A stretch of DNA of 64,000 bases from Candidatus Poribacteria bacterium (GTDB taxonomy: Bacteria; Poribacteria; WGA-4E; WGA-3G): the NCBI GenBank assembly GCA_965198235.1, contig OZ240248.1:2048001-2112000 (forward strand), given 5' to 3'. A program made the position numbers and the translations under genes. Positions 1 to 64,000 of this stretch are shown here, piece after piece. The notes under the pieces are model-generated. The model was not told the DNA's origin, searched no databases, and worked only from the letters and a program-made list of their open reading frames with translations. Within the stretch, counting starts at the first letter, position 1. Each line of letters starts with the position of its first letter.

Positions 1-243
1 GCGATGTATCTCGCGAAACCGTTCTTTATGATCTTGGTATCAGCAACGATTGGCGGGTATCTGCTTGTGTTTTCGGCGTTACATACACTCTACGTGAACC
101 GGAAATTCTTACCGCCAGAGATACAAACACCGTTGTGGAAGCAGATTGGACTGGTATTGTGCGCAGGCTATTATTCGATCTTCGGATCTATTACCGTCTA
201 TCAAAAGGTGCTTGTGCCTTACATTTTCCCGATTTTTGGATAG
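1..243 (+). CDS. C-terminal part of a multi-pass membrane protein (possibly Nramp-like transporter), truncated by the window edge
   Basis: Open frame from the window start with hydrophobic helices and '...NRKFLPPE...' followed by a final TM segment. Confidence 0.5.
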   Translation, partial: AMYLAKPFFMILVSATIGGYLLVFSALHTLYVNRKFLPPEIQTPLWKQIGLVLCAGYYSIFGSITVYQKVLVPYIFPIFG

Positions 244-255
244 AACGTTCACAGA

Positions 256-745
256 TGGGTAGGAGAATCCAAGACCTACCCCATACATGTCAATTTAGCG
301 GGATATATTCTTGTGGGAGGGTTTTGTAAACCCGATTAAGTTCATTGTCGTGCTCTATCCACTTTCAAAGTGGGGGTAACCCCGTTTGTAGTAGGGCATT
401 CATTGCCCGTTGTTGACCGTTCTCACTGCGAAGCAGTGCGATAAATCGCACGACTACGAACATACCTTCAATTTGAAACTGGATGGAACAGTAGGTTGGG
501 TTGAACGGATAATGCCAGAACCCTATCAACTCATAGAAAACTGATGCCCCTCCATACACTCGGTATCACAGATATACCGAGTGAAACCCAACACTCACTG
601 AAGGCTTCGCGCACAGAGAACTCCAAAATCTGCGAAATCCGTGTAATCCGTGATTCAGACGAGATATAGCACGCAAGTCCCATAAAAGACGAATATATTT
701 TCTAAAATTGACGGCTATGGGTAGGCACAAGACCCACCCCTACAT
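256..745. repeat. Patchwork of REP/MITE-like palindromic repeats
   Basis: Several short hairpins (gggtagg...cctaccc; gtgggagggttttgtaaacccga at 313-335). A ~130-bp unit at ~357-487 (gtagtagggcattcattgcccgtt...actacgaac) recurs at ~10574-10700, ~19720-19810 and ~54188. Confidence 0.65.
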
Positions 746-771
746 GGTCGGTTGACGCGTCCTGTTTTAAA

Positions 772-2283
772 TTATACCTCAACAATTGCTTCTACAAGGC
801 TCTCGACGGATGCCTTCTTTGCAACCACATCAACCCGCACATCACGCGCCAATGCCGTTTTCTGTGTTGTGGGACCGATCACGGCGACTTTGACATTAGC
901 GAGTAATGCTGTAGGGGTGTGTGTGGGAAACATCTCCAAGAAATTCGTGACCGTTGAGGAACTGGTGAACGTGACGAAGTCGATGCTACCGTTCAGGAGG
1001 TCTGCTTCAATCGCCTCTCGGTCTTCGCTCGCCACTTTGACGGTCCCGTAGAGAGGTACATCATCGACTTGTGCCCCCTTCTCACGCAAACCGTTGGGCA
1101 GATCAGCAGTAGCAATCTTCGCACGTGGCAGGAGAATTTTCTTTCCGTTCACATCTGTCATTTCAGAGGCAATCGCACTTCCGCGGGAGTGAGAAGGAAC
1201 AAAATCGGGATGGATACCGATGCGGTTTAAAGCCTCCACAGTTTTCGCGCCAACTGCACAGATACTGCTTCCACCGAACGCGCGGGCATCCTTTCCGTTT
1301 TCTTGTAGACGTTCATAGAAAATTTCTACGGCGTTGACACTCGTGAAGATAACCCAGTCGTATGCGTTGGGAGAGGGTATGTCCACACCCTCAATAGGGT
1401 GGATCTTTATCGTGGGGAATTGGATGACCTCTGCGCCGTTTGCTTCCAACAGATCTGCGAAATCGCTTGCCTGTGCACGGGCGCGTGTGACAAGGATTCG
1501 CTTCCCGAAGAGAGGTTTGGTGTCAAACCATCGGAGTTGCTGGCGTAGCCTGTTCACCTCTCCGACAACGATAACCGCCGGACTTTTGAGCTGAGCCGCT
1601 TCTACTTTTTGCACAATATCGGTAAGCGTACCTTGCACGACGTGCTGTTGCGGTGTCGTTCCGACGCGAACTAAACTGACGGGGGTTTGCGGATTTCTAC
1701 CGTGCGCTATCAGCCGTTCCACAATCTGATGAAGGTGCGCAACCCCCATGTAGACAACCAGTGTATCAACTGCGGTGGCGAGTTGTGCCCAATTGATGTT
1801 TGAACCTGAACGCAGTGCCGCGGAATGCCCCGTAACAAAAGCGACCGATGAGGCGTAGTCGCGATGTGTAACCGGAATGCCTGCATAAGCAGATGCGGCA
1901 ATCGCAGACGTGATACCCGGAACGACTTCAAAGGGAATTCCTGCTTCTGTAAGAGCAACCGCTTCTTCTCCACCGCGTCCAAAAATATACGGATCGCCGC
2001 CTTTCAGGCGGACAACGATTTTACCGGCTTTAGCGTGTTCAATCAGCAAATGATTGAGTTCATCTTGGCGTGTCGCTCGGATTCTTGGGTCGGGTGCCTT
2101 GATCTTTTCGGTGTGTGCAGGGCAATATTCCAGCAGGGCATCGTTTAGCAACAGGTCATAAATGACGACATCAGCGCGCTGAAGGCACTCTACACCTTTG
2201 AGCGTGATGAGTTTCCTATCACCGGGACCAGCACCTACAATGTAAACAATACCTGTGTGCGGTTTCTGAGAAGACGCGTTCAT
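772..2283 (-). CDS. cobA: Uroporphyrinogen-III C-methyltransferase / uroporphyrinogen-III synthase fusion (CobA-HemD)
   Basis: VYIVGAGPGD, VRLKGGDPYIFGRGGEE and VVPGITS motifs followed by a HemD domain (KPLFGKRILVTRA, FTSVNAV, FTSSSTV). Confidence 0.95.
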   Translation of the reverse strand: MNASSQKPHTGIVYIVGAGPGDRKLITLKGVECLQRADVVIYDLLLNDALLEYCPAHTEKIKAPDPRIRATRQDELNHLLIEHAKAGKIVVRLKGGDPYIFGRGGEEAVALTEAGIPFEVVPGITSAIAASAYAGIPVTHRDYASSVAFVTGHSAALRSGSNINWAQLATAVDTLVVYMGVAHLHQIVERLIAHGRNPQTPVSLVRVGTTPQQHVVQGTLTDIVQKVEAAQLKSPAVIVVGEVNRLRQQLRWFDTKPLFGKRILVTRARAQASDFADLLEANGAEVIQFPTIKIHPIEGVDIPSPNAYDWVIFTSVNAVEIFYERLQENGKDARAFGGSSICAVGAKTVEALNRIGIHPDFVPSHSRGSAIASEMTDVNGKKILLPRAKIATADLPNGLREKGAQVDDVPLYGTVKVASEDREAIEADLLNGSIDFVTFTSSSTVTNFLEMFPTHTPTALLANVKVAVIGPTTQKTALARDVRVDVVAKKASVESLVEAIVEV

Positions 2284-3206
2284 CAGTGGCTCTCCTCTAC
2301 CATCAATAGTTCTGTCGCCCCGCTATTTCGGAGTTTTTCGGCAACAACGCCGCCCAAATGTTGTGCCGCATCTGGTGCTCCGGTGGTGCGCTCAATAATG
2401 CGTTGGATACCGTCTGGATGACAAACCGCACCGATGAGCGAGAGTTCACCATCGACATGTTTCGCAAGTGCCCCAATCGGCACTTGGCATCCACCGCCGA
2501 GGCTTTCCAATACAGCCCTTTCCGCTGTGATTTCTGCCATTGCTGAGGCATCATTCAGAGGCAGAAGCAGTTTTTCGACCCTATCGTCTCCTTCCCGCAC
2601 TTCAATCGCGAGTGCGCCTTGCCCGACTGCTGGGATCATCTGTTCTGTGTCAAAGAATTGTGTGATGATTTCTGGTTTGAGGAGACGTTTGATACCTGCT
2701 GCAGCGAGAATAATTCCGTCGAGATCGGTTTCGCGGAGTTTGCGCAACCGCGTATCAATGTTGCCTCGAACATCAACGACTCGCAGATCTGGACGCATAT
2801 AGAGGAGTTGCGCTTTTCGGCGTGGACTTGTAGTGCCAATCTTCGCGCCTTCCGGCAAACTTTCTAAAGGCACTCCTGTGTCTGTTATAAGCACATCGCG
2901 CGGGTCTTCTCGCCTCGGGATAGCGGCAATACAAAGTCCTTCTGGCAATTCTGTCGGGAGATCTTTCAAACTGTGGACAGCGAGGTCGATGTCGCCGGTT
3001 AAGAGGGCGTTTTCTATCTCTTTGGTGAAAACACCTTTGCCGAGTCCAACTAACGAGCGGTTTTGGATTGTATCACCGGTGGTTTTGATGGTCTTGAGGG
3101 AGACTTCCAAGGTAGGGAAATGGTGTTCCAACTGATTTTTGATGAATTGTGCCTGCCAAAGTGCGAGTTGGCTGCCACGTGTGCCGATTACAAGCGAGCT
3201 GTGCAT
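2283..3206 (-). CDS. hemC: Hydroxymethylbilane synthase (porphobilinogen deaminase)
   Basis: IGTRGSQLALWQA, GKGVFTKEIE, DLAVHSLKDLP, RGNIDTRLRKL, GGGCQVPIG. Start set at ATG 3206; the longer ORF-track start runs through a repeat. Confidence 0.95.
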   Translation of the reverse strand: MHSSLVIGTRGSQLALWQAQFIKNQLEHHFPTLEVSLKTIKTTGDTIQNRSLVGLGKGVFTKEIENALLTGDIDLAVHSLKDLPTELPEGLCIAAIPRREDPRDVLITDTGVPLESLPEGAKIGTTSPRRKAQLLYMRPDLRVVDVRGNIDTRLRKLRETDLDGIILAAAGIKRLLKPEIITQFFDTEQMIPAVGQGALAIEVREGDDRVEKLLLPLNDASAMAEITAERAVLESLGGGCQVPIGALAKHVDGELSLIGAVCHPDGIQRIIERTTGAPDAAQHLGGVVAEKLRNSGATELLMVEESH

Positions 3207-3237
3207 TTTTAAATTATTAAATCTGTTAACCATCGAA

Positions 3238-3281
3238 GAAATCCGCAGAAACACCCAAGCAAAAACCCCAAGCAAAAACAC
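3238..3281 (+). repeat. A/C-rich module copy (family M1)
   Basis: gaaatccgcagaaacacccaagcaaaaaccccaagcaaaaacac, the same subunits as at 8049, 31741, 54094 and others. Confidence 0.8.
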
Positions 3282-3511
3282 TCGTGCTTTAACATTTATA
3301 ACGGAGTCGAGTTGATGGTTAAACCGTTCCAAATGTAAAGCAAAGACAAATTATGCCATTTAAGGAAACCTAATTTCGTTTCACGGTGATTTTCGGTTGA
3401 TTCCAATCGTCTCTTGATGATGAAGCACAGATAAAAACTTTACGATCCATAAACACTTAGCGTTAACTATAAACCTGCCGAAACGAAGTAGAGGCAGCCC
3501 AGGAGCAATTA

Positions 3512-4813
3512 TTAGAAATCTGTGTTCTCATCGTTAACATCCAAAGCGAACAATTCCTGTAGGGCTTGGACATATTGCCCATGATCGGCATCGCCGTCGT
3601 TGACAGCGCAGCGGAGATTTTGCATTGGATGATGGAGCAGTTTTTTGACAATTGCCTGCGTCATAGAGGCGATAACTTCCTCCTGCTGGTCGGAGAGTGT
3701 TGCCTTGTAGAAACACGCTTGCAATTCGGTGTCGGCTATCTGTCGAAACTGCTGATGCAGTGCTTTGATCGTAGGATTGACCTGAAAGATTTGCAATTGG
3801 TCGTAGAACCGCTTGGCTTCTTCAGAGACGATCTGCTCTGCACGGGTTGCTTCATGCTGACGGTCTTTGAGATTTGAGGCGACAACGGCTTCGAGATCAT
3901 CGATATTGTAGAGGAATGCGTGGTCGAGTTTGCTCACATCCGGCTCGATATCGCGTGGGACGGCGATGTCGATGAGGAACATATATCGGTGCTTCCGTTT
4001 CCGCATGATGTCGGCGAGAGGCTGTCGCTTGATGAGATAATCGGGGGCATTGGTAGAACTAATGACAATATCGGCATCAATGAGGAAACTGAGATCGCTG
4101 TCGTAGGCGAGGGGTGTTCCATTAAACTTCTCTGCGACGTTGACTGCCCGCTTGTATGTCCGATTTGCAACGATTACGTTGGAGACCCCATTTGCAACGA
4201 GATGCTTCGCTGTGAGTTCGCTCATCTCTCCTGCCCCGATAATCGCAACAGTTTTACCTTCGAGTGTGTTGAAAATCTTTTTGGCGAGTTCGACGGCGGC
4301 GTAACTAATGGAGACAGCACCGGTAGTGATTGTCGTCTCGGATCGGATGCGTTTACCAACGCTGAAGGCTTTGGTGAAAAGACGATTGAGAATAATCCCC
4401 GTGCTACCTGCCGAACGTGAGGTGTCGTAAGCATCTTTGACTTGCCCCAATATTTGGGACTCACCGACGACCATAGAATCGAGACTCGATGTCACTCTGA
4501 AGAGGTGCCGGATTGTCTCCAAGTTATGGTGGAGATACGTCCATTTCTTCAGCGATTCCGTATCAATCTGATGGCATCGGGAGAGGAATTCAGCCAACAC
4601 CTTGGTAGCTGCCTCGGCAGTCCGCACTGAATTCAGGACTGCATAGACTTCTACCCGATTACAGGTAGAGAGAATCACTGCCTCTTGGACCTGATCAGAT
4701 TCATGCAAGTACTGATGGGATTCAATGAGTTGTTCTTCGGAAAACGCCAATCTTTCCCTGAATTCAATAGGGGCGACATGATGGCTGGTTCCGATAGAGA
4801 CGATGTGGTTCAT
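3512..4813 (-). CDS. hemA: Glutamyl-tRNA reductase
   Basis: ILSTCNRVEVY, SSLDSMVVGESQILGQVKDAY, IGAGEMS, IDIAVPRDIE. ATG 4813 is preceded by AAGGA. Confidence 0.96.
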   Translation of the reverse strand: MNHIVSIGTSHHVAPIEFRERLAFSEEQLIESHQYLHESDQVQEAVILSTCNRVEVYAVLNSVRTAEAATKVLAEFLSRCHQIDTESLKKWTYLHHNLETIRHLFRVTSSLDSMVVGESQILGQVKDAYDTSRSAGSTGIILNRLFTKAFSVGKRIRSETTITTGAVSISYAAVELAKKIFNTLEGKTVAIIGAGEMSELTAKHLVANGVSNVIVANRTYKRAVNVAEKFNGTPLAYDSDLSFLIDADIVISSTNAPDYLIKRQPLADIMRKRKHRYMFLIDIAVPRDIEPDVSKLDHAFLYNIDDLEAVVASNLKDRQHEATRAEQIVSEEAKRFYDQLQIFQVNPTIKALHQQFRQIADTELQACFYKATLSDQQEEVIASMTQAIVKKLLHHPMQNLRCAVNDGDADHGQYVQALQELFALDVNDENTDF

Positions 4814-4865
4814 TCCTTTCACCGAAAGAGTCTAAAAGGTGAAGTATCCTTCATACGTTTACTAA

Positions 4866-4894
4866 ATTATATCACATATCAGCGGTTGTGTCAA
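4866..4894 (-). promoter_or_regulatory. Sigma70 promoter for hemA-hemC-cobA
   Basis: TTGACA-17 nt-TATAAT on the minus strand. Confidence 0.75.
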
Positions 4895-4962
4895 ATTTAG
4901 AACTCGCGATTTTCCCCTCGCTCAAACTTTTGACAACATATTTACTTGACAGTCTTCTAAAA

Positions 4963-5805
4963 TTAGCGGTACGTGTGCATGCTGTCTAAAAAGAGATCCA
5001 CGCCAACATAGGTGCAGAGAACCGCAACGAAACCGATGATTGCGGCATACGCCGCTCTGCGTCCGTGCCAGCCCCAAAGCTGACGGATACCGATTTGCAC
5101 GACATAGATAAACCACGTCATCAGGGTAGAGATTACCTTCGCATCGAGCCATCTCCACGGCACGTCTCGGATATATTGGGTCCAGAGACTCCCGACGATA
5201 ACCCCCATTGTGAGCAGAATCACACCCAAAATTGTGCAACGATACCCAAGTTCATCGGATATACCGAGGGAAGGGAGGAGGTTGTCGAGGAGCGTGTCCG
5301 TCTTTTTGCGGATTTTCCGTTCTGCTATGAGATACATCAACCCAAACCCAAATGCAGCGATGAACGCGGCGTATGCGAGAAAAATGAGTGTCGTGTGTGC
5401 CAGAAGCCAATAGTTTTGCAACGGTTCAGGAAGCGCGGCTGTGTGCGTGGCGAAACTATATGAGATGAGTATCGCAATAAACGCAACCGGCATCACAAAA
5501 CTGCCGAGTGTGCGGAGATGCGTCAGACGCACGATGACGAGATAAATCAGCGTGATTGCCCACGCAAAGAAGGCGGTGGAGTCGGTCCAGTGCGTCATCG
5601 GAAAATGCCCTTGCTGTAGCCACCAGAGTGCGATAAAGACGGTCAGAAAAGCGAAACCGATGATAGTACACCAAAAAGCGAGCCGCTCGATGGCTGGACG
5701 AATTACGGAGGCTTCGGTCCGATTCCCAATCGCCAGCGAGAGTGTCTGGAAAATGCCTGCCGCTAAGTATATTAAAAGGGTAACGAGAAATAGAAAATTT
5801 ATCAT
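4963..5805 (-). CDS. ccsA: Cytochrome c assembly protein (CcsA/HemX-like)
   Basis: About 8 TM helices, WLLAH, LPSL, GSLW...W.W.DAK (WWD-like) motif; typical position upstream of hemA. Confidence 0.85.
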   Translation of the reverse strand: MINFLFLVTLLIYLAAGIFQTLSLAIGNRTEASVIRPAIERLAFWCTIIGFAFLTVFIALWWLQQGHFPMTHWTDSTAFFAWAITLIYLVIVRLTHLRTLGSFVMPVAFIAILISYSFATHTAALPEPLQNYWLLAHTTLIFLAYAAFIAAFGFGLMYLIAERKIRKKTDTLLDNLLPSLGISDELGYRCTILGVILLTMGVIVGSLWTQYIRDVPWRWLDAKVISTLMTWFIYVVQIGIRQLWGWHGRRAAYAAIIGFVAVLCTYVGVDLFLDSMHTYR

Positions 5806-5875
5806 GCTCCGTGCGTCTTGAGGTGGTAATGGACGTGTACTCACAACGGATAGATATGACTATCCTTTGGCTATA

Positions 5876-6718
5876 TTATTCGTTTTCATTTTGGCTGTTG
5901 GCGAGTTGCGCCTGGAGACGTTCTAACTCGGCTTCTATTGCTTGTCGACGTTCCGATTCTGCTGCCGCCAGTTCTTCTGCCGCCTGTCGACGTTCCGATT
6001 CTTTTGCTGCCAGTTCTTCTGCCGCCACCCGTAGGTGATGTTCCTTCACCCGTAGATGATGTTCCTCAATAGAAGTGGTAATCGGGGTGCCATCAGGGAG
6101 GTAAGGGCGTAACAGCCGGACGTGGCTATGAAGCTGATCCTCCCATCGAAAATAGAGATTTAACGCCTCGCTGAATAGTCCTCTTTGTGCGTCCGGCGCG
6201 AGTTCTACGATGCCTCCCACGTCACTCCGTCTCCACCCGCGGAATTCCGCAGGTTTTTCCATTTCGGGTTGATGGATGAAGTACTCTTGAACACCCATTT
6301 CCAGCAGATACAGTTGGACTTTCTCATGCCGATCTTGATTCGCCGTCGCATCGGAAAGAAATTCAAAAACAGCCGCAGGAACAGCACCTTCTGCCCAGGT
6401 ATAAAAACTGCGACGCAGTGGATATTTATCAGCACCTAAAACGACATAAACGTCGGGTGAGACGCATTTTCTCATGTCGCCTTCACGGTAGTAGATGAAG
6501 TTGTCAACACCGATGTAAATGTGCGCGTTAATCGCAAAGTATCGCGAGAGTTGTTCAGAAAAGGTGGTGATTTGTTCCGCGTGAAAATCTGTTGCGGCCA
6601 TCGGCTCATCGTCCTCACAAGGGTATCCTTCAATGTAAACGGTCGGTTTTCCACTCGCTTTTGGAAAGACAGGCATGTATTTTCTTTGCTTCAATTCAAA
6701 ATCATTTAGCGTATTCAT
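5876..6718 (-). CDS. Uma2-family (PD-(D/E)XK) endonuclease-like protein with coiled-coil tail
   Basis: EPMA...H, SPDVYVV, FEFLSDAT..QDRHEK, GVQEYFI; repetitive EA-rich C-terminus. Confidence 0.8.
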   Translation of the reverse strand: MNTLNDFELKQRKYMPVFPKASGKPTVYIEGYPCEDDEPMAATDFHAEQITTFSEQLSRYFAINAHIYIGVDNFIYYREGDMRKCVSPDVYVVLGADKYPLRRSFYTWAEGAVPAAVFEFLSDATANQDRHEKVQLYLLEMGVQEYFIHQPEMEKPAEFRGWRRSDVGGIVELAPDAQRGLFSEALNLYFRWEDQLHSHVRLLRPYLPDGTPITTSIEEHHLRVKEHHLRVAAEELAAKESERRQAAEELAAAESERRQAIEAELERLQAQLANSQNENE

Positions 6719-6789
6719 TATGTTCTCCCTTCCTCAACCGTTTTGAAGATCTTTAAAAAAAGGCAGACTGTTTTTATTTTGATGCAATT

Positions 6790-7992
6790 TTAACAACACG
6801 TGTGCTCTTTGTCAAGTAGTTTGGAGGTAAAGGCGTTGGCGCGTTCCAGTTTGCCGTGCCGGACCCAGTTGAAAAGGCATTCGGCGGAACATTCAGGGTT
6901 TGTGAGACCAAGACAACATGTCTGCAGTTGTGCGTTCTTCATTTCAATCTTGTTGATGAGCGTCTCAAAGAAGTCGGCACGCTTTTTAGGGGTCGGAAAA
7001 GCCTTGAGAATCTCAGAGCGGCGCGTTCCGAGGAATTCAATAAACGCCCCGTAGCCGTTGTTTTCAAACTGGTTCGTGAGTTTTTTATGTAGGCGTTTTG
7101 CCTTGTCAATACCTGCACTGCTTCGCGCCGATACACTAATTATCAGATTGTCATCTATTATGAGATCCGGAGTGAAGTGGGTGCCAGCGTCCGGCGCATC
7201 AAGATATTCCCGAATGAATGTCCCCTCGCTTCTACAGTTGCCAATTCCCCCCTGATAAGGGGGGTTGGTGCTCAAAAGTCTATCTACAGCAGAAAATTGG
7301 TCTGCAATAACAAGAAACACGTCTTCAAGGTGATGCGGTTTCATTTCGTCGGGTGCCGGACAAACAACAGAGGCACCACATTGGTTGAGTAGGGAGAGGC
7401 GACGTTCAATTTCCGGTGTTTCTTGTGTACATAAAACAACACACCTACGATTTTCCAACAGAAGATAGACGGGGTACGGCAGTCCTTGATTCTCGATTGG
7501 TACGGGTTCTCCATCTTCGTATCCGAGTGTATATAGCGAGGTGGCGTATAGGACCTCCTCAAAATGTTCACGGATACGGCGACTCGTCGCCGGACTTCTA
7601 CCACTCGTAGAGATGCTCAGCATGAAGTCACCATCGGTTACGACGGAGGCGGCGGCGAAAGTGCACTGCGGGATGACATCAACAACGTTGACTAAACGGA
7701 TTTTGTGCTTTTCGTATGCTTCCGTGAAGACAGCAGAATTAATATCTGTAAAATCGGTCGCAGCGCAGACGAGAAAATAACCGTGTGTATCATCAGCCTC
7801 CAACTGCCGCTTGTGCCAGCGAATTGTGCCGATGTTTGCGAGGAATGTCAACAATTCCGTTGCATCGGGACTGATTACGGTGACATCGCCACCGCTGAGG
7901 AGCATGGCAACAACTTTCCGCTCCGCAACAGTACCACCGCCAACAACGAGGCATTTTTTGTCCTGAAGGTTTATATGTGCAGGATAGAACAT
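6790..7992 (-). CDS. Precorrin-2 dehydrogenase/sirohydrochlorin ferrochelatase (SirC/CysG N-terminal type) with an internally duplicated domain
   Basis: YP..INLQDKKCLVVGGGTVAERK, CAATD, VNVVD, SISTSGRSP; a second degenerate copy starts at LPYPVYLLLENRRCVV. Confidence 0.85.
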   Translation of the reverse strand: MFYPAHINLQDKKCLVVGGGTVAERKVVAMLLSGGDVTVISPDATELLTFLANIGTIRWHKRQLEADDTHGYFLVCAATDFTDINSAVFTEAYEKHKIRLVNVVDVIPQCTFAAASVVTDGDFMLSISTSGRSPATSRRIREHFEEVLYATSLYTLGYEDGEPVPIENQGLPYPVYLLLENRRCVVLCTQETPEIERRLSLLNQCGASVVCPAPDEMKPHHLEDVFLVIADQFSAVDRLLSTNPPYQGGIGNCRSEGTFIREYLDAPDAGTHFTPDLIIDDNLIISVSARSSAGIDKAKRLHKKLTNQFENNGYGAFIEFLGTRRSEILKAFPTPKKRADFFETLINKIEMKNAQLQTCCLGLTNPECSAECLFNWVRHGKLERANAFTSKLLDKEHTCC

Positions 7993-8030
7993 TTTATGAG
8001 TTTTCAGTTATCGGTTTTTTCTCATTTCCG

Positions 8031-8134
8031 CTGGCGAGGTTTCCTGGGGAAATCCACAGAAATCCACAGAAATCCACAGAAACACCCAAGCAAAAACACC
8101 CCTATCAAAAACCCCAAGCAAAACATCTCGCCAG
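8031..8134 (+). repeat. Palindrome (ctggcgag...ctcgccag) whose loop is filled with an M1 concatemer
   Basis: Loop contains gaaatccaca x3, gaaacacccaagc, aaaaacacccctatc, aaaaaccccaagc. Confidence 0.85.
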
Positions 8135-8160
8135 TTCACCAGTTATTATCCCTTGGGGTA

Positions 8161-9024
8161 TCATTCGCTTTCATTTTGGCGGTTGGCGAGTTGTGTTCGG
8201 AGGCGTTCTAACTCGGCTTCTATTGCCTGTCGTCGTTCTGACTCTTCTCTGGCGAGTCTTTCTGCTGCGAGTCGTCGCTCGGATTCTCCTACTGCCCGTT
8301 CTTCTGCTGCGAGTCGTCGCTCGGATTCTCCTACTGCCCGTTCTTCTGCTGCCACTCGTAGGTGATGTTCCTCCATAAAAGTTGTAATCGGGGTGCCATC
8401 AGGGAGGTAGGAGCGTAACAATCTGACGTGGGTATCCAGTTGATCCTCCCATCGAAAACAGAGATTTAACGCCTCGCTGAACAGACTCCCTTGTGCATCC
8501 GGCGCGAGTTCAACAATGTCCCCCACATCACTACGCCGCCACCCCCGAAACTCCGCAGGTTTCTCCATTTCAGGCTGATGGATGAAATACTCTTGAGCCC
8601 CCATATCTATCAGATAGCGTTGGACTTTTTCATGCCGATCTTCATTCGCTGTCGCATCGGAAAGGAATTCAAAGATAGTTGTAGGAATCGCACCTTCTGC
8701 CCAGGTATAAAAACTGCGCCGCAGCGGATATTTATCAGCCCCCAAGGCGACGTAAACATCGGGAGCGAGGCATTGTGTGATGTCTCCTTCACGGTAGTAG
8801 ATAAAACTGTCAATGCCAACGTGGATGTGTGCATTGATTTGGAAATATCGCGAGAGTTGTTCGTAAAAGACAGCGAGCTGTTCACCGTGAAATTCTGTTG
8901 CGGGCATAGGTTCATCGTCCTCGCAAGGGTAGCCTTCGATGTAAATGGTCGGTTTTCCACTCGCTTTTGGAAAGACAGGCATGTATTTTCTTTGCTTCAA
9001 TTCAAAATCGTTTCGCGTATTCAT
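8161..9024 (-). CDS. Uma2-family endonuclease-like protein, close paralogue of 5876-6718
   Basis: Near-identical N-terminus (DFELKQRKYMPVFPKASGKP); tail has a perfect 42-bp (14 aa) tandem repeat at ~8260-8350. Confidence 0.8.
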   Translation of the reverse strand: MNTRNDFELKQRKYMPVFPKASGKPTIYIEGYPCEDDEPMPATEFHGEQLAVFYEQLSRYFQINAHIHVGIDSFIYYREGDITQCLAPDVYVALGADKYPLRRSFYTWAEGAIPTTIFEFLSDATANEDRHEKVQRYLIDMGAQEYFIHQPEMEKPAEFRGWRRSDVGDIVELAPDAQGSLFSEALNLCFRWEDQLDTHVRLLRSYLPDGTPITTFMEEHHLRVAAEERAVGESERRLAAEERAVGESERRLAAERLAREESERRQAIEAELERLRTQLANRQNESE

Positions 9025-9316
9025 GATTTTCTTCCTTTGCGTATCAAGGCAGGAATGTCCCTCAGTTGCGTGAGAAGGTTAAAGCCGTTCTTAATCTTCA
9101 TCCGAATCGGTGTGTTTATAGCAAAGTCTCAAGGTTTCTCTTTTCAGGGCGTTGTAGTGCTATAGACATATCGCTCCTCTGGAGCGGCAAATTGAGCGTC
9201 CATCGGCGTTATGGGTATATCGTTCCTCATGAAATTTCAATAAATAATTCGGTAATTCTATGAGTACAGTTTTCAGCCAAGGATAACACCCAATCCTGCA
9301 AATCCTTTAATCCTGT

Positions 9317-9377
9317 CCCCCTGATAAGGGGCGGGGAATGCCATACGGCATTCATACCGTTGATTCTTGAGGGGGTT
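9317..9377 (+). repeat. CCCCCTGATAAGGGG repeat carrying the 36-nt module M2
   Basis: ccccctgataagggg|cggggaatgccatacggcattcataccgttgattct|tgagggggtt; also at 33024 and 43275. Confidence 0.8.
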
Positions 9378-9480
9378 ATCCTGATTCAGACAATTAACAC
9401 CTAAATTACCCAATTAAATTCTGAAACTCCATAAAGATTTTGCTACAACGCACAGCGATATATTAACTAACAACTATTCC

Positions 9481-10464
9481 TTACGACTCACGTGAAACGA
9501 CGTAATCTGCGAGGGTTTCCAGTGCGATGCGATCGGATGTCTCAGGTAAGACTGCCAATGCGGTTTTGGCGCGGTCGGCGTAGTCTTGAGCGACCTTTAG
9601 GCAGTGTTCCTCAACACTGTATCGTTGGAATAGAGATTTAACAAAAGCGATCGCTTCGGCTCCATCTGTATCAGAGTGCAGCACCTTCTCAAGCATCTGT
9701 TTTTCATCGTCATGACAGGCATATCTTGCATAAATGATAGGGAAGGTGAGTTTTCCTTCGCGGAGGTCGCCGAACGCGTCTTTCCCCAATTTATCGGAAT
9801 CTTCCGTGAAATCGAGCAGGTCATCCACGATTTGGAAAGCGGTTCCAATCTGTTGCCCGTAGGTTGTGAGTGCCTCAACCTGCTCTATCTCTGCTGGGTT
9901 TCCGAGATGTGCACCGAGGGTACAGGACGCAGCGATCAGTTTACCGGTTTTGAAACTGATAATTTTGAGGTATTCGGCTTCGGAGATATCGAAATCGCCA
10001 CTTTTGTATGCGTGTATGACTTCACCTTCACACATTGCCTGTGTGGTATCGGCAAGGATTGCCATCGCCGGATCATCCGCACGACGGGACACAAGCATCG
10101 AAAGCACACGGGCATGCAGGTAATCTCCGACGAGGACTGCCACTTTATTGCCCCATTTCGTCTGTAACGTCTCACGTCCACGGCGGATCGCGGCTTCGTC
10201 GAGCACATCGTCGTGCACGAGCGATGCGACATGGATGAGTTCAACAACGGCGGCAAGGGTGTGCGCATCGCTTCCTTCGTATCCGCAGACTTTGGCAGAA
10301 AGCACAACGAGAATCGGGCGGAGACGTTTACCACCACCTTCCACAACGTGTTGGACCGCCATATCAACGAACGTGTATTCGCTGGCGGTCTGTTCGGTGA
10401 GTTTCGCCTCAACAGCATTGAGGTCGTCGGCGATCAACTGAACAATTTGATCAAAGTTGGACAT
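9481..10464 (-). CDS. Polyprenyl diphosphate synthase (IspB/HepT-like)
   Basis: GGKRLRP, HDDVLD...RRG, FKTG, AFQIVDDLLD, GK..GDLREGK. Confidence 0.93.
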   Translation of the reverse strand: MSNFDQIVQLIADDLNAVEAKLTEQTASEYTFVDMAVQHVVEGGGKRLRPILVVLSAKVCGYEGSDAHTLAAVVELIHVASLVHDDVLDEAAIRRGRETLQTKWGNKVAVLVGDYLHARVLSMLVSRRADDPAMAILADTTQAMCEGEVIHAYKSGDFDISEAEYLKIISFKTGKLIAASCTLGAHLGNPAEIEQVEALTTYGQQIGTAFQIVDDLLDFTEDSDKLGKDAFGDLREGKLTFPIIYARYACHDDEKQMLEKVLHSDTDGAEAIAFVKSLFQRYSVEEHCLKVAQDYADRAKTALAVLPETSDRIALETLADYVVSRES

Positions 10465-10507
10465 AATGTAGGGGCAGTCCTTGTAACTGCCTTTTCCCTT
10501 AATGGTG

Positions 10508-10772
10508 GTCAGTTATCAGTTATCAGTCCTCGGTTAAAGAGGCACGCTGTAACAATTCAGCACTTCTTAGCGTTCCATCCATTTTGAATTTTAGGGTTAG
10601 TTTGTAGTAGTGCGATTTATCGCACTGCTTCGCAGTGAGAAAACGGGCAATGAATGGTTTCCCTACTACGAACGTGGTTACCCCGATTTGAAACTGGTTG
10701 AAGCACGAGGGTCCTCCAAGTTTGGGGAGCGTATTACAAAAACACCTCTTAACTGATAACTGACGACTGAAA
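10508..10772. repeat. Element with inverted heptamer arms and a nested MITE-like insert
   Basis: cagttatcagttatcagt...gttaaagagg on the left, cctcttaactgataactgacgactga on the right; the middle matches the 357-487 repeat in reverse. Confidence 0.55.
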
Positions 10773-10783
10773 TCTGAAAACTC

Positions 10784-12070
10784 CTAAACGAGATTCGCCA
10801 ATGCCTGTGTTGCGGCTTGAACGGTGTTGTTGATGTCCTCTTCGGAGTGAACTAAGGAGACAAATCCCGCCTCAAATTGGGAGGGTGCGACATAGACCCC
10901 GCGTTCCAGAAGTCCCCAGAAGTATTGTTGAAAGCGTTCAGTATCCGCTGTGCGCGCGCCATCAGCATCGGTGACAGTTTCTGGCGTGAAATAGAGCATC
11001 AGCATCGAACCGACCCGACTATGCCATGCGTCAATACCGTATCTTTGGGTCGCCTCAGCGAGACCATCTGCAAGGGCAGCAGCCCGACTCTCGAGCTGTT
11101 CATAAACCCCCGGTTCAGCGAGACGTTTCAGCGTCGCTATACCTGCGGTAACGGCTAACGGATTGCCCGACAGCGTTCCCGCCTGATAGACATCGCCTTC
11201 TGGCGCAACACACCGCATGATGTCCCGTTTTCCGCCGTACGCTCCAACAGGCAACCCGCCACCGATAATCTTTCCTAAACAGGTCATGTCAGGTGTAACG
11301 TTATAGTGGGATTGCGCACCCCCATAAGCCACTCGGAAGCCGGTGATAACTTCGTCGAAGATAAGCACAATACCGTGCTCTTCAGTGATTTCACGGAGTT
11401 GATCGAGGTACCCTTCACGAGGTGGGATGATGCCCATATTGCCCATAATCGGTTCGAGAATAAGACAGGCAATTTCGTCTGGGTTCGCTTCTATCGCTTC
11501 ACGGACAGCATCGGGATTGTTGAAGGGGACTGTGAGTGTATTACGTGCGAAGTCTTCAGGGACGCCGCCGCTATCGGAAAGCCCGAACGTTGCGACACCC
11601 GACCCTGCTTTCGCTAACAGATAGTCCACGTGACCGTGATAGCATCCGTCGATTTTGAGGATTTTATCGCGACCGGTATACCCACGTGCGACGCGGATTG
11701 CGCTCATGGTTGCTTCGGTCCCAGAATTGACGAGTCGCACCTGTTCAATCGAAGGTACGGCGTTAACAATGGTTTCAGCGAGTTTAGTCTCTAATGGTGT
11801 TGGTGCGCCGAAACTGGTGCCGTTCGCCGCCACCGAATTGATAGCCTCTATAACGCTCGGATACGCGTGCCCCAAAACCAAAGGACCCCAAGAGGCGACA
11901 TAATCAATATATTCGTTGTCATCAATGTCATAGATTTTTGAGCCGTCGCCACGTGCTATGAAACGGGGATGACCTTCGACTTTACTGAAGTTTCGGACAG
12001 GACTGTTGACCCCGCCGGGAATGAATTGTTGTGATTTTTGCCATGCGGCTAAGGATTTACTGCTCTCCAA
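10784..12070 (-). CDS. hemL: Glutamate-1-semialdehyde 2,1-aminomutase
   Basis: IPGGVNSPVR, VNSGTEATMSAIR, IFDEVITGFR, GKIIGGGLPVGAYGG, YQAGTLSGNP, PSQFEAGF. Confidence 0.97.
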   Translation of the reverse strand: MESSKSLAAWQKSQQFIPGGVNSPVRNFSKVEGHPRFIARGDGSKIYDIDDNEYIDYVASWGPLVLGHAYPSVIEAINSVAANGTSFGAPTPLETKLAETIVNAVPSIEQVRLVNSGTEATMSAIRVARGYTGRDKILKIDGCYHGHVDYLLAKAGSGVATFGLSDSGGVPEDFARNTLTVPFNNPDAVREAIEANPDEIACLILEPIMGNMGIIPPREGYLDQLREITEEHGIVLIFDEVITGFRVAYGGAQSHYNVTPDMTCLGKIIGGGLPVGAYGGKRDIMRCVAPEGDVYQAGTLSGNPLAVTAGIATLKRLAEPGVYEQLESRAAALADGLAEATQRYGIDAWHSRVGSMLMLYFTPETVTDADGARTADTERFQQYFWGLLERGVYVAPSQFEAGFVSLVHSEEDINNTVQAATQALANLV

Positions 12071-12096
12071 AGCGTTCCCTCCAAAATCTTTTATGG

Positions 12097-12268
12097 CTAT
12101 CGGAAACCATCGGCAGTCAGTAGTCAGTAGTGTTCCTTGTGGCGGTAATCACTAACATTCCTACCATCTGTCCTATGCCAGATAACTGATTGCTGATAGC
12201 CGATTGCTAATGCGCTGACCGCTGATTGCTAATTCGCTGACTGCTGACTGCTGATCGCTGACAGCCAG
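12097..12268. repeat. Inverted arrays of degenerate 7-mers (CTGAYTG/CAGTCAG) flanking a unique core
   Basis: cagtcag-tagtcag ... ctgattg-ctgatag-ccgattg ... ctgactg-ctgactg; similar at ~26690, 29010-29180, 35923-36033 and 61125-61158. Confidence 0.65.
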
Positions 12269-12269
12269 T

Positions 12270-14227
<1,958 letters not shown>

Positions 14228-14355
14228 GATAGAATGATGGGACCTCCGATAATCATGGTAAATCTGATAATCATTAAAATCATAGTTCAGACTTAATTAT
14301 TTAAAGTATACAAAATTTCTCAGCAAACGGCAAGTCAAATCCTCTAACAGTGGTG

Positions 14356-15441
14356 TCAGCGTTCCTCGTATTCAAAGGGGAAAGTGACAGGCGCGCCGTT
14401 GTTTGCCCAGGAACGTGCCATCGCGACATCGATCTCCCGATCCTTGCGCCCGTTATAAGCACCGTATTCAGGTTCTGTGTCATTACGAACTGCGTTTACA
14501 AGACTCATCAGTTCTGATGCCACAGTAATTTCGCCGTCGCTGAGTGGATAATTTTTCAGCGGATTTTCCCACACTACTTCGGGATCGGTATCCGCCACGA
14601 GGGCGGCTAAGGTTTCGTAGCCGTCAACGCTATTGGTTCTGCGTGAGATGTTAATCGCGCGCTGTCCATCAGCAGAATCGTTTAAAATAACGGCATCGTC
14701 TCGGAAGCACATCCCGCGTTCTGCGTAGAACTTCGAGCCGTTAAAACCTCGCAGTGGCGAGCCGTAGGAGAGGCTACTGAAATTGAAGATGCCGACGGCA
14801 CCATCTGCGAATTCGATGACTGCATGTTGCCAATCCTCAGTGTCACGCGTGGGTTGCCCTTGCCGCCAGATGTGATCTTGAACATCATATCCCTTTCGGA
14901 AGCCATAAACTTGCACGGGTTCATTGTCAAAACCGACGTAGCTACGGATGAGCCCGATGCCGTGATAGCCGTGTCCTCGAAAGTCATTATAGGCGGCGTT
15001 GACTTTCCCGAAAACCCCCGCGAGAATCATCTCCCGTTTTATCCGCTCCGAAGGGACGCGGTAGTAATTTTCATTGACTTCCAATTTTGCGCCGTTCGCC
15101 TGTGCAGACGCGATCATCTTGTCTGCCCATCCGAGATCGGTGTCAATCGGCGTTTCGGTGCAATAACTAACCCCACGCTCGGAACAGAGAAGCCCCGGAA
15201 TGTGATTGTTGCTGGGTGTAATCACAATTGCACAAATGTCAGGTTTCACTGTTGCCAACATCTGTTCAGTATTTGTGTAGGCGGGGACACTGTATTTCTC
15301 ACCCTGTTCAGCGACGCTCTCTTCGCGTGGATCGCAAACGGCGACGAGTTCAAGGTCATCCGTCAATTTCGAGATAAGGGGAATGTAGGTTCCGGCACCG
15401 CGTCTGCCAGTACCGATATGCGCGATTTTGAGTTTATCCAT
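14356..15441 (-). CDS. Gfo/Idh/MocA family oxidoreductase
   Basis: KIAHIGTG, VAVCD, ETP motif; GGAGGA RBS before ATG 15441. Confidence 0.85.
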   Translation of the reverse strand: MDKLKIAHIGTGRRGAGTYIPLISKLTDDLELVAVCDPREESVAEQGEKYSVPAYTNTEQMLATVKPDICAIVITPSNNHIPGLLCSERGVSYCTETPIDTDLGWADKMIASAQANGAKLEVNENYYRVPSERIKREMILAGVFGKVNAAYNDFRGHGYHGIGLIRSYVGFDNEPVQVYGFRKGYDVQDHIWRQGQPTRDTEDWQHAVIEFADGAVGIFNFSSLSYGSPLRGFNGSKFYAERGMCFRDDAVILNDSADGQRAINISRRTNSVDGYETLAALVADTDPEVVWENPLKNYPLSDGEITVASELMSLVNAVRNDTEPEYGAYNGRKDREIDVAMARSWANNGAPVTFPFEYEER

Positions 15442-15616
15442 GGCTTTCCTCCTCCCAGGGGTGTGAGTCGGTAACAGAGGCATTCAATTCTTCCATAATT
15501 TCGATTTTCTGCTTGAGGGGTCTTCGCTGTAGGAGCGAGCTCCAGCTCGCGATGCTTTCGCGAAAACGCCCAAAAATCCGACAATTGAATGGCTCTGGAG
15601 TCGGTAATCGCCTGTG

Positions 15617-16105
15617 TTATTCCACCCAGAAGACATGACTCCGTTCAAAGAGATCGTCCTCTAAGTGGATTTCAACGAACCACTCGCCTGTAATGTCTGG
15701 CAAGTCAATGTAAAACCACGTAATTTTATCGCCGGTTGTTGATGTGAGGGTTTGCTTCTCTGTCCAGAATGGCGGGTCGTCCAAATCGTCTTCTGGTGAG
15801 AACCATGAGACTTTAACGGTGTGGTGTTCTGTGATGTTAGCCCATAAGATCCATAAAAATACCTGGTCGTTGACCCCAGCGGAGAAGGTGGTCGTGATGC
15901 CGTCGGGTCTATCCTCGAAGACGCTGATTGCCAAGACGGAATCTACAATCATCGGTTCGTCGCGTCCTACATCGGTGAGACCGCTTCCGCCGGAAGAGGT
16001 CTCACTACAACCGCTCAGCGCAATCGTCAGCGACAGTAGAACTATCCCGAATGTGGAATATGGCGTTGCGAGCAACGTCTTGATATAGGTGCAGGCTTGA
16101 CGCAC
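15617..16105 (-). CDS. Putative lipoprotein
   Basis: Hydrophobic stretch followed by a LSGC lipobox; beta-rich domain; GGAGGAG RBS. Confidence 0.65.
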   Translation of the reverse strand: MRQACTYIKTLLATPYSTFGIVLLSLTIALSGCSETSSGGSGLTDVGRDEPMIVDSVLAISVFEDRPDGITTTFSAGVNDQVFLWILWANITEHHTVKVSWFSPEDDLDDPPFWTEKQTLTSTTGDKITWFYIDLPDITGEWFVEIHLEDDLFERSHVFWVE

Positions 16106-16432
16106 GGATTCTCCTCCTATCTTGGGGTGGGGAAGCCCAGTTAGTAAATTTGGTATAAATGCCGAACTCCAGTATATCAGTCCTCGGTTTTTTTGTCAAA
16201 GGAAAATTGGGGAAAGGTAGGGCTATTCAGTTCCCTCCTACAGAAGAACTAATACCATTTCTAAGAGATTATATTGCATGGATGCCTCATATCAAAGTGT
16301 AACAAGACCGCACATGTAGGGGCAGGTCTTGTGCCTGCCCACATTACTACAACTCGGTTCTTTCGTTAAAATCCTATTGAAAATTTTCAATCAGAAATGG
16401 TATAAATAGCCTTGATCCTGCCAAAGTCTGTG

Positions 16433-16461
16433 TTGACATACATCCTTTTTGGTGATAGACT
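16433..16461 (+). promoter_or_regulatory. Sigma70 promoter
   Basis: TTGACA-17-TAGACT with extended TG, upstream of the amidohydrolase. Confidence 0.65.
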
Positions 16462-16485
16462 GAGACAACAATAGAGGAGTGCCTT

Positions 16486-18033
16486 ATGAGATTTGATACA
16501 ATTATTGCAGACGGAAACATCGTTGACGGAACAGGTAAACGGGAACCGTTTATCGCGGATATCGGCATTCAGGACGACCGGATTGCCGCCATCGGTGACC
16601 TCTCGGAAGCAGAGACACCTCGTCGAATTTCTGCGGAGCGACAGGTTGTCTGCCCCGGTTTTGTTGATGTACACGTGCATTCTGAAATCGCCCTGCTCGG
16701 AGGTCGCGATCAGTTCGCTGCTATCAGCCAAGGTGTGACGACACATTTAGCCGCGCCAGATGGCTTCGGGTGGGCACCTTTATCACCAGAGCAGGCACAA
16801 GAAATGTGGCACTACACGCAGTTCGCTTATGGCGATGCGGAAGTCCCGCTCGATTGGCAAACACCAGACGCATATCTCGGTATGTTCGACGGACGGATCC
16901 CGGCGAACCTCTATCCGCAGGTGCCGCACTGCGCTGTTCGCCTCGGTGCGATGGGGTGGGAGCCGCGCCCAGCAACCGCTGATGAGTTGAAAGTGATGGG
17001 ACGCACAACGCGTGAATGGTTAGAGGCGGGTGCGTGCTGTCTCTGCTTAGGATTGGACTATCAACCCTCCGCAAATGCCGATTTGCACGAATTGGTGCAT
17101 CTCTCAAAAATTGCGGCAGCTTACGATGCCATCTATGCCGCACACATCCGCTACCGCATCCTCGGCAGAAAACAGGCGTGGGAGGAGACGATCGAGATTG
17201 CACAACGTGCCGAAATTCCTGTGCATATCTCGCATGAGCGCGTTGATGATGAAGCCGCGGACGTGCTTGAACGGGTAGAGAAAGAGCAGATAGATTTGAC
17301 GTTTGAGTCCTACCTCTATCCTGCTGGCATGACGCATCTCGCTATGATGCTCCCGATGGAATATCAGACCGGCGCGCCTACTGACATGTTAGCACATCTG
17401 GAAAACCCCGAAGTCCGAGAAAAATCGATCACATACCTGCGCGGAGAATTACGCGGCGGTAACCAGATTGTGGGTTACAACCGATCGGGTAGATTTATCG
17501 GAATGACGCTCGCCGAAGCCGCTGAAAGTGAAGGTAAGTCTTATGAAGAATTCGCCTTCGAGTTCATTCAAGAAGAAGCCACGATTGAAACCTTTGTGAT
17601 GCCGTGGGCAACGCCTCCCGAAGAAAATGAACGCATTTTGAATCGCACTGCGAGCCATCCGCGTATGATGATTGCCAGCGATGGTGTCTACAATATCCCA
17701 CATCCACATCCACGGAGTTATGGATGTTTCGTGCAATATCTCGGCAAATTCGTGCGCGAACGCCAGTTGGTCTCATTGAAAGAAGCCATCTATAAAATGA
17801 GTGGTTTTCCGGCAGAACGTTTTCGACTCTCCGATCGCGGGCGAATTGATCAAGGACTTGCCGCGGATATTGTTGTCTTCGATCCGGAGATTGTCGCAGA
17901 CAGGTCTACGTGGTCCGATCCAGTGCAATCTCCTGTCGGTGTAAACTGGGTGTTCGTCAATGGCGTTTCAGTTGTTGAAGACGGTAACGTGACGGGGCAG
18001 CTACCCGGTAGGGTTCTGCGTCAACAGCGATAG
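16486..18033 (+). CDS. N-acyl-D-amino-acid deacylase family amidohydrolase
   Basis: IVDGTG, PGFVDVHVHS, HIR, VHISH, ASDG...PHPRSYG, ADIVVFDP. Confidence 0.88.
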   Translation: MRFDTIIADGNIVDGTGKREPFIADIGIQDDRIAAIGDLSEAETPRRISAERQVVCPGFVDVHVHSEIALLGGRDQFAAISQGVTTHLAAPDGFGWAPLSPEQAQEMWHYTQFAYGDAEVPLDWQTPDAYLGMFDGRIPANLYPQVPHCAVRLGAMGWEPRPATADELKVMGRTTREWLEAGACCLCLGLDYQPSANADLHELVHLSKIAAAYDAIYAAHIRYRILGRKQAWEETIEIAQRAEIPVHISHERVDDEAADVLERVEKEQIDLTFESYLYPAGMTHLAMMLPMEYQTGAPTDMLAHLENPEVREKSITYLRGELRGGNQIVGYNRSGRFIGMTLAEAAESEGKSYEEFAFEFIQEEATIETFVMPWATPPEENERILNRTASHPRMMIASDGVYNIPHPHPRSYGCFVQYLGKFVRERQLVSLKEAIYKMSGFPAERFRLSDRGRIDQGLAADIVVFDPEIVADRSTWSDPVQSPVGVNWVFVNGVSVVEDGNVTGQLPGRVLRQQR

Positions 18034-18159
18034 ACAGTTTTCTAATTTTCCTTGCGGTGGGATGACGTGGATTCGGTGGTTAACACCCTTACTATAGAGC
18101 CGCCCTCCACTAAAGTGTCGGGCTTGTGTTTTGGAGCGAAGCAGACAGGTTCCCTACGC

Positions 18160-18235
18160 CCAGTCGCGACTTAACCGAAAACCTGTCTGAAACGAAGTGG
18201 AAGCGTTTTTGCTGGGGCGTTTCTTTGCCCAGGAG
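18160..18235 (+). repeat. Dispersed repeat with an M1 insertion (filled allele)
   Basis: gaaacgaagtggaag|cgtttttgctggggcgtttc|tttgcccaggag versus the uninterrupted reverse copy at 38353-38404; a partial copy lies at ~37420-37467. Confidence 0.75.
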
Positions 18236-18243
18236 ACCATAAA

Positions 18244-19698
18244 TTGAAAAATGACTTGACAATTATCGGCGGCGGAAGCGCGGGACTCGTGCTTGCCGTG
18301 GCGGGAGCAAAATTGGGTAAAAAGACCGCGCTTGTGGAGAAGCACCGCATCGGTGGCGACTGCCTTTGGACGGGATGCGTGCCTTCCAAAGCACTCCTGA
18401 AGGTAGCGAAAGTTACAAATTACATCAGGAACGCTGAGAAATACGGCATTACAACCACGAATGCAACGTCTGACTGGCAGCGTGTGATGACGTATGTGAG
18501 GAGCACCCAACACGCGATAGAGGAGGAACACGACAATCCTGAGCGGTTCCGTGAGATGGGGGTTGATGTCATCTTCGGAAACGGACATTTTGAATCCTCT
18601 GATAGCTTTGTTGTAGAAGATACTGAGAACAATCAGACCCGCACCCTCAAGAGTAAAAAGTTTGTGATTAGCACGGGTTCCCGTCCTGTTGCTCCACCTA
18701 TACCCGGCTTAGAATCTTCCGACTACCTTGATAGTGAGAACGTCTGGGATCTTGAAGAGTTCCCCCGTCGTCTACTCGTTGTTGGTGCTGGCCCAATCGG
18801 TATTGAGTTGGGGCAGGCGTTTCATCGCCTCGGTGCGGATGTGACGATAGCACAACGGAGTGGACACATTCTGACGAAAGAGGATGCCGATGTCTCTGAA
18901 CAGATGCTGCGTTACCTCCGCGAGGAGGGGATCACTATCCGACTCAGGACGAATATCGCGCAAGTTAAGAAGCATCAAGAGGGTATCAGTGTCATATTTT
19001 CGGGGTTACAAACCCCTCCCACCAGTAGTGGCGGCAACGAGATGGTGGAACAAACATTTGATAAGATTTTGATTGCCGCGGGGCGCGCACCGAACGTCGA
19101 AGGCTTAGCACTTGACAAAATCGGAGTACAGGTGGGCAGGCGTGGGATTGAAGTGAACAGTAGACTTCAGACAAGCGTGAAAAATATCTATGCCGCAGGC
19201 GATGTGATCGGACATTACTTGTTCACACACGTTGCGGCGTTTCAAGCACAACTGCTCCTCCGAAATATCTTCTTCCCGCTCTCCAAAACGATTAACTACG
19301 CCGTTGTGCCGTGGACAACCTTTTGTGACCCAGAAGTTGCGCGTTGCGGTCTGACGGAAGCAGAGGCGCGCGAGAAGTATGGGGACGTTGATGTATTCAC
19401 GCTGGATCAGGCGGATGTTGACAGAGCCGTCGCTGAAGGTGAGACACACGGTTTTAGCAAAGTCATCGCGAGTCGGTGGACTGGGAAAATATTAGGGGTT
19501 CATCTCGTTGGTGCAAACGCGGGGGAGGTCATCCACGAGTATATCCTGGCGATGCAAGAGGGGATTCCGTTGCGGAAATTGAGTGGGATGATCCATGTGT
19601 ACCCGACGTTTTCAAGCAGTGTCTGGCGCGTGGCAGGCAAATGGTTTTCGGAAAGTACACTGATTCAGACGTTGCGGAAGTTGATTCCGTCAGGTTGA
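18244..19698 (+). CDS. Pyridine nucleotide-disulfide oxidoreductase (mercuric reductase/dihydrolipoamide dehydrogenase-like)
   Basis: IIGGGSAG, GGDCLWTGCVPSK redox pair, VGAGPIG, IYAAGD, HVYPT; no MerA C-terminal Cys-Cys. Confidence 0.88.
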   Translation: MKNDLTIIGGGSAGLVLAVAGAKLGKKTALVEKHRIGGDCLWTGCVPSKALLKVAKVTNYIRNAEKYGITTTNATSDWQRVMTYVRSTQHAIEEEHDNPERFREMGVDVIFGNGHFESSDSFVVEDTENNQTRTLKSKKFVISTGSRPVAPPIPGLESSDYLDSENVWDLEEFPRRLLVVGAGPIGIELGQAFHRLGADVTIAQRSGHILTKEDADVSEQMLRYLREEGITIRLRTNIAQVKKHQEGISVIFSGLQTPPTSSGGNEMVEQTFDKILIAAGRAPNVEGLALDKIGVQVGRRGIEVNSRLQTSVKNIYAAGDVIGHYLFTHVAAFQAQLLLRNIFFPLSKTINYAVVPWTTFCDPEVARCGLTEAEAREKYGDVDVFTLDQADVDRAVAEGETHGFSKVIASRWTGKILGVHLVGANAGEVIHEYILAMQEGIPLRKLSGMIHVYPTFSSSVWRVAGKWFSESTLIQTLRKLIPSG

Positions 19699-19811
19699 CC
19701 GAATTTATAGGTGATCCTGTTTGTAGTAGGGAAACCATTCATTGCCCGTTGTTGATGTGCGAGAAATCGCACGCCTACGAACCTACCGTAGAATTCAAAA
19801 CGGATAGAACG

Positions 19812-20777
19812 CTACTTTTTCAGTTTCCCCCATGTGGTTGTGAGCAACTGCGGTTGTGGCGAGACAGGTAATGCAAATGCCGGATCGAACCAATCAGAGG
19901 GTACATTCCAGATTCCGGCATCTGTTAATTGTTCAGGCTGGCCGCCGTCTAACACGATTTTGAAGGTTTGTATGTGTTCTGAGCGTCGTCTATAGAGAAG
20001 AGCATCCCCGCGTGGCGACCAGACCGGTGCCGCAGCCCCCAGTCCAGGGGCATTCACAACTTTCTGGAGTCCCGTCCCATCCCGATTCAGTGTATAGATC
20101 GTTCCTTTATCATTTGGTCCCTTTGGGTGCCACATAAACGCGAGTTTATCTCCGTCCGGTGACCAGGCAGGTTCTCTTGCCGTGCTGATGTCATCGGGTG
20201 GAAAAAACACTTTCCGTTTTCGCGTGCGTACGTTGAGGATGTATATGTTCAGGCGGTCGGGTGCGACTCTGACGACATAGGTGATTTCTGTGCCGTCTGG
20301 AGACCAAGCCGGTGTGCCTCCAATTGCTACACGTTCCTCATTTTTCCCATCACTTGTGGCGATGTAGAGGTACCCCACACCCCCATCAAAGCGTTTATAA
20401 GCGATCTGTTTCCCATCGGGCGACCAAGCAGGGTGCCGTCTCTCCTCCGATTTTTCAAACATCGGTTGGACATTTTTCCCATCCGCATCCATCAGGTAGA
20501 TATCTAAACTTCCCGGAGATCGATCGCGATTAGATGCAAAAAGTATCTGTTCTCCCGTCGGCGCCCATGCACCGCCGACATCAGCGGCGCGGTGGTTTGT
20601 GATATTCATCTGCTCGCTGCCATCGGGATTCATCAGATAGAGTTCATGATTTCCATCGCGATAGGTCCCAAATACGATTTTCGCTGTGTCGGGTGCTTTT
20701 GCAGAAACCGAACAAACGCTTGCGCATAATATGACGACACTTAGGACGCATAAAACAAACAGAGGCTTCCCTTGCAT
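19812..20777 (-). CDS. Secreted TolB-like (PD40 repeat) beta-propeller protein
   Basis: Signal peptide, repeated PAWSPDG motifs, C-terminal ALPVSPQPQLLTTTWGKLKK. Confidence 0.85.
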   Translation of the reverse strand: MQGKPLFVLCVLSVVILCASVCSVSAKAPDTAKIVFGTYRDGNHELYLMNPDGSEQMNITNHRAADVGGAWAPTGEQILFASNRDRSPGSLDIYLMDADGKNVQPMFEKSEERRHPAWSPDGKQIAYKRFDGGVGYLYIATSDGKNEERVAIGGTPAWSPDGTEITYVVRVAPDRLNIYILNVRTRKRKVFFPPDDISTAREPAWSPDGDKLAFMWHPKGPNDKGTIYTLNRDGTGLQKVVNAPGLGAAAPVWSPRGDALLYRRRSEHIQTFKIVLDGGQPEQLTDAGIWNVPSDWFDPAFALPVSPQPQLLTTTWGKLKK

Positions 20778-20802
20778 TATAGACTCCTTTGAAAGACCGA
20801 CT

Positions 20803-21786
20803 TCAGTTCTCTTTCTTTACTTCTCCCCACGTCGTTGTTAGCAATTGGGGCTGCGGTGAAACAGGCAACGCAAACGCTGGGTCAAACCAATCTCCTGTAA
20901 AATGCCAAAACATTGGATCCGTAAGCTGCACTGGCTCCCCTCCGTCCAATCCAACTTTGAAGATTTGCATCTTCGCCCCTTTGATATACTGTGTATAAAG
21001 AAGTGTGTCTCCGTGCGGAGACCAAACCGGCGAGCTCTCTCTGCCGATTCCTTCGGCGATAACCTGTTGAAGCCCTGTACCATCGCGGTTTATGATATAA
21101 ATTGTCTCTGTATCAGCGAACTGTTCTAAAGGCACCTTGTGGAGCCAGGTGAACGCAATTTTGTCACCAGATGGTGCCCACGCTGGAGATGTCATCCACG
21201 AAGGTTTTGCTGGTTTAGGGAAGAACACTTTCTGTTTATATGTGCTAAGGTTGAGGAGACTAATTTGCTTGCGTTTGACTGCTCCGGTGATAAACGCTAT
21301 CTCTGTTCCATCTGGAGACCACGCCGGACTGCTACCAATCGCTACACGCTCCTCTTTTTTTCCGTCTATTGAAGCAATGTAGATGAACGATTTGCCCTGC
21401 TCACGTCGCGTATAAGCAATCTGTCTTCCGTCCGGGGACCATGTTGGGTGTCTTCTATCCCCTAATTTGCCAAATACCCGTTTCACATTTTTCCCATCTG
21501 CATCCATAAGGTACAGGTCACGGGTTTCAGGGGCTCCATCTCGGTTTGAGGCAAAAAGAATTTGCTCGCCAGTTGGGGACCACACCGGTGAAACATCAAA
21601 TGCCTTGTTACGGGTGAGTCTTACCTTCTCAGTTCCATCTGGGTTCATCAGGTAGATTTCCGAATTTCCGTCATCGATTAACGGAAATACAATTTGGGGG
21701 GTTTGTGGAGCCTGTGCCAAGATGCTGCAAACGCTTGAACAGAAAAATATGAGGCTAAAAGCAGAAAGAAACCGTGCGAATTTCAT
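20803..21786 (-). CDS. Secreted TolB-like (PD40 repeat) beta-propeller protein, tandem paralogue
   Basis: Same architecture; ends ALPVSPQPQLLTTTWGEVKKEN. Confidence 0.85.
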   Translation of the reverse strand: MKFARFLSAFSLIFFCSSVCSILAQAPQTPQIVFPLIDDGNSEIYLMNPDGTEKVRLTRNKAFDVSPVWSPTGEQILFASNRDGAPETRDLYLMDADGKNVKRVFGKLGDRRHPTWSPDGRQIAYTRREQGKSFIYIASIDGKKEERVAIGSSPAWSPDGTEIAFITGAVKRKQISLLNLSTYKQKVFFPKPAKPSWMTSPAWAPSGDKIAFTWLHKVPLEQFADTETIYIINRDGTGLQQVIAEGIGRESSPVWSPHGDTLLYTQYIKGAKMQIFKVGLDGGEPVQLTDPMFWHFTGDWFDPAFALPVSPQPQLLTTTWGEVKKEN

Positions 21787-22020
21787 TAAAGATACCTCAA
21801 CCTACATCTATACTCGCATCTTTATTATCGAACTCAGGTTATTATAACGCAAGTTGCCACCTTTGTAGCATAATCTGTTAGATTGTGTCTGTTACGCACG
21901 CCTATAAAGGCTTGCGGGATAACTAACAGAGCACACAGAATCAGGATTCCAAAAGTCAAATAGGTTTTCATGGTTTGCCTCCATTTATAGTAAAACCTAC
22001 AATTCGTTGGTCAATAACAG

Positions 22021-22215
22021 TGGCGAGGTGTTTTTGCTTAAAGTCTTTGCAATGTAATACAAGGAATGGATTTAGTCTATCCCCAGACGACATCCGGTAT
22101 TTCTGCGGATTTCCCTTAAGAAACCTCGTCAGTGGGGGATGGTTCGTAAGAGTCGGGAATCGGAGTGTTTTTGCTGGGGTGTTTCCCCCCTCCTACAGAA
22201 GAACTGAATGATCTA
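22021..22215 (-). repeat. Two adjacent repeats, each carrying M1 modules
   Basis: The tggcgagg...cctcgtca hairpin holds a split M1 module. tcggag|tgtttttgctggggtgt|ttcccccctcctacagaagaact contrasts with the empty allele at ~16228. Confidence 0.7.
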
Positions 22216-22234
22216 TCCTGTTGCAGAACGCATT

Positions 22235-25138
22235 TCAATACCCAGAACTTCTCTCTGCGACGCTATCCGCCTCAAGCGGGATATGAAACATCCCGCGTTG
22301 TTGCGTAGCAATGTAAAGTCTTTCTTTACTGACGACAAGAGCGAGAATGTTATTGGGAGCATGTGACGAAATCTGCTTCCATTGACCATCGGCATCTAAG
22401 CGATAAACCCCTGCTTCACCGATACCATAGACTTTGGAGCCATCTGTAGTAAATCTGTCTACAATAGGACGCACGCCGGCACTATCGGTCAGAACACTCC
22501 AGTGTTCCCCAGTATGTGAAACCAAGGTTCCGTTGTCTGTTGCGACATAGATCGTTGATCCGATAAAGGTTACCGCCTTGAAACGGGTGAAGCGAAGCGG
22601 CAGACTGGATGTAATGTCTTTCCAACTGTTCCCTTCATCAAGCGACTGAAACAGATGCCCGTCCCGTTGACCGACGTAGACAGTTTCATCAGAAACCGCT
22701 ATTTTGAATCCGCTTCTGTGCTTGCTATCGAACACTTGATTTGTGTCTACCAATCCAGTGTTTGTCCACTCTGGATCCCCCAGTTTCCATTTGAAAAGCC
22801 CTCTCTGGTATTCCACATAGAACGCATCACAGCTGGCGGTAGCCGTCTCAGTTTGCAGACGAGATATAGCATGCGGGTTAAATGCTCTCCGGTCAAAAAT
22901 GGGTACACCTTGAATTGGAATGAGCGTATCGCCATCTGTAGATAAACGGAAAATTTGGAAGTCTTCTGCTTCAGATGAAAGAAGATAAAGCATGTTGCCG
23001 ACAACCACGAACTTTGATTCAGAAGCGATTTTGATTCTGGGGTTGAGAACGGAAACCTCCTGTCCATCAACGGGAACTTTTTTCCAAGACACCCCGGCAT
23101 CGGATGATTGATAGACTTCATAGCCGGTATGTGCGTATAACCTGTCGTTGAATGCAACCAGATCGATTATAAGTGTTCCTGTCATCCCGTTCATAAATGG
23201 ATGCCATGAATCACCACCATCCGTTGTGCGATGAAGCCCAAATCGGTTAGTTTTGTAAAACGTCCTCTCGTTCACCATTACAGCGGGGAGGCTACTGTCC
23301 ATCAACCAACTCGCATCCCATCCAAGTTTGGTCCAAGTTTTACCACCATCTACTGAACGAGATTGATACTCCCCTAATGCCAAGAGCGTTTCACCTGCAG
23401 CTAAAACTGTTATACCCGATGGTAAATCCCCATGACTGTATTCACTTCCATCCATTATTTCAGTCCACGAGGCTCCCAAGTCAGCTGAATGGAAAATCTT
23501 GACTGGATGTGACCTGTACGACCTGTTATTCCGTATGTTCCGTGTCTCCCGATATATCTCTTTTGGCGTTAATTTCACCAATAGATCGGAACCTGTTCCG
23601 ACATAAAGGTTATTCCCAGACACTGTCAAGGAACAGACAGCTCGTGATGTATCCACTGGCAACTTATTCCAGATACCAGAGTCGAGACGGTAGAGTCCAC
23701 TCTCTGTACCCGTAAACACTGTGTTCTCAACAGCGGCAATTGCGGAGATTTTTTCGCTTGTTAATCCATCGCGAAGAGACTGCCATTGCGTTCCGCCGTC
23801 TGTTGAGCGGAAAATCCCTTCATCTCTCAGGGCAAGGTACATTATAATACGTGGTTGTGTTTCATCCGTAATGATGATTCCAATAGCCTCTCCTTTAGGT
23901 CGTGGACCGAGTGTATTCCATGTCTCGCCTCTATCCACCGAAGTGAATATCTCGTCAGCGGAAGCAATATAAAGGTTATCCCCGTGGGCTGCCATCGGCA
24001 TTAGAGATGGGTCAATAGGAACACTCCTGTTGATGTGTATCCATGCGGTTGCGTCTGCTGTCAACCTGTACATTCCTGATGATGCCACAGCATAGACGGT
24101 TCCTTCAGGCGTAGCGAAGATATTGCGGATGTAACCGGCTGGTGGTCCATCTGTCTGTGTCCACTGTGAAGTAGGAAACTTGGAAGAACCCACCTGGGCA
24201 TTAGATGTTGAGATCTTCTCGGAAGCCTGCAAACCGACGGAGTTGCTCCTGCTGGAGGACACACTTCGTCCAGCCCGATTTAGCAGATCGGGTTTTGACT
24301 GACTGTCAAGGACGATCGGGGCATCAATAATTTCAATTGTGGGTTCGGATGCCGCCTCGAAACTATAAGGTTTCTGAAAACGGGTGAGGTATCGATCGCT
24401 TGCACCCAGCAGCAACAGCACCAAAACCGCAGTTGTTCCCAAAGCCATCCATGGGATCAGCGGTTTCGTAGCCGGCGGGGATGTGGGTTTCAAGTCAGCG
24501 ACTTGCCGCATGATGTTCTGGCTTAGGCCTGTCGATATTTGGACGCCACTGAAAACTTCTTGAATGAGGAGTTCCTGATCTTCTTGTAAACGTTCTCGCG
24601 CTCGCCGGAGCCGACTCTTAATCGTATTCACCGACACCCCCAAGAAGTTGCCTATCTCTTTTGCCGTCATCTCACCGAGATAATAGAGCGTCATCACTGT
24701 GCGTTCGCTTTCTGGGAGTCTTTCGAGAAGTTTTTCGACGATTTCATACCGCCGTTCGGTCGCTTCCGATTCGCGCGCCTCAGAGACATAACGTTCATAA
24801 GTTAACTGATTGATTTCCCTCACTGGCGTACCCTCCAGAGACTGCATCGCCGATTTGTTTCGTTGAAGCCAGTTAATGCAAAGCCGATTTGCGATGACAT
24901 ACAACCACCCAGCAAATTGATGCGGATTTTTGAGGGTCGAGAGTTTTTTGTATGCTTGGAGGAAGGTGTCCTGCGTAATCTCTTCAGCATAGTGAAAATC
25001 GCTAATCTTTCGCCAAGCGAGCGCGTGAACACTCTTCTGATATTTTTGCACTAACGCGTTGAAGGCATCATCGTTGCCGGATAAAATGTCGTAAATCAAC
25101 TGCGCATCTTCTTTTCTTTCCACGAGACTCCCTCCCAA
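22235..25138 (-). CDS. ECF sigma factor fused to a TM helix and a large BNR/Asp-box beta-propeller
   Basis: Region 2 (AEEITQDTFLQAY, FAGWLYVIA), region 4 (EIGNFLGVSVNTIKSRLRRAR), TM LIPWMALGTTAVLVLLLLG, repeated S.D.G.TW boxes. Confidence 0.88.
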   Translation of the reverse strand: MGGSLVERKEDAQLIYDILSGNDDAFNALVQKYQKSVHALAWRKISDFHYAEEITQDTFLQAYKKLSTLKNPHQFAGWLYVIANRLCINWLQRNKSAMQSLEGTPVREINQLTYERYVSEARESEATERRYEIVEKLLERLPESERTVMTLYYLGEMTAKEIGNFLGVSVNTIKSRLRRARERLQEDQELLIQEVFSGVQISTGLSQNIMRQVADLKPTSPPATKPLIPWMALGTTAVLVLLLLGASDRYLTRFQKPYSFEAASEPTIEIIDAPIVLDSQSKPDLLNRAGRSVSSSRSNSVGLQASEKISTSNAQVGSSKFPTSQWTQTDGPPAGYIRNIFATPEGTVYAVASSGMYRLTADATAWIHINRSVPIDPSLMPMAAHGDNLYIASADEIFTSVDRGETWNTLGPRPKGEAIGIIITDETQPRIIMYLALRDEGIFRSTDGGTQWQSLRDGLTSEKISAIAAVENTVFTGTESGLYRLDSGIWNKLPVDTSRAVCSLTVSGNNLYVGTGSDLLVKLTPKEIYRETRNIRNNRSYRSHPVKIFHSADLGASWTEIMDGSEYSHGDLPSGITVLAAGETLLALGEYQSRSVDGGKTWTKLGWDASWLMDSSLPAVMVNERTFYKTNRFGLHRTTDGGDSWHPFMNGMTGTLIIDLVAFNDRLYAHTGYEVYQSSDAGVSWKKVPVDGQEVSVLNPRIKIASESKFVVVGNMLYLLSSEAEDFQIFRLSTDGDTLIPIQGVPIFDRRAFNPHAISRLQTETATASCDAFYVEYQRGLFKWKLGDPEWTNTGLVDTNQVFDSKHRSGFKIAVSDETVYVGQRDGHLFQSLDEGNSWKDITSSLPLRFTRFKAVTFIGSTIYVATDNGTLVSHTGEHWSVLTDSAGVRPIVDRFTTDGSKVYGIGEAGVYRLDADGQWKQISSHAPNNILALVVSKERLYIATQQRGMFHIPLEADSVAERSSGY

Positions 25139-25305
25139 TGAACAGATTTAGGTGTTTCCGTTTGGACTGTCGAGAATGCATATCTACGTCTAACATATCA
25201 CTTTTCTCCCGCCCAGTTCCCAATCCTCACTGGCAAAGGATTCTATTTGCATAAGCAAGAGAATGAGAACAACGACACCCATAACGAAAGCTTTCTTTAG
25301 GGATT

Positions 25306-26163
25306 TCATTGCTTAAGGCGTCCCCATGTTGTTGTGAGTTTCTCGTGGGGTTCGACTGCGAGTGGGATGCCGGTCCTCGCTCCACCTTCACCTACCAGAT
25401 GATGTGCATGACCCGATGCGTCTGAGAATTTCTGTGTTCCACTGGGTTCATCAAAATGCCACAGGGCGACCGTCTTTGCGTCATCCTTGAATTTTTTGCG
25501 CGGCGTGAAACCTTTTTTGCCGACATTGTAACGAGCGACCCTCGAGATACGGACCTCATCAATATATCCCGCAAAAGGTCCCCAAAAGTGATCGATGTGA
25601 AACTCAACTTTCCTTCCAAATCCTCCGAGTGTAAAATCCTTTGGACGCTTAAATCCTGTGAGATCGTGTGCGAGCGTTGTTCTTTGCGGTAAGATGCCTA
25701 CGAAATCGTTAACGATGGTTGCTGTCTCTTTCCCTTTCGCCTGGTAAGCGATGTGATGCCATTGGTTCGGGGAAAGTACTACCGGATGGTACGGTGTACT
25801 AGCGAGCCTGCCTATAACCGTAATATGCGCTTGAGTTGCTAAGACTAAATCCCCCTTCTTGATGTCCCTCCGTCCCTCGACAGCGACCGCGACATTCATC
25901 CGCACCTGTTGGCTGAGAATCATTGCGTGTGTATCCATGTCAGGCAGCGGTGTCGTTGGATATACCCACGCTTCAACGGTGAACTCGTCTGTGCCTTTCG
26001 GGAAGAGGACACCGAAGGTTTTAAAGTCCAAAACCGCATAATCGTCCACCCCATCGAGGACTAAATAGTTTCCACCTGCGGGTGAAGCGGGTGGAAATGC
26101 TTTGGCACTCAGCGGAATTAAAGCGAGCAAAAAGAGGCATATCAGGATTTGTCGATGTGTCAT
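25306..26163 (-). CDS. Secreted LamG-like (concanavalin A-like) domain protein
   Basis: Signal peptide, LDGVDDY, FTVEAWVYP, QWHHIA, GYIDEVRIS, LWHFDE; ends LAVEPHEKLTTTWGRLKQ. Confidence 0.85.
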   Translation of the reverse strand: MTHRQILICLFLLALIPLSAKAFPPASPAGGNYLVLDGVDDYAVLDFKTFGVLFPKGTDEFTVEAWVYPTTPLPDMDTHAMILSQQVRMNVAVAVEGRRDIKKGDLVLATQAHITVIGRLASTPYHPVVLSPNQWHHIAYQAKGKETATIVNDFVGILPQRTTLAHDLTGFKRPKDFTLGGFGRKVEFHIDHFWGPFAGYIDEVRISRVARYNVGKKGFTPRKKFKDDAKTVALWHFDEPSGTQKFSDASGHAHHLVGEGGARTGIPLAVEPHEKLTTTWGRLKQ

Positions 26164-26440
26164 TTTTTATCTCCTTTTTCGTCTAAAACGAAAACTTGTG
26201 GGTTTCGTCGTAAAGAATGGTGTGCGTCCTCATATCTTGTAAAATCAAGGCGATGTTGTTAAAGACACAATTTTAAGGTAAAAAGGGTGCATAATGGCAA
26301 AAAAAATGAAAAAACCGCTTGAAATTGTGGAAGGTTTTTTAGGGACGGGAACAAGTTGGAATATTGCTTGGGTGTTCCCCCTCCTACAGAAAAACTGAAT
26401 GCTCTAAGAAAACAGATTACGGTGTGAATGAGGCGGGAAC

Positions 26441-26574
26441 AAAAAAGGAGCCGGAAACCACATTCCTAATTGGTGCCAAGAGTTTCAGGGATTTCAACTG
26501 AACTAACACATGCAACAGTGGCTTACAAGTTACACCTTCTAAGAATTATGGCTCCGGCTTACCCAAGGAGGCTC
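26441..26574 (-). ncRNA. Candidate sigma54-dependent structured small RNA
   Basis: 5' and 3' ends pair in a long rod (AGCCGGAGCCAUAAUUCUUA/UAGGAAUGUGGUUUCCGGCU; GGUGU/GCACC), followed by U6; no ORF. Confidence 0.6.
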
Positions 26575-26585
26575 ATATAAACATA

Positions 26586-26602
26586 AGCAATTTCCGTGCC
26601 AA
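26586..26602 (-). promoter_or_regulatory. Sigma54 (-24/-12) promoter
   Basis: TTGGCACGGAAATTGCT matches the TGGCAC-N5-TTGC consensus. Confidence 0.75.
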
Positions 26603-26766
26603 TGAAAAAGGGGTTGTTTTGGGCAATTTTTGCGGGATATTGCCTATTTTTTGAACATTTTGTGATAAAAAAATGGACATTGGAAGGTAGCAATCAGCCG
26701 TCAGCCGTCGGCAGTCAGTAGTTAACCGCTTCTACTGATATTGGAGATATGATATAGGGGCTGGGA

Positions 26767-28221
26767 TCAGCCCTTTACAACACCGATGGGACGCAGGCGT
26801 GCGACGCGGCGGGAAAGTCCCGCTTTGTCAACGACACGGACGACCTCGTCAACATCTTTGTAAGCCTCAGGGACCTCTTCTTGGAGGGTGCGTCTGCCTT
26901 CTGCTCGGACGTAGATACCTTGCGCCTCCAAATCTTTCTGGATAGAGCGTCCTTTCGTCAAGGCGATCGCCTTCCGGCGTGAGAGCATTCTACCCGCACC
27001 GTGACAGGTCGTGCCCCATGTCTCTGCCATCGCACCCGGATTACCGACAAGCACGTAAGAGGCGGTTCCCATGTCGCCAGGAATTAGGACGGGTTGCCCG
27101 ACTTTCTGGTATTTATCGGGGATTTCGGGATGCCCCGCTGGAAACGCACGGGTCGCGCCTTTGCGATGGATAAAGAGTTCACGTTCTTTACCATCAACGG
27201 TGTGTTTCTCAAACTTTCCGATGTTATGTGCCACATCGTAGACGAGTTCTAAACCGAGTTCGTCTTCTGTCGTTTCAAAAAACTGCATGAAGGTCTGGCG
27301 GACGAGGTGCATGATACACTGTCGATTGTTCCACGCATAGTTTGCACTACACGCCATCGCGGTGATGTAATCCTGTCCTTCTGGTGAATTGATCGGCGCG
27401 GAGGCGAGTTGACGGTCGGGCAGTTTTATGCCGTATCTTTCGGCAACTTTGACCCAACTTTTAACGTGTTCGTCGCAGATCTGGTAACCGAAGCCGCGCG
27501 AACCGGTGTGAATCATCACGCAGATGTTGCCCTCGCTCAACCCCATCGCATCGGCGGCTTCTCGGTAAAAAACGCGGTCAACGGTTTGCACTTCAAGGAA
27601 ATGGTTGCCCGAACCGAGGGTGCCGAGTTGGTTTTTGCCGCGTTCTAAGGCACGCTGGCTTGCCGCGTCAGCGTTTGCGCGTTCGAGGAAACCGGTCGCT
27701 TCTGTAAAGTCGAGATCTCTTGTGTGACCATATTCTCGCTCAATTGCCCACAGCGCGCCTTTCTCCAACATCTGCCGCTCCTCTTGGAGGGTGAGCCGAA
27801 TTTTGCCGCTGGAGCCGACACCACACGGGACGTTCTCGAACAATTTACCGACAAGTGCTTTCCGCTTGCCATCAAGTTGCGAGACATCCAGGTTCGTTCG
27901 GATGAGGCGGACACCGCAGTTGATGTCATACCCGATGCCACCGGGAGAGACAACGCCATCCGCCTGTGGATCGGTAGCCGCAACACCCCCGATGACGAAG
28001 CCGTAGCCCCAATGCAGATCGGGCATAGCGAGGGAGTGCTTAACGATACCCGGAAGATGCGCGACGTTTGCCACCTGCTGCAACGCCTCGTCGCTTTTGG
28101 CGTGTTCGAGGAGTTTCTCGTTGGCATAGACAATCCCGTCTACGCGCATGCCTTTCATGTAACTCTTCGGGATACGCCAACGGTATTCGTCAAGTTTTTG
28201 GAGGATTACATTTTGTGCCAT
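26767..28221 (-). CDS. rtcB: RNA-splicing/repair ligase RtcB (archaeal/eukaryote-like long form)
   Basis: MPDLHWGYGF, GYDINCGVR, GTLGSGNHFLE, HTGSRG, HRKGATRA, PGDMG, CHGAGR, AYKDVD. Confidence 0.96.
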   Translation of the reverse strand: MAQNVILQKLDEYRWRIPKSYMKGMRVDGIVYANEKLLEHAKSDEALQQVANVAHLPGIVKHSLAMPDLHWGYGFVIGGVAATDPQADGVVSPGGIGYDINCGVRLIRTNLDVSQLDGKRKALVGKLFENVPCGVGSSGKIRLTLQEERQMLEKGALWAIEREYGHTRDLDFTEATGFLERANADAASQRALERGKNQLGTLGSGNHFLEVQTVDRVFYREAADAMGLSEGNICVMIHTGSRGFGYQICDEHVKSWVKVAERYGIKLPDRQLASAPINSPEGQDYITAMACSANYAWNNRQCIMHLVRQTFMQFFETTEDELGLELVYDVAHNIGKFEKHTVDGKERELFIHRKGATRAFPAGHPEIPDKYQKVGQPVLIPGDMGTASYVLVGNPGAMAETWGTTCHGAGRMLSRRKAIALTKGRSIQKDLEAQGIYVRAEGRRTLQEEVPEAYKDVDEVVRVVDKAGLSRRVARLRPIGVVKG

Positions 28222-28262
28222 GATAGTAATTTCCGATGTGTTTCTTTATTCTTCCATTCCTC

Positions 28263-28868
28263 TCACGCCTTTTGTGATACCATACTTGCGAGGATCCCCA
28301 GGATTGTATCGCATTGTGAGATTTGATAGGCAGCCATGTCAATGTAGAGTTTCTTTCCCTCCAATTTGAGGAAGAGCCAATCTATTCCAGATGTGATGGT
28401 CCCATAAATGCAAGCGATGTCATTCCCTTCTTCCGCGTTAAAATGTTGTGAGGCTACCATTTCCGCAACACACTGCCCGAGTCCTGCTGTTAGATCGTCC
28501 TTTTTTGCCTCAACGAGGATTAGGACGGGGGCTTCCAAATAAAATTGCTCCGGCGATAAACTTACCAAAAAATCGCAAACGCCGGTGAGCCCCTCTTCGG
28601 CATTTACGTTAAAGTCAATCCCTGAAAAAAAACTGATGCGTCGCTCAAAGTGTTCCCGGAGCTCAACCAAAACAGCGGCAACAATCAGTTCTGATTTTGC
28701 TTTCTCAGTACCGATAGCAAACGCTAACGGGACATTTCGCTCCAACACCGTGGTGAGAAGTGTGCTTGGGGCTACCGGTTCTATATCCGTAAAGATGCCA
28801 GCAGCTTCGACCGTTTTGAGGTGAAATGTTTTGCACGCATCCTCTAAGGTAAAATTGCTATACGCCAT
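28263..28868 (-). CDS. Hypothetical PD-(D/E)XK-fold protein (MAYSNFTL family)
   Basis: TEKAKSE, G.CDF, VEAKK, GQC.AEM, YG.ITSG..W.F motifs. Confidence 0.65.
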   Translation of the reverse strand: MAYSNFTLEDACKTFHLKTVEAAGIFTDIEPVAPSTLLTTVLERNVPLAFAIGTEKAKSELIVAAVLVELREHFERRISFFSGIDFNVNAEEGLTGVCDFLVSLSPEQFYLEAPVLILVEAKKDDLTAGLGQCVAEMVASQHFNAEEGNDIACIYGTITSGIDWLFLKLEGKKLYIDMAAYQISQCDTILGILASMVSQKA

Positions 28869-29053
28869 GTGAGAGAATCTCCTTGTAACAATTTTGCCGA
28901 TGTGGGAGGTGTTGCAACCGCGATGCACATCTCGCCTATAACGGAATGTTTACATTATATTTTTATTTTACAGCATTTTTCTGGGAAATGCAACACTTTT
29001 GTTACAGAGGCTGTCAGTGGTCACCCATCAGCAATCAGCGTAGCTCCGTGACC

Positions 29054-29080
29054 GGTAGGTACGGTTTCTAACCGCACCGG
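29054..29080 (+). repeat. REP-like hairpin, empty allele
   Basis: ggtaggtacggtttctaaccgcaccgg; filled homologues at 31732-31794 and 54073-54121. Confidence 0.65.
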
Positions 29081-29263
29081 TATTCGTCAGAATTGGGATG
29101 AGAGAATTTACAAGATTATGGAGTTGTGAAATTGACCCGCGTCTTTTGTGTGCTGACAACTGACAGCCGACTGCTGATAACTAATTCGTCTGAATCGCGG
29201 ATTACGCGGATTGCGCGTTTCAAACCAATTTCGCTCCTAACAAAGAATGGATCATCAGAAATT

Positions 29264-30433
29264 CTATAGTGCTAAGAGCTCGGGCAATTCTACCCATTTG
29301 CGGGTTTGCCACGATTCCATGCCCTTTTCTGCCAATTGCACACCCTTCGCACCCGCGAGCAGCGTCCACGGGAAGGGTTCATCGGCAACGACATGTCGGA
29401 GGAAGAGTTCCCACTGCGCTCGAAATGCGTTCTCATAGTCTTCCTGCTCTGGCACCTTGAGCCATCCATCAAAGAATTTGATCGGTTGTTCGATGTCCGG
29501 ATTCCAGACGGGACGCGGCGTGCCAGAGAGCGGTTGAATCCAACAATCCCGCAAACCAACAACGGCAGACCCATTCAAACCGTCTACGTGTATCGTCAAC
29601 AGATCGTCGCGACGAACCCTGACTGCCCAAGACGAGTTAAAGTGTGCAATAATACCGTTTTCCAATTCAAACGTCGCATAGGCGGCATCTTCCGCCGTAC
29701 ACTTATACGGTTTATCTTCCTCATCCCACCGTTGCGGTAGATGCGTGGCAGCAATGCAGGAAACACTTTTAACCGCGCCGAAAAGGTTGTCGATGACGTA
29801 TCGCCAGTGGCTAAACATATCGAGAATAATGCCGCCACCGTCTTCGACACGGTAGTTCCACGAAGGACGTTGGGTCGGGATCGCATCGCCTTGGAAAACC
29901 CAGTAGCCAAATTCGCCACGGACAGCAATAATTTTTCCGAAAAAGTCGGCATCTATCAAGCGTTTCAGTTTCTGAATACCGGGTAGCCAGAGTTTATCCT
30001 GAACGACCCCATTTTTAAGTCCCGCTTTTGCTGCTTGTTCATAGAGACGATACGCATCGGCGGTTGTAGTGGCAGTCGGTTTTTCACAATAGATGTGTTT
30101 TCCGGCTGATATGGCGGCTTCGACTGCGTCAACTCGGCGGGACGTGACCTGAGCATCGAAATAGACACTATAAGTGCCATCGGCGAGAGCAGCGTCGAGA
30201 TCCGTGCTCCACTTCTCGACCCCGGTGGTTTCGGAAAGCTTTTCTAATTTTGCTGGATTTCTGCCGACGAGAAACGGGTCAGGCATAATCACTTCGCCAT
30301 CACCGATCGGGATGCCACCCTTTTCTGCGATTGCCAAGATGGAACGGATGAGGTGTTGGTTTGTTCCCATCCTCCCGGTGACACCGTTCATGATGATGCC
30401 GACGCGGTGTGTTTTTGGGGTATGATTCGTCAT
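29264..30433 (-). CDS. Gfo/Idh/MocA family oxidoreductase
   Basis: IIMNGVTGRMG, HIYCEKP, VVQDKL, GEFGYWVF, QRPSWNYR, GGGIILDM. Confidence 0.9.
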   Translation of the reverse strand: MTNHTPKTHRVGIIMNGVTGRMGTNQHLIRSILAIAEKGGIPIGDGEVIMPDPFLVGRNPAKLEKLSETTGVEKWSTDLDAALADGTYSVYFDAQVTSRRVDAVEAAISAGKHIYCEKPTATTTADAYRLYEQAAKAGLKNGVVQDKLWLPGIQKLKRLIDADFFGKIIAVRGEFGYWVFQGDAIPTQRPSWNYRVEDGGGIILDMFSHWRYVIDNLFGAVKSVSCIAATHLPQRWDEEDKPYKCTAEDAAYATFELENGIIAHFNSSWAVRVRRDDLLTIHVDGLNGSAVVGLRDCWIQPLSGTPRPVWNPDIEQPIKFFDGWLKVPEQEDYENAFRAQWELFLRHVVADEPFPWTLLAGAKGVQLAEKGMESWQTRKWVELPELLAL

Positions 30434-30900
30434 GAATAATCCTTATACGTACACGGGGTATATTTCCATAGGAGTGGTGGTGCGTCAACACCGGCTTTTG
30501 GAAGTGTGCCGGCGAGTTCCTGTTTCCAATGTACCACATCGCCTGCGGGTCCATAACAGTAGCCCATGTGCATCGGTGTGTCACCAGTGTTCGTTAGTTG
30601 ATGGAAAATCCAAGAAGGGATAAATACGGTCTGCCCCGCGGAAATGGTTTGACGTTCCTCACCGAGGCACATTTCGCCTTCGCCTTCAACGATGAAGTAG
30701 ATCTCTTCCTGTTCGTGGTTGTGCCACGGCACTTGCCCACCGTTTGGCTCTAAGACGACGAACCCTATATAGAATTCACCTATCTGGATCGGGGAGACAC
30801 CGCCGACGAGATTTTTGGTTAACCTACGCGCAGGATAGCTACGCCCTTCCATTGCATTTACATCTGCGATTAACATTATGTGTTGTCCTTGTAACGGCAC
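30430..30900 (-). CDS. Cupin domain protein (duplicate copy with altered C-terminus)
   Basis: GGQVPWHNHEQEEIYF...HQL motif; near-identical to 31813-32262. Confidence 0.8.
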   Translation of the reverse strand: MPLQGQHIMLIADVNAMEGRSYPARRLTKNLVGGVSPIQIGEFYIGFVVLEPNGGQVPWHNHEQEEIYFIVEGEGEMCLGEERQTISAGQTVFIPSWIFHQLTNTGDTPMHMGYCYGPAGDVVHWKQELAGTLPKAGVDAPPLLWKYTPCTYKDYS

Positions 30901-30925
30901 AACGGCGTGTGCCTACTACTTTGCA

Positions 30926-31495
30926 TTATTCAAAAAGTTCTGCCACTTGACAAGAAAATCCTTTGATGATGTCTTCACCGGTGAGGGTGTCATTCCGTGT
31001 GAGCAATGTGATGTCTACCTCTGAACGGTAGACTGTTACTGTTTTGGATCGGGGTTTAAGTACCCATACCAGTCGTGTGCCCGCCTCAAGGTAAGCGAAT
31101 GCCTTTTCCTCAATCTGGCGCGATACATCTGTTGGAGAAATGACTTCAACGGCGAGATCTGGCGCGATAGGAGATGCTTTGCTGAGGTCATCAGGTATCC
31201 GTGCGTTTGAAAGAAACGCAATATCTGGCATTAGTACACGTTCGCCCACTCGGAAGCCTGTGTCCGGCATATAGACACTCCCCAACTGATTTTCGCGAAC
31301 GTACAAACCTAACGGTAAAAACAAGTTCGTAGTAATATTACCGTGTTCCAATGAGGTTGGTGGCACTGGTATTAATTCTCCCTTAACGTATTCATATCCC
31401 TCTAAATCGCTTTCAAGGAATTCCTCCAATGTCATTGTAGAGGTTTCAGGGGAGAGTCCTTCTTGTGAGAATTGGCGACCTTCTTGTGCATTCAT
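30926..31495 (-). CDS. Uma2-family endonuclease-like protein
   Basis: MTLEEF, YEYVKGEL, H, PDIAF, PDLAVEVISP, YLEAG..LVW. Confidence 0.85.
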   Translation of the reverse strand: MNAQEGRQFSQEGLSPETSTMTLEEFLESDLEGYEYVKGELIPVPPTSLEHGNITTNLFLPLGLYVRENQLGSVYMPDTGFRVGERVLMPDIAFLSNARIPDDLSKASPIAPDLAVEVISPTDVSRQIEEKAFAYLEAGTRLVWVLKPRSKTVTVYRSEVDITLLTRNDTLTGEDIIKGFSCQVAELFE

Positions 31496-31731
31496 TATTC
31501 TTACCCCTTTGCAATGTGCTTGTCAGGCATCCTTTCCTACACTGCTCTGATAGTTTACCCTAATATTCTTATAGCATCCGACCGCTTCTCTACCACCTCA
31601 AAGGCTGTAGTTGTGCACGCGAGGTAGGCGCGCTTATATAAAAATTAAAAATAAGTTGGATAATTTCATAGAGACGACCGGTGCGGTTACATGAAGTTTA
31701 ATAAAATATTTCGGTAATTTCCTAACGATGT

Positions 31732-31794
31732 CCGGTGCGGGAAATCCGCAGAAATACCCAAGCAAAAACCCCTATCAAAAACCCCGCACCTACC
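31732..31794 (+). repeat. REP-like hairpin with an M1-filled loop
   Basis: ccggtgcgg|gaaatccgcagaaatacccaagcaaaaacccctatcaaaaac|cccgcacctacc. Confidence 0.85.
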
Positions 31795-31812
31795 AAGGGG
31801 TGAGGACACCTA

Positions 31813-32262
31813 CTAAGACTTCGCCGGTTCGGTGCATTGGGGTGCTGCGCCTTCTGGGAGGGGTGGTGCGTCAACACCGGCTTTTGGGAGTGTGCCAGCG
31901 AGTTCTTGTTTCCAATGCGCCACATCGCCCGCGGGTCCATAACAGTAAACCATCTTCATGGGTGTGTCGCTGGTGTTCGTCAATTGGTGGAAGACCCACG
32001 AGGGAATGAAAACGGTCTGACCGGTAGAGAGGGTTTGACGTTCCTCACCGAGGCACATTTCGCCTTCGCCTTCAACGATGAAGTAGATCTCTTCCTGTTC
32101 GTGGTTGTGCCACGGCACTTGCCCACCGTTTGGCTCTAAGACGACGAACCCCATACAGAATTCACCTATCTGGATCGGGGATGCACCGCCGACGAGATTT
32201 TTGGTCCGTCTACGGGCAGGATAGGTCCTACCTTCAATTTCATTTAGATCTGAGATTAGCAT
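31813..32262 (-). CDS. Cupin domain protein
   Basis: WHNHEQEEIY metal motif; AGGA RBS. Confidence 0.85.
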   Translation of the reverse strand: MLISDLNEIEGRTYPARRRTKNLVGGASPIQIGEFCMGFVVLEPNGGQVPWHNHEQEEIYFIVEGEGEMCLGEERQTLSTGQTVFIPSWVFHQLTNTSDTPMKMVYCYGPAGDVAHWKQELAGTLPKAGVDAPPLPEGAAPQCTEPAKS

Positions 32263-32306
32263 ATATGTTGTCCTTTCTAAAGAAACACGTCTTTTTTATG
32301 GGAGCA

Positions 32307-32876
32307 CTACTCAAAAAATTCTGCCACTTGACAAGAAAATCCTTCAACGACATTCTCACCGGTGAGGGTATCATTCCGGGTGAGCAGTGTGATGTCTACC
32401 TCTGAACGATAGACTGTTACCGTCTTGGATAGAGGTTTAAGAACCCATACAAGTTGTGTGCCCGCCTCAAGGTAGGCAAACACTTTTTCCTCAACCCGGT
32501 GCCACGCATCTGTTTGAGAAACCACCTCAACAGCGAGGTCTGGGGGGACAGGAGAGGCTTTACTACGATCGTCGGGTACATGTTCGTTTGAAAGAAGCGC
32601 AATATCTGGCATCAGCACACGTTCACCAACCCGGAAACCTGTGTCTGGCATATAAACACGTCCTAATTGATTTTCACGCACGTACGAGTTTAAGAGCGAA
32701 ATTAGGTTCATACTAATGTCGCCATGCTCTATTGACGTAGGTGGCACTCGGAATAATTCTCCTTTAACATATTCATACCCTTCTAAATCGCTTTCAAGGA
32801 ATTCCTCCAACGTCATTGTAGCAATTTCAGGAGGGAGATTTTCTTGAGAAAATTGCTGAACATCTTGAGAATCCAT
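32307..32876 (-). CDS. Uma2-family endonuclease-like protein (paralogue of 30926-31495)
   Basis: Same length (189 aa) and motifs; GGAGG RBS. Confidence 0.85.
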   Translation of the reverse strand: MDSQDVQQFSQENLPPEIATMTLEEFLESDLEGYEYVKGELFRVPPTSIEHGDISMNLISLLNSYVRENQLGRVYMPDTGFRVGERVLMPDIALLSNEHVPDDRSKASPVPPDLAVEVVSQTDAWHRVEEKVFAYLEAGTQLVWVLKPLSKTVTVYRSEVDITLLTRNDTLTGENVVEGFSCQVAEFFE

Positions 32877-32996
32877 GATTTATCCTCCTATGATGCCTCA
32901 TCAAGCATATTTTTCTACGCTCTTTGAGATTTTACCACATGCTCGTATGGAATCCAATTGCTATCTCACCATCTTGAAGGCTGGGTCTATTTATTA

Positions 32997-33203
32997 TAGG
33001 ACTTACGCATTCTCTCTTAAAGTCCCCCTGATAAGGGGCGGGGAATGCCATACGGGGAATGCCATACGGAGAACCTTCATACCGTTGATTCGCATTCATA
33101 CCCGGGGAAGCCCACATGGGAACCTCATACCGTTGATTCTGATTCTTTAGGGGGTTAAATACAACGAAATATGCCCTTTTCTGTTCAATTTGCGTAAGTC
33201 CTG
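32997..33203. mobile_element. MITE with AGGACTTACGCA terminal inverted repeats
   Basis: taggacttacgca...tgcgtaagtcctg with a TATTA direct repeat on both flanks; sister copy at 43248-43413. Confidence 0.8.
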
Positions 33204-33270
33204 TATTATATAGGCGTGCGCGGCAACAAAGCGCGCACGCCTATATAACAACGATACACTTTATCCTTCA

Positions 33271-35907
33271 CTAAGCCTCGTCTTCAATGACAGCCTGTGC
33301 TGCCGCAAGACGCGCAATCGGCACGCGGAACGGGGAACACGATACGTAATTGAACGCTAATCCGTGACAAAACTTCACAGAATTCGGTTCGCCGCCGTGC
33401 TCACCACAGATACCGACTTTCAGGTCGGGACGTGTCGCCCGCCCTTTTTCGGAACCGATTTGCAATAGGCTACCCACGCCATCTTGGTCGAGGACCTGGA
33501 ACGGATCGTATTCGAGCACACCGTTTCTGACGTAGTCATCAAGGAATTTCGCTGCGTCGTCACGACTCATCCCGAATGTTGTCTGGGTGAGATCGTTGGT
33601 GCCGTAGGAGAAGAATTCGGCTTCGGCGGCAATTTTATCAGCAGTGAGTGCGGCACGAGGCAATTCGATCATCGTGCCGATAAGATATTCAATGCGGGTA
33701 CCCAACTCACTAAAGACGGCTTCAGCGGTGTCCACGACGACTTTGCGCTGCAAGGATAATTCGTTGATGTGTCCAACGAGTGGGATCATGATCTCTGGCA
33801 ACACAGTAATGCCGCGTTTCGAGACATCAATAGCGGCTTCAAAGATTGCGCGGGCTTGCATTTCGGTTATCTCTGGATAGACGATACCGAGTCTACATCC
33901 ACGGTGCCCAAGCATCGGATTAAATTCGTGCAATTCTTCGACGCGCTCACGGAGTTTTTGCGGCTCAACGTTAATTCGCTCTGCAAGCTCAAGGATTTCG
34001 GTTTCACTTTTCGGTAAGAACTCGTGAAGCGGTGGATCGAGCGTTCGGATCGTAACCGGATAGCCAGCCATCGCTTCAAAGATTCCGATGAAGTCTGAAC
34101 GCTGGTACGGTAGGAGTTTTGCTAATGCTTGTTGGCGTTCTTCTGTCTCATCGGCGAGAATCATCTCACGGATGGCATCAATCCCCGCACCAAAGAACAT
34201 GTGCTCGGTGCGACAGAGTCCGATACCTTCTGCGCCAAATTGTCGGGCATTTTTCGCATCTTCGGGTGTATCTGCATTCGTGCGAACACCTAAGGACCGA
34301 ACCTCATCTGCCCATTCCATGAGCGTCCCGAATTGGCCACTCAATTCGGGTTGGATGAGTGCCACCTGTCCACTCAGAACATCGCCTGTGGATCCGTTGA
34401 GCGTGATGAAATCACCCTCGGCGTAGCGTTTCCCCTCTGCGTAAAATTCCAATGCATCTTCGTTGATAAACAGTGCCGAACAACCAGCGACACAGCATTT
34501 CCCCATGCCGCGTGCGACAACGGCAGCGTGACTTGTCATACCACCGCGGGCGGTGAGTATACCCTCAGCAGCATCCATACCGCCAATATCTTCGGGTGAT
34601 GTTTCAGTACGGACGAGAAGCACTTTCTCTCCGGCGGCCGCGAGTTCTTCGGCGCGAATCGCAGTGAAAACGACTTTACCGACAGCAGCACCCGGGGAGG
34701 CGGGTAAGCCTTGGGCGATAACTTCAACGTCTGCATTCGGATCAACACTCGGATGCAACAGCTGGTCAAGGTCGTTCGCGGGGACACGTGTCAAGGCGGT
34801 ATGCTTATCAATCAAGCCTTCCTCGACCATTTCAACGGCGATACGGACAGCGGCTTGACCCGTACGTTTGCCGTTACGGGTTTGAAGCATGTAGAGTTTG
34901 GAATTTTGAATCGTGAATTCCACGTCCTGCATATCGGTATAGTGCTTCTCAAGTCTCAAACCGATATCGACCAATTCATTATACGCATCGGGCAAGATGT
35001 TTCTCAATTCGGCGACTGGAAGGGGGGTGCGGATGCCAGCGACTACGTCTTCACCTTGCGCGTTAATGAGGAATTCGCCGTAAAATTGGTTTGCGCCGGT
35101 CGACGGATTACGAGTGAAAGCAACCCCTGATCCAGAGGTTCCGCCCATATTTCCAAATACCATTACTTGGACGTTAACAGCCGTGCGTCCGAGTTCTTCA
35201 GAAATGTCGTTGAGACGGCGGTAGGTAATCGCGCGCTGATTTCCAGAGGATTCAAAAACGGCATCCCGTGCCATGTCCAATTGCGTGCGGGGTTCATCAG
35301 GAAAATTGCTTCCTGTGTGCTGTTTGACGGCGTTCTTGAATTCATGGACGAGTGCCGCTAAATCGTCGGCTTCTAATTCGGTATCTAATGTAACACCTTT
35401 CGCCTTTTTCTTTTCTTCAAGTAGATGTTCAAACTCATCGTGATCGACATTAAGTACAACGTTTCCGAACATCTGGACGAAACGCCGGTATGAGTCGTAA
35501 GCAAAACGTTCGTTTTCTGATCTGGCGATAAGTCCTTTAACGGCATCATCATTTAAGCCGAGGTTGAGAATCGTGTCCATCATACCGGGCATTGAGACGG
35601 CGGCACCAGAACGGACAGAGAGCAAGAGTGGATTTTCGGTATCACCGAACTTTGCGCCGAGCGTGGCTTCTAATTTCGCAAGATTCTCATCAATCTGTGC
35701 CTTAAGTCCGGCGGGGTACTGTTTGTCATTTTCGTAGTATAATTTGCAAACCTCAGTGGAGATGGTGAAACCCGGTGGGACAGGTACGCCGAGATTACTC
35801 ATCTCTGCGAGATTCGCCCCTTTTCCGCCAAGCAACATTCGCATTGTGGCGTTACCTTCGCTTTCACCGCCTCCAAAGAAGTAAACATACTTTGGTTGTG
35901 GCATCAA
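33271..35907 (-). CDS. ppdK: Pyruvate, phosphate dikinase
   Basis: LGGKGANLAEM, SVRSGAAVSMPGMM, GGMTSHAAVVAR, GIGLCRTEHMF, GICGEHGG. Confidence 0.97.
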   Translation of the reverse strand: MMPQPKYVYFFGGGESEGNATMRMLLGGKGANLAEMSNLGVPVPPGFTISTEVCKLYYENDKQYPAGLKAQIDENLAKLEATLGAKFGDTENPLLLSVRSGAAVSMPGMMDTILNLGLNDDAVKGLIARSENERFAYDSYRRFVQMFGNVVLNVDHDEFEHLLEEKKKAKGVTLDTELEADDLAALVHEFKNAVKQHTGSNFPDEPRTQLDMARDAVFESSGNQRAITYRRLNDISEELGRTAVNVQVMVFGNMGGTSGSGVAFTRNPSTGANQFYGEFLINAQGEDVVAGIRTPLPVAELRNILPDAYNELVDIGLRLEKHYTDMQDVEFTIQNSKLYMLQTRNGKRTGQAAVRIAVEMVEEGLIDKHTALTRVPANDLDQLLHPSVDPNADVEVIAQGLPASPGAAVGKVVFTAIRAEELAAAGEKVLLVRTETSPEDIGGMDAAEGILTARGGMTSHAAVVARGMGKCCVAGCSALFINEDALEFYAEGKRYAEGDFITLNGSTGDVLSGQVALIQPELSGQFGTLMEWADEVRSLGVRTNADTPEDAKNARQFGAEGIGLCRTEHMFFGAGIDAIREMILADETEERQQALAKLLPYQRSDFIGIFEAMAGYPVTIRTLDPPLHEFLPKSETEILELAERINVEPQKLRERVEELHEFNPMLGHRGCRLGIVYPEITEMQARAIFEAAIDVSKRGITVLPEIMIPLVGHINELSLQRKVVVDTAEAVFSELGTRIEYLIGTMIELPRAALTADKIAAEAEFFSYGTNDLTQTTFGMSRDDAAKFLDDYVRNGVLEYDPFQVLDQDGVGSLLQIGSEKGRATRPDLKVGICGEHGGEPNSVKFCHGLAFNYVSCSPFRVPIARLAAAQAVIEDEA

Positions 35908-36035
35908 AAGCCTCCTGTTATTGGCTATCGGCCATCAGCAGTCAGCAGTCAGTAGGCTTTTGTGACAGTTGCAATATTTGTTAATACCACAAACATCTCT
36001 TTACCGATAGCCGATAGCCGACAGTCGATAGCTAT

Positions 36036-37394
36036 TTAGATTGAATAAATTGTTCGACTTGCTTCGTCAAATTCGGGTTTAAAAGGATCAGTCGAAAGGT
36101 AAAGGATCTGGTACGGCTCATAAAGTTGAATGTAGCTCCAATTGACACCGCAGAGGACTTTTCCCTCGTTAACTTTCTTAATAAACTTGCCTCGGAATTT
36201 CGCTCGGGTCCGTTCAGGTGGAAAGTGCTCAGCATGGCGAATCTGCTCATCCGTGACAATTCGCTCAATCTCCGATCGCTTTTCAAGGGTGTAGTAGAGG
36301 CTTTCCGTCTGACGCACATTGTGGTATTTTAAATCTAAGTGTTTGACCTGCGGGGCATCCCATTCAAGTTCACGCTTTGTGAGGTAGGTCTGTAGCCACT
36401 TCCACTTAATGACCCAATCTAATTCTCTGTCCAACTGCATCGGATCGCTTTCCAAGCATGTAAGGACGTACTCCCAGCGTGCCATCACTTGGTTCGTGGT
36501 TGAATCGGATTCGGCTTGTTCAAGGTATCGCTTCGCGCATTCTAAATATTGCCACTGTAGTTCGACAGCGGTGAGCCGCTTCCCGTTTTGGAGTTCAATC
36601 GGGTGTGTACATGTAATATCGTCAGAAATATCACGGATAGCTTTGACCGGGTTGCGGAGCGCGAACCGCTGCTCAATAAAATTATCTTCAATCATGCGGA
36701 GAATAATACCGGTTGTACCCACCTTCAAAAAAGTCGAAAATTCGGACATATTGGAATCTCCGACGATAACATGTAGGCGCCTGTACTTCTCGCGATCGGC
36801 GTGGGGTTCATCGCGCGTGTTGATAATCCCGCGTGCCGTTGTTGTGCCGATGGAAATTTCCTCTCGGATGTGTTCGGCACGTTGCGAAATTGCGTAGTAA
36901 CCACGATGACTCGGTTTGATTTTTCCTGCACCTGCGAAAACCTGTCGGGTTACGAAAAACGGTATCAACTGCGACGCCAACTGACGGAAATCGACATGTC
37001 GTTCCATCAAATAGTTTTCGTGGCATCCGTATGTATTTCCGGGGGTATCCAAGTTATTTTTAAAGATAGAAATCTTTCCATAGAACCCGTCGTTGCGCAT
37101 ACGCCGTTCCGCAGTGCTGGCAAGCCGCATAATAATGCGTTCACCCGCTTTATCGTGAGCGACGAGTTCAGTGACATCATCGCATTCAGGGGTCGCGTAT
37201 TCCGGGTGGCATCCGATGTCTTGGTAAAACCTGGCACCGTTTTCAAGGAAGACATCGGGATACATTCTCCCAGCAACAATTTCACGGAAGAGATACATCA
37301 CGACGTTCTGAACAGTGAGTGTCTTTCTACGTGGGGCATCTGGGGTCCAGATGATTCCGAATTCAGTTTCTAATCCGTAAATTCTACGTTTCAT
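36036..37394 (-). CDS. pafA: Pup--protein ligase
   Basis: RRIYGLETEFG, NGARFYQD.G.HPEYATPEC, GNTYGCHENYL, INTRDEPHAD, RRLHVIVGDSNMSE. Confidence 0.93.
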   Translation of the reverse strand: MKRRIYGLETEFGIIWTPDAPRRKTLTVQNVVMYLFREIVAGRMYPDVFLENGARFYQDIGCHPEYATPECDDVTELVAHDKAGERIIMRLASTAERRMRNDGFYGKISIFKNNLDTPGNTYGCHENYLMERHVDFRQLASQLIPFFVTRQVFAGAGKIKPSHRGYYAISQRAEHIREEISIGTTTARGIINTRDEPHADREKYRRLHVIVGDSNMSEFSTFLKVGTTGIILRMIEDNFIEQRFALRNPVKAIRDISDDITCTHPIELQNGKRLTAVELQWQYLECAKRYLEQAESDSTTNQVMARWEYVLTCLESDPMQLDRELDWVIKWKWLQTYLTKRELEWDAPQVKHLDLKYHNVRQTESLYYTLEKRSEIERIVTDEQIRHAEHFPPERTRAKFRGKFIKKVNEGKVLCGVNWSYIQLYEPYQILYLSTDPFKPEFDEASRTIYSI

Positions 37395-37617
37395 CTTTTT
37401 AACTATCTGCCTCTAAGTTGCTCTCCATTACATTTCGAGCAGGTTTCTGGTTAAGTCGCGACTCGGTTTAGGGATTTGTCCGTTTTTAATTTTTGGCATT
37501 TCCGATTCCCGCCTTCCTCTGTTAAAAAGAGAACGTAGCCCGTAATGAAATGGAGGGCGGGTCTACGGAGAGGTAGGGAAGGTTCCCTAACCCCCCTCAA
37601 CGAATCGCAAGGAACAA

Positions 37618-38334
37618 TTAAAGAAGCGTTGCCACTTCGTCGGTAGAGAGTCGGCGAAATTTTCGTCGTTCGGTGGTTTGTTCAAGACATGCCACTTCTA
37701 TCGTTTCTGCGGTGATTTCATAGTTATCTTCAGTATCTGCTTCAACGGTTCGAAAGGTTTCTGTTACCAACTGGAGTGCTGCTGACATCTCTAAACCATC
37801 TGTATAATGCTGCTCTAAAATTTCTGTGATCGTCGCGGCACGCCCGCCAATAACGGCGTATTTCTCCTCTTCTGAATAGATGCCATCAAATGCAATATGG
37901 TAAATCTGATTCCTCTGTGTGTCTGAATTCATTGAGGCATCGGTGGTTGCTACCTCACAGACAAGGAGTTCAATCTCCAAGGGTTTAGCGTCCCATGCTT
38001 GTGCGACTGCTCCCATGTGTTGCGAATAGAGATTCGTCAACCATTTTGCGGTGACATCTTCACGGTAGTAGCGAAAGCCTTTAATTTCGGATTCGCGAAT
38101 GCCAGCAACACGTAATGCTTCATATTCAGCGATTCTACCTGCGGCTGCGAGAGCAATCCTGTCATAAATTTCGGAAATCTTAAAGGTCGTTTTGCGTGGA
38201 TTCTCGGCAACCATCAGGAGTCCATCCCGGAATTCTAAGACGACAACCTCTTTCGCTTGTGTGATGCCGCGACGGACGAAATCCTCTTTATCCTGACGGA
38301 TTTGTTCCGGTGAAACATAATAAGGTGTGGACAT
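37618..38334 (-). CDS. prcA: 20S proteasome alpha subunit
   Basis: PYYVSPEQI..DK, AENP, KISEIYDRIA, KPLEIELLV, RRKFRRL. Confidence 0.93.
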   Translation of the reverse strand: MSTPYYVSPEQIRQDKEDFVRRGITQAKEVVVLEFRDGLLMVAENPRKTTFKISEIYDRIALAAAGRIAEYEALRVAGIRESEIKGFRYYREDVTAKWLTNLYSQHMGAVAQAWDAKPLEIELLVCEVATTDASMNSDTQRNQIYHIAFDGIYSEEEKYAVIGGRAATITEILEQHYTDGLEMSAALQLVTETFRTVEADTEDNYEITAETIEVACLEQTTERRKFRRLSTDEVATLL

Positions 38335-38491
38335 GTTTTTTAAGCTATTAAACTCCTGGGCTACCTTCCACTTCGTTTCAGGCAGGTTTCTGATTAATTC
38401 GCAAGTGGGTCTGGGTATCGGTTGGCTATTCTATATACGATCAATTTACAATTAACTTTGATACTTATACGTCCCACGGTTGGATTGGACA

Positions 38492-39286
38492 CTATAAGCG
38501 CGATATGAGGTCCCGATATAGTTCTTCAACGGTAGGCTCAGGAATCTCGGCGACTCCTTCTTCAGTAATAGTATAAAGTGTTGGGAAGATTTTCCGGATG
38601 AGATCAGGACCGCCTGTTGCGATATCCTCATCGGCAGCGTCCCAGAGCGCTTCTGCGACAATCTCTAACGCGTCTTGACGAGTCATCTCTGGAGTGTACC
38701 GTTTTTTTAGGGTTGTACGGGCATCCTTACCACCGGAACCGATTGCGTAATAGTCGTCTTCCTCATAACGGCCACCAACAGCATCGTATTTGAAAATTCT
38801 ACCGCGTTGCCGTTTCAAGTCGTAACCGGCAAAGAGTGGCAAGACAATTAAGCCCTGCATGGCAAGCCCCAAGTTAGAGCGGACCAGGTGTGAGAGGAAA
38901 TTCGCTTGCCCTTCAAGACTGAGACTCATTCCTTCTGTTTTTTCATAGAATTCGACCTCAACTTGGAAGAGTTTTGCCATCTCAATACAGGGACCAGCGG
39001 CACCCGCAACAGCGATTGCCGAGTGCCGATCGACTGGATAGACTTTCTGAATTCGACGCTCGCCGACCTGATACCCTTCTGTTGCCTGCCGGTCGCCAGC
39101 CATAACGACACCCGCATTATAAGCAACCGCTAAAACCGTTGTGCCTTCGTAAGAACGCAATGACGACTCGGGTGTGTGGACACTTGAGACGGCATCAGAC
39201 GAATTGTGCGTCGCCAATAATTCGGGGTAGCGACGCTTGAGGATTTGGAAGAAGTCAGAAGTGCCATAATCATCGAGGTCAAGCAC
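38492..39286 (-). CDS. prcB: 20S proteasome beta subunit with propeptide
   Basis: G|TTVLAV catalytic Thr site, MAGDRQAT, AIAVAGAAG, GSGG, DAADEDIATGGPD. Confidence 0.94.
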   Translation of the reverse strand: MLDLDDYGTSDFFQILKRRYPELLATHNSSDAVSSVHTPESSLRSYEGTTVLAVAYNAGVVMAGDRQATEGYQVGERRIQKVYPVDRHSAIAVAGAAGPCIEMAKLFQVEVEFYEKTEGMSLSLEGQANFLSHLVRSNLGLAMQGLIVLPLFAGYDLKRQRGRIFKYDAVGGRYEEDDYYAIGSGGKDARTTLKKRYTPEMTRQDALEIVAEALWDAADEDIATGGPDLIRKIFPTLYTITEEGVAEIPEPTVEELYRDLISRL

Positions 39287-39288
39287 TC

Positions 39289-39486
39289 CTACTGCCCTCC
39301 TCGTTGGATATAGTTTTCGACAAATTCTTGTGAATCTTCTTCCAAGATTTCATCGATTTCGTCAAGGAGCGAGTCTAAGTCTTCGACGAACTCCTCGTCC
39401 ATTTCACTCGATTCGACATTCAGTTCAATCTCTTCGGTTTCATCGACAGGATGATTGACCTGTTCCTGTTGTTTTTCAGTCGACAT
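39289..39486 (-). CDS. pup: Prokaryotic ubiquitin-like protein Pup (Gln-terminated)
   Basis: Acidic 65-aa protein, DSLLDEIDEILEE...EFVENYIQRGGQ, located between dop and prcB. Confidence 0.93.
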   Translation of the reverse strand: MSTEKQQEQVNHPVDETEEIELNVESSEMDEEFVEDLDSLLDEIDEILEEDSQEFVENYIQRGGQ

Positions 39487-39727
39487 GGTTTTCTCCTTTT
39501 ATAGTTATCGGCTATCGGATGGAAGGGTGGGGATCCACGCTTCCGTCCTTCCCTTCTTCCATTCCAGTCTCTTTCTAACGCCTTCTGGTGAAAATAACGC
39601 AATTGTTTCCGACCCTGTTGAAATTCACCAAGAACCTGCTCATAATTTTGCTTCGCAGTGTCCCGCAAGCCTCTATAGGCTTGCGCAGAATGCTTTACAT
39701 TTGGAGAGCAGACCAGAGGCCCATAAT

Positions 39728-41233
39728 TTAAAAACCTCGGAGTTCTCTAATGAGTTCTTCTGCTGTACAGTTGTTCAGCAACTCGCCAACGATCTTTTGT
39801 GTGCCGAAGTGGGGCCGATCCATCATAATTTTATCAAAGCTTCTTCGATCTTTACCAATAAAAATCATTGAGTTCCAACTGGCACTATAGATGTGCTTTG
39901 GAAACTTCCGTAAACAGGTGCCGCGAAAATATGCACGGGTATCCACAGGCGGATAGTGCATCGCATGCACAATTTCTTCATGGCTGAGCAATCGTTTCAC
40001 ATGTCCGTTTTTCAGCAGTCTAATATAAAGTCCTTTATCCGGACGGATATCATGATACTGTAAGTCAAGCATCTGCACATGTGCGTCAGTCCATTGGTAT
40101 CCGTGTCGTTTGCGATAAGCCTCTATCAATTTCTTTTTAATGACCCAGTCGAGGTGTTGGCTGAGCCGCATCGGATCGATTTCTAAGTTATCAAGCACAT
40201 ATTGCCATTTTTCGAGGACATCTTCAACGATAGGTGTCCGCTCTTCGGCTGTGAGATGTTGTTGCGCGAGTTTGAGGTACGCGCGCTGTACTTGTATCGG
40301 GGTCCACTGCTCTCCGTCTGCGAGTTCTATCTGATTTTTGCACGAAAGGTCTCGGGAAATACTTTTTAGTGCCGCAACAGCATCCTTTAAACTGAATTGT
40401 TTGCCAACAACACCTTTCTCAATCAACTGAAGCACTATGGAAGTAATGCCAACTTTGAGATAGATGCTGAATTCAGACATGTTAGAGTCGCCGACAATGA
40501 CGTGCAAACGTCGATAGATTTTGTCATCAGCATGCGGTTCATCGCGCGTGTTAATCAAAGGGCGATTCACCATAGTGCTGAGGCCTACCTCCTTCTCAAA
40601 AAAATCGGCGCGTTGGGAAATCTGATAATCTGTTTCGTTACTTCCATTTTCTGCACCGACTTTGCCGCTACCTGTGATAATGATACGGGTAACGAGGAAG
40701 GGGGTCAACCCATCAACAATTGCATCAAACGGCACTTTGCGGGACATAAGATAGTTTTCATGGGAACCGTAACTGTGCCCTTTGTAATCGGTATTATTTT
40801 TATAGATGATAATCTCTTGGTTGTCAAGCAAAAGGCGTTCAGCTGTTACCCTGCTGACTTCCAATATTAATTCTCCCGCCTTTTCGTAGAGAAGCAGGTC
40901 GCGTGCATTGGCACATTCCGGCGTGCAATACTCCGGGTGAGCATGGTCTACGTAATAACGTCCCCCGTTTATCAGTATATCATTGACGACGCTATTTGTG
41001 TCTGCCTCGCTGATAGGTGTTTCCGCCTCTGCGAGAAACCCACGAGCGTCCATCAAAGGACTTTCCTGTTCGTAATCCCATGTGACGGAAGAAGTTGCAC
41101 TCGGAATATCACCCCTTGAAGTTTTATAGGCGTTCACTACCAAGGTGGAAGCGGCAACCGGATCTTGCTCGCGCGCATTTTTGACTGAGATACCATACTC
41201 AGTCTCTGTTCCCATTATTATTGGTATTTCCAT
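39728..41233 (-). CDS. dop: Pup deamidase/depupylase
   Basis: IMGTETEYGI, NGGRYYVDHAHPEY, KNNTDYKGHSYGSHENYL, SQRADFFE, DLQYHD, TRAYFRG. Confidence 0.93.
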   Translation of the reverse strand: MEIPIIMGTETEYGISVKNAREQDPVAASTLVVNAYKTSRGDIPSATSSVTWDYEQESPLMDARGFLAEAETPISEADTNSVVNDILINGGRYYVDHAHPEYCTPECANARDLLLYEKAGELILEVSRVTAERLLLDNQEIIIYKNNTDYKGHSYGSHENYLMSRKVPFDAIVDGLTPFLVTRIIITGSGKVGAENGSNETDYQISQRADFFEKEVGLSTMVNRPLINTRDEPHADDKIYRRLHVIVGDSNMSEFSIYLKVGITSIVLQLIEKGVVGKQFSLKDAVAALKSISRDLSCKNQIELADGEQWTPIQVQRAYLKLAQQHLTAEERTPIVEDVLEKWQYVLDNLEIDPMRLSQHLDWVIKKKLIEAYRKRHGYQWTDAHVQMLDLQYHDIRPDKGLYIRLLKNGHVKRLLSHEEIVHAMHYPPVDTRAYFRGTCLRKFPKHIYSASWNSMIFIGKDRRSFDKIMMDRPHFGTQKIVGELLNNCTAEELIRELRGF

Positions 41234-41254
41234 TTTTTTATAAACTGTCAGCCA

Positions 41255-43039
41255 TCAAAGGAATGTGCCACCCCGGGTCACTCGGACATTCTGTGTTTTC
41301 TCCTGTGTCGGTTCATTAATCAAGGCACGGATATTGACAATCTTTTCACCTTTCCTGCCCGAAATTTTTGCCCAATCGTCAGGATTTGTGGTATTCGGAA
41401 GATCCTCGTTTTCGTGGTATTCTTCCCGGATAGCTGCTGTGAGATCTTCCAGACACATCCCTTTGTCGGTTCCATCGGAGCCAATAAAACGTTTGATCGC
41501 CGTTTTCTTCGCACGTGAAACGATATTTTCGATCATTGCCCCACTGACAAAATCTTTAAAGAAGAGGGTTTCCCGCTCGCCGCGGGCGTAAGTCACCTCA
41601 ATGAACCGATTTTCATCCGTCGTTGCATACATTTCATTTGCAGCTTCTTCAATGAAGTACTTCGCGATAGCCTGAGTATTTCCCTCAAATTTCTGACAAA
41701 CGTTTTCAGAGAACGGAAGACCCGGAGTCAGATATATGCCGAAGATGTCCTTGGCACCCTCTAAATTGGGTCGGTCGATTCTGATTTTCACATCAAGCCT
41801 ACCGGGTCTTAAAACAGCAGGGTCAAGGAGATCTTGCCGGTTGCTTGCGCCAATGACAATGACATCTCGAAGGTTCTCAACGCCATCGATTTCGGAGAGG
41901 AACTGCGGCACAAGCGTTGATTCCATATCCGATGAGATTCCCATGCCTCTCGAGCGGAAGAGAGAGTCCATTTCATCGAAGAAGATGATAACAGGAAATC
42001 CTTCTCTCGATTTATCGCGCGCTTTTTGGAAGACTTCCCGGATTTTACGTTCAGTTTCACCAACATACTTATTTAGGAGTTCAGGTCCCTTGATGTTGAT
42101 GAAATAACCCCGAACCTCAGCTCTGCCGGTCTCTTTTCGGACACGTTCAGCGATGCTGCTCGCGACAGCTCGGGCTATGAGTGTCTTACCACAACCCGGC
42201 GGTCCATAGAGAAGGACTCCCTTGGGCGGCGAGAGATTGAATTCCTTGTACTCGTTTGGATAGAGATATGGCAACTCAATCGCATCGCGAATCGCTTCTA
42301 TCTGTGTATCAAGTCCACCGATGTCTGCGTAACCAATGTCCGGCACCTCTTCAAGTAGCAGATCTTCGATTTCCCGTTTCGGAAGTTTTTCCATGAGCAT
42401 ACTCGTCGTATGGTTGAGAAGGACGTGATCCCCAACTTTCAGCGTTTCCTCTTTGAGGGATTCGGCTATTCTGACAACCCGTTCTTCATCGGTACGGAGA
42501 CTCACGATGGCACGTTCGTCCGCAATGCGATCTTTGATTTTGACGATGTCCCCATGCTTTTCGGCAGTTTTAATATCAACGACGTTCATCCCGCTATTAA
42601 CAATAACCTCTTGTCCAACCGCAAGGTCTTTATCCCTGAGTGTCGGATCGAGATTGACACGCCATTTCCTGCCGCTGATGTCGATATCGACGGTGCCGTC
42701 TTCGTTTGAAGCGAGGAAGACTCCGTAATTATTGGGTGGTGCGCTAAGTTGGGCGACCTTTTCCTTGAGGATCTCCAGTTTCTCTTTCGCCTCTTGAAGC
42801 GTGCTCGTGAGTTTCTTATTGCGCCGATGTGCCGTCATCAACTCACGTTGCATTTCATAGAGTCGAGTTTCAAGGTCCTTGACATATACAGCACGTTGCT
42901 GTTGCCGCATGCTTTCAAGCTCGCCTTCGAGCATGTCAATGGTCCCTTGAAGTGTGCGAATTTGCTGTTGATACCAAACAGCATCGCAAGTCTCTTGTTC
43001 CTCAAAGGAATCCGTGGATTTTCCTCTTTTAATAGCCAT
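41255..43039 (-). CDS. arc: Proteasomal ATPase ARC/Mpa
   Basis: N-terminal coiled coil, LEEVPD, GPPGCGKT, IKGPELLNKYVGETER, FFDEMD, NEDLPNTTNPDDWAKISG; start may be 43087. Confidence 0.95.
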   Translation of the reverse strand: MAIKRGKSTDSFEEQETCDAVWYQQQIRTLQGTIDMLEGELESMRQQQRAVYVKDLETRLYEMQRELMTAHRRNKKLTSTLQEAKEKLEILKEKVAQLSAPPNNYGVFLASNEDGTVDIDISGRKWRVNLDPTLRDKDLAVGQEVIVNSGMNVVDIKTAEKHGDIVKIKDRIADERAIVSLRTDEERVVRIAESLKEETLKVGDHVLLNHTTSMLMEKLPKREIEDLLLEEVPDIGYADIGGLDTQIEAIRDAIELPYLYPNEYKEFNLSPPKGVLLYGPPGCGKTLIARAVASSIAERVRKETGRAEVRGYFINIKGPELLNKYVGETERKIREVFQKARDKSREGFPVIIFFDEMDSLFRSRGMGISSDMESTLVPQFLSEIDGVENLRDVIVIGASNRQDLLDPAVLRPGRLDVKIRIDRPNLEGAKDIFGIYLTPGLPFSENVCQKFEGNTQAIAKYFIEEAANEMYATTDENRFIEVTYARGERETLFFKDFVSGAMIENIVSRAKKTAIKRFIGSDGTDKGMCLEDLTAAIREEYHENEDLPNTTNPDDWAKISGRKGEKIVNIRALINEPTQEKTQNVRVTRGGTFL

Positions 43040-43154
43040 ACGTGAAGTTCTCACTTTCCAAAACGATTTTTCCAACCTCACCTGCAATGAGAATCAGGGA
43101 CGCGGATAATCGGATTCGGTCGAGTTCCAGATTCAAACCCAACACTTTTATTAG

Positions 43155-43183
43155 AGTATAGCATTTTGAAAAAATTGTGTCAA
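43155..43183 (-). promoter_or_regulatory. Sigma70 promoter for the Pup-proteasome operon
   Basis: TTGACA-17-TATACT with extended TG. Confidence 0.7.
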
Positions 43184-43247
43184 GAAAAAGTCTACCTTTT
43201 TCAGGACCATTTAGTTTTCGTTTTTTCTTTTGGTGTTTTTCACAGAT

Positions 43248-43413
43248 TAGGACTTACGCATTTCCTCTTAAAGTCCCCCTGATAAGGGGCGGGGAATGCC
43301 ATAAGGCATTCATACCGTTGATTCTTTAGGGGGTTAAATATAACGAAATACTCTCACTGGGAGGCATTTTCAGCAAAATATACCGTTTCTCTGTTCAATT
43401 TGCGTAAGTCCTG
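43248..43413. mobile_element. MITE, second copy
   Basis: Same TIRs and internal sequence as 32997-33203, with a single M2 unit; no clear target duplication. Confidence 0.8.
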
Positions 43414-43530
43414 ATATTTTTATCTGCATCATATTCAGAGGATCCTGTATAGAAAGGCACAAGTGCCCCGCTATACAAGCAATGTATCATAAATGGATGC
43501 AAAGCGGAAAACCCGCAAACATTTTTCGTA

Positions 43531-44592
43531 TTATTTCGCGACTTCAACTGTGTCGTGGATATCACTTTCGTCTTCAGGAATTGCACCAGCACCAGCATCT
43601 GGAGACACACTGAGTGTTTCCCGTATCTTCGCCTCGATTTCCGTGGTAATGTCTGGGTTCTCTTCCAGATATTTCTTGGCATTGTTTCTACCCTGGCCAA
43701 TACGTTCGCCGTTGTAGGCAAACCAAGAACCGCTTTTCTGGATAAACTCATGCTCAACAGCAATATCCAAGAGATTTCCTTCTTTAGAGATGCCTTTCCC
43801 GAAAGTAACGTCGTATTCTGCCTCTTTGAAAGGAGGTGCCACTTTATTTTTCACCACTTTGACGCGTACGCCGCTACCAAGAATTTCATTGCCATCTTTG
43901 ATCTGGCTGCCGCGGCGGAGTTCTAACCGGACGGAAGCATGGAACTTGAGAGCGAGTCCGCCGGGTGTTGTATCTGGATTCCCGAACATGATCCCGATTT
44001 TTTGCCGGATCTGGTTTGTAAAGATAACACAGGTTTGGGATTTGTTCGTGACACCCGACAACTTCCGTAGTGCTTTCGACATTAAACGCGGCAACAAACC
44101 GACGTGTGCATCACCCATTTCACCCTCAATTTCGGCTTGGGGGGTCAAAGCGGCTACTGAGTCAATGACTACCAAGTCAATCGCGCCGCTGCGGATGAGC
44201 GTTTCGACGATTTCTAACGCTTGTTCGCCCGCGTCGGGTTGCGCTATTAACAAATTTTCCATGTTGACCCCGATATTTCGGGCGTAGGTGGTATCAAGGG
44301 CGTGCTCAACGTCAATGAATACAGCCGTACCTCCTAACTTTTGTGCTTCGGCGACAACATGGAGTGCCAAGGTGGTTTTTCCAGTGCCTTCATGTCCAAA
44401 GATTTCGATGATTCTACCGCGCGGGAGACCGCCTACACCGAGAGCAAGGTCGAGCGCGAGAGAACCGGTAGGAATCGCTTCGACGGGCACAATTTCGTTG
44501 TCCGCCAAGCGCATGATAGCCCCTTTACCGAATTCACGCTCTACTTGTGAAATCGCTTGGTCAATGGCTTTCTGTTTCTGTTCATCTTTCAT
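43531..44592 (-). CDS. recA: Recombinase A
   Basis: [55 protein letters not shown]. Confidence 0.98.
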
Positions 44593-44652
44593 GTTTTAAC
44601 GTTCTCCTTACTATTGCACCTGCTATCAAAAATAGGTGCTTCGGGCATTGCA

Positions 44653-45234
44653 TTACGCCGAAAAATGACATAAGCTTAAAGGCGTATAGACTGCCCCATT
44701 TGGGTGAAGTTGGCTCTGCATGAGTACGATTTCGTTTACATGCATTGATCCACCATCAATTGTATCATATTTACGTAGAATATTCTTTAAAGGTTCAAGA
44801 TTCATTGCGGTTCTCAGCCGCGCGAGCGTAAGGTGTGGATGAAACCGATTATCTGTTGAGAAACCGAGAGGTGCCAATTCAAGGTTCACGGCTTTTGCGA
44901 GGCGTGACACGGTCGGCGCGCCCTGCTTTACACCCATCCAGATGACACGCGGACGAGCGAGATTGGGAAACGCACCGACACCGCCAAAGGCAATAGAAAA
45001 TGGCGGATGCGTATCTGTCACACGTTGAAGGGCTTCGCTCACGTCATTAATCGCTTCAGGACAGACATCGCCGAGGAACTTCAATGTCAGATGGAAATTT
45101 CCGGGCTTTGTCCACGAAGCCTTGTGAATCTGGGGCTGAAGGTGTGTTTGCACTGGCTTCAGCAATACCTGTATCGGTTCTGGGATCTCAACTGCTACGA
45201 AACAACGAATGACCGCGCCTTTGGCTGTGTCCAT
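44653..45234 (-). CDS. thpR: RNA 2',3'-cyclic phosphodiesterase (2H family)
   Basis: Two HxT motifs (FHLTLKFLG, PHLTLAR); upstream of recA. Confidence 0.92.
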   Translation of the reverse strand: MDTAKGAVIRCFVAVEIPEPIQVLLKPVQTHLQPQIHKASWTKPGNFHLTLKFLGDVCPEAINDVSEALQRVTDTHPPFSIAFGGVGAFPNLARPRVIWMGVKQGAPTVSRLAKAVNLELAPLGFSTDNRFHPHLTLARLRTAMNLEPLKNILRKYDTIDGGSMHVNEIVLMQSQLHPNGAVYTPLSLCHFSA

Positions 45235-45854
45235 TACGCACCTGCTTTTGGATCGTAACGGGTTGAATAAACCAGCGCAAATAAGGGTTTGCGATTGTTA
45301 ACGAGAAATTCCAGACCAGATCCGACTGTGAGTACTAACGGCACATACATCATGCAATAGATGGGACCTCGGCTTTGCACAATCAGTGCCGCGTTCAGGT
45401 TGTCTTGAAAGGCAAGTAAAGTTAACCCGACAATAATGACAATCAGTTGTGAGGTCATCTTGTATTTTCCCCACTGGTTTGCAGAGACAACCTGCCCGTA
45501 CTTTGCAATGAAAACAATTCGCAAGAGTGTAACGAGAACTTCGCGACCGATAATAACAAAAACCATCCATACCGGAATGAGCCCACTGTCAACGTGCGTA
45601 AATAAAACGAAACAGATTAGAGCGGCACCGATGAGTAGCTTGTCAGCGATCGGGTCCATGAATGTGCCGAAGCCAGTCACACCTTGCTTTCGGGCAATTT
45701 TACCATCAAAATGATCGGTCAGTGCTGCGACACCAAAAATAATGAGCGCAGCCCCCATCATATCCGCCTGAAAACAGTATATGAACGGGGGGATCAGGAA
45801 AAGCCGTAAAAGGGTTAGGAGATTTGCCAACCGCAAAAGGGTACCGAAATTCAT
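45234..45854 (-). CDS. pgsA: CDP-diacylglycerol--glycerol-3-phosphate 3-phosphatidyltransferase
   Basis: ANLLTLLR, TDHFDGKIAR...G.FMDPIADK, RE, GK.K. Confidence 0.9.
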   Translation of the reverse strand: MNFGTLLRLANLLTLLRLFLIPPFIYCFQADMMGAALIIFGVAALTDHFDGKIARKQGVTGFGTFMDPIADKLLIGAALICFVLFTHVDSGLIPVWMVFVIIGREVLVTLLRIVFIAKYGQVVSANQWGKYKMTSQLIVIIVGLTLLAFQDNLNAALIVQSRGPIYCMMYVPLVLTVGSGLEFLVNNRKPLFALVYSTRYDPKAGA

Positions 45855-45903
45855 AATGTGTTCTCGAAAGCATAGAAATTATCTCGTAATTAGAGATGCA
45901 TTC

Positions 45904-46641
45904 CTAATTTTCGGAGAGATCTATTACCTCGGCATCTTTGGGCACCACAAACTTGAAAAGATCCGGTGCGAGTTCCTTATCTCGTTCAATCTGTGTAAGC
46001 GTAACAATCACACTTTGACGCGTACCGTCTTCAAACTCGGTTGTGTAGCCAAATTGCACAGGAAGCCACTCACCGGATTTCACCCAGATTTGAAGTGTTT
46101 CCTTTGCGTTCGTGCTCACCATGTGAATTTTAGGGGTCAACTCAATTTGATGTACACCTTTTGGATTCGCAAATTCGTCAGGAATAAGAGCCATATCGTA
46201 GTTTTTCTCGACATCTTCAAGGGAGGCACCAATACCCGGCAACAGTTCCCGACGTTCTGGATTCGTCCACTTCATCTTATTGACTTGATTGAGTATGGGT
46301 GTATATGTCCAGCCGTATTCGCCGTCTAAAACAGTGAGTTGGACGACCTTTGACGCATCTTTCCTGTCGACATACTCCTTACGGAGCATATTCGGTTTTC
46401 CGAATATAAACCGTCCACGAGCGACACTTTTTTTATTCGCGAACAGCGTCGTCTCCTCAAAGTTTGCACTGAAATTATTAGATTTCTCGTACGCCGTTTT
46501 GAAATTCTGAAAAATTTCATCAACAGTTTGTGGATGTGCCTTGTTAGCAAATAGCACTGAGAGGAACATCACTATTAACAGTAAATTTTGAAGTCGCGCG
46601 AACTTTCCCGATATAGTGATCCAAGGGGTTCGTCGGATCAT
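45904..46641 (-). CDS. Outer-membrane lipoprotein carrier LolA-like protein
   Basis: Signal peptide, FSANF, G.F...KP..LR.EY, DG...W.Y.P..NQV, F.F..P..AEVID. Confidence 0.8.
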   Translation of the reverse strand: MIRRTPWITISGKFARLQNLLLIVMFLSVLFANKAHPQTVDEIFQNFKTAYEKSNNFSANFEETTLFANKKSVARGRFIFGKPNMLRKEYVDRKDASKVVQLTVLDGEYGWTYTPILNQVNKMKWTNPERRELLPGIGASLEDVEKNYDMALIPDEFANPKGVHQIELTPKIHMVSTNAKETLQIWVKSGEWLPVQFGYTTEFEDGTRQSVIVTLTQIERDKELAPDLFKFVVPKDAEVIDLSEN

Positions 46642-46695
46642 TATTCTCTCCTATTTTGCCAAATTACCGTTTGGAAAACTGATTGCTACTTCAAT

Positions 46696-46725
46696 ATTAT
46701 AGCATAATTTATTTGCGGCTGTCAA
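46696..46725 (-). promoter_or_regulatory. Sigma70 promoter for lolA-pgsA-thpR-recA
   Basis: TTGACA-18-TATAAT; an inverted repeat tcaacat-N5-atgttga overlaps the -35 box. Confidence 0.65.
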
Positions 46726-46847
46726 CATTATTTATGTTGAAAATAGGCTATTTGGTTGTGAGTTATCAGAATCAGGATTTTCAGGCTTCTTCGATCTTTT
46801 CAGGATAATTATGGTAGATTTTACAATTACCCATACAGTAGAAAGGA

Positions 46848-46892
46848 GCAAGATTCCTTGTGGAAACACCCTGGCAAAAACACCTCGCCAAC
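46848..46892 (+). repeat. Degenerate M1-filled palindrome
   Basis: gcaagattccttgtggaaacaccctggcaaaaacacctcgcca. Confidence 0.55.
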
Positions 46893-47006
46893 GGTGAGAA
46901 GGGGATAGGATGGTAGTCAGCTATCAGTAGAATGTGCTCTGTACTGAACACTAACAGTTGGTGATTTCCGATGATCCATTGATGTAGTGCCAATTATACA
47001 CCACTC

Positions 47007-47387
47007 TCAATTCGCTAAGCGCGTCCAATCCGTCAGGATAACCTCGATATCATCAGAGTCGTCCAAAGCGCACGTGACAAGACGCTCTAAGACTTCGGCG
47101 ACGAGTGGTTCTCGGAATATCGCCTGAAACCAATTGCCAAACGATTTAATCGCATCCGGGGATTCAGCGCACACCCAGAAAGCAACCCGACAGAAGTCGA
47201 GTCCTTCGTCTACCCATTTCTCAGAGATCCAGACATCTTGTGGGAAACCGTGAAAGATTGGCAAGAGATCCGCTATTAAGACGGGTAGTTCTTCATTGAG
47301 ATAGGAAATCTCTGGAAGTATGTCAAAATGGACAGCGTATTTATGGGCATGAGAGGAGCGTTCGCGTTCTTCGTTTTGTGTTTGCAT
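47007..47387 (-). CDS. Hypothetical protein
   Basis: 126-aa ORF with protein-like composition filling the gap; no recognised motif. Confidence 0.55.
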   Translation of the reverse strand: MQTQNEERERSSHAHKYAVHFDILPEISYLNEELPVLIADLLPIFHGFPQDVWISEKWVDEGLDFCRVAFWVCAESPDAIKSFGNWFQAIFREPLVAEVLERLVTCALDDSDDIEVILTDWTRLAN

Positions 47388-47636
47388 AAGTGGTTTCGTA
47401 GACTTTAAATGGACAAAATGATTTTCTGTATGGTATATTATAACACATGACGTATTGATATGCGCTCAAGACTTGAAGACTTGCGGAAGCGTCTATCATA
47501 AAGGGGACGTAATACCATTTCTGGTTAATATATCTCCTAATTGTAGCATAGGAAACCGTTAGCCTGTGCCGTATCGCGCCACATTGCATAAAACCGGTAA
47601 TGAAACATGAATTTTTAGAAATGGTATAATATATCT

Positions 47637-50600
47637 ATGGCAGACACTGAACAAATAACATATCTTAAAAATGAACTGGAGAAACGGATTCTGATCCTCG
47701 ATGGTGCGATGGGATCCCTATTGCAGACCTATCGACTCACGGAAGCGGATTTTCGAGGTGAACAGTTTGCCGATCATCCGTGTGAACTCAAAGGCTACAA
47801 CGATCTGCTCTCCATAACACAACCACATATTGTAAAAGAAATACACGCAAATTACTGCAGTGCTGGCGCGGATATCATCGAAACGAATACCTTTACCAGT
47901 ACGTCTGTGTCGATGGCAGACTACCAACTCCAAGACATCGCATATCAGGTAAACTATGCGGCTGCGCGCATCGCACGCGAGGTGGCGGATAAATGGACAT
48001 CACCCGACAAACCGCGCTTCGTCGCGGGGAGTATGGGACCTACCAACCGCAGCTGCTCGATTTCGCCGAATGTGAACGACCCAGGCTATCGGAACATTAC
48101 CTTTGCCCAACTCGTTTCTGCCTACACGACGCAAGCGGAAGGGTTAATTGACGGTGGTGCGGATCTCCTTCTCGTCGAAACCGTCATGGACACCCTTAAC
48201 TGTAAGGCGGCACTCTTTGCCATACAAACCCTCGCTGAAGCACGAGGTATTGACATTCCCCTTATCGTCTCCTCTGACAGGAGTGGCGGGGGCGGCAGAA
48301 ACCTCTCCGGACAAACAGTCGAAGCCTTCTGGAACTCGGTTCGGCATGCGAATCTGCTTGCTGCCGGATTGAACTGTGGCTTCGGGGCACAACAGATTCG
48401 TCCGTATCTCGCCGAAATGGCTAAAATAACGGATATACCCGTTATCTGTTATCCGAACGCTGGACTCCCCAATGAACTCGGTCAATATACCCAGACACCA
48501 GCCGAAATGGGAGAGTGGATGCACGAGTTCGCGCAAAACGGATTCGTCAATATCGTCGGCGGATGTTGTGGGAGTCAACCTGAACACATCGAAATGATTG
48601 CCAAAGTCGCTGCTGAATACCTACCGCGGCAACCAGTACCACAAAAACGTGCCTGCCGTCTAAGTGGCTTAGAGGCGTTTAACATCACGCCGGATTCTCT
48701 CTTTGTTAACGTTGGCGAACGGACAAACGTAACAGGATCCCGCCGATTCGCAACGCTCATTAAAAACGAGGATTATGAGACCGCTTTAGAGGTTGCCAGA
48801 GATCAAGTCGAAAACGGTGCACAACTTATTGACATTAATATGGACGCAGGCATGTTAGATGCCAAAACCGCGATCGTCAAGTTTCTCAATCTCATCGCGG
48901 CGGAACCCGACATTAGTCGCGTGCCCATTATGCTGGATTCCAGTCGATGGGAGGTTATAGAAGCAGGCTTGGCGTGCGTTCAGGGAAAAGGAGTCGTTAA
49001 CTCAATCAGTTTGAAAGAGGGCAAGGAAGATTTCTTAGCGAAAGCACGGTTGATTCGACAGTACGGTGCCGCAGTTATCGTCATGGCGTTTGACGAAGAG
49101 GGGCAGGCGGATACCTACCAACGGAAAGTGGAGATCTGTCGTCGGGCGTATCAACTCTTGACGAAACAGGTCGGGTTCCCACCGGAGGACATCATTTTCG
49201 ATCCGAATATCTTCGCTGTCGCGACCGGTATTGAGGAACACAACGAATACGCGAAGGCGTTTATTAAGGCGTGTACGCAGATTAAAGCCATGTGTCCGCA
49301 TGCCTTAGTGAGCGGGGGTGTTAGCAATATCTCCTTTGCTTTCCGCGGCAACGATAGGGTGCGCGAGGCGATGCACGCCGCGTTTCTCTACCACGCCATC
49401 AATGCTGGTATGGACATGGGCATTGTCAACGCTGGACAACTCGCGGTTTATGACGATCTGCCGAAACCGCTCTTAGAAGCCGTGGAGGATGTCCTGTTCA
49501 ATCGCCGAGAAGATGCAACCGACCGACTCGTTAATCTCGCGGATACGCTGAAAGGTCCGGGGAAAAAGAAGCGTGTAAATAGGGAGTGGCGGAAACTACC
49601 GGTTGAAGAGCGTCTACGGCACGCACTTGTCGAAGGGATTCTCGAATACATTGAAGCCGATACAGAGGAAGCACGGCTCAATTACGAACGTCCTATACAC
49701 GTAATCGAGGGACCTCTGATGGACGGTATGAACCGCGTGGGTGAACTCTTCGGAGATGGTAAGATGTTCCTGCCGCAAGTCGTCAAAAGCGCGCGGGTCA
49801 TGAAAAAGGCGGTTGCGCACCTCACCCCCTATATTGAAAAGGAGCAGGCGGAAGGTGCCCTCCAATCCAGGGGCAGGATTGTGATGGCAACGGTGAAGGG
49901 TGATGTTCACGACATCGGTAAGAATATCGTGGGTGTTGTGCTTGGGTGCAACAATTACGAAGTCATTGATCTCGGTGTGATGGTGCCTGCCGAAGACATT
50001 CTGGAAACCGCACGGAAAGAGAACGCCGATATTATCGGATTGAGTGGACTCATCACACCATCGTTGGATGAGATGGTGCACGTCGCTGAGGAGATGGAAC
50101 GTGAAGGCTTCCGCACCCCACTTCTCATCGGTGGTGCGACGACTTCAAAGGTGCATACCGCCGTTCAAATTGAACCCGCTTATAGTGGTTCAACAATTCA
50201 CGTCAGGGATGCCTCTCGAAGTGTTGGCGTTGTCAGCGATCTGATGAGTGATGAAAGACAACAGACCTTTACCGAGCAGACCCGTGAGGAATACGCTGAG
50301 ATCCGCGAACGTCGAGCGAAGAATCGGCAACGGGCGAACCTATTATCATTTGCTGTCGCACAGGAGCGGAGATCCACACTGGATTGGCGAAATTACCAAC
50401 CCTCCATGCCGGACATGATAGGCACCAGAGTCTTTGAAGACTATCCGTTAGCGGAACTCGTTGACTATATCGACTGGAGTCCTTTCTTCACGACTTGGGG
50501 ACTCCGCGGTAAATATCCGAATATACTGGGGAACCCAGAAGTCGGCGAGGAAGCGCGTAAACTCCTTAAGGATGCTGAAACGCTCCTTCGTATTATCGTT

Positions 50601-51311
50601 GAAGAGAAAAAATTTCAGGCACGCGCTGTCGTCGGGCTTTTCCCTGCCAACGGTGTTGGTGAAGATACTGAAATTTACGCCGACGAAACGCGGGCAGAAG
50701 TGATCGCCACCTTGCACCACCTACGTCAACAGACGGAACAACCGTTTACCAGACCGAACCTCAGCCTCGGTGATTTCATCGCTCCGAAAACAACAGGGGT
50801 CCCGGATTATATCGGGGCATTTGCTGTGACAACGGGTATCGGTGTCTCCGAATTCTGTGCTGAGTTTGAGCAGAAACAGGACGATTACAACAGCATTATG
50901 GCAAAGGCGTTAGCAGACCGACTGGCGGAAGCTTTCGCGGAGCGGATGCATCAGCACGTCCGCGCGGCACTTTGGGGTTATACTGTTGATGAGACGTTGG
51001 ATACTGAAGCCCTGATTGCCGAAAAATATCGCGGGATTCGTCCAGCACCGGGATACCCCGCATGTCCCGATCATAACCAGAAACGGGTGTTGTTTGAACT
51101 CCTGAGTGTTACAGAGAACACGGGTATCTCTCTCACCGAGAGTCTGGCGATGTCCCCAGCGGCATCTGTGAGTGGATGGTATTATTCACATCCAGAGGCA
51201 CGGTATTTCAGCATCAGTAGAATCGGGGAGGACCAGGTCTCGGATTACGCGGAACGTACCGGTATGGACATCGAAACGGCGAGGCGTTGGCTGAAGCCCT
51301 TGCTTACATAA
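47637..51311 (+). CDS. metH: Cobalamin-dependent methionine synthase
   Basis: [47 protein letters not shown]. Confidence 0.98.
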
Positions 51312-51604
51312 AGCCGCCGCAATCCCAAACGGAATGGGCGCGCTGACACCGGTGATTACAACCTTCACTGCATCCTTCCCTCCAATTTCAAAATGGATGA
51401 CTGGATTGCCTATTGTAATTTGCGCCTTTCTCTAAATTAGATTTATTATGTAAAGTAATTATATAATAAGTTTCGCCAAGTGGCAAATTAAATTTTCTAC
51501 ATTTTTGGATTTTGCTTGATCTTCAAGAAAAGTTTCATTATAATTGAGGTAAGGAGCTGAAAAGAACTTTTTGAAAAAATAGCCTGATACCTAAAGGAAA
51601 AGAC

Positions 51605-52495
51605 ATGCAAACATCTCACAAATATCTGGATCCGGTCGCACTTTCTCGAATTGGGGGCATGGAGCTTGTCGCAAGACTCGTCGTTGAGGGGTTCGTCACT
51701 GGGTTGCACAAAAGTCCGTACCAAGGGTTCAGCGTAGAATTCGCGGAGCACCGACAGTATATGCCCGGCGATGAAATTCGCTATATCGACTGGAAAGTCT
51801 ACGGGAAATCCGATCGGTATTACGTCAAAAAGTTTGAAGAGGAGACGAACCTGCGCGCTTATGTCCTCCTCGATACGAGTGCGTCGATGGGCTATAAACA
51901 CGCAGAGGAGGGATTGACGAAGTTTGAATATGGCTGTTATCTCGCGGCGACGCTTACCTACCTCATGCTGAAGCAGCGCGATTCTGTCGGTTTAGCACTC
52001 TTCGACACGGATATTACACAATACATTCCACCGAGGGGAGCCGCAACGCATCTGCGAGCGATTATGTCCGCTTTGGAGAGTGCTACCCCCGGTCAGGAGA
52101 CCGAGTTGAGCAGTCTCTTCCACGAACTCGCCAAACGGATTGTGAGACGCGGTTTAGTTATTGTCATCTCTGATCTACTTGACGAACCCTCGGAGGTCAT
52201 CTCTGCCCTGAAGCACCTCCGTCATCAGAAACATGAAGTCATCGTTTTCCACCTGCTCGATCCTGCCGAACTTACCTTCCCGTATACCGGTTCTGTCGTC
52301 TTTCGGGACATGGAAACCGGACAGACGCTTTCAACGCAGGCGGACACACTGAAAGCGGATTATCTTAAAAACTTGAACCAGTTCATCCAGAGCTACCGTC
52401 GCGGGTGTGGTGCGAGCCAGATCGATTACGTTCAAATGGACACCGCCACGCCGTTTGACTATGCGCTGTCTGAATACTTGTCCCGCCGAAAATAG
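51605..52495 (+). CDS. DUF58 (MoxR-associated vWA-like) protein
   Basis: GLHKSP..GFSVEFAEHRQYMPGDEIRYIDWK, LLDTSASM, VISD. Confidence 0.9.
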   Translation: MQTSHKYLDPVALSRIGGMELVARLVVEGFVTGLHKSPYQGFSVEFAEHRQYMPGDEIRYIDWKVYGKSDRYYVKKFEEETNLRAYVLLDTSASMGYKHAEEGLTKFEYGCYLAATLTYLMLKQRDSVGLALFDTDITQYIPPRGAATHLRAIMSALESATPGQETELSSLFHELAKRIVRRGLVIVISDLLDEPSEVISALKHLRHQKHEVIVFHLLDPAELTFPYTGSVVFRDMETGQTLSTQADTLKADYLKNLNQFIQSYRRGCGASQIDYVQMDTATPFDYALSEYLSRRK

Positions 52496-52551
52496 ACCTC
52501 GCGCCCATAACGCTTATGCATCAGTCTTGCCCTGCATTGGCGATAGCGTCT

Positions 52552-52780
52552 CTACTGAGATACAGAGATATGTTTGATGACAACAAGCGTTAAATCATCA
52601 TACTGTTCTGCCTCTTCAACAAATCTATTAACGTCTTCAACGATGTGTTGGATCACTTCCTCAGCGGTGCATTCGTTTGGCATTTGGGAAGCCAATTCTA
52701 TTAAACGTTCAGTACCGTACATCTCTTCGTCAGCGTTGAGGGCTTCAATTAGACCGTCAGAATGGAAGATAACAGATTTG
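52552..52780 (-). pseudogene. C-terminal fragment of a SpoIIE/PP2C phosphatase
   Basis: FHSDGLIEA...YG.ERL...QYDDLTLVV with no N-terminal part. Confidence 0.7.
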
Positions 52781-52901
52781 AGAAACAAAGTCAAGAAGAA
52801 TCAAACGCATTGACCCCTTAAACGAACTATGATAGAATGGAAAACATCAACAACGCAGGCAGGCGAACATAGGGCAATCAAGCGTGAGAAAGGAGCAAAC
52901 G

Positions 52902-54053
52902 ATGAAAACATATCGGATCGGAATTTTAGGATGTAGAGGACGCGGAACATCAGCAGCACGGGCATATTATGCGCATCCACGGACGGAGATTGTCGGACTC
53001 TGTGATCTGGTTGAAGAACGTCTCGACACTCTGGGCGAGGAAGTCAATGTCACCGCGCGGTTCACCGATTTAGATGAGATGATTCGGCAAATCCAACCCG
53101 ACATTGTGGCGATTCCCACCGGCACGGAATTTCACTACGATCTGTGCATGCGCGTGCTGGAACATGGTGTCAACATTGAGGTGGAAAAGCCGATGTGTGT
53201 GGATCTCGTACAAGCGGATGCCGTTATCGCTAAAGCGAAGGAAAAAGGCGTGCAGGTCGCGGTACACCACCAAGGCAGAGTCGGTGCGCCTATGCAGTCG
53301 ATCTCACATGCCTTTGATGCCGGAAAGATCGGTGAGTTGCGCTACATGTACGGCAGTGGAAAAGGCTACTACGGCGGCTACGGCTTGATGAACATCGGCA
53401 CACACATGCTCAACAACATGCTCCACTTCGGGAAGAGATGTCAAAGTATTGTAGCACACCTGACGACGGGCGGGAAACCGATTATGCCTACAGATGTCGT
53501 CCCATCGCCGAGCGGTATGGGGACAATCGCAGGGGAATATATCTCGGCAACGTTGCAGTATGAAGGTCACGTCACTGGAACTCTACTCCAACATAGGTTT
53601 GACAAAATGGATACCAACGGGTATACTATGGAGCTTTACGGCACTGAAGGAAGGCTCTTCTGGGGACTCGGTGGCGCATGGTGGCTACCGACACCACACT
53701 ATGTCCCTGACGGCACACACGACCAGTGGGAAGCGTTGGAACTTATCTATCCTGAACACTACGATCCCGAAAGTAGTGCCGCAGAAGCGGATTACTGGTT
53801 TGTGGAGGACTATGTCAATGCTTTAGATGAAGGGAGAGCACATACGTGCAGCGGCACGGAGGGACGACATATCATTGAAATGATGATGGGCATCTTTGAG
53901 TCGGCGGCGGACGGCACACGCGTTGACCTCCCGCAACCCGACCGGCGGCATCCGTTGTTACGGTGGCGTGAGGAAGCCGGGTTGGATTCACCTGCAGAGA
54001 TGCCGAGAGCGTATTGGGACTGGCTAACATTGGAATCCGAACGGATTAGTTAG
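52902..54053 (+). CDS. Gfo/Idh/MocA family oxidoreductase
   Basis: RIGILGC, GLCD, VEKP, NIGTH; AAGGAG RBS. Confidence 0.88.
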   Translation: MKTYRIGILGCRGRGTSAARAYYAHPRTEIVGLCDLVEERLDTLGEEVNVTARFTDLDEMIRQIQPDIVAIPTGTEFHYDLCMRVLEHGVNIEVEKPMCVDLVQADAVIAKAKEKGVQVAVHHQGRVGAPMQSISHAFDAGKIGELRYMYGSGKGYYGGYGLMNIGTHMLNNMLHFGKRCQSIVAHLTTGGKPIMPTDVVPSPSGMGTIAGEYISATLQYEGHVTGTLLQHRFDKMDTNGYTMELYGTEGRLFWGLGGAWWLPTPHYVPDGTHDQWEALELIYPEHYDPESSAAEADYWFVEDYVNALDEGRAHTCSGTEGRHIIEMMMGIFESAADGTRVDLPQPDRRHPLLRWREEAGLDSPAEMPRAYWDWLTLESERIS

Positions 54054-54072
54054 TCTGTAGTTAACCTTTAAC

Positions 54073-54121
54073 GGTAGGTGCGGTTTCCTTGGGGAAACAC
54101 CCAAGCAAAAACACCGCACCG
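54073..54121 (+). repeat. REP-like hairpin with an M1-filled loop
   Basis: ggtaggtgcggtttc|cttggggaaacacccaagcaaaaac|accgcaccg. Confidence 0.8.
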
Positions 54122-54290
54122 AATTCAACCAAGTAGTTTCGGGACGTGCTGACTTGCTATAAATAGCACTACTACAAGCACATCTGTTCGTAGTAGGGAG
54201 CCCCTTCATCGCCGGTCGCCGATCCAGATTACTCACTCTATTTTCTCAACCTCATTCAACCGCATCGGATCCAAATTATAAGGGATACAC

Positions 54291-55250
54291 CTACATTATC
54301 TCCGCGATGATTGTGTTTGTCTGCAATCCCGACTCACCAGTACACCGGATCGGTTCACCCGTCTTGAGGTGATTGATAAAGTCTTCTACAAGCCCCGTGT
54401 GCGTGTGCGGAAACGGGGTTTGGTCCATTGCAATCTGCTCATCCGATTTTTCCAACGTCAGATTCCCGCTATTCAGCGGCGAACACCTTAAAACCCCTTC
54501 TGTGCCGTAGACCTCAACATCGTCGATTGAGACACCGACGTTCCAATTGATGTTCGCAACGGCATGCGCGCCACTCTCGAAGCGGAGCGTAAACGCAGTG
54601 GAATCATCGACCTCAATATCCAGATGCACGGTCTCCGCGTAGCCTTGGACAGATTCAACCTCTCCCATCAGATACTGAAGGAGCGAGATACGGTGGCTAC
54701 CGAGATCCATCAGGACACCGCCACCACTGATTTTGGGATCCACCCGCCAACTATGCAGATCGTGCCGATTCGGATCATAGAAACCGGTGTGATTGACCCG
54801 CGCCAGTACCACATCACCGATAGCACCCTCATCCATCAACGCCTTCATCTTCACGATATTTGGATAGAAATTGCGGTAATAGGCGAGCATCAAGGTAACA
54901 CCCGCGTCGTGGCAGGCATCCACCATCCGCTGACACTCTTCAACCGTCATCGCCATCGGTTTTTCGCAGAGGATGTGCTTACCGGCTTCTGCCACACGGA
55001 GCGTATGTTCGCAGTGAAGATATGGGTGCGTTGCGATGTAGATCGCATTGAGTTCGTCATCTGCCAGAAGTGCGTCTATATCGGTATAGAATCGTTTCGC
55101 ACCGTGTCTCTCGGCGAAGGATTCCGCTTTGGCGCGGTCCCGCCGCATCACAGCGATGAGTTCCGAATCACCGACGCTGTAAAGGGGCGGTCCGCCCTTA
55201 TATTCAGCGACATCGCCACAACCGAGTATTCCCCATCTCAGTGTTGCCAT
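54291..55250 (-). CDS. Gfo/Idh/MocA family oxidoreductase
   Basis: RWGILGCG, HILCEKPMA, SGGGVLMDLGSH. Confidence 0.9.
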   Translation of the reverse strand: MATLRWGILGCGDVAEYKGGPPLYSVGDSELIAVMRRDRAKAESFAERHGAKRFYTDIDALLADDELNAIYIATHPYLHCEHTLRVAEAGKHILCEKPMAMTVEECQRMVDACHDAGVTLMLAYYRNFYPNIVKMKALMDEGAIGDVVLARVNHTGFYDPNRHDLHSWRVDPKISGGGVLMDLGSHRISLLQYLMGEVESVQGYAETVHLDIEVDDSTAFTLRFESGAHAVANINWNVGVSIDDVEVYGTEGVLRCSPLNSGNLTLEKSDEQIAMDQTPFPHTHTGLVEDFINHLKTGEPIRCTGESGLQTNTIIAEIM

Positions 55251-55335
55251 GAAATCTGTTCCTCATCGTTAGTGAAAGGTAGCCGCTGAAAGCGGCCTGT
55301 AAACACCCGCTACGATACCTCAAAAGCAGTGCAGG

Positions 55336-55794
55336 TTAGCGCGAGTCGTTGCCGTTCGTAGTTACGATTATGCCTAAAGTTTGCCAAAATGCCTCAAGGC
55401 TCGGTGTCTGTAGTGCCTCACGGCGTAACTGTCTGAGACGTTGCACGTCGTTAACGTACTCAAGCGTTGATGCCACCGCTTGCAAGTTGCGTGCATTGAA
55501 ACGAACCTCCAGATTTTCAAGAATACCCTCAATAAGACTCTCTCGTGTTCCGCGTTCAATGCCTTGTTCAATGCCTTGTTCAATGCCTTGTTCAATGCCT
55601 TTCTGCAGGAAATGTTGGATAACTGATGATTCTTGCATGATCGTCTCCATTATCGTTTCACGAATGGTTGGATAATCAAATACTAATCCGCCCAAAATCG
55701 CTAAATCTGCCAAATAATCCGCCTTTGCTATGTCATCCTGTGGTACAGAGTCGGCGGCTTCAACGCATTGCCGGATCCACTCCTCCGGTTCCAT
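55336..55794 (-). CDS. C-terminal portion of an Rpn/DUF4351-like protein (stand-alone or truncated)
   Basis: MQESSVIQ..., GIEQ x3 (12-bp repeat), LEVRF; no nuclease domain; own TTGACA-18-TAGACT promoter at ~55810-55839. Confidence 0.65.
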   Translation of the reverse strand: MEPEEWIRQCVEAADSVPQDDIAKADYLADLAILGGLVFDYPTIRETIMETIMQESSVIQHFLQKGIEQGIEQGIEQGIERGTRESLIEGILENLEVRFNARNLQAVASTLEYVNDVQRLRQLRREALQTPSLEAFWQTLGIIVTTNGNDSR

Positions 55795-55903
55795 AAAGTG
55801 AATTGTTAAAGTCTAACACACATTGACTGTGAGTGTCAAACAATTTTGGCTGTGTATCGCGGAATTATCATGAAAGGGAAAAACCGAATGGGACTGTTCG
55901 TTT

Positions 55904-56131
55904 TCAGAAGTGTTTTGAACGTCTGGCTCGGACCCTAAAGTTGCGTTCGCCCTTGTAACCGAGTATCTGCAGGACTTCGTCCCACAATTCCTTTTCAGCC
56001 CAGCGGTGGATATTGCGTTCGGTTGTGTTGAGTTTCGTCGCGATTTCTTTTGCGTCGCGGGTATGTGTCGCAAAAAGACCTGCTGCAACGGTGATGCGGA
56101 TGTCTGTTTCGACTTTACTACGTTTGGGCAT
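55904..56131 (-). CDS. Small putative HTH DNA-binding protein
   Basis: AKEIATKLNTTERNIHRWA resembles an HTH; basic C-terminus. Confidence 0.55.
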   Translation of the reverse strand: MPKRSKVETDIRITVAAGLFATHTRDAKEIATKLNTTERNIHRWAEKELWDEVLQILGYKGERNFRVRARRSKHF

Positions 56132-56472
56132 AGATTATTTCCAATCTTGAAAGTGTAGAATGTATCCTGAGACCGTTAATATTAAAGGTGAGTTCAATAT
56201 CAGGAATAGGCATGTGTCAAAAGGAGAACCCCTTGATTTTTGCTGTCCGCTATAAAAGGATTTTTTATGAAAGTTTTCCTTAAAAATGTTACACTGGTGT
56301 AACATTTAGTGTACAGTGAATATCGGCGGAAAACCCAGTGAATATCAGGGGCCATAGGCTTTTCTTTTTTGGTTTTCCGCGGTGAAAAAAATAATTTAGC
56401 GGAAAGTGTAACATTTTGGATGTTGTGAATCTCACAAAGGTAAAATTTTATCCTTATTCCCAGTATAGTATA

Positions 56473-56501
56473 ATTATATCATGTTTTCGCGCGGGTGTCA
56501 A
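56473..56501 (-). promoter_or_regulatory. Sigma70 promoter facing the HTH gene
   Basis: Perfect TTGACA-17-TATAAT with extended TG. Confidence 0.7.
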
Positions 56502-56634
56502 TTTCTTTTACGATGTTCACGGACTTTCATCCCAATCCTTCAGGTTTGGGATGAAAGTCCGCCCTCGTGAATAAGACCGAGGCGTTGTTTAAAAAATAAG
56601 CGTGACTTTGCTATTAAAATGTGTTATAATTAAT

Positions 56635-56718
56635 GTATCACGTTGGCAGACATTCATAGCATAATCGCAAGGTTATGTGTCTGCCTACCCACTCTGAAGG
56701 GGTTAAAAAGCGCGATAC
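56635..56718 (+). ncRNA. Structured RNA in the tnpB 5' leader (copy 1)
   Basis: Four stems with compensatory changes relative to copy 2; preceded by GTGACT-17-TATAAT. Confidence 0.65.
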
Positions 56719-56728
56719 GTGAACTCCA

Positions 56729-57838
56729 GTGAAAACAGAGAGATATGAGTTATATCACCAGTCACATACGATCGTTATCGGCAATCTGTTAGCCGATATG
56801 CACCAAGTGCATGTCCACCTCCTAACGTTGCAGCGAAGGTATTTCCGTATCTACGGTAAATATGCGTCTTTTGAACGGATATGCAAACATATCACGAAGT
56901 TAAAACAACGGACAAAACCGCATTGGAAACAACTTCCAAGTCAAGCGATCCAAGACGTTGCGAAGCGTATTGATTTAGGATACCAGCGTTTCTTTGATAA
57001 TATCGAAGATCGTCAGTCTGGTAAAACGACACGACGAGTGGGTAAACCGCATATCAAACCGCAGCATAAATACACCTCTATAACATTGAAACAAGCGGGC
57101 TATAAGATTGAAGGCAATCGTATCTATATCGGCTGTCTAAAAAAGTCGTTCACCTTTTGGAAACACCGTGACTTTACTGGCACGGTCAAGAGAGTCACAA
57201 TCAAACGTGATAATGTCGGTGCTTATTATTTAACAATCGTCTGTGAGGATTCTGAACCTACTGAAGCCCTCCGACTGACAGGTAATGTAGCAGGGGCGGA
57301 CTTCGGTATGAAGACGTTTTTGACCCTTTCAGACGGTATCAAGATAGAATCCCCCGAGTTCTATAAGCAAAGCCTGAATGAAATCCGTTCAGCAAATAAA
57401 GCACTCTCACGAAAGCAATATCTCTCTAATGGTTGGTATCGTGCGAAACGCCACCTCGCACGTGTCTATAAGAAGATCGGCAATAGAAGGCGAGACTGGT
57501 TCTTCAAGTTGGCCCTGCGTCTTCTGCGAAAGTATGATACGCTTGCGATTGAAACCCTGAACCTTGATGGCATGAAACGCCTGTGGGGTCGGAAAGTCTC
57601 TGATCTCGCCTTCGGTGAGTTTGCTCTCATACTTCAGTGGATATGTGCGAAATACGGTAAAACATTGGCAAAAGCAGGACAGTGGCAACCGACGACAAAA
57701 GCCTGTAACGTCTGTGAGCATAAGAATGAGACGCTCACACTTGCGGACAGAGACTGGACATGTCCGAAATGCAGCACCTCTCACGATAGAGATATAAATG
57801 CTGCGAAAAACATTTTGCGGGTAGGGGTAGCGGTCTAA
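56729..57838 (+). CDS. tnpB: RNA-guided endonuclease TnpB
   Basis: RuvC GADFG / IETL / DRDINAAKNI; Zn finger CNVC...CPKC. Confidence 0.93.
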   Translation: MKTERYELYHQSHTIVIGNLLADMHQVHVHLLTLQRRYFRIYGKYASFERICKHITKLKQRTKPHWKQLPSQAIQDVAKRIDLGYQRFFDNIEDRQSGKTTRRVGKPHIKPQHKYTSITLKQAGYKIEGNRIYIGCLKKSFTFWKHRDFTGTVKRVTIKRDNVGAYYLTIVCEDSEPTEALRLTGNVAGADFGMKTFLTLSDGIKIESPEFYKQSLNEIRSANKALSRKQYLSNGWYRAKRHLARVYKKIGNRRRDWFFKLALRLLRKYDTLAIETLNLDGMKRLWGRKVSDLAFGEFALILQWICAKYGKTLAKAGQWQPTTKACNVCEHKNETLTLADRDWTCPKCSTSHDRDINAAKNILRVGVAV

Positions 57839-57969
57839 CGAGACCATAAAACCGATCTGATTCGGAATAAATCCCCGCAGGTGGAGCGACAATAAGACGT
57901 TTGACCCTTTGGGAAAAACGCAGTTGCTATGAAACCGAAGCCCAACCCTTTAGGTTTGGGTGCTATCAC

Positions 57970-58287
57970 AATCAGAAACTCGGTTTCGAGACAGATCTCC
58001 TCATCCCGGAAGAAGATCCATTTTTTGGGATCGTGAGTCGTGATGATGTCCGGATTCTGCTCAAACATATCACCGAGGATGTCCATCCAGTTCCAAACCA
58101 CACCCGACACGAGTGGGCGAGATGGGACGCTTTCATACTGGTTTCTGATCCTGACGCGTTGTTTGCTGAGTTCCAGTCCCGTGGCTTAGAGTTCCACGAA
58201 ACCCTCGCAGACACCGACGACGGTCTCCGTGCTTTTGAACTCAAGGACCATGATGGGTATGTTTTGTGTTTTGGGAAACCGCTTTGA
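57970..58287 (+). pseudogene. VOC/glyoxalase-bleomycin resistance protein, 5'-truncated at the IS right end
   Basis: NQKLGFE...V.DPDALF.EF..RG...GLRAF...D.DGYVL.FG. Confidence 0.75.
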
Positions 58288-58461
58288 ACGGAGAATCGTC
58301 TGAATCAGGATTTACGAGATTTTAAGATTGCCAGGATAAGCGCGGCACGCTGCATTGAAATCCTACGCCACACCTCGCCTTGTAAAAATGTAAAGGATAC
58401 AAAATTAGAATTCATCTGTTATTTCTTTTTAAGCTAAATCTAATAAGCGGCGGCAACATTG

Positions 58462-58701
58462 TTAAGAAGCTCCGGCACGGTGAGACGGTACATCAATAAC
58501 AATTTCGTTTTGAAGCGCGCGTACGGCGTAGGCGAGTACCGCCCGAATGCTTTTCTCACTTAGATCCGGGTAATCTGCAATGATCTCCTGATTTGACATA
58601 CCGCTTGCTAATAATCCCAATATATGTTCAACACTCAGACGAGTGCCTTCAACAACTGGCTTTCCACCAAGGATTTCTGGATCCGCAATAATTCTAACCA
58701 C
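58462..58701 (-). CDS. DUF433 family antitoxin-like protein
   Basis: RIIADPEILGGKPVVEGTRLSV...YPDL; GAGG RBS before GTG 58701. Confidence 0.88.
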   Translation of the reverse strand: MVRIIADPEILGGKPVVEGTRLSVEHILGLLASGMSNQEIIADYPDLSEKSIRAVLAYAVRALQNEIVIDVPSHRAGAS

Positions 58702-58908
58702 AATTTTTACCTCTCTATTGGAAAATACGTTAACCTTATCTAACCTTCCGAGACTAAAACCCAATCCTTTAGGTTTGGGATACAGTCTGTCCCTTGTGAA
58801 TGAGACCGTGGGTCTCTGTTGAAAAAAGACTTTCGGAAAGCACCCCACACAGTGACTGTGTCGGGTGACTTTCCGTGACTTTTAGCCAAAAATGTGGTAT
58901 AATTAAGA

Positions 58909-58990
58909 GTATCACAGTGGCAGACAGTTCAAGCGTAATCGCAAGGTTACGTGTCTGCCTACCCACTTGAACGGGGTAAAACTCTGTGAT
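58909..58990 (+). ncRNA. Structured RNA in the tnpB 5' leader (copy 2)
   Basis: Same fold as 56635-56718; GTGACT-17-TATAAT at 58875-58903. Confidence 0.65.
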
Positions 58991-59041
58991 CTGTGAGATA
59001 CCCTGCGAAACACAAAACACAAACTTTTCAAGGATAAGACG

Positions 59042-60217
59042 TTGCGTCACCTGCACGACGAGTGCAATATCTCTGGCGTTGTCAAGAATCACTTCCTTGC
59101 GCTGTCTATGCGATATTACCGCCGCTATGGGAAAGGCGTGTCGTATTCCAAAATGTCGAAGCATTTGACGAAACTGAAGCGTCTTGAAAAATACCAGCAT
59201 TGGAATATTCCCTACTCATGGGCGTTGCAAAATGTTCTCAAGCGTCTGGAAACCCAGAGTTTCAAAGAAATAAAAACGCTCGGTAGAGGTCACCCGAAAT
59301 TCAAGTCCTGTCAGAAACACAAAGGGATGACGTTTCGCGGTGAACAGGTCAAAATAGAAAAAGTGCTGGACGCGCAAAAACACGAGAGGAACCACCCGAC
59401 GTATAAAATCCGACTCAACGGTCGTTGGTATCGGTTTGCTCTGCACCGTGAAATCAAAGGCATCATCATTGAAGTTCATGTAACGAGGGACGCACTCGGA
59501 GATATGTATATCACCCTGACAGAAGACTATACCGAAATTAAAATTGAACCCAAGACGGGTCAAGCTGAAGGGTTTGATTTTGGTATTAAAGACTTCTTGA
59601 TCGGCAGTGATGGTCATAGATATATGTCTCCGATGTTCTACAAACAGAATGCTGAAAAGTTGGCGACAGCACAAAAGGCGTATTCTCGCAAGGTCAAAGG
59701 TTCTCAGAATCTCGAACGCGAACGCAAGAACGTTGCACGTATCCATAAGAAGGCTGCGAATCAGAGAGCAGACCACCATTGGAAACTTGCGATAGAACTT
59801 TGTCGTCAGTTTGACATCCTGTTCTTTGAAGATTTGAACCTTCGCGGCATGAAAGCACTCTTTGGCAAACAGGTATCTGACCTTGGTTTTGGTGAGTTCT
59901 ATCAGAAACTCAAACACCAGAGTCACAAGCGTATCCGCTCTGTGCTGAAAATCAATCGGTGGTCTCCCACCACAAAGTGCTGTTGTGTGTGTGGAGATAA
60001 AAATGAAAATCTCACGCTATCAGATCGTCACTGGACGTGTCCAAGTTGTCATACACACCTGGACCGCGACGAGAACGCTGCTATGAACATTCTTAAGGAA
60101 GGGATAGCTTCCTTTGGGTTAGGAGTTGTAAGACCTATTGTTTTGTTTAACAAGATCGTAGGCACCTCCGTTGAATCTAACCATCCGATTCTGAATTCCA
60201 CAAATGCTTCTGCTTAA
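59042..60217 (+). CDS. tnpB: RNA-guided endonuclease TnpB (frame is open from CTG 59003)
   Basis: GFDFG / FEDL / DRDENAAMNI; CCVC...CPSC. Confidence 0.93.
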   Translation: MRHLHDECNISGVVKNHFLALSMRYYRRYGKGVSYSKMSKHLTKLKRLEKYQHWNIPYSWALQNVLKRLETQSFKEIKTLGRGHPKFKSCQKHKGMTFRGEQVKIEKVLDAQKHERNHPTYKIRLNGRWYRFALHREIKGIIIEVHVTRDALGDMYITLTEDYTEIKIEPKTGQAEGFDFGIKDFLIGSDGHRYMSPMFYKQNAEKLATAQKAYSRKVKGSQNLERERKNVARIHKKAANQRADHHWKLAIELCRQFDILFFEDLNLRGMKALFGKQVSDLGFGEFYQKLKHQSHKRIRSVLKINRWSPTTKCCCVCGDKNENLTLSDRHWTCPSCHTHLDRDENAAMNILKEGIASFGLGVVRPIVLFNKIVGTSVESNHPILNSTNASA

Positions 60218-60434
60218 TGATTGCAGAAGCCCAAGTCTTTAGACTTGGGTCTATCACAAGCCACTGTGCGGCACTTTCTGGGTAAGGTATCGCATCAATA
60301 AATTCTTGGGCGAAAGGTTGTGTCGATGCAAGTAACGCACGCTTTGGGAGACCGTGTGTTAAGACGGGTGGTCCAAAAGGCATGAACGTTGACAATATAT
60401 TCTGTGGCGTTTGCATTCCAGTTGACATTGTTTG

Positions 60435-60536
60435 TTACCTTTGTTCCATCAATTCAAGCCAACGGAAAAGTCCTGATCTGGAGGTTGGATGTCTTTGGGC
60501 AAATTCAGTGAGTTTTTGTTCTGCAATAATTTGCAT
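60435..60536 (-). pseudogene. HigB-like toxin N-terminal fragment
   Basis: Manual translation MQIIAEQKLTEFAQRHPTSRSGLFRWLELMEQR* resembles HigB starts; the next ORF (60428) is cut by the IS. Confidence 0.55.
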
Positions 60537-60955
60537 CAATAAGTTGTCTCAAATTGGAAAATGACGACCCAGCTGAACTTGAACGTTCCGATAGGAATGT
60601 TATCGTGTACGACCCTAAGATTCCACTTTCTGTCCTGTTAGGTACGGTGAAATTATACACTGACTCGCAACGGATTGCAAGAGAAAAGGAGTGTCAAGGA
60701 ACCAATCCTAAAAGATAAGAGCATTTAGTTTCAAAAATACCGATACTATAAGTTAAATATAATTTCACATTCGTTTTTTCACGGAGAAGGGGTATGTTGA
60801 ATCCTGGGAACCCACGGCCCACCTACGACGATAAAAACCTCCGTGAAGCCTCCGTGAAAATCAGAGTATTCCTACCTTACGAATTCTAACAAACGCCGAT
60901 ACAAACGTAACAACAATTAGAGTAGATTTTAGAATGACTTCGGCACGGTAAAGAA

Positions 60956-61018
60956 GCGAGGTGTTTTTGATAGGGGGACTTCGCTTGGGATTTTGATTGG
61001 GTATTTCTGCGGATTTCC
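60956..61018 (-). repeat. M1 concatemer
   Basis: Reverse strand reads ggaaatccgcagaaatacccaatcaaaatcccaagcgaagtccccctatcaaaaacacctcgc. Confidence 0.75.
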
Positions 61019-61163
61019 GATAGGTGTCAATTTTATAAAAAACTGCATCGTAGGTTGGGTTGAACGGGGACTACCAAACCGATGCCGATTCACTGAAAAA
61101 TCGCCTCGTTTCCATACTCGCGTCCCGACTGACTGCCGACTGCTGATTGCTGACGGCTTATAA

Positions 61164-61221
61164 CACATCTCCGCTTGAAAACTTACCCAAAGCACAGTAT
61201 AATAGACGCAAACTTGTGCTG
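61164..61221 (+). repeat. Duplicated promoter segment (second copy at 63197-63255)
   Basis: cacatctccgcttg(a/c)aaacttacccaaa(g/a)cacagtataatagacg(c/g)aaacttgtgctga, containing TTG..A-17-TATAAT. Confidence 0.8.
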
Positions 61222-61256
61222 ACGGACTATTCCACAGCACATCAGCAGGAGCGGGA

Positions 61257-63194
61257 ATGGCTAACGGAAACGGGAAACCCAACAAGGTTAAACAACTTGT
61301 CAAACCGCATATTCTACTGATTGGGCTGGTACTCGTCGCTTTTAATAGCTACTGGTGCCTGATGGGGACAGAAGTGTGGCACTCTACGCAGTTGACGATC
61401 GCCTCACTGTTCTTCAATGCGGTTTTCACCCTCTTCGTCTTCGTACTTGCCAATCTATTGCTACAGCGATTCCTGCCGCGTCTGGCGATGTCACAAGCCG
61501 ACTTGCAAACCATCTATGTGATGGTCGTGATGGTATCAACCATCAGCGGGCATACCATGATGGGGTACCTTATCCCCGTCCTCACGCATACATTTCAGTT
61601 CGCAACCCCCGAAAATGAGTGGCTATCGCTCTTTGGAAACAATATCCCCAGTTGGATCGCAATCAAAAGCCCACGTATCTTAGACGGGTTCTACAACGGC
61701 GATTCTACCCTCTACATCTCTGCTACGCTAAACGCATGGATCCCGCCGGTGCTTGCTTGGTCGAGTTTCGTTATCGCGCTCTGGCTGACGTTATTAGCGG
61801 TAACGATCTTTCTCCGAAAACAGTGGACGGAAAATGAACGGTTGAACTATCCGATCGTCCAACTCCCGTTGGCATTGACGAGTAACCCAAAACGCTTTTT
61901 TACTTCGCCGTGGATGTGGCTCGGTTTTGCACTTGCGGGGAGTGCAGAATTGCTAAATGGGCTAAGTTTCCTGTTTCCAGAAATCCCCTCCCTACCTATC
62001 AGAAACAGAACGCTTGGACAATTCAGTTCAAAGCCGTGGAGTGCGATGGGACCCATTCGTATCTCCTTCTATCCATTTAGCATCGGGTTGATGTTCTTCA
62101 CGCCGCTGGATCTCTCGTTTTCGTGCTGGTTTTTCTGGTTACTGACCCGTGTTCAGATGATAGTGACAGATATGCTCGGCGCACGCGATATCTATAGGTT
62201 TGAACAGCAGACGGGTGCTTGGATTGCGTTTGGATGCATCCCGTTATGGATGGGACGACGGCACTATGGACGTATTATCCGTAAAGTTTTCGGAATCGCA
62301 CAACGCCGCGGCGAACCACCACCTGACGATTCTGGAGAACCGATGCGCTATCGGACTGCAGCGGGCCTGTTCGCCGTAGGGTTGATGTGCCTTTTCTTCT
62401 TCTGTTTTCAAATGGGGATGACCTTCTGGGCAATCGGACTCTTTTTTTTCTTCTACTTTCCAATGATTATCGGCATCACCCGTGTTCGCGCCGAAATTGG
62501 ACCGCCACTTCATCAACTCATCCTTGTCGATCCAGGAAGGACGATGGTCCTGGCGTTAGGCACACGCCGACTCGGTGCCGCCAATCTGACAGGCTTGACG
62601 TTCCTCTATCCCTTTGTTCGCTGTTTCCGGGCGCATCCGACGCCGAGTGAATTGGAGGCGTTCCGTCTGGCAGAACGGAGCCAAATCGGGTATCGACAAC
62701 TGCTCATCGGGATGATCTTGGCGATTGTGTTCGGTATCCTGATAACGTTCTGGGCGTACCTGCACGTCCTCTACGATATGGGAGCAGGCAGCAAAGCACG
62801 CGGCTGGATTATCTATATGGGGTGGGAAACATTTAACCGCTTGCAAACATGGCTTGTCAGTCCGCGAGAGACGGGCGGACCGGAACTCGGCGTTATCGGC
62901 AGCAGCTTCCTGTTTACGATATTCCTGATGATTATGAAGATCCGGTTTCTCTGGTGGCCGTTACACCCTGGCGGTTATGTGTTAGTCAGTGGCACCGGGA
63001 TGGGAAGATTATGGTTTACAATCTTCCTGAGTTGGTTAGCGAAGGCAATCGTGTTAAAGATTGGCGGTGTGAAACTTTACCGACAAGCCGTGCCGTTCTT
63101 TTTGGGGCTAATCTTAGGGGACTACACGCTCGGGTGTGTCTGGAGCCTCATCGGACTGGTGCTGGAAATACCGACCTATATTGTGTGGCATTGA
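61257..63194 (+). CDS. Large polytopic membrane protein (DUF6785/OPT-like putative peptide transporter)
   Basis: Many TM helices, LRKQW...ERLNYP, RVRAE.GPP, WWPLHP.GY, PFFLGLILGD. Confidence 0.75.
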   Translation: MANGNGKPNKVKQLVKPHILLIGLVLVAFNSYWCLMGTEVWHSTQLTIASLFFNAVFTLFVFVLANLLLQRFLPRLAMSQADLQTIYVMVVMVSTISGHTMMGYLIPVLTHTFQFATPENEWLSLFGNNIPSWIAIKSPRILDGFYNGDSTLYISATLNAWIPPVLAWSSFVIALWLTLLAVTIFLRKQWTENERLNYPIVQLPLALTSNPKRFFTSPWMWLGFALAGSAELLNGLSFLFPEIPSLPIRNRTLGQFSSKPWSAMGPIRISFYPFSIGLMFFTPLDLSFSCWFFWLLTRVQMIVTDMLGARDIYRFEQQTGAWIAFGCIPLWMGRRHYGRIIRKVFGIAQRRGEPPPDDSGEPMRYRTAAGLFAVGLMCLFFFCFQMGMTFWAIGLFFFFYFPMIIGITRVRAEIGPPLHQLILVDPGRTMVLALGTRRLGAANLTGLTFLYPFVRCFRAHPTPSELEAFRLAERSQIGYRQLLIGMILAIVFGILITFWAYLHVLYDMGAGSKARGWIIYMGWETFNRLQTWLVSPRETGGPELGVIGSSFLFTIFLMIMKIRFLWWPLHPGGYVLVSGTGMGRLWFTIFLSWLAKAIVLKIGGVKLYRQAVPFFLGLILGDYTLGCVWSLIGLVLEIPTYIVWH

Positions 63195-63267
63195 GGCACA
63201 TCTCCGCTTGCAAACTTACCCAAAACACAGTATAATAGACGGAAACTTGTGCTGAGGTGCTACTCAA

Positions 63268-64000
63268 TTGAGCGACGTTCCCAAAACACATCCCCGATAC
63301 CTTTCATTGACATTACGAGATACCATCGTTGCAGGCGTAGAACAAGGGATTACCTCTGTCCACGGCTTGATCGCGCACGGACGTGGCGAGGCTTTCGATT
63401 ACCTCATCGGGGAAGCGACACAACCGTTCGCAACGGAGGCGATCCACGCTGCCGCGGCGATGCTCCACCTTGCCGAACACCCTGTCATCTCCGTCAACGG
63501 GAATGTGGCAGCGTTGGCACCTGAAAGACTCATCGAACTGGGAAAAGTCCTGAACGCACCTTTAGAAGTGAACATCTTTCATACAGAAACAGGACGGGAA
63601 CAAAAAATCCGAGAGTATCTACTGAAGCACGGCGCGCCGGACGTGCTGATGCCTACAACCGAGGCACAACTCTCCTATATCGACTCCAATCGGAAGTTCG
63701 TGCATCCAGAGGGCATTTTTAAAGCGGATGTCGTCTTCGTGCCACTTGAGGACGGCGACCGATGCGAAGCACTTCGGAAGATGGGCAAAGCGGTCGTGAC
63801 CGTCGATCTGAACCCGATGTCGCGCACCGCGAAACAAGCAAGTATCACAATCGTGGATAACGTCGTGCGAGCATTACCTCTGTTATGCGAAGAGATTCGG
63901 AACCTCAACGATCCCACAGCACAGGACACTCTGAAAAGATATAGCAACGAAGCGGTGTTACAGGAAGCGTTACGGCACATCAGCGGGAGCGGGAATGACT
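63268..64000 (+). CDS. Archaeal-type 4-phosphopantoate--beta-alanine ligase (phosphopantothenate synthetase); runs to the window edge
   Basis: Manual translation from TTG 63268 (GAGGTG RBS): VPKTHPRYLSL, GLIAHGRGEAFDYLIGE, PVISVNGN, VPLEDGDRCEAL, DLNPMSRT, IVDNVVRA. Confidence 0.92.
   Translation, partial: MSDVPKTHPRYLSLTLRDTIVAGVEQGITSVHGLIAHGRGEAFDYLIGEATQPFATEAIHAAAAMLHLAEHPVISVNGNVAALAPERLIELGKVLNAPLEVNIFHTETGREQKIREYLLKHGAPDVLMPTTEAQLSYIDSNRKFVHPEGIFKADVVFVPLEDGDRCEALRKMGKAVVTVDLNPMSRTAKQASITIVDNVVRALPLLCEEIRNLNDPTAQDTLKRYSNEAVLQEALRHISGSGND

What the first reader, a model, noticed from the sequence alone, without database searches (positions are those of the whole stretch)
56602..56728. 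Conserved covarying RNA structure upstream of two divergent tnpB genes
Seen: both elements share a GTGACT-17-TATAAT promoter followed by an ~83-nt leader. P1 is GUAUCACG/CGCGAUAC versus AUCACAG/CUGUGAU. P2 is GGCAGAC/GUCUGCC. P3 is GCAUAAUC-GCAA-GGUUAUGU versus GCGUAAUC-GCAA-GGUUACGU (A-U to G-C covariation, GNRA loop). P4 is ACCC...GGG(G)U. The TnpB proteins are visibly divergent. Established: the TnpB omegaRNA comes from the 3'/right end. Inference: a conserved 5' RNA is an extra component, such as a translational or autoregulatory switch, a ribozyme-like element or a second RNP RNA. Both genes lack a clear SD and an ATG start.
Basis: partly seen in the sequence, partly recalled or inferred. 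Interest (0 to 1): 0.72.

Follow-up and report, generated by a model that had tools for sequence, protein, structure and literature searches.

The report
Two-state pseudoknotted leader RNA before tnpB
The flagged stretch is a real, uncatalogued folded RNA at the very start of transposon nuclease (tnpB) messages in sponge-symbiont bacteria, built so that its first strand can pair either with a nearby partner or with a second copy of that partner lying on the start of the gene, which most likely turns protein synthesis on or off.

Summary
Observation confirmed and extended. Both tnpB elements carry a sigma-70-type promoter followed by a ~90-nt leader. Two features were missed. A 7-bp pseudoknot joins the P2/P3 internal loop to the P4 loop. 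The 3' strand of P1 is tandemly duplicated, and both copies covary with the 5' strand.

The genome holds 25 copies. All 56 sampled genomes of the genus have it; the public records holding the motif are titled Candidatus Poribacteria. No Rfam 15 family matches, including IS605-orfB-I.

Three subfamilies place the second copy on the translation start: 3-6 nt before the AUG, or containing it. My best reading is a cis-acting two-state leader: proximal pairing leaves the start region free, distal pairing masks it. The trigger is unknown, and the few, unconserved junction bases argue against a metabolite pocket.

It is not a TnpB-specific component. The same fold precedes MoeA, GIY-YIG, an AbiJ-TIR gene, a protease and small secreted proteins. 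It shows no extra complementarity to the rest of the element, which includes the guide-RNA end.

Caveat: I recall a "Poribacteria-1" motif from Weinberg 2017, but could not read that supplement.

The parts
56508..56560 (+). Left end of element 1. It comprises the flanking TTAC (56508-56511, likely target/TAM), the element start at about 56512, and the subterminal hairpin GGACTTTCATCCCAA...TTGGGATGAAAGTCC (56521-56560).
   Evidence: Homology with the second genomic copy of element 1 begins at TTACGATG. The sequence was read. That this hairpin is the site bound by the Y1 transposase is an inference from what is known of IS200/IS605.
56602..56630 (+). Promoter of element 1: -35 GTGACT (56602-56607), 17-nt spacer with a TG extension, -10 TATAAT (56625-56630).
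   Evidence: Found by the promoter scan with 10 of 12 matches. In 130 family members a -10-like hexamer ends mostly 2-7 nt before the first paired base of P1, and the spacer is 17-18 nt. No transcription start was measured.
56635..56644 (+). P1 5' strand (GTATCACG plus TT). The predicted 5' end of the RNA falls in or at this strand. It is the shared partner of both 3' copies.
   Evidence: Covariation with the proximal copy: 8 of 8 pairs change on both sides, plus the two inner pairs. Covariation with the distal copy: 7 of 7 pairs.
56645..56685 (+). P2/P3 arm. P2 is GGCAGAC (56645-56651) with GTCTGCC (56679-56685). The internal-loop strand of the pseudoknot is TTCATAG (56653-56659). P3 is CATAATC (56660-56666), loop GCAA (56667-56670), GGTTATG (56671-56677).
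   Evidence: P3 has 6 of 7 pairs with changes on both sides. P2 is invariant in most copies but covaries across subfamilies: GGCAAGC/GCTTGCC, GGACCGAC/GTCGGTCC, GGAAACCAGC/GCTGGTTTCC, GUGGGAGA/UCUCCCAC. U.G wobbles in P3 occur in 30 of 92 copies, which places the structure on the sense strand.
56687..56703 (+). P4 hairpin, ACCC (56687-56690) with GGGT (56700-56703). Its loop CTCTGAA (56692-56698) pairs with 56653-56659 to form the pseudoknot.
   Evidence: Pseudoknot: 99.1% of cells paired and 6 of 7 pairs change on both sides, on 92 sequences. It is 7/7 paired in 134 of 143 leaders, with 46 different sequences. P4 itself is weakly tested. ACCC/GGGT becomes TCCC/GGGA in some copies, and CCG/CGG in type 2.
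56711..56722 (+). Tandem 3' strands of P1: proximal copy CGCGATAC (56711-56718, one A.C mismatch) and distal copy CGTGA (56718-56722).
   Evidence: Read. For element 1 the minimum-energy fold uses the distal copy. Family-wide, 138 of 141 leaders have at least two helices of 5 bp or more with the 5' strand, mostly 7-8 nt apart.
56729..57838 (+). tnpB of element 1 (369 aa, GTG start, no SD).
   Evidence: Pfam OrfB_IS605 at 1.9e-22 and Cas12f1-like_TNB at 2.5e-19. ORF listed.
57941..57969 (+). Right end of element 1: subterminal hairpin and terminal TATCAC (57964-57969). The guide-RNA scaffold is expected to end here.
   Evidence: Flanks diverge after TATCAC in all intact copies. Transcriptome contigs leave the reference at 57969 (table 7). 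The omegaRNA role is inferred from the published TnpB literature and was not tested here.
58740..58779 (+). Left end of element 2: flanking TTAT at 58736-58739, element start at 58740, hairpin CCCAA...TTGGG at 58760-58779.
   Evidence: Homology with the sister copy begins at TTATCTAACC.
58875..58903 (+). Promoter of element 2 (GTGACT-17-TATAAT). The -35 was remodelled by a 44-nt palindromic insertion at about 58832-58875.
   Evidence: Promoter scan. Comparison with the sister copy, which has TTGACT and no insertion.
58909..59002 (+). Leader RNA of element 2:
- P1 5' strand GTATCACAG, 58909-58917
- P2, 58919-58925 with 58953-58959
- pseudoknot GTTCAAG/CTTGAAC
- P3 CGTAATC-GCAA-GGTTACG
- proximal copy CTGTGAT, 58984-58990
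- distal copy CTGTGA, 58991-58996
59003..60217 (+). tnpB of element 2 (404 codons counted from CTG 59003). The homologous codon is ATG in the sister copy, so this copy has a mutated or non-standard start.
   Evidence: Pfam hits. Stop-to-stop ORF 58997-60217. Sister copy has GATACCATGCGAAAC where element 2 has GATACCCTGCGAAAC.

Best explanation
The ~90-nt stretch between the promoter and the start codon is a cis-acting, pseudoknotted 5' leader RNA with two mutually exclusive closing helices.

Core fold. The core is a three-way junction. One arm is P2-P3. The other arm is P4. A 7-bp loop/internal-loop pseudoknot locks the two arms side by side.

Two states. The first bases of the transcript can close this core in two ways.
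- State A: they pair with the proximal 3' strand. The next ~12-15 nt and the start codon stay single-stranded, so translation is possible.
- State B: they pair with a second, tandem copy of that strand. This copy lies 3-6 nt before the AUG (subfamily 1) or contains the AUG (subfamily 2 and the variant of a second genus, g6). The initiation region is then masked.

The element therefore gates, or at least throttles, translation initiation of the downstream gene. That gene is mostly the RNA-guided nuclease TnpB, but the module is generic.

Shown here: the fold, both alternative helices, their position relative to the start codon, and the distribution.

Inferred: that it is RNA, that the transcript starts at P1, that the two states differ in translation, and that anything shifts the balance between them. 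The trigger is unknown. A small-molecule ligand looks unlikely. Folding kinetics, temperature or ions, or a shape-reading protein remain possible.
For: 1. Structure.
- On 92 distinct type-1 leaders, 96.3% of cells are paired and 26 of 35 pairs change on both sides. The covariation score is 0.451 against 0.152 in shuffles (0 of 500 reach it); slid controls reach at most 0.071.
- On 21 type-2 leaders in a plain MAFFT alignment, 98.6% are paired and 21 of 33 pairs change on both sides.

2. Second partner.
- The distal copy was not paired in the covariance model. It still shows 7 of 7 pairs with changes on both sides and 89.9% of cells paired.
- In type 2 the figures are 6 of 8 pairs and 95.2%.
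- 138 of 141 type-1 leaders have at least two helices with the 5' strand. For type 2 it is 20 of 26.

3. Position.
- The distal copy ends 3-6 nt before the ATG in 100 of 134 leaders.
- The ATG sits 82-84 nt from the start of P2 in 102 of 125 leaders.
- In type 2 an ATG or GTG lies inside the second copy in at least 14 of 26, with an SD-like GAGGA/AAGGA between the copies.
- In the g6-genus variant the start region CCAUGAAA is complementary to the 5' strand UUU(U)AUGG; five copies were read.

4. The states are close in energy. The proximal state is favoured by a median of 2.7 kcal/mol. The two are within 1 kcal in 26 of 134 leaders, and the distal state is favoured in 16. Element 1's own minimum-energy fold uses the distal copy.

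5. The genome uses Shine-Dalgarno sites. The anti-SD CACCUCCUU is present, and an SD-like motif lies upstream of 48% of 2732 crudely called starts against 10% in background. Type-1 leaders leave no room for one, so initiation there depends on the leader's 3' tail.

6. Sense strand, and probably RNA.
- U.G wobbles occur in 30 of 92 copies in P3, which places the fold on the sense strand.
- The P3 loop is mostly GNRA.
- The structure starts 2-7 nt after a -10 box.
- Contigs of four sponge metatranscriptome runs from one study cover the leader and tnpB. This is weak evidence: contigs only, and DNA carry-over is possible.

7. It works at non-transposon loci. Loci with similar secreted-protein genes in three genomes (taken as orthologous) keep the fold with three different, perfectly complementary pseudoknot sequences.
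Against: - No transcript ends, no structure probing and no expression data exist for this RNA. The RNA runs could only be laid as contigs, which show neither starts nor strand.
- The proximal state is usually the more stable one. Without a trigger the RNA would sit mostly in the 'on' form, so the distal copy could be a minor modulator.
- In several non-TnpB contexts the distal copy is 20-45 nt upstream of the likely start. Examples are L102 (MoeA, with its own AAGGAG), L260 and L264. Masking of the start cannot be the output there.
- One intact host gene (L202) has a single copy of the strand, and its disrupted paralogue L201 has three. Copy number is therefore not absolutely fixed, and replication slippage contributes to it.
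- The energies ignore the pseudoknot and tertiary structure.
- The large alignment A4 was fitted to a model containing P1, the pseudoknot and P3, which favours those three helices. P2, P4 and the distal pairing were not in the model.
Confidence: 0.55

Rival explanations
1. A constitutive 5' module with no switching. The compact knot with a base-paired 5' end protects the mRNA from 5'-end-dependent decay and sets a fixed, low, SD-independent translation rate. The second copy is only a single-stranded landing pad that happens to derive from a duplication.
For: P1 begins within a few nt of the predicted transcription start. The module is used by unrelated genes. Junction bases are few and not conserved between subfamilies. 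The proximal state is usually the more stable.
Against: A mere landing pad would not need to track every change of the 5' strand. Yet 7 of 7 and 6 of 8 distal pairs show changes on both sides in two subfamilies. The same design recurs with unrelated sequences in the g6 variant.
Confidence: 0.2
2. A protein operator. The knot is bound by TnpB itself (autoregulation, a 'second RNP RNA') or by a global RNA-binding protein, and binding selects one of the two states.
For: P2 is almost invariant within subfamily 1 (GGCAGAC/GTCTGCC never varies among 20 own-genome copies), while the neighbouring helices are hypervariable. This suggests sequence-specific recognition. 24 of the 35 TNB-domain (tnpB) matches in this genome have a leader match about 1 kb upstream.
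Against: The leader is shared by TnpB proteins only 40% identical, whose 3' guide regions look different. It also precedes non-TnpB genes. The covariance model does not hit the 3' omegaRNA regions. The variable helices have no extra complement elsewhere in the element: observed 10 and 7 (pseudoknot strand) and 18 and 22 (P1 strand) matches, against 10.2 and 14.8, and 19 and 17, in controls. P2 does covary between subfamilies.
Confidence: 0.1
3. A metabolite- or ion-sensing riboswitch. A ligand bound at the three-way junction stabilises the proximal P1 and turns translation on.
For: The architecture resembles known aptamers: P1-closed three-way junctions with a long-range loop contact, as I recall for the purine and THF-I classes. 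It has a strand-exchange expression platform.
Against: Unpaired junction bases are very few (none between P1 and P2, 1-4 between P2 and P4, 1-5 between P4 and P1) and differ between subfamilies (UA against ACAA/GCCA/GAA; UUAAA against G). The downstream genes share no metabolic theme: TnpB, GIY-YIG, AbiJ-TIR, protease, MoeA, small secreted proteins.
Confidence: 0.08
4. A self-cleaving ribozyme, or a processing signal (tRNA-like, cut by RNase P or Z), that trims the 5' leader and leaves a nearly leaderless tnpB mRNA.
For: It is a compact pseudoknotted fold of ribozyme size in a selfish element. CC is conserved at -2/-1, and CCA lies within 6 nt of the ATG in 93 of 125 leaders.
Against: No hit to any ribozyme or tRNA-like family in Rfam at E up to 10. 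ARAGORN finds nothing. There are no invariant unpaired core bases across subfamilies. A promoter lies directly upstream, so no 5' trimming is needed. No transcript ends could be seen.
Confidence: 0.04
5. A single-stranded DNA structure used in transposition of the IS200/IS605 element.
For: These elements move as single strands, and the structure lies on the strand that carries the end hairpins.
Against: The fold is kept, with compensatory changes, at host loci where no transposon end hairpin was seen in the 110-250 nt upstream that were printed. It always sits between a promoter and a start codon. G.U wobbles are frequent and the P3 loop is mostly GNRA.
Confidence: 0.03

Closest known systems
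IS200 tnpA mRNA leader: a stem-loop that hides the ribosome-binding site, with a terminator-like hairpin at the left end (recalled; no paper read here)
   Same: Same transposon superfamily (IS200/IS605). The left end carries an end hairpin, then a promoter, then a structured leader placed to limit translation of the element's gene.
   Different: The IS200 leader is a single hairpin over an SD, in front of tnpA. The element here is a three-way junction with a pseudoknot and two alternative closing helices. It sits mostly in front of tnpB, has no SD in the main subfamily, and is also used by non-transposon genes.
IS605-orfB-I RNA motif (Rfam RF03065; seen in passages of the Rfam 15 paper PMC11701678) and IS605-orfB-II (recalled)
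   Same: Candidate structured RNAs found by comparative genomics next to tnpB (orfB) genes.
   Different: RF03065 has 214 positions. It gives no match in this window at E up to 10 or in the whole genome at E up to 1. That search also rang in none of the 14 control genomes, so it is a weak negative.
Translational riboswitches and RNA thermometers that work by strand exchange, for example the three-state add adenine riboswitch (recalled)
   Same: One strand has two mutually exclusive partners, and one of them overlaps the translation initiation region. The sensor is a P1-closed three-way junction with a long-range loop contact.
   Different: There is no conserved ligand pocket and no coherent regulon. 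The competitor is a literal tandem copy of the P1 3' strand. No input signal is known.
TnpB omegaRNA (reRNA), the guide RNA at the right end
   Same: A structured RNA encoded by the same elements. The 3' right-end region has the highest summed contig depth in the transcriptome contigs, which by the tool's own caveat is a poor measure of RNA level.
   Different: It lies at the opposite end of the element. The leader model does not hit it. There is no extra complementarity between the leader helices and the rest of the element. The right-end TATCAC does not covary with P1.
IStron group I intron at the 5' side of tnpA/tnpB transposons (title and abstract start of bioRxiv 10.64898/2026.03.11.711047, seen in the listing)
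   Same: A structured RNA on the 5' side of TnpB-carrying IS200/IS605-type transposons.
   Different: There is no Rfam group I intron match. The leader is about 90 nt and has a promoter directly upstream. It has no splice-site architecture.
'Poribacteria-1' RNA motif of Weinberg et al. 2017 (name recalled only)
   Same: It would be a structured RNA candidate from the same phylum, and might be this motif.
   Different: I could not check this. The term is absent from the 8.1 million searchable texts and from the main text of PMC5737381, and the supplement could not be read. No Rfam 15 family matches any of the leaders scanned.

Membership tests
Any Rfam 15 family (4227 models, including IS605-orfB-I, HEARO, known ribozymes, riboswitches and group I introns) | A covariance-model match at or near the family's gathering score | tested here: not met
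   There were 0 matches at gathering score in the 64-kb window. Nothing relevant appeared at E up to 10 in 56400-60400, in 8 diverse type-1 loci or in 8 type-2 loci.
TnpB omegaRNA | Lies at the 3' end of tnpB, overlaps the right end and is followed by the guide | tested here: not met
   The leader lies between the promoter and the start codon, about 1.3 kb from the right end. The model finds no second match at the 3' ends.
TnpB omegaRNA | Bound and processed by TnpB | not testable with these tools
   This needs RIP-seq or gel shifts. An indirect argument against it is that the leader also precedes non-TnpB genes.
Metabolite riboswitch | Highly conserved unpaired nucleotides forming a ligand pocket | tested here: not met
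   Junction strands are 0-5 nt long and differ between subfamilies.
Metabolite riboswitch | Downstream genes share a metabolic or transport theme | tested here: not met
   82 of 95 downstream ORFs are TnpB. The others are MoeA, GIY-YIG, AbiJ_NTD4 plus TIR, DUF4268, a trypsin-like peptidase and small secreted or membrane proteins.
Metabolite riboswitch | An expression platform with mutually exclusive pairings that involve the initiation region | tested here: met
   Both partners of the 5' strand covary. The distal one abuts or contains the start codon.
Transposase-leader translational repressors (IS200 type) | A structure in the element's own mRNA leader that covers the ribosome-binding region | tested here: inconclusive
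   The distal helix covers about -4 to -12, or the AUG itself, by sequence. Occupancy and the effect on translation were not measured.
Small self-cleaving ribozymes | A conserved catalytic core and a cleavage site, with a cleaved 5' end in RNA data | tested here: inconclusive
   No family matches and there is no invariant unpaired core. RNA runs were available only as contigs, so ends cannot be seen.
IS200/IS605 (IS1341-type, tnpB-only) insertion sequence: the elements that carry the leader | Subterminal hairpins at both ends, no inverted terminal repeats, a tnpB gene, and a Y1 transposase available in trans | tested here: met
   Left- and right-end hairpins and a sharp right end at TATCAC. 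TnpB Pfam domains. Six Y1_Tnp genes elsewhere in the genome, none next to a leader copy.

The most novel reading that the evidence does not exclude
This is a new class of signal-responsive RNA switch. It is confined, as far as sampled, to part of one little-studied phylum of sponge symbionts. A pseudoknot-locked three-way junction is closed by one of two tandem copies of the same strand. An as yet unknown input (temperature or ions, a stress-induced protein, or a ligand read through shape) sets which copy is used. That choice would co-ordinately turn on RNA-guided transposon nucleases and other dangerous genes: a GIY-YIG nuclease, an Abi-TIR effector and a protease. If so, it would be the first dedicated translational control device described for TnpB, and a compact two-state module that could be transplanted.
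Probability: 0.25. Interest if true: 0.85.

Novelty: new variant of a known kind. Interest (0 to 1): 0.72.

Why it matters
TnpB is the ancestor of Cas12 and a compact genome-editing nuclease. How its transposons control its synthesis is barely known, and published work centres on the 3' guide RNA.

Here a second, very well supported RNA structure sits at the other end of the message. It occurs 2-52 times per genome in the searches that were not capped, and it is shared by TnpB lineages only 40% identical. The same module is borrowed by nuclease, abortive-infection and protease genes. This points to a general way of keeping harmful genes quiet in these uncultured sponge symbionts.

The design is simple enough to test directly with reporters: one strand, two tandem partners, and the second partner on the start codon. 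It could also be reused as a synthetic two-state part. In addition, it adds a large, clean family to the list of uncatalogued structured RNAs.

Tried and rejected
1. Pairing between the leader and the right end or omegaRNA. The P1 5' strand (TATCAC..) resembles the right-end terminus TATCAC. However, the right end stays TATCAC (or CTTGAC/TATGAC) whatever P1 is. In 96 elements the pseudoknot and P1 7-mers and their complements are no more frequent elsewhere in the element than control 7-mers. In element 1 the pseudoknot strand matches GCTATGAA in the 3' region, but that segment is conserved in copies with other pseudoknot sequences, so the match is coincidence.

2. A coding explanation. A short ATG...TGA frame in element 1's leader is not kept in element 2 (ACG). 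The substitutions and a 1-nt indel show no codon pattern.

3. tRNA-like reading. ARAGORN finds nothing.

4. Non-Poribacteria pattern hits. L082 (Ruminococcus MAG), L118 (Streptosporangium) and L128 (Chloroflexota MAG) are not matched by the model, so they are chance matches to the pattern.

5. RNA evidence. Four metatranscriptome runs of one study hold the stretch, but only as contigs. They give no starts, ends or strand, and one contig runs on upstream of the promoter. I draw no conclusion on the transcription start or on processing.

6. IS605-orfB-I in the whole genome: no match. The control genomes did not ring either, so this is a weak negative.

7. Earlier notes of this scan: four look-ups found nothing on this motif.

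8. Literature. I ran three searches: 'TnpB + UTR + pseudoknot + translation' (5 papers), 'TnpB + riboswitch' (24 papers, 15 listed) and 'Poribacteria + TnpB' (0 papers). By title and abstract start, none describes a 5' leader structure of tnpB. I did not read those papers in full.

9. One script stopped at its last record (L278). One fetched region (L242) was taken on the wrong side of its match and is ignored.
Full report
WHAT IS THERE

The window holds two tnpB-only insertion sequences of the IS200/IS605 kind.
- Element 1 runs from about 56512 to 57969.
- Element 2 runs from 58740 to 60257.

Each has a subterminal hairpin at both ends and ends sharply at TATCAC. The genes encode TnpB: Pfam OrfB_IS605 and Cas12f1-like_TNB hit both. 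The two proteins are 40% identical.

Between the left-end hairpin and the gene lies a promoter-like site, GTGACT-17-TATAAT with a TG extension. The two blocks are about 85% identical, far more alike than the flanks or the genes. The core GGCAGAC...GTCTGCC occurs only at these two places in the window, with none expected by chance.

IS THE STRUCTURE REAL?

The window's genome holds 22 BLAST-detectable copies and 25 copies by covariance model.

P2 is invariant in this set.
- 97.1% of cells are paired, and 15 pairs change on both sides.
- The covariation score is 0.348 against 0.115 in shuffles (0 of 500 reach it).
- Slid controls reach at most 0.073.

On 92 distinct copies from about 100 loci of many genomes:
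- 96.3% of cells are paired, and 26 of 35 pairs change on both sides.
- The score is 0.451 against 0.152.
- This alignment was fitted to a model holding P1, the pseudoknot and P3, so those three helices are favoured by construction. P2, P4 and the distal pairing were not in the model.

P2 looks invariant in most copies but covaries between subfamilies: GGCAAGC/GCTTGCC, GGACCGAC/GTCGGTCC, GGAAACCAGC/GCTGGTTTCC, GUGGGAGA/UCUCCCAC. U.G wobbles in P3, in 30 of 92 copies, place the structure on the sense strand.

First, a pseudoknot. The seven bases after GGCAGAC pair with the loop of P4.
- In the larger alignment 6 of 7 pairs change on both sides and 99.1% of cells are paired.
- 134 of 143 distinct leaders are 7/7 paired, using 46 different sequences.
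- The fold is therefore a three-way junction whose two arms are tied side by side.

Second, a duplicated strand. The 3' strand of P1 is present twice in tandem (for example CGGATAA CGGATAT, or CTTGATA CTTGATA), and both copies follow every change of the 5' strand.
- The distal pairing was not part of the model. It still shows 7 of 7 pairs with changes on both sides and 89.9% paired cells. The proximal helix shows 8 of 8 and 91.7%.
- 138 of 141 leaders have at least two helices of 5 bp or more with the 5' strand, mostly 7-8 nt apart.

WHERE THE SECOND COPY LIES

Main subfamily (type 1):
- The distal copy ends 3-6 nt before the ATG in 100 of 134 leaders.
- The ATG sits 82-84 nt after the start of P2 in 102 of 125 leaders.
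- That leaves no room for a Shine-Dalgarno sequence. The genome has the canonical anti-SD, and an SD-like motif lies before 48% of 2732 crudely called starts against 10% in background.

Type 2. BLAST with it found relatives in 36 of 65 genomes of the genus, counting the window's own.
- In this subfamily the two copies are 14-19 nt apart.
- The spacer often holds an SD-like GAGGA or AAGGA.
- The second copy usually contains the ATG itself, as in AACTATGC.
- 20 of 26 have two complementary copies, and at least 14 have ATG or GTG inside the second.
- I aligned 21 of the 26 with plain MAFFT. One truncated and four degenerate sequences were dropped. 98.6% of cells are paired and 21 of 33 pairs change on both sides.
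- The distal helix has 6 of 8 pairs with changes on both sides and 95.2% paired cells.

g6 variant. A third form, from another genus of the order, has a 12-bp P1 of unrelated sequence. Its start region CCAUGAAA is complementary to the 5' strand (five copies read).

A model built only from type 2 hits two type-1 copies at E 2e-9 and 1e-8, so the subfamilies are related.

ENERGETICS

These figures ignore the pseudoknot.
- The proximal state is favoured by a median of 2.7 kcal/mol.
- The two states are within 1 kcal/mol in 26 of 134 leaders.
- The distal state is favoured in 16 of 134.
- Element 1's own minimum-energy fold uses the distal copy, because its proximal copy has an A.C mismatch.

HOW IT MOST LIKELY WORKS

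The first bases of the transcript are the shared strand. The -10 box ends mostly 2-7 nt before the first paired base of P1; no start was measured.
- Pairing with the proximal copy closes the junction tightly and leaves the start region single-stranded.
- Pairing with the distal copy closes the same core through a long linker and buries the start region.

I therefore read the element as a cis-acting two-state gate, or throttle, of translation initiation.

What sets the balance is open. The unpaired junction strands are very short and differ between subfamilies, and the downstream genes share no metabolic theme. Both argue against a metabolite sensor. Folding kinetics, temperature or ions, or a protein that reads shape remain possible.

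IT IS NOT A TnpB-SPECIFIC PART

- Of 95 downstream ORFs of at least 100 aa, 82 carry TnpB domains. Most of the rest are truncated or broken tnpB genes.
- One leader precedes a complete MoeA gene that has its own AAGGAG.
- Others precede similar small secreted proteins in three genomes. These loci keep the fold with three different, perfectly complementary pseudoknot sequences. No transposon end hairpin was seen in the upstream stretches printed.
- Type-2 leaders precede TnpB, a GIY-YIG nuclease, an AbiJ_NTD4 plus TIR protein, DUF4268, a trypsin-like peptidase and lipoprotein-like genes.
- In one complete genome (G159), 24 of 27 model hits are transposon-type, judged by end hairpins and TnpB-like N-termini read by eye. 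Three are host-type.
- In the window's own genome I assign all 25 hits to tnpB elements. 24 of the 35 TNB-domain matches have a leader match about 1 kb upstream, matched by coordinates.
- Three of the TNB matches without a leader lie beside a Y1 transposase gene.

In some host contexts the distal copy is 20-45 nt from the likely start. One intact gene has a single copy of the strand, and its disrupted paralogue has three. These cases count against a universal start-masking output. They also show that slippage can change copy number.

DISTRIBUTION

Public records that hold the motif are titled Candidatus Poribacteria, which are sponge symbionts. Three pattern hits in other phyla are not matched by the model.

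In a sample of 151 genomes of the phylum:

| Group | Genomes with a match |
|---|---|
| Own genus | 56 of 56 |
| Rest of the family | 16 of 43 |
| A second family | 5 of 26 |
| Seven further families | 0 of 25 |

In the two searches whose per-genome scoring was not capped, copy numbers run from 2 to 52 per genome. I could not search other phyla with the model.

IS IT KNOWN?

- No Rfam 15 family matches at gathering score in the window.
- Nothing relevant appears at E up to 10 around the two elements, in 8 diverse type-1 loci or in 8 type-2 loci.
- IS605-orfB-I (RF03065) is in that release, as passages of PMC11701678 show. It does not match here.
- Full-text searches for TnpB with UTR/pseudoknot/translation, TnpB with riboswitch and Poribacteria with TnpB gave no paper that, by title or abstract start, describes a 5' leader of tnpB.
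- From memory only, I recall a 'Poribacteria-1' motif from Weinberg et al. 2017. The name is in no searchable text and not in that paper's main text. Its supplement could not be read. This is the main threat to novelty.

RNA EVIDENCE

Four sponge metatranscriptome runs of one study hold the stretch. Their contigs cover the leader and the gene. Summed contig depth is highest at the leader and at the right-end guide region. By the tool's own caveat, that depth is a poor measure of RNA level. Contigs show no ends or strand, and DNA carry-over cannot be excluded, so this is weak support for transcription and none for the mechanism.

VERDICT

A translational switch is the best-supported role. A TnpB-specific extra RNP RNA is not supported, and a ribozyme has no support. 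I rate it a new variant of a known kind: a structured mRNA leader that works by alternative pairing. Its interest is raised by the quality of the covariation, the unusual duplicated-strand design and the link to TnpB.

Noticed in passing
window 56473-56501 (- strand): A perfect TTGACA-17-TATAAT promoter-like site (12 of 12, with TG) points leftwards, just outside the left end of element 1. What it drives was not examined.
   Followed up: no
window ~58832-58875: A 44-nt palindromic insertion (GGAAAG...CACACAGTGACTGTGTC...CTTTCC) splits the -35 box of element 2, turning TTGACT into GTGACT. The same insertion is seen upstream of the leader copy at G000:C1:2575448, and it is absent from element 2's sister copy. 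It may be a tiny mobile or hairpin element.
   Followed up: partly
window 56563-56590: Between the left-end hairpin and the promoter lies a short hairpin CCTCG...CGAGG followed by CGTTGTTT. A similar hairpin plus T/A-rich run recurs at this place in many copies. It could block read-in transcription, as I recall for IS200. The terminator scan did not flag it.
   Followed up: partly
window 57900-57963: The right-end (guide-RNA) region has by far the highest summed contig depth in three of four metatranscriptome runs: 323, 221 and 1126 against about 4-60 over the gene. By the tool's own caveat, summed contig depth over many copies cannot rank regions and is a poor measure of RNA level.
   Followed up: no
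window 59003-59005: Element 2 has CTG where its sister copy and most of the family have ATG. It is either a start-codon mutant on its way to decay or a rare CTG start.
   Followed up: partly
L262:302-1408 (-), L260:1583-2422 (+), L270:1566-3092 (+): Type-2 leaders sit in front of an AbiJ_NTD4 plus CAP12/Pycsar-TIR protein, a GIY-YIG protein and a trypsin-like peptidase with a CARDB domain. Defence-type and secreted genes thus share the transposon's leader.
   Followed up: partly
G000:C1 around 4993760-4994900 (-): A 405-aa tnpB of the element-2 family has a left-end hairpin but no leader. Only about 50 nt separate the hairpin from the ATG. It is a natural leader-less comparison copy.
   Followed up: no
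L210:1489-1542 (+): A sub-threshold match to RAGATH-18 (29.8 bits, gathering score 44.9, E 0.037) lies in the 3' part of locus L210, which carries a tnpB. Its position relative to the gene end was not worked out. It is possibly part of that element's guide RNA scaffold.
   Followed up: no
L222:1075-2361 (-): In genome G159 one leader-carrying small membrane-protein gene is interrupted by a 428-aa ORF on the opposite strand. I take this ORF for a transposase by its look only; it was not checked against Pfam. The interrupted copy has three tandem copies of the P1 3' strand, and its intact paralogue has one.
   Followed up: partly
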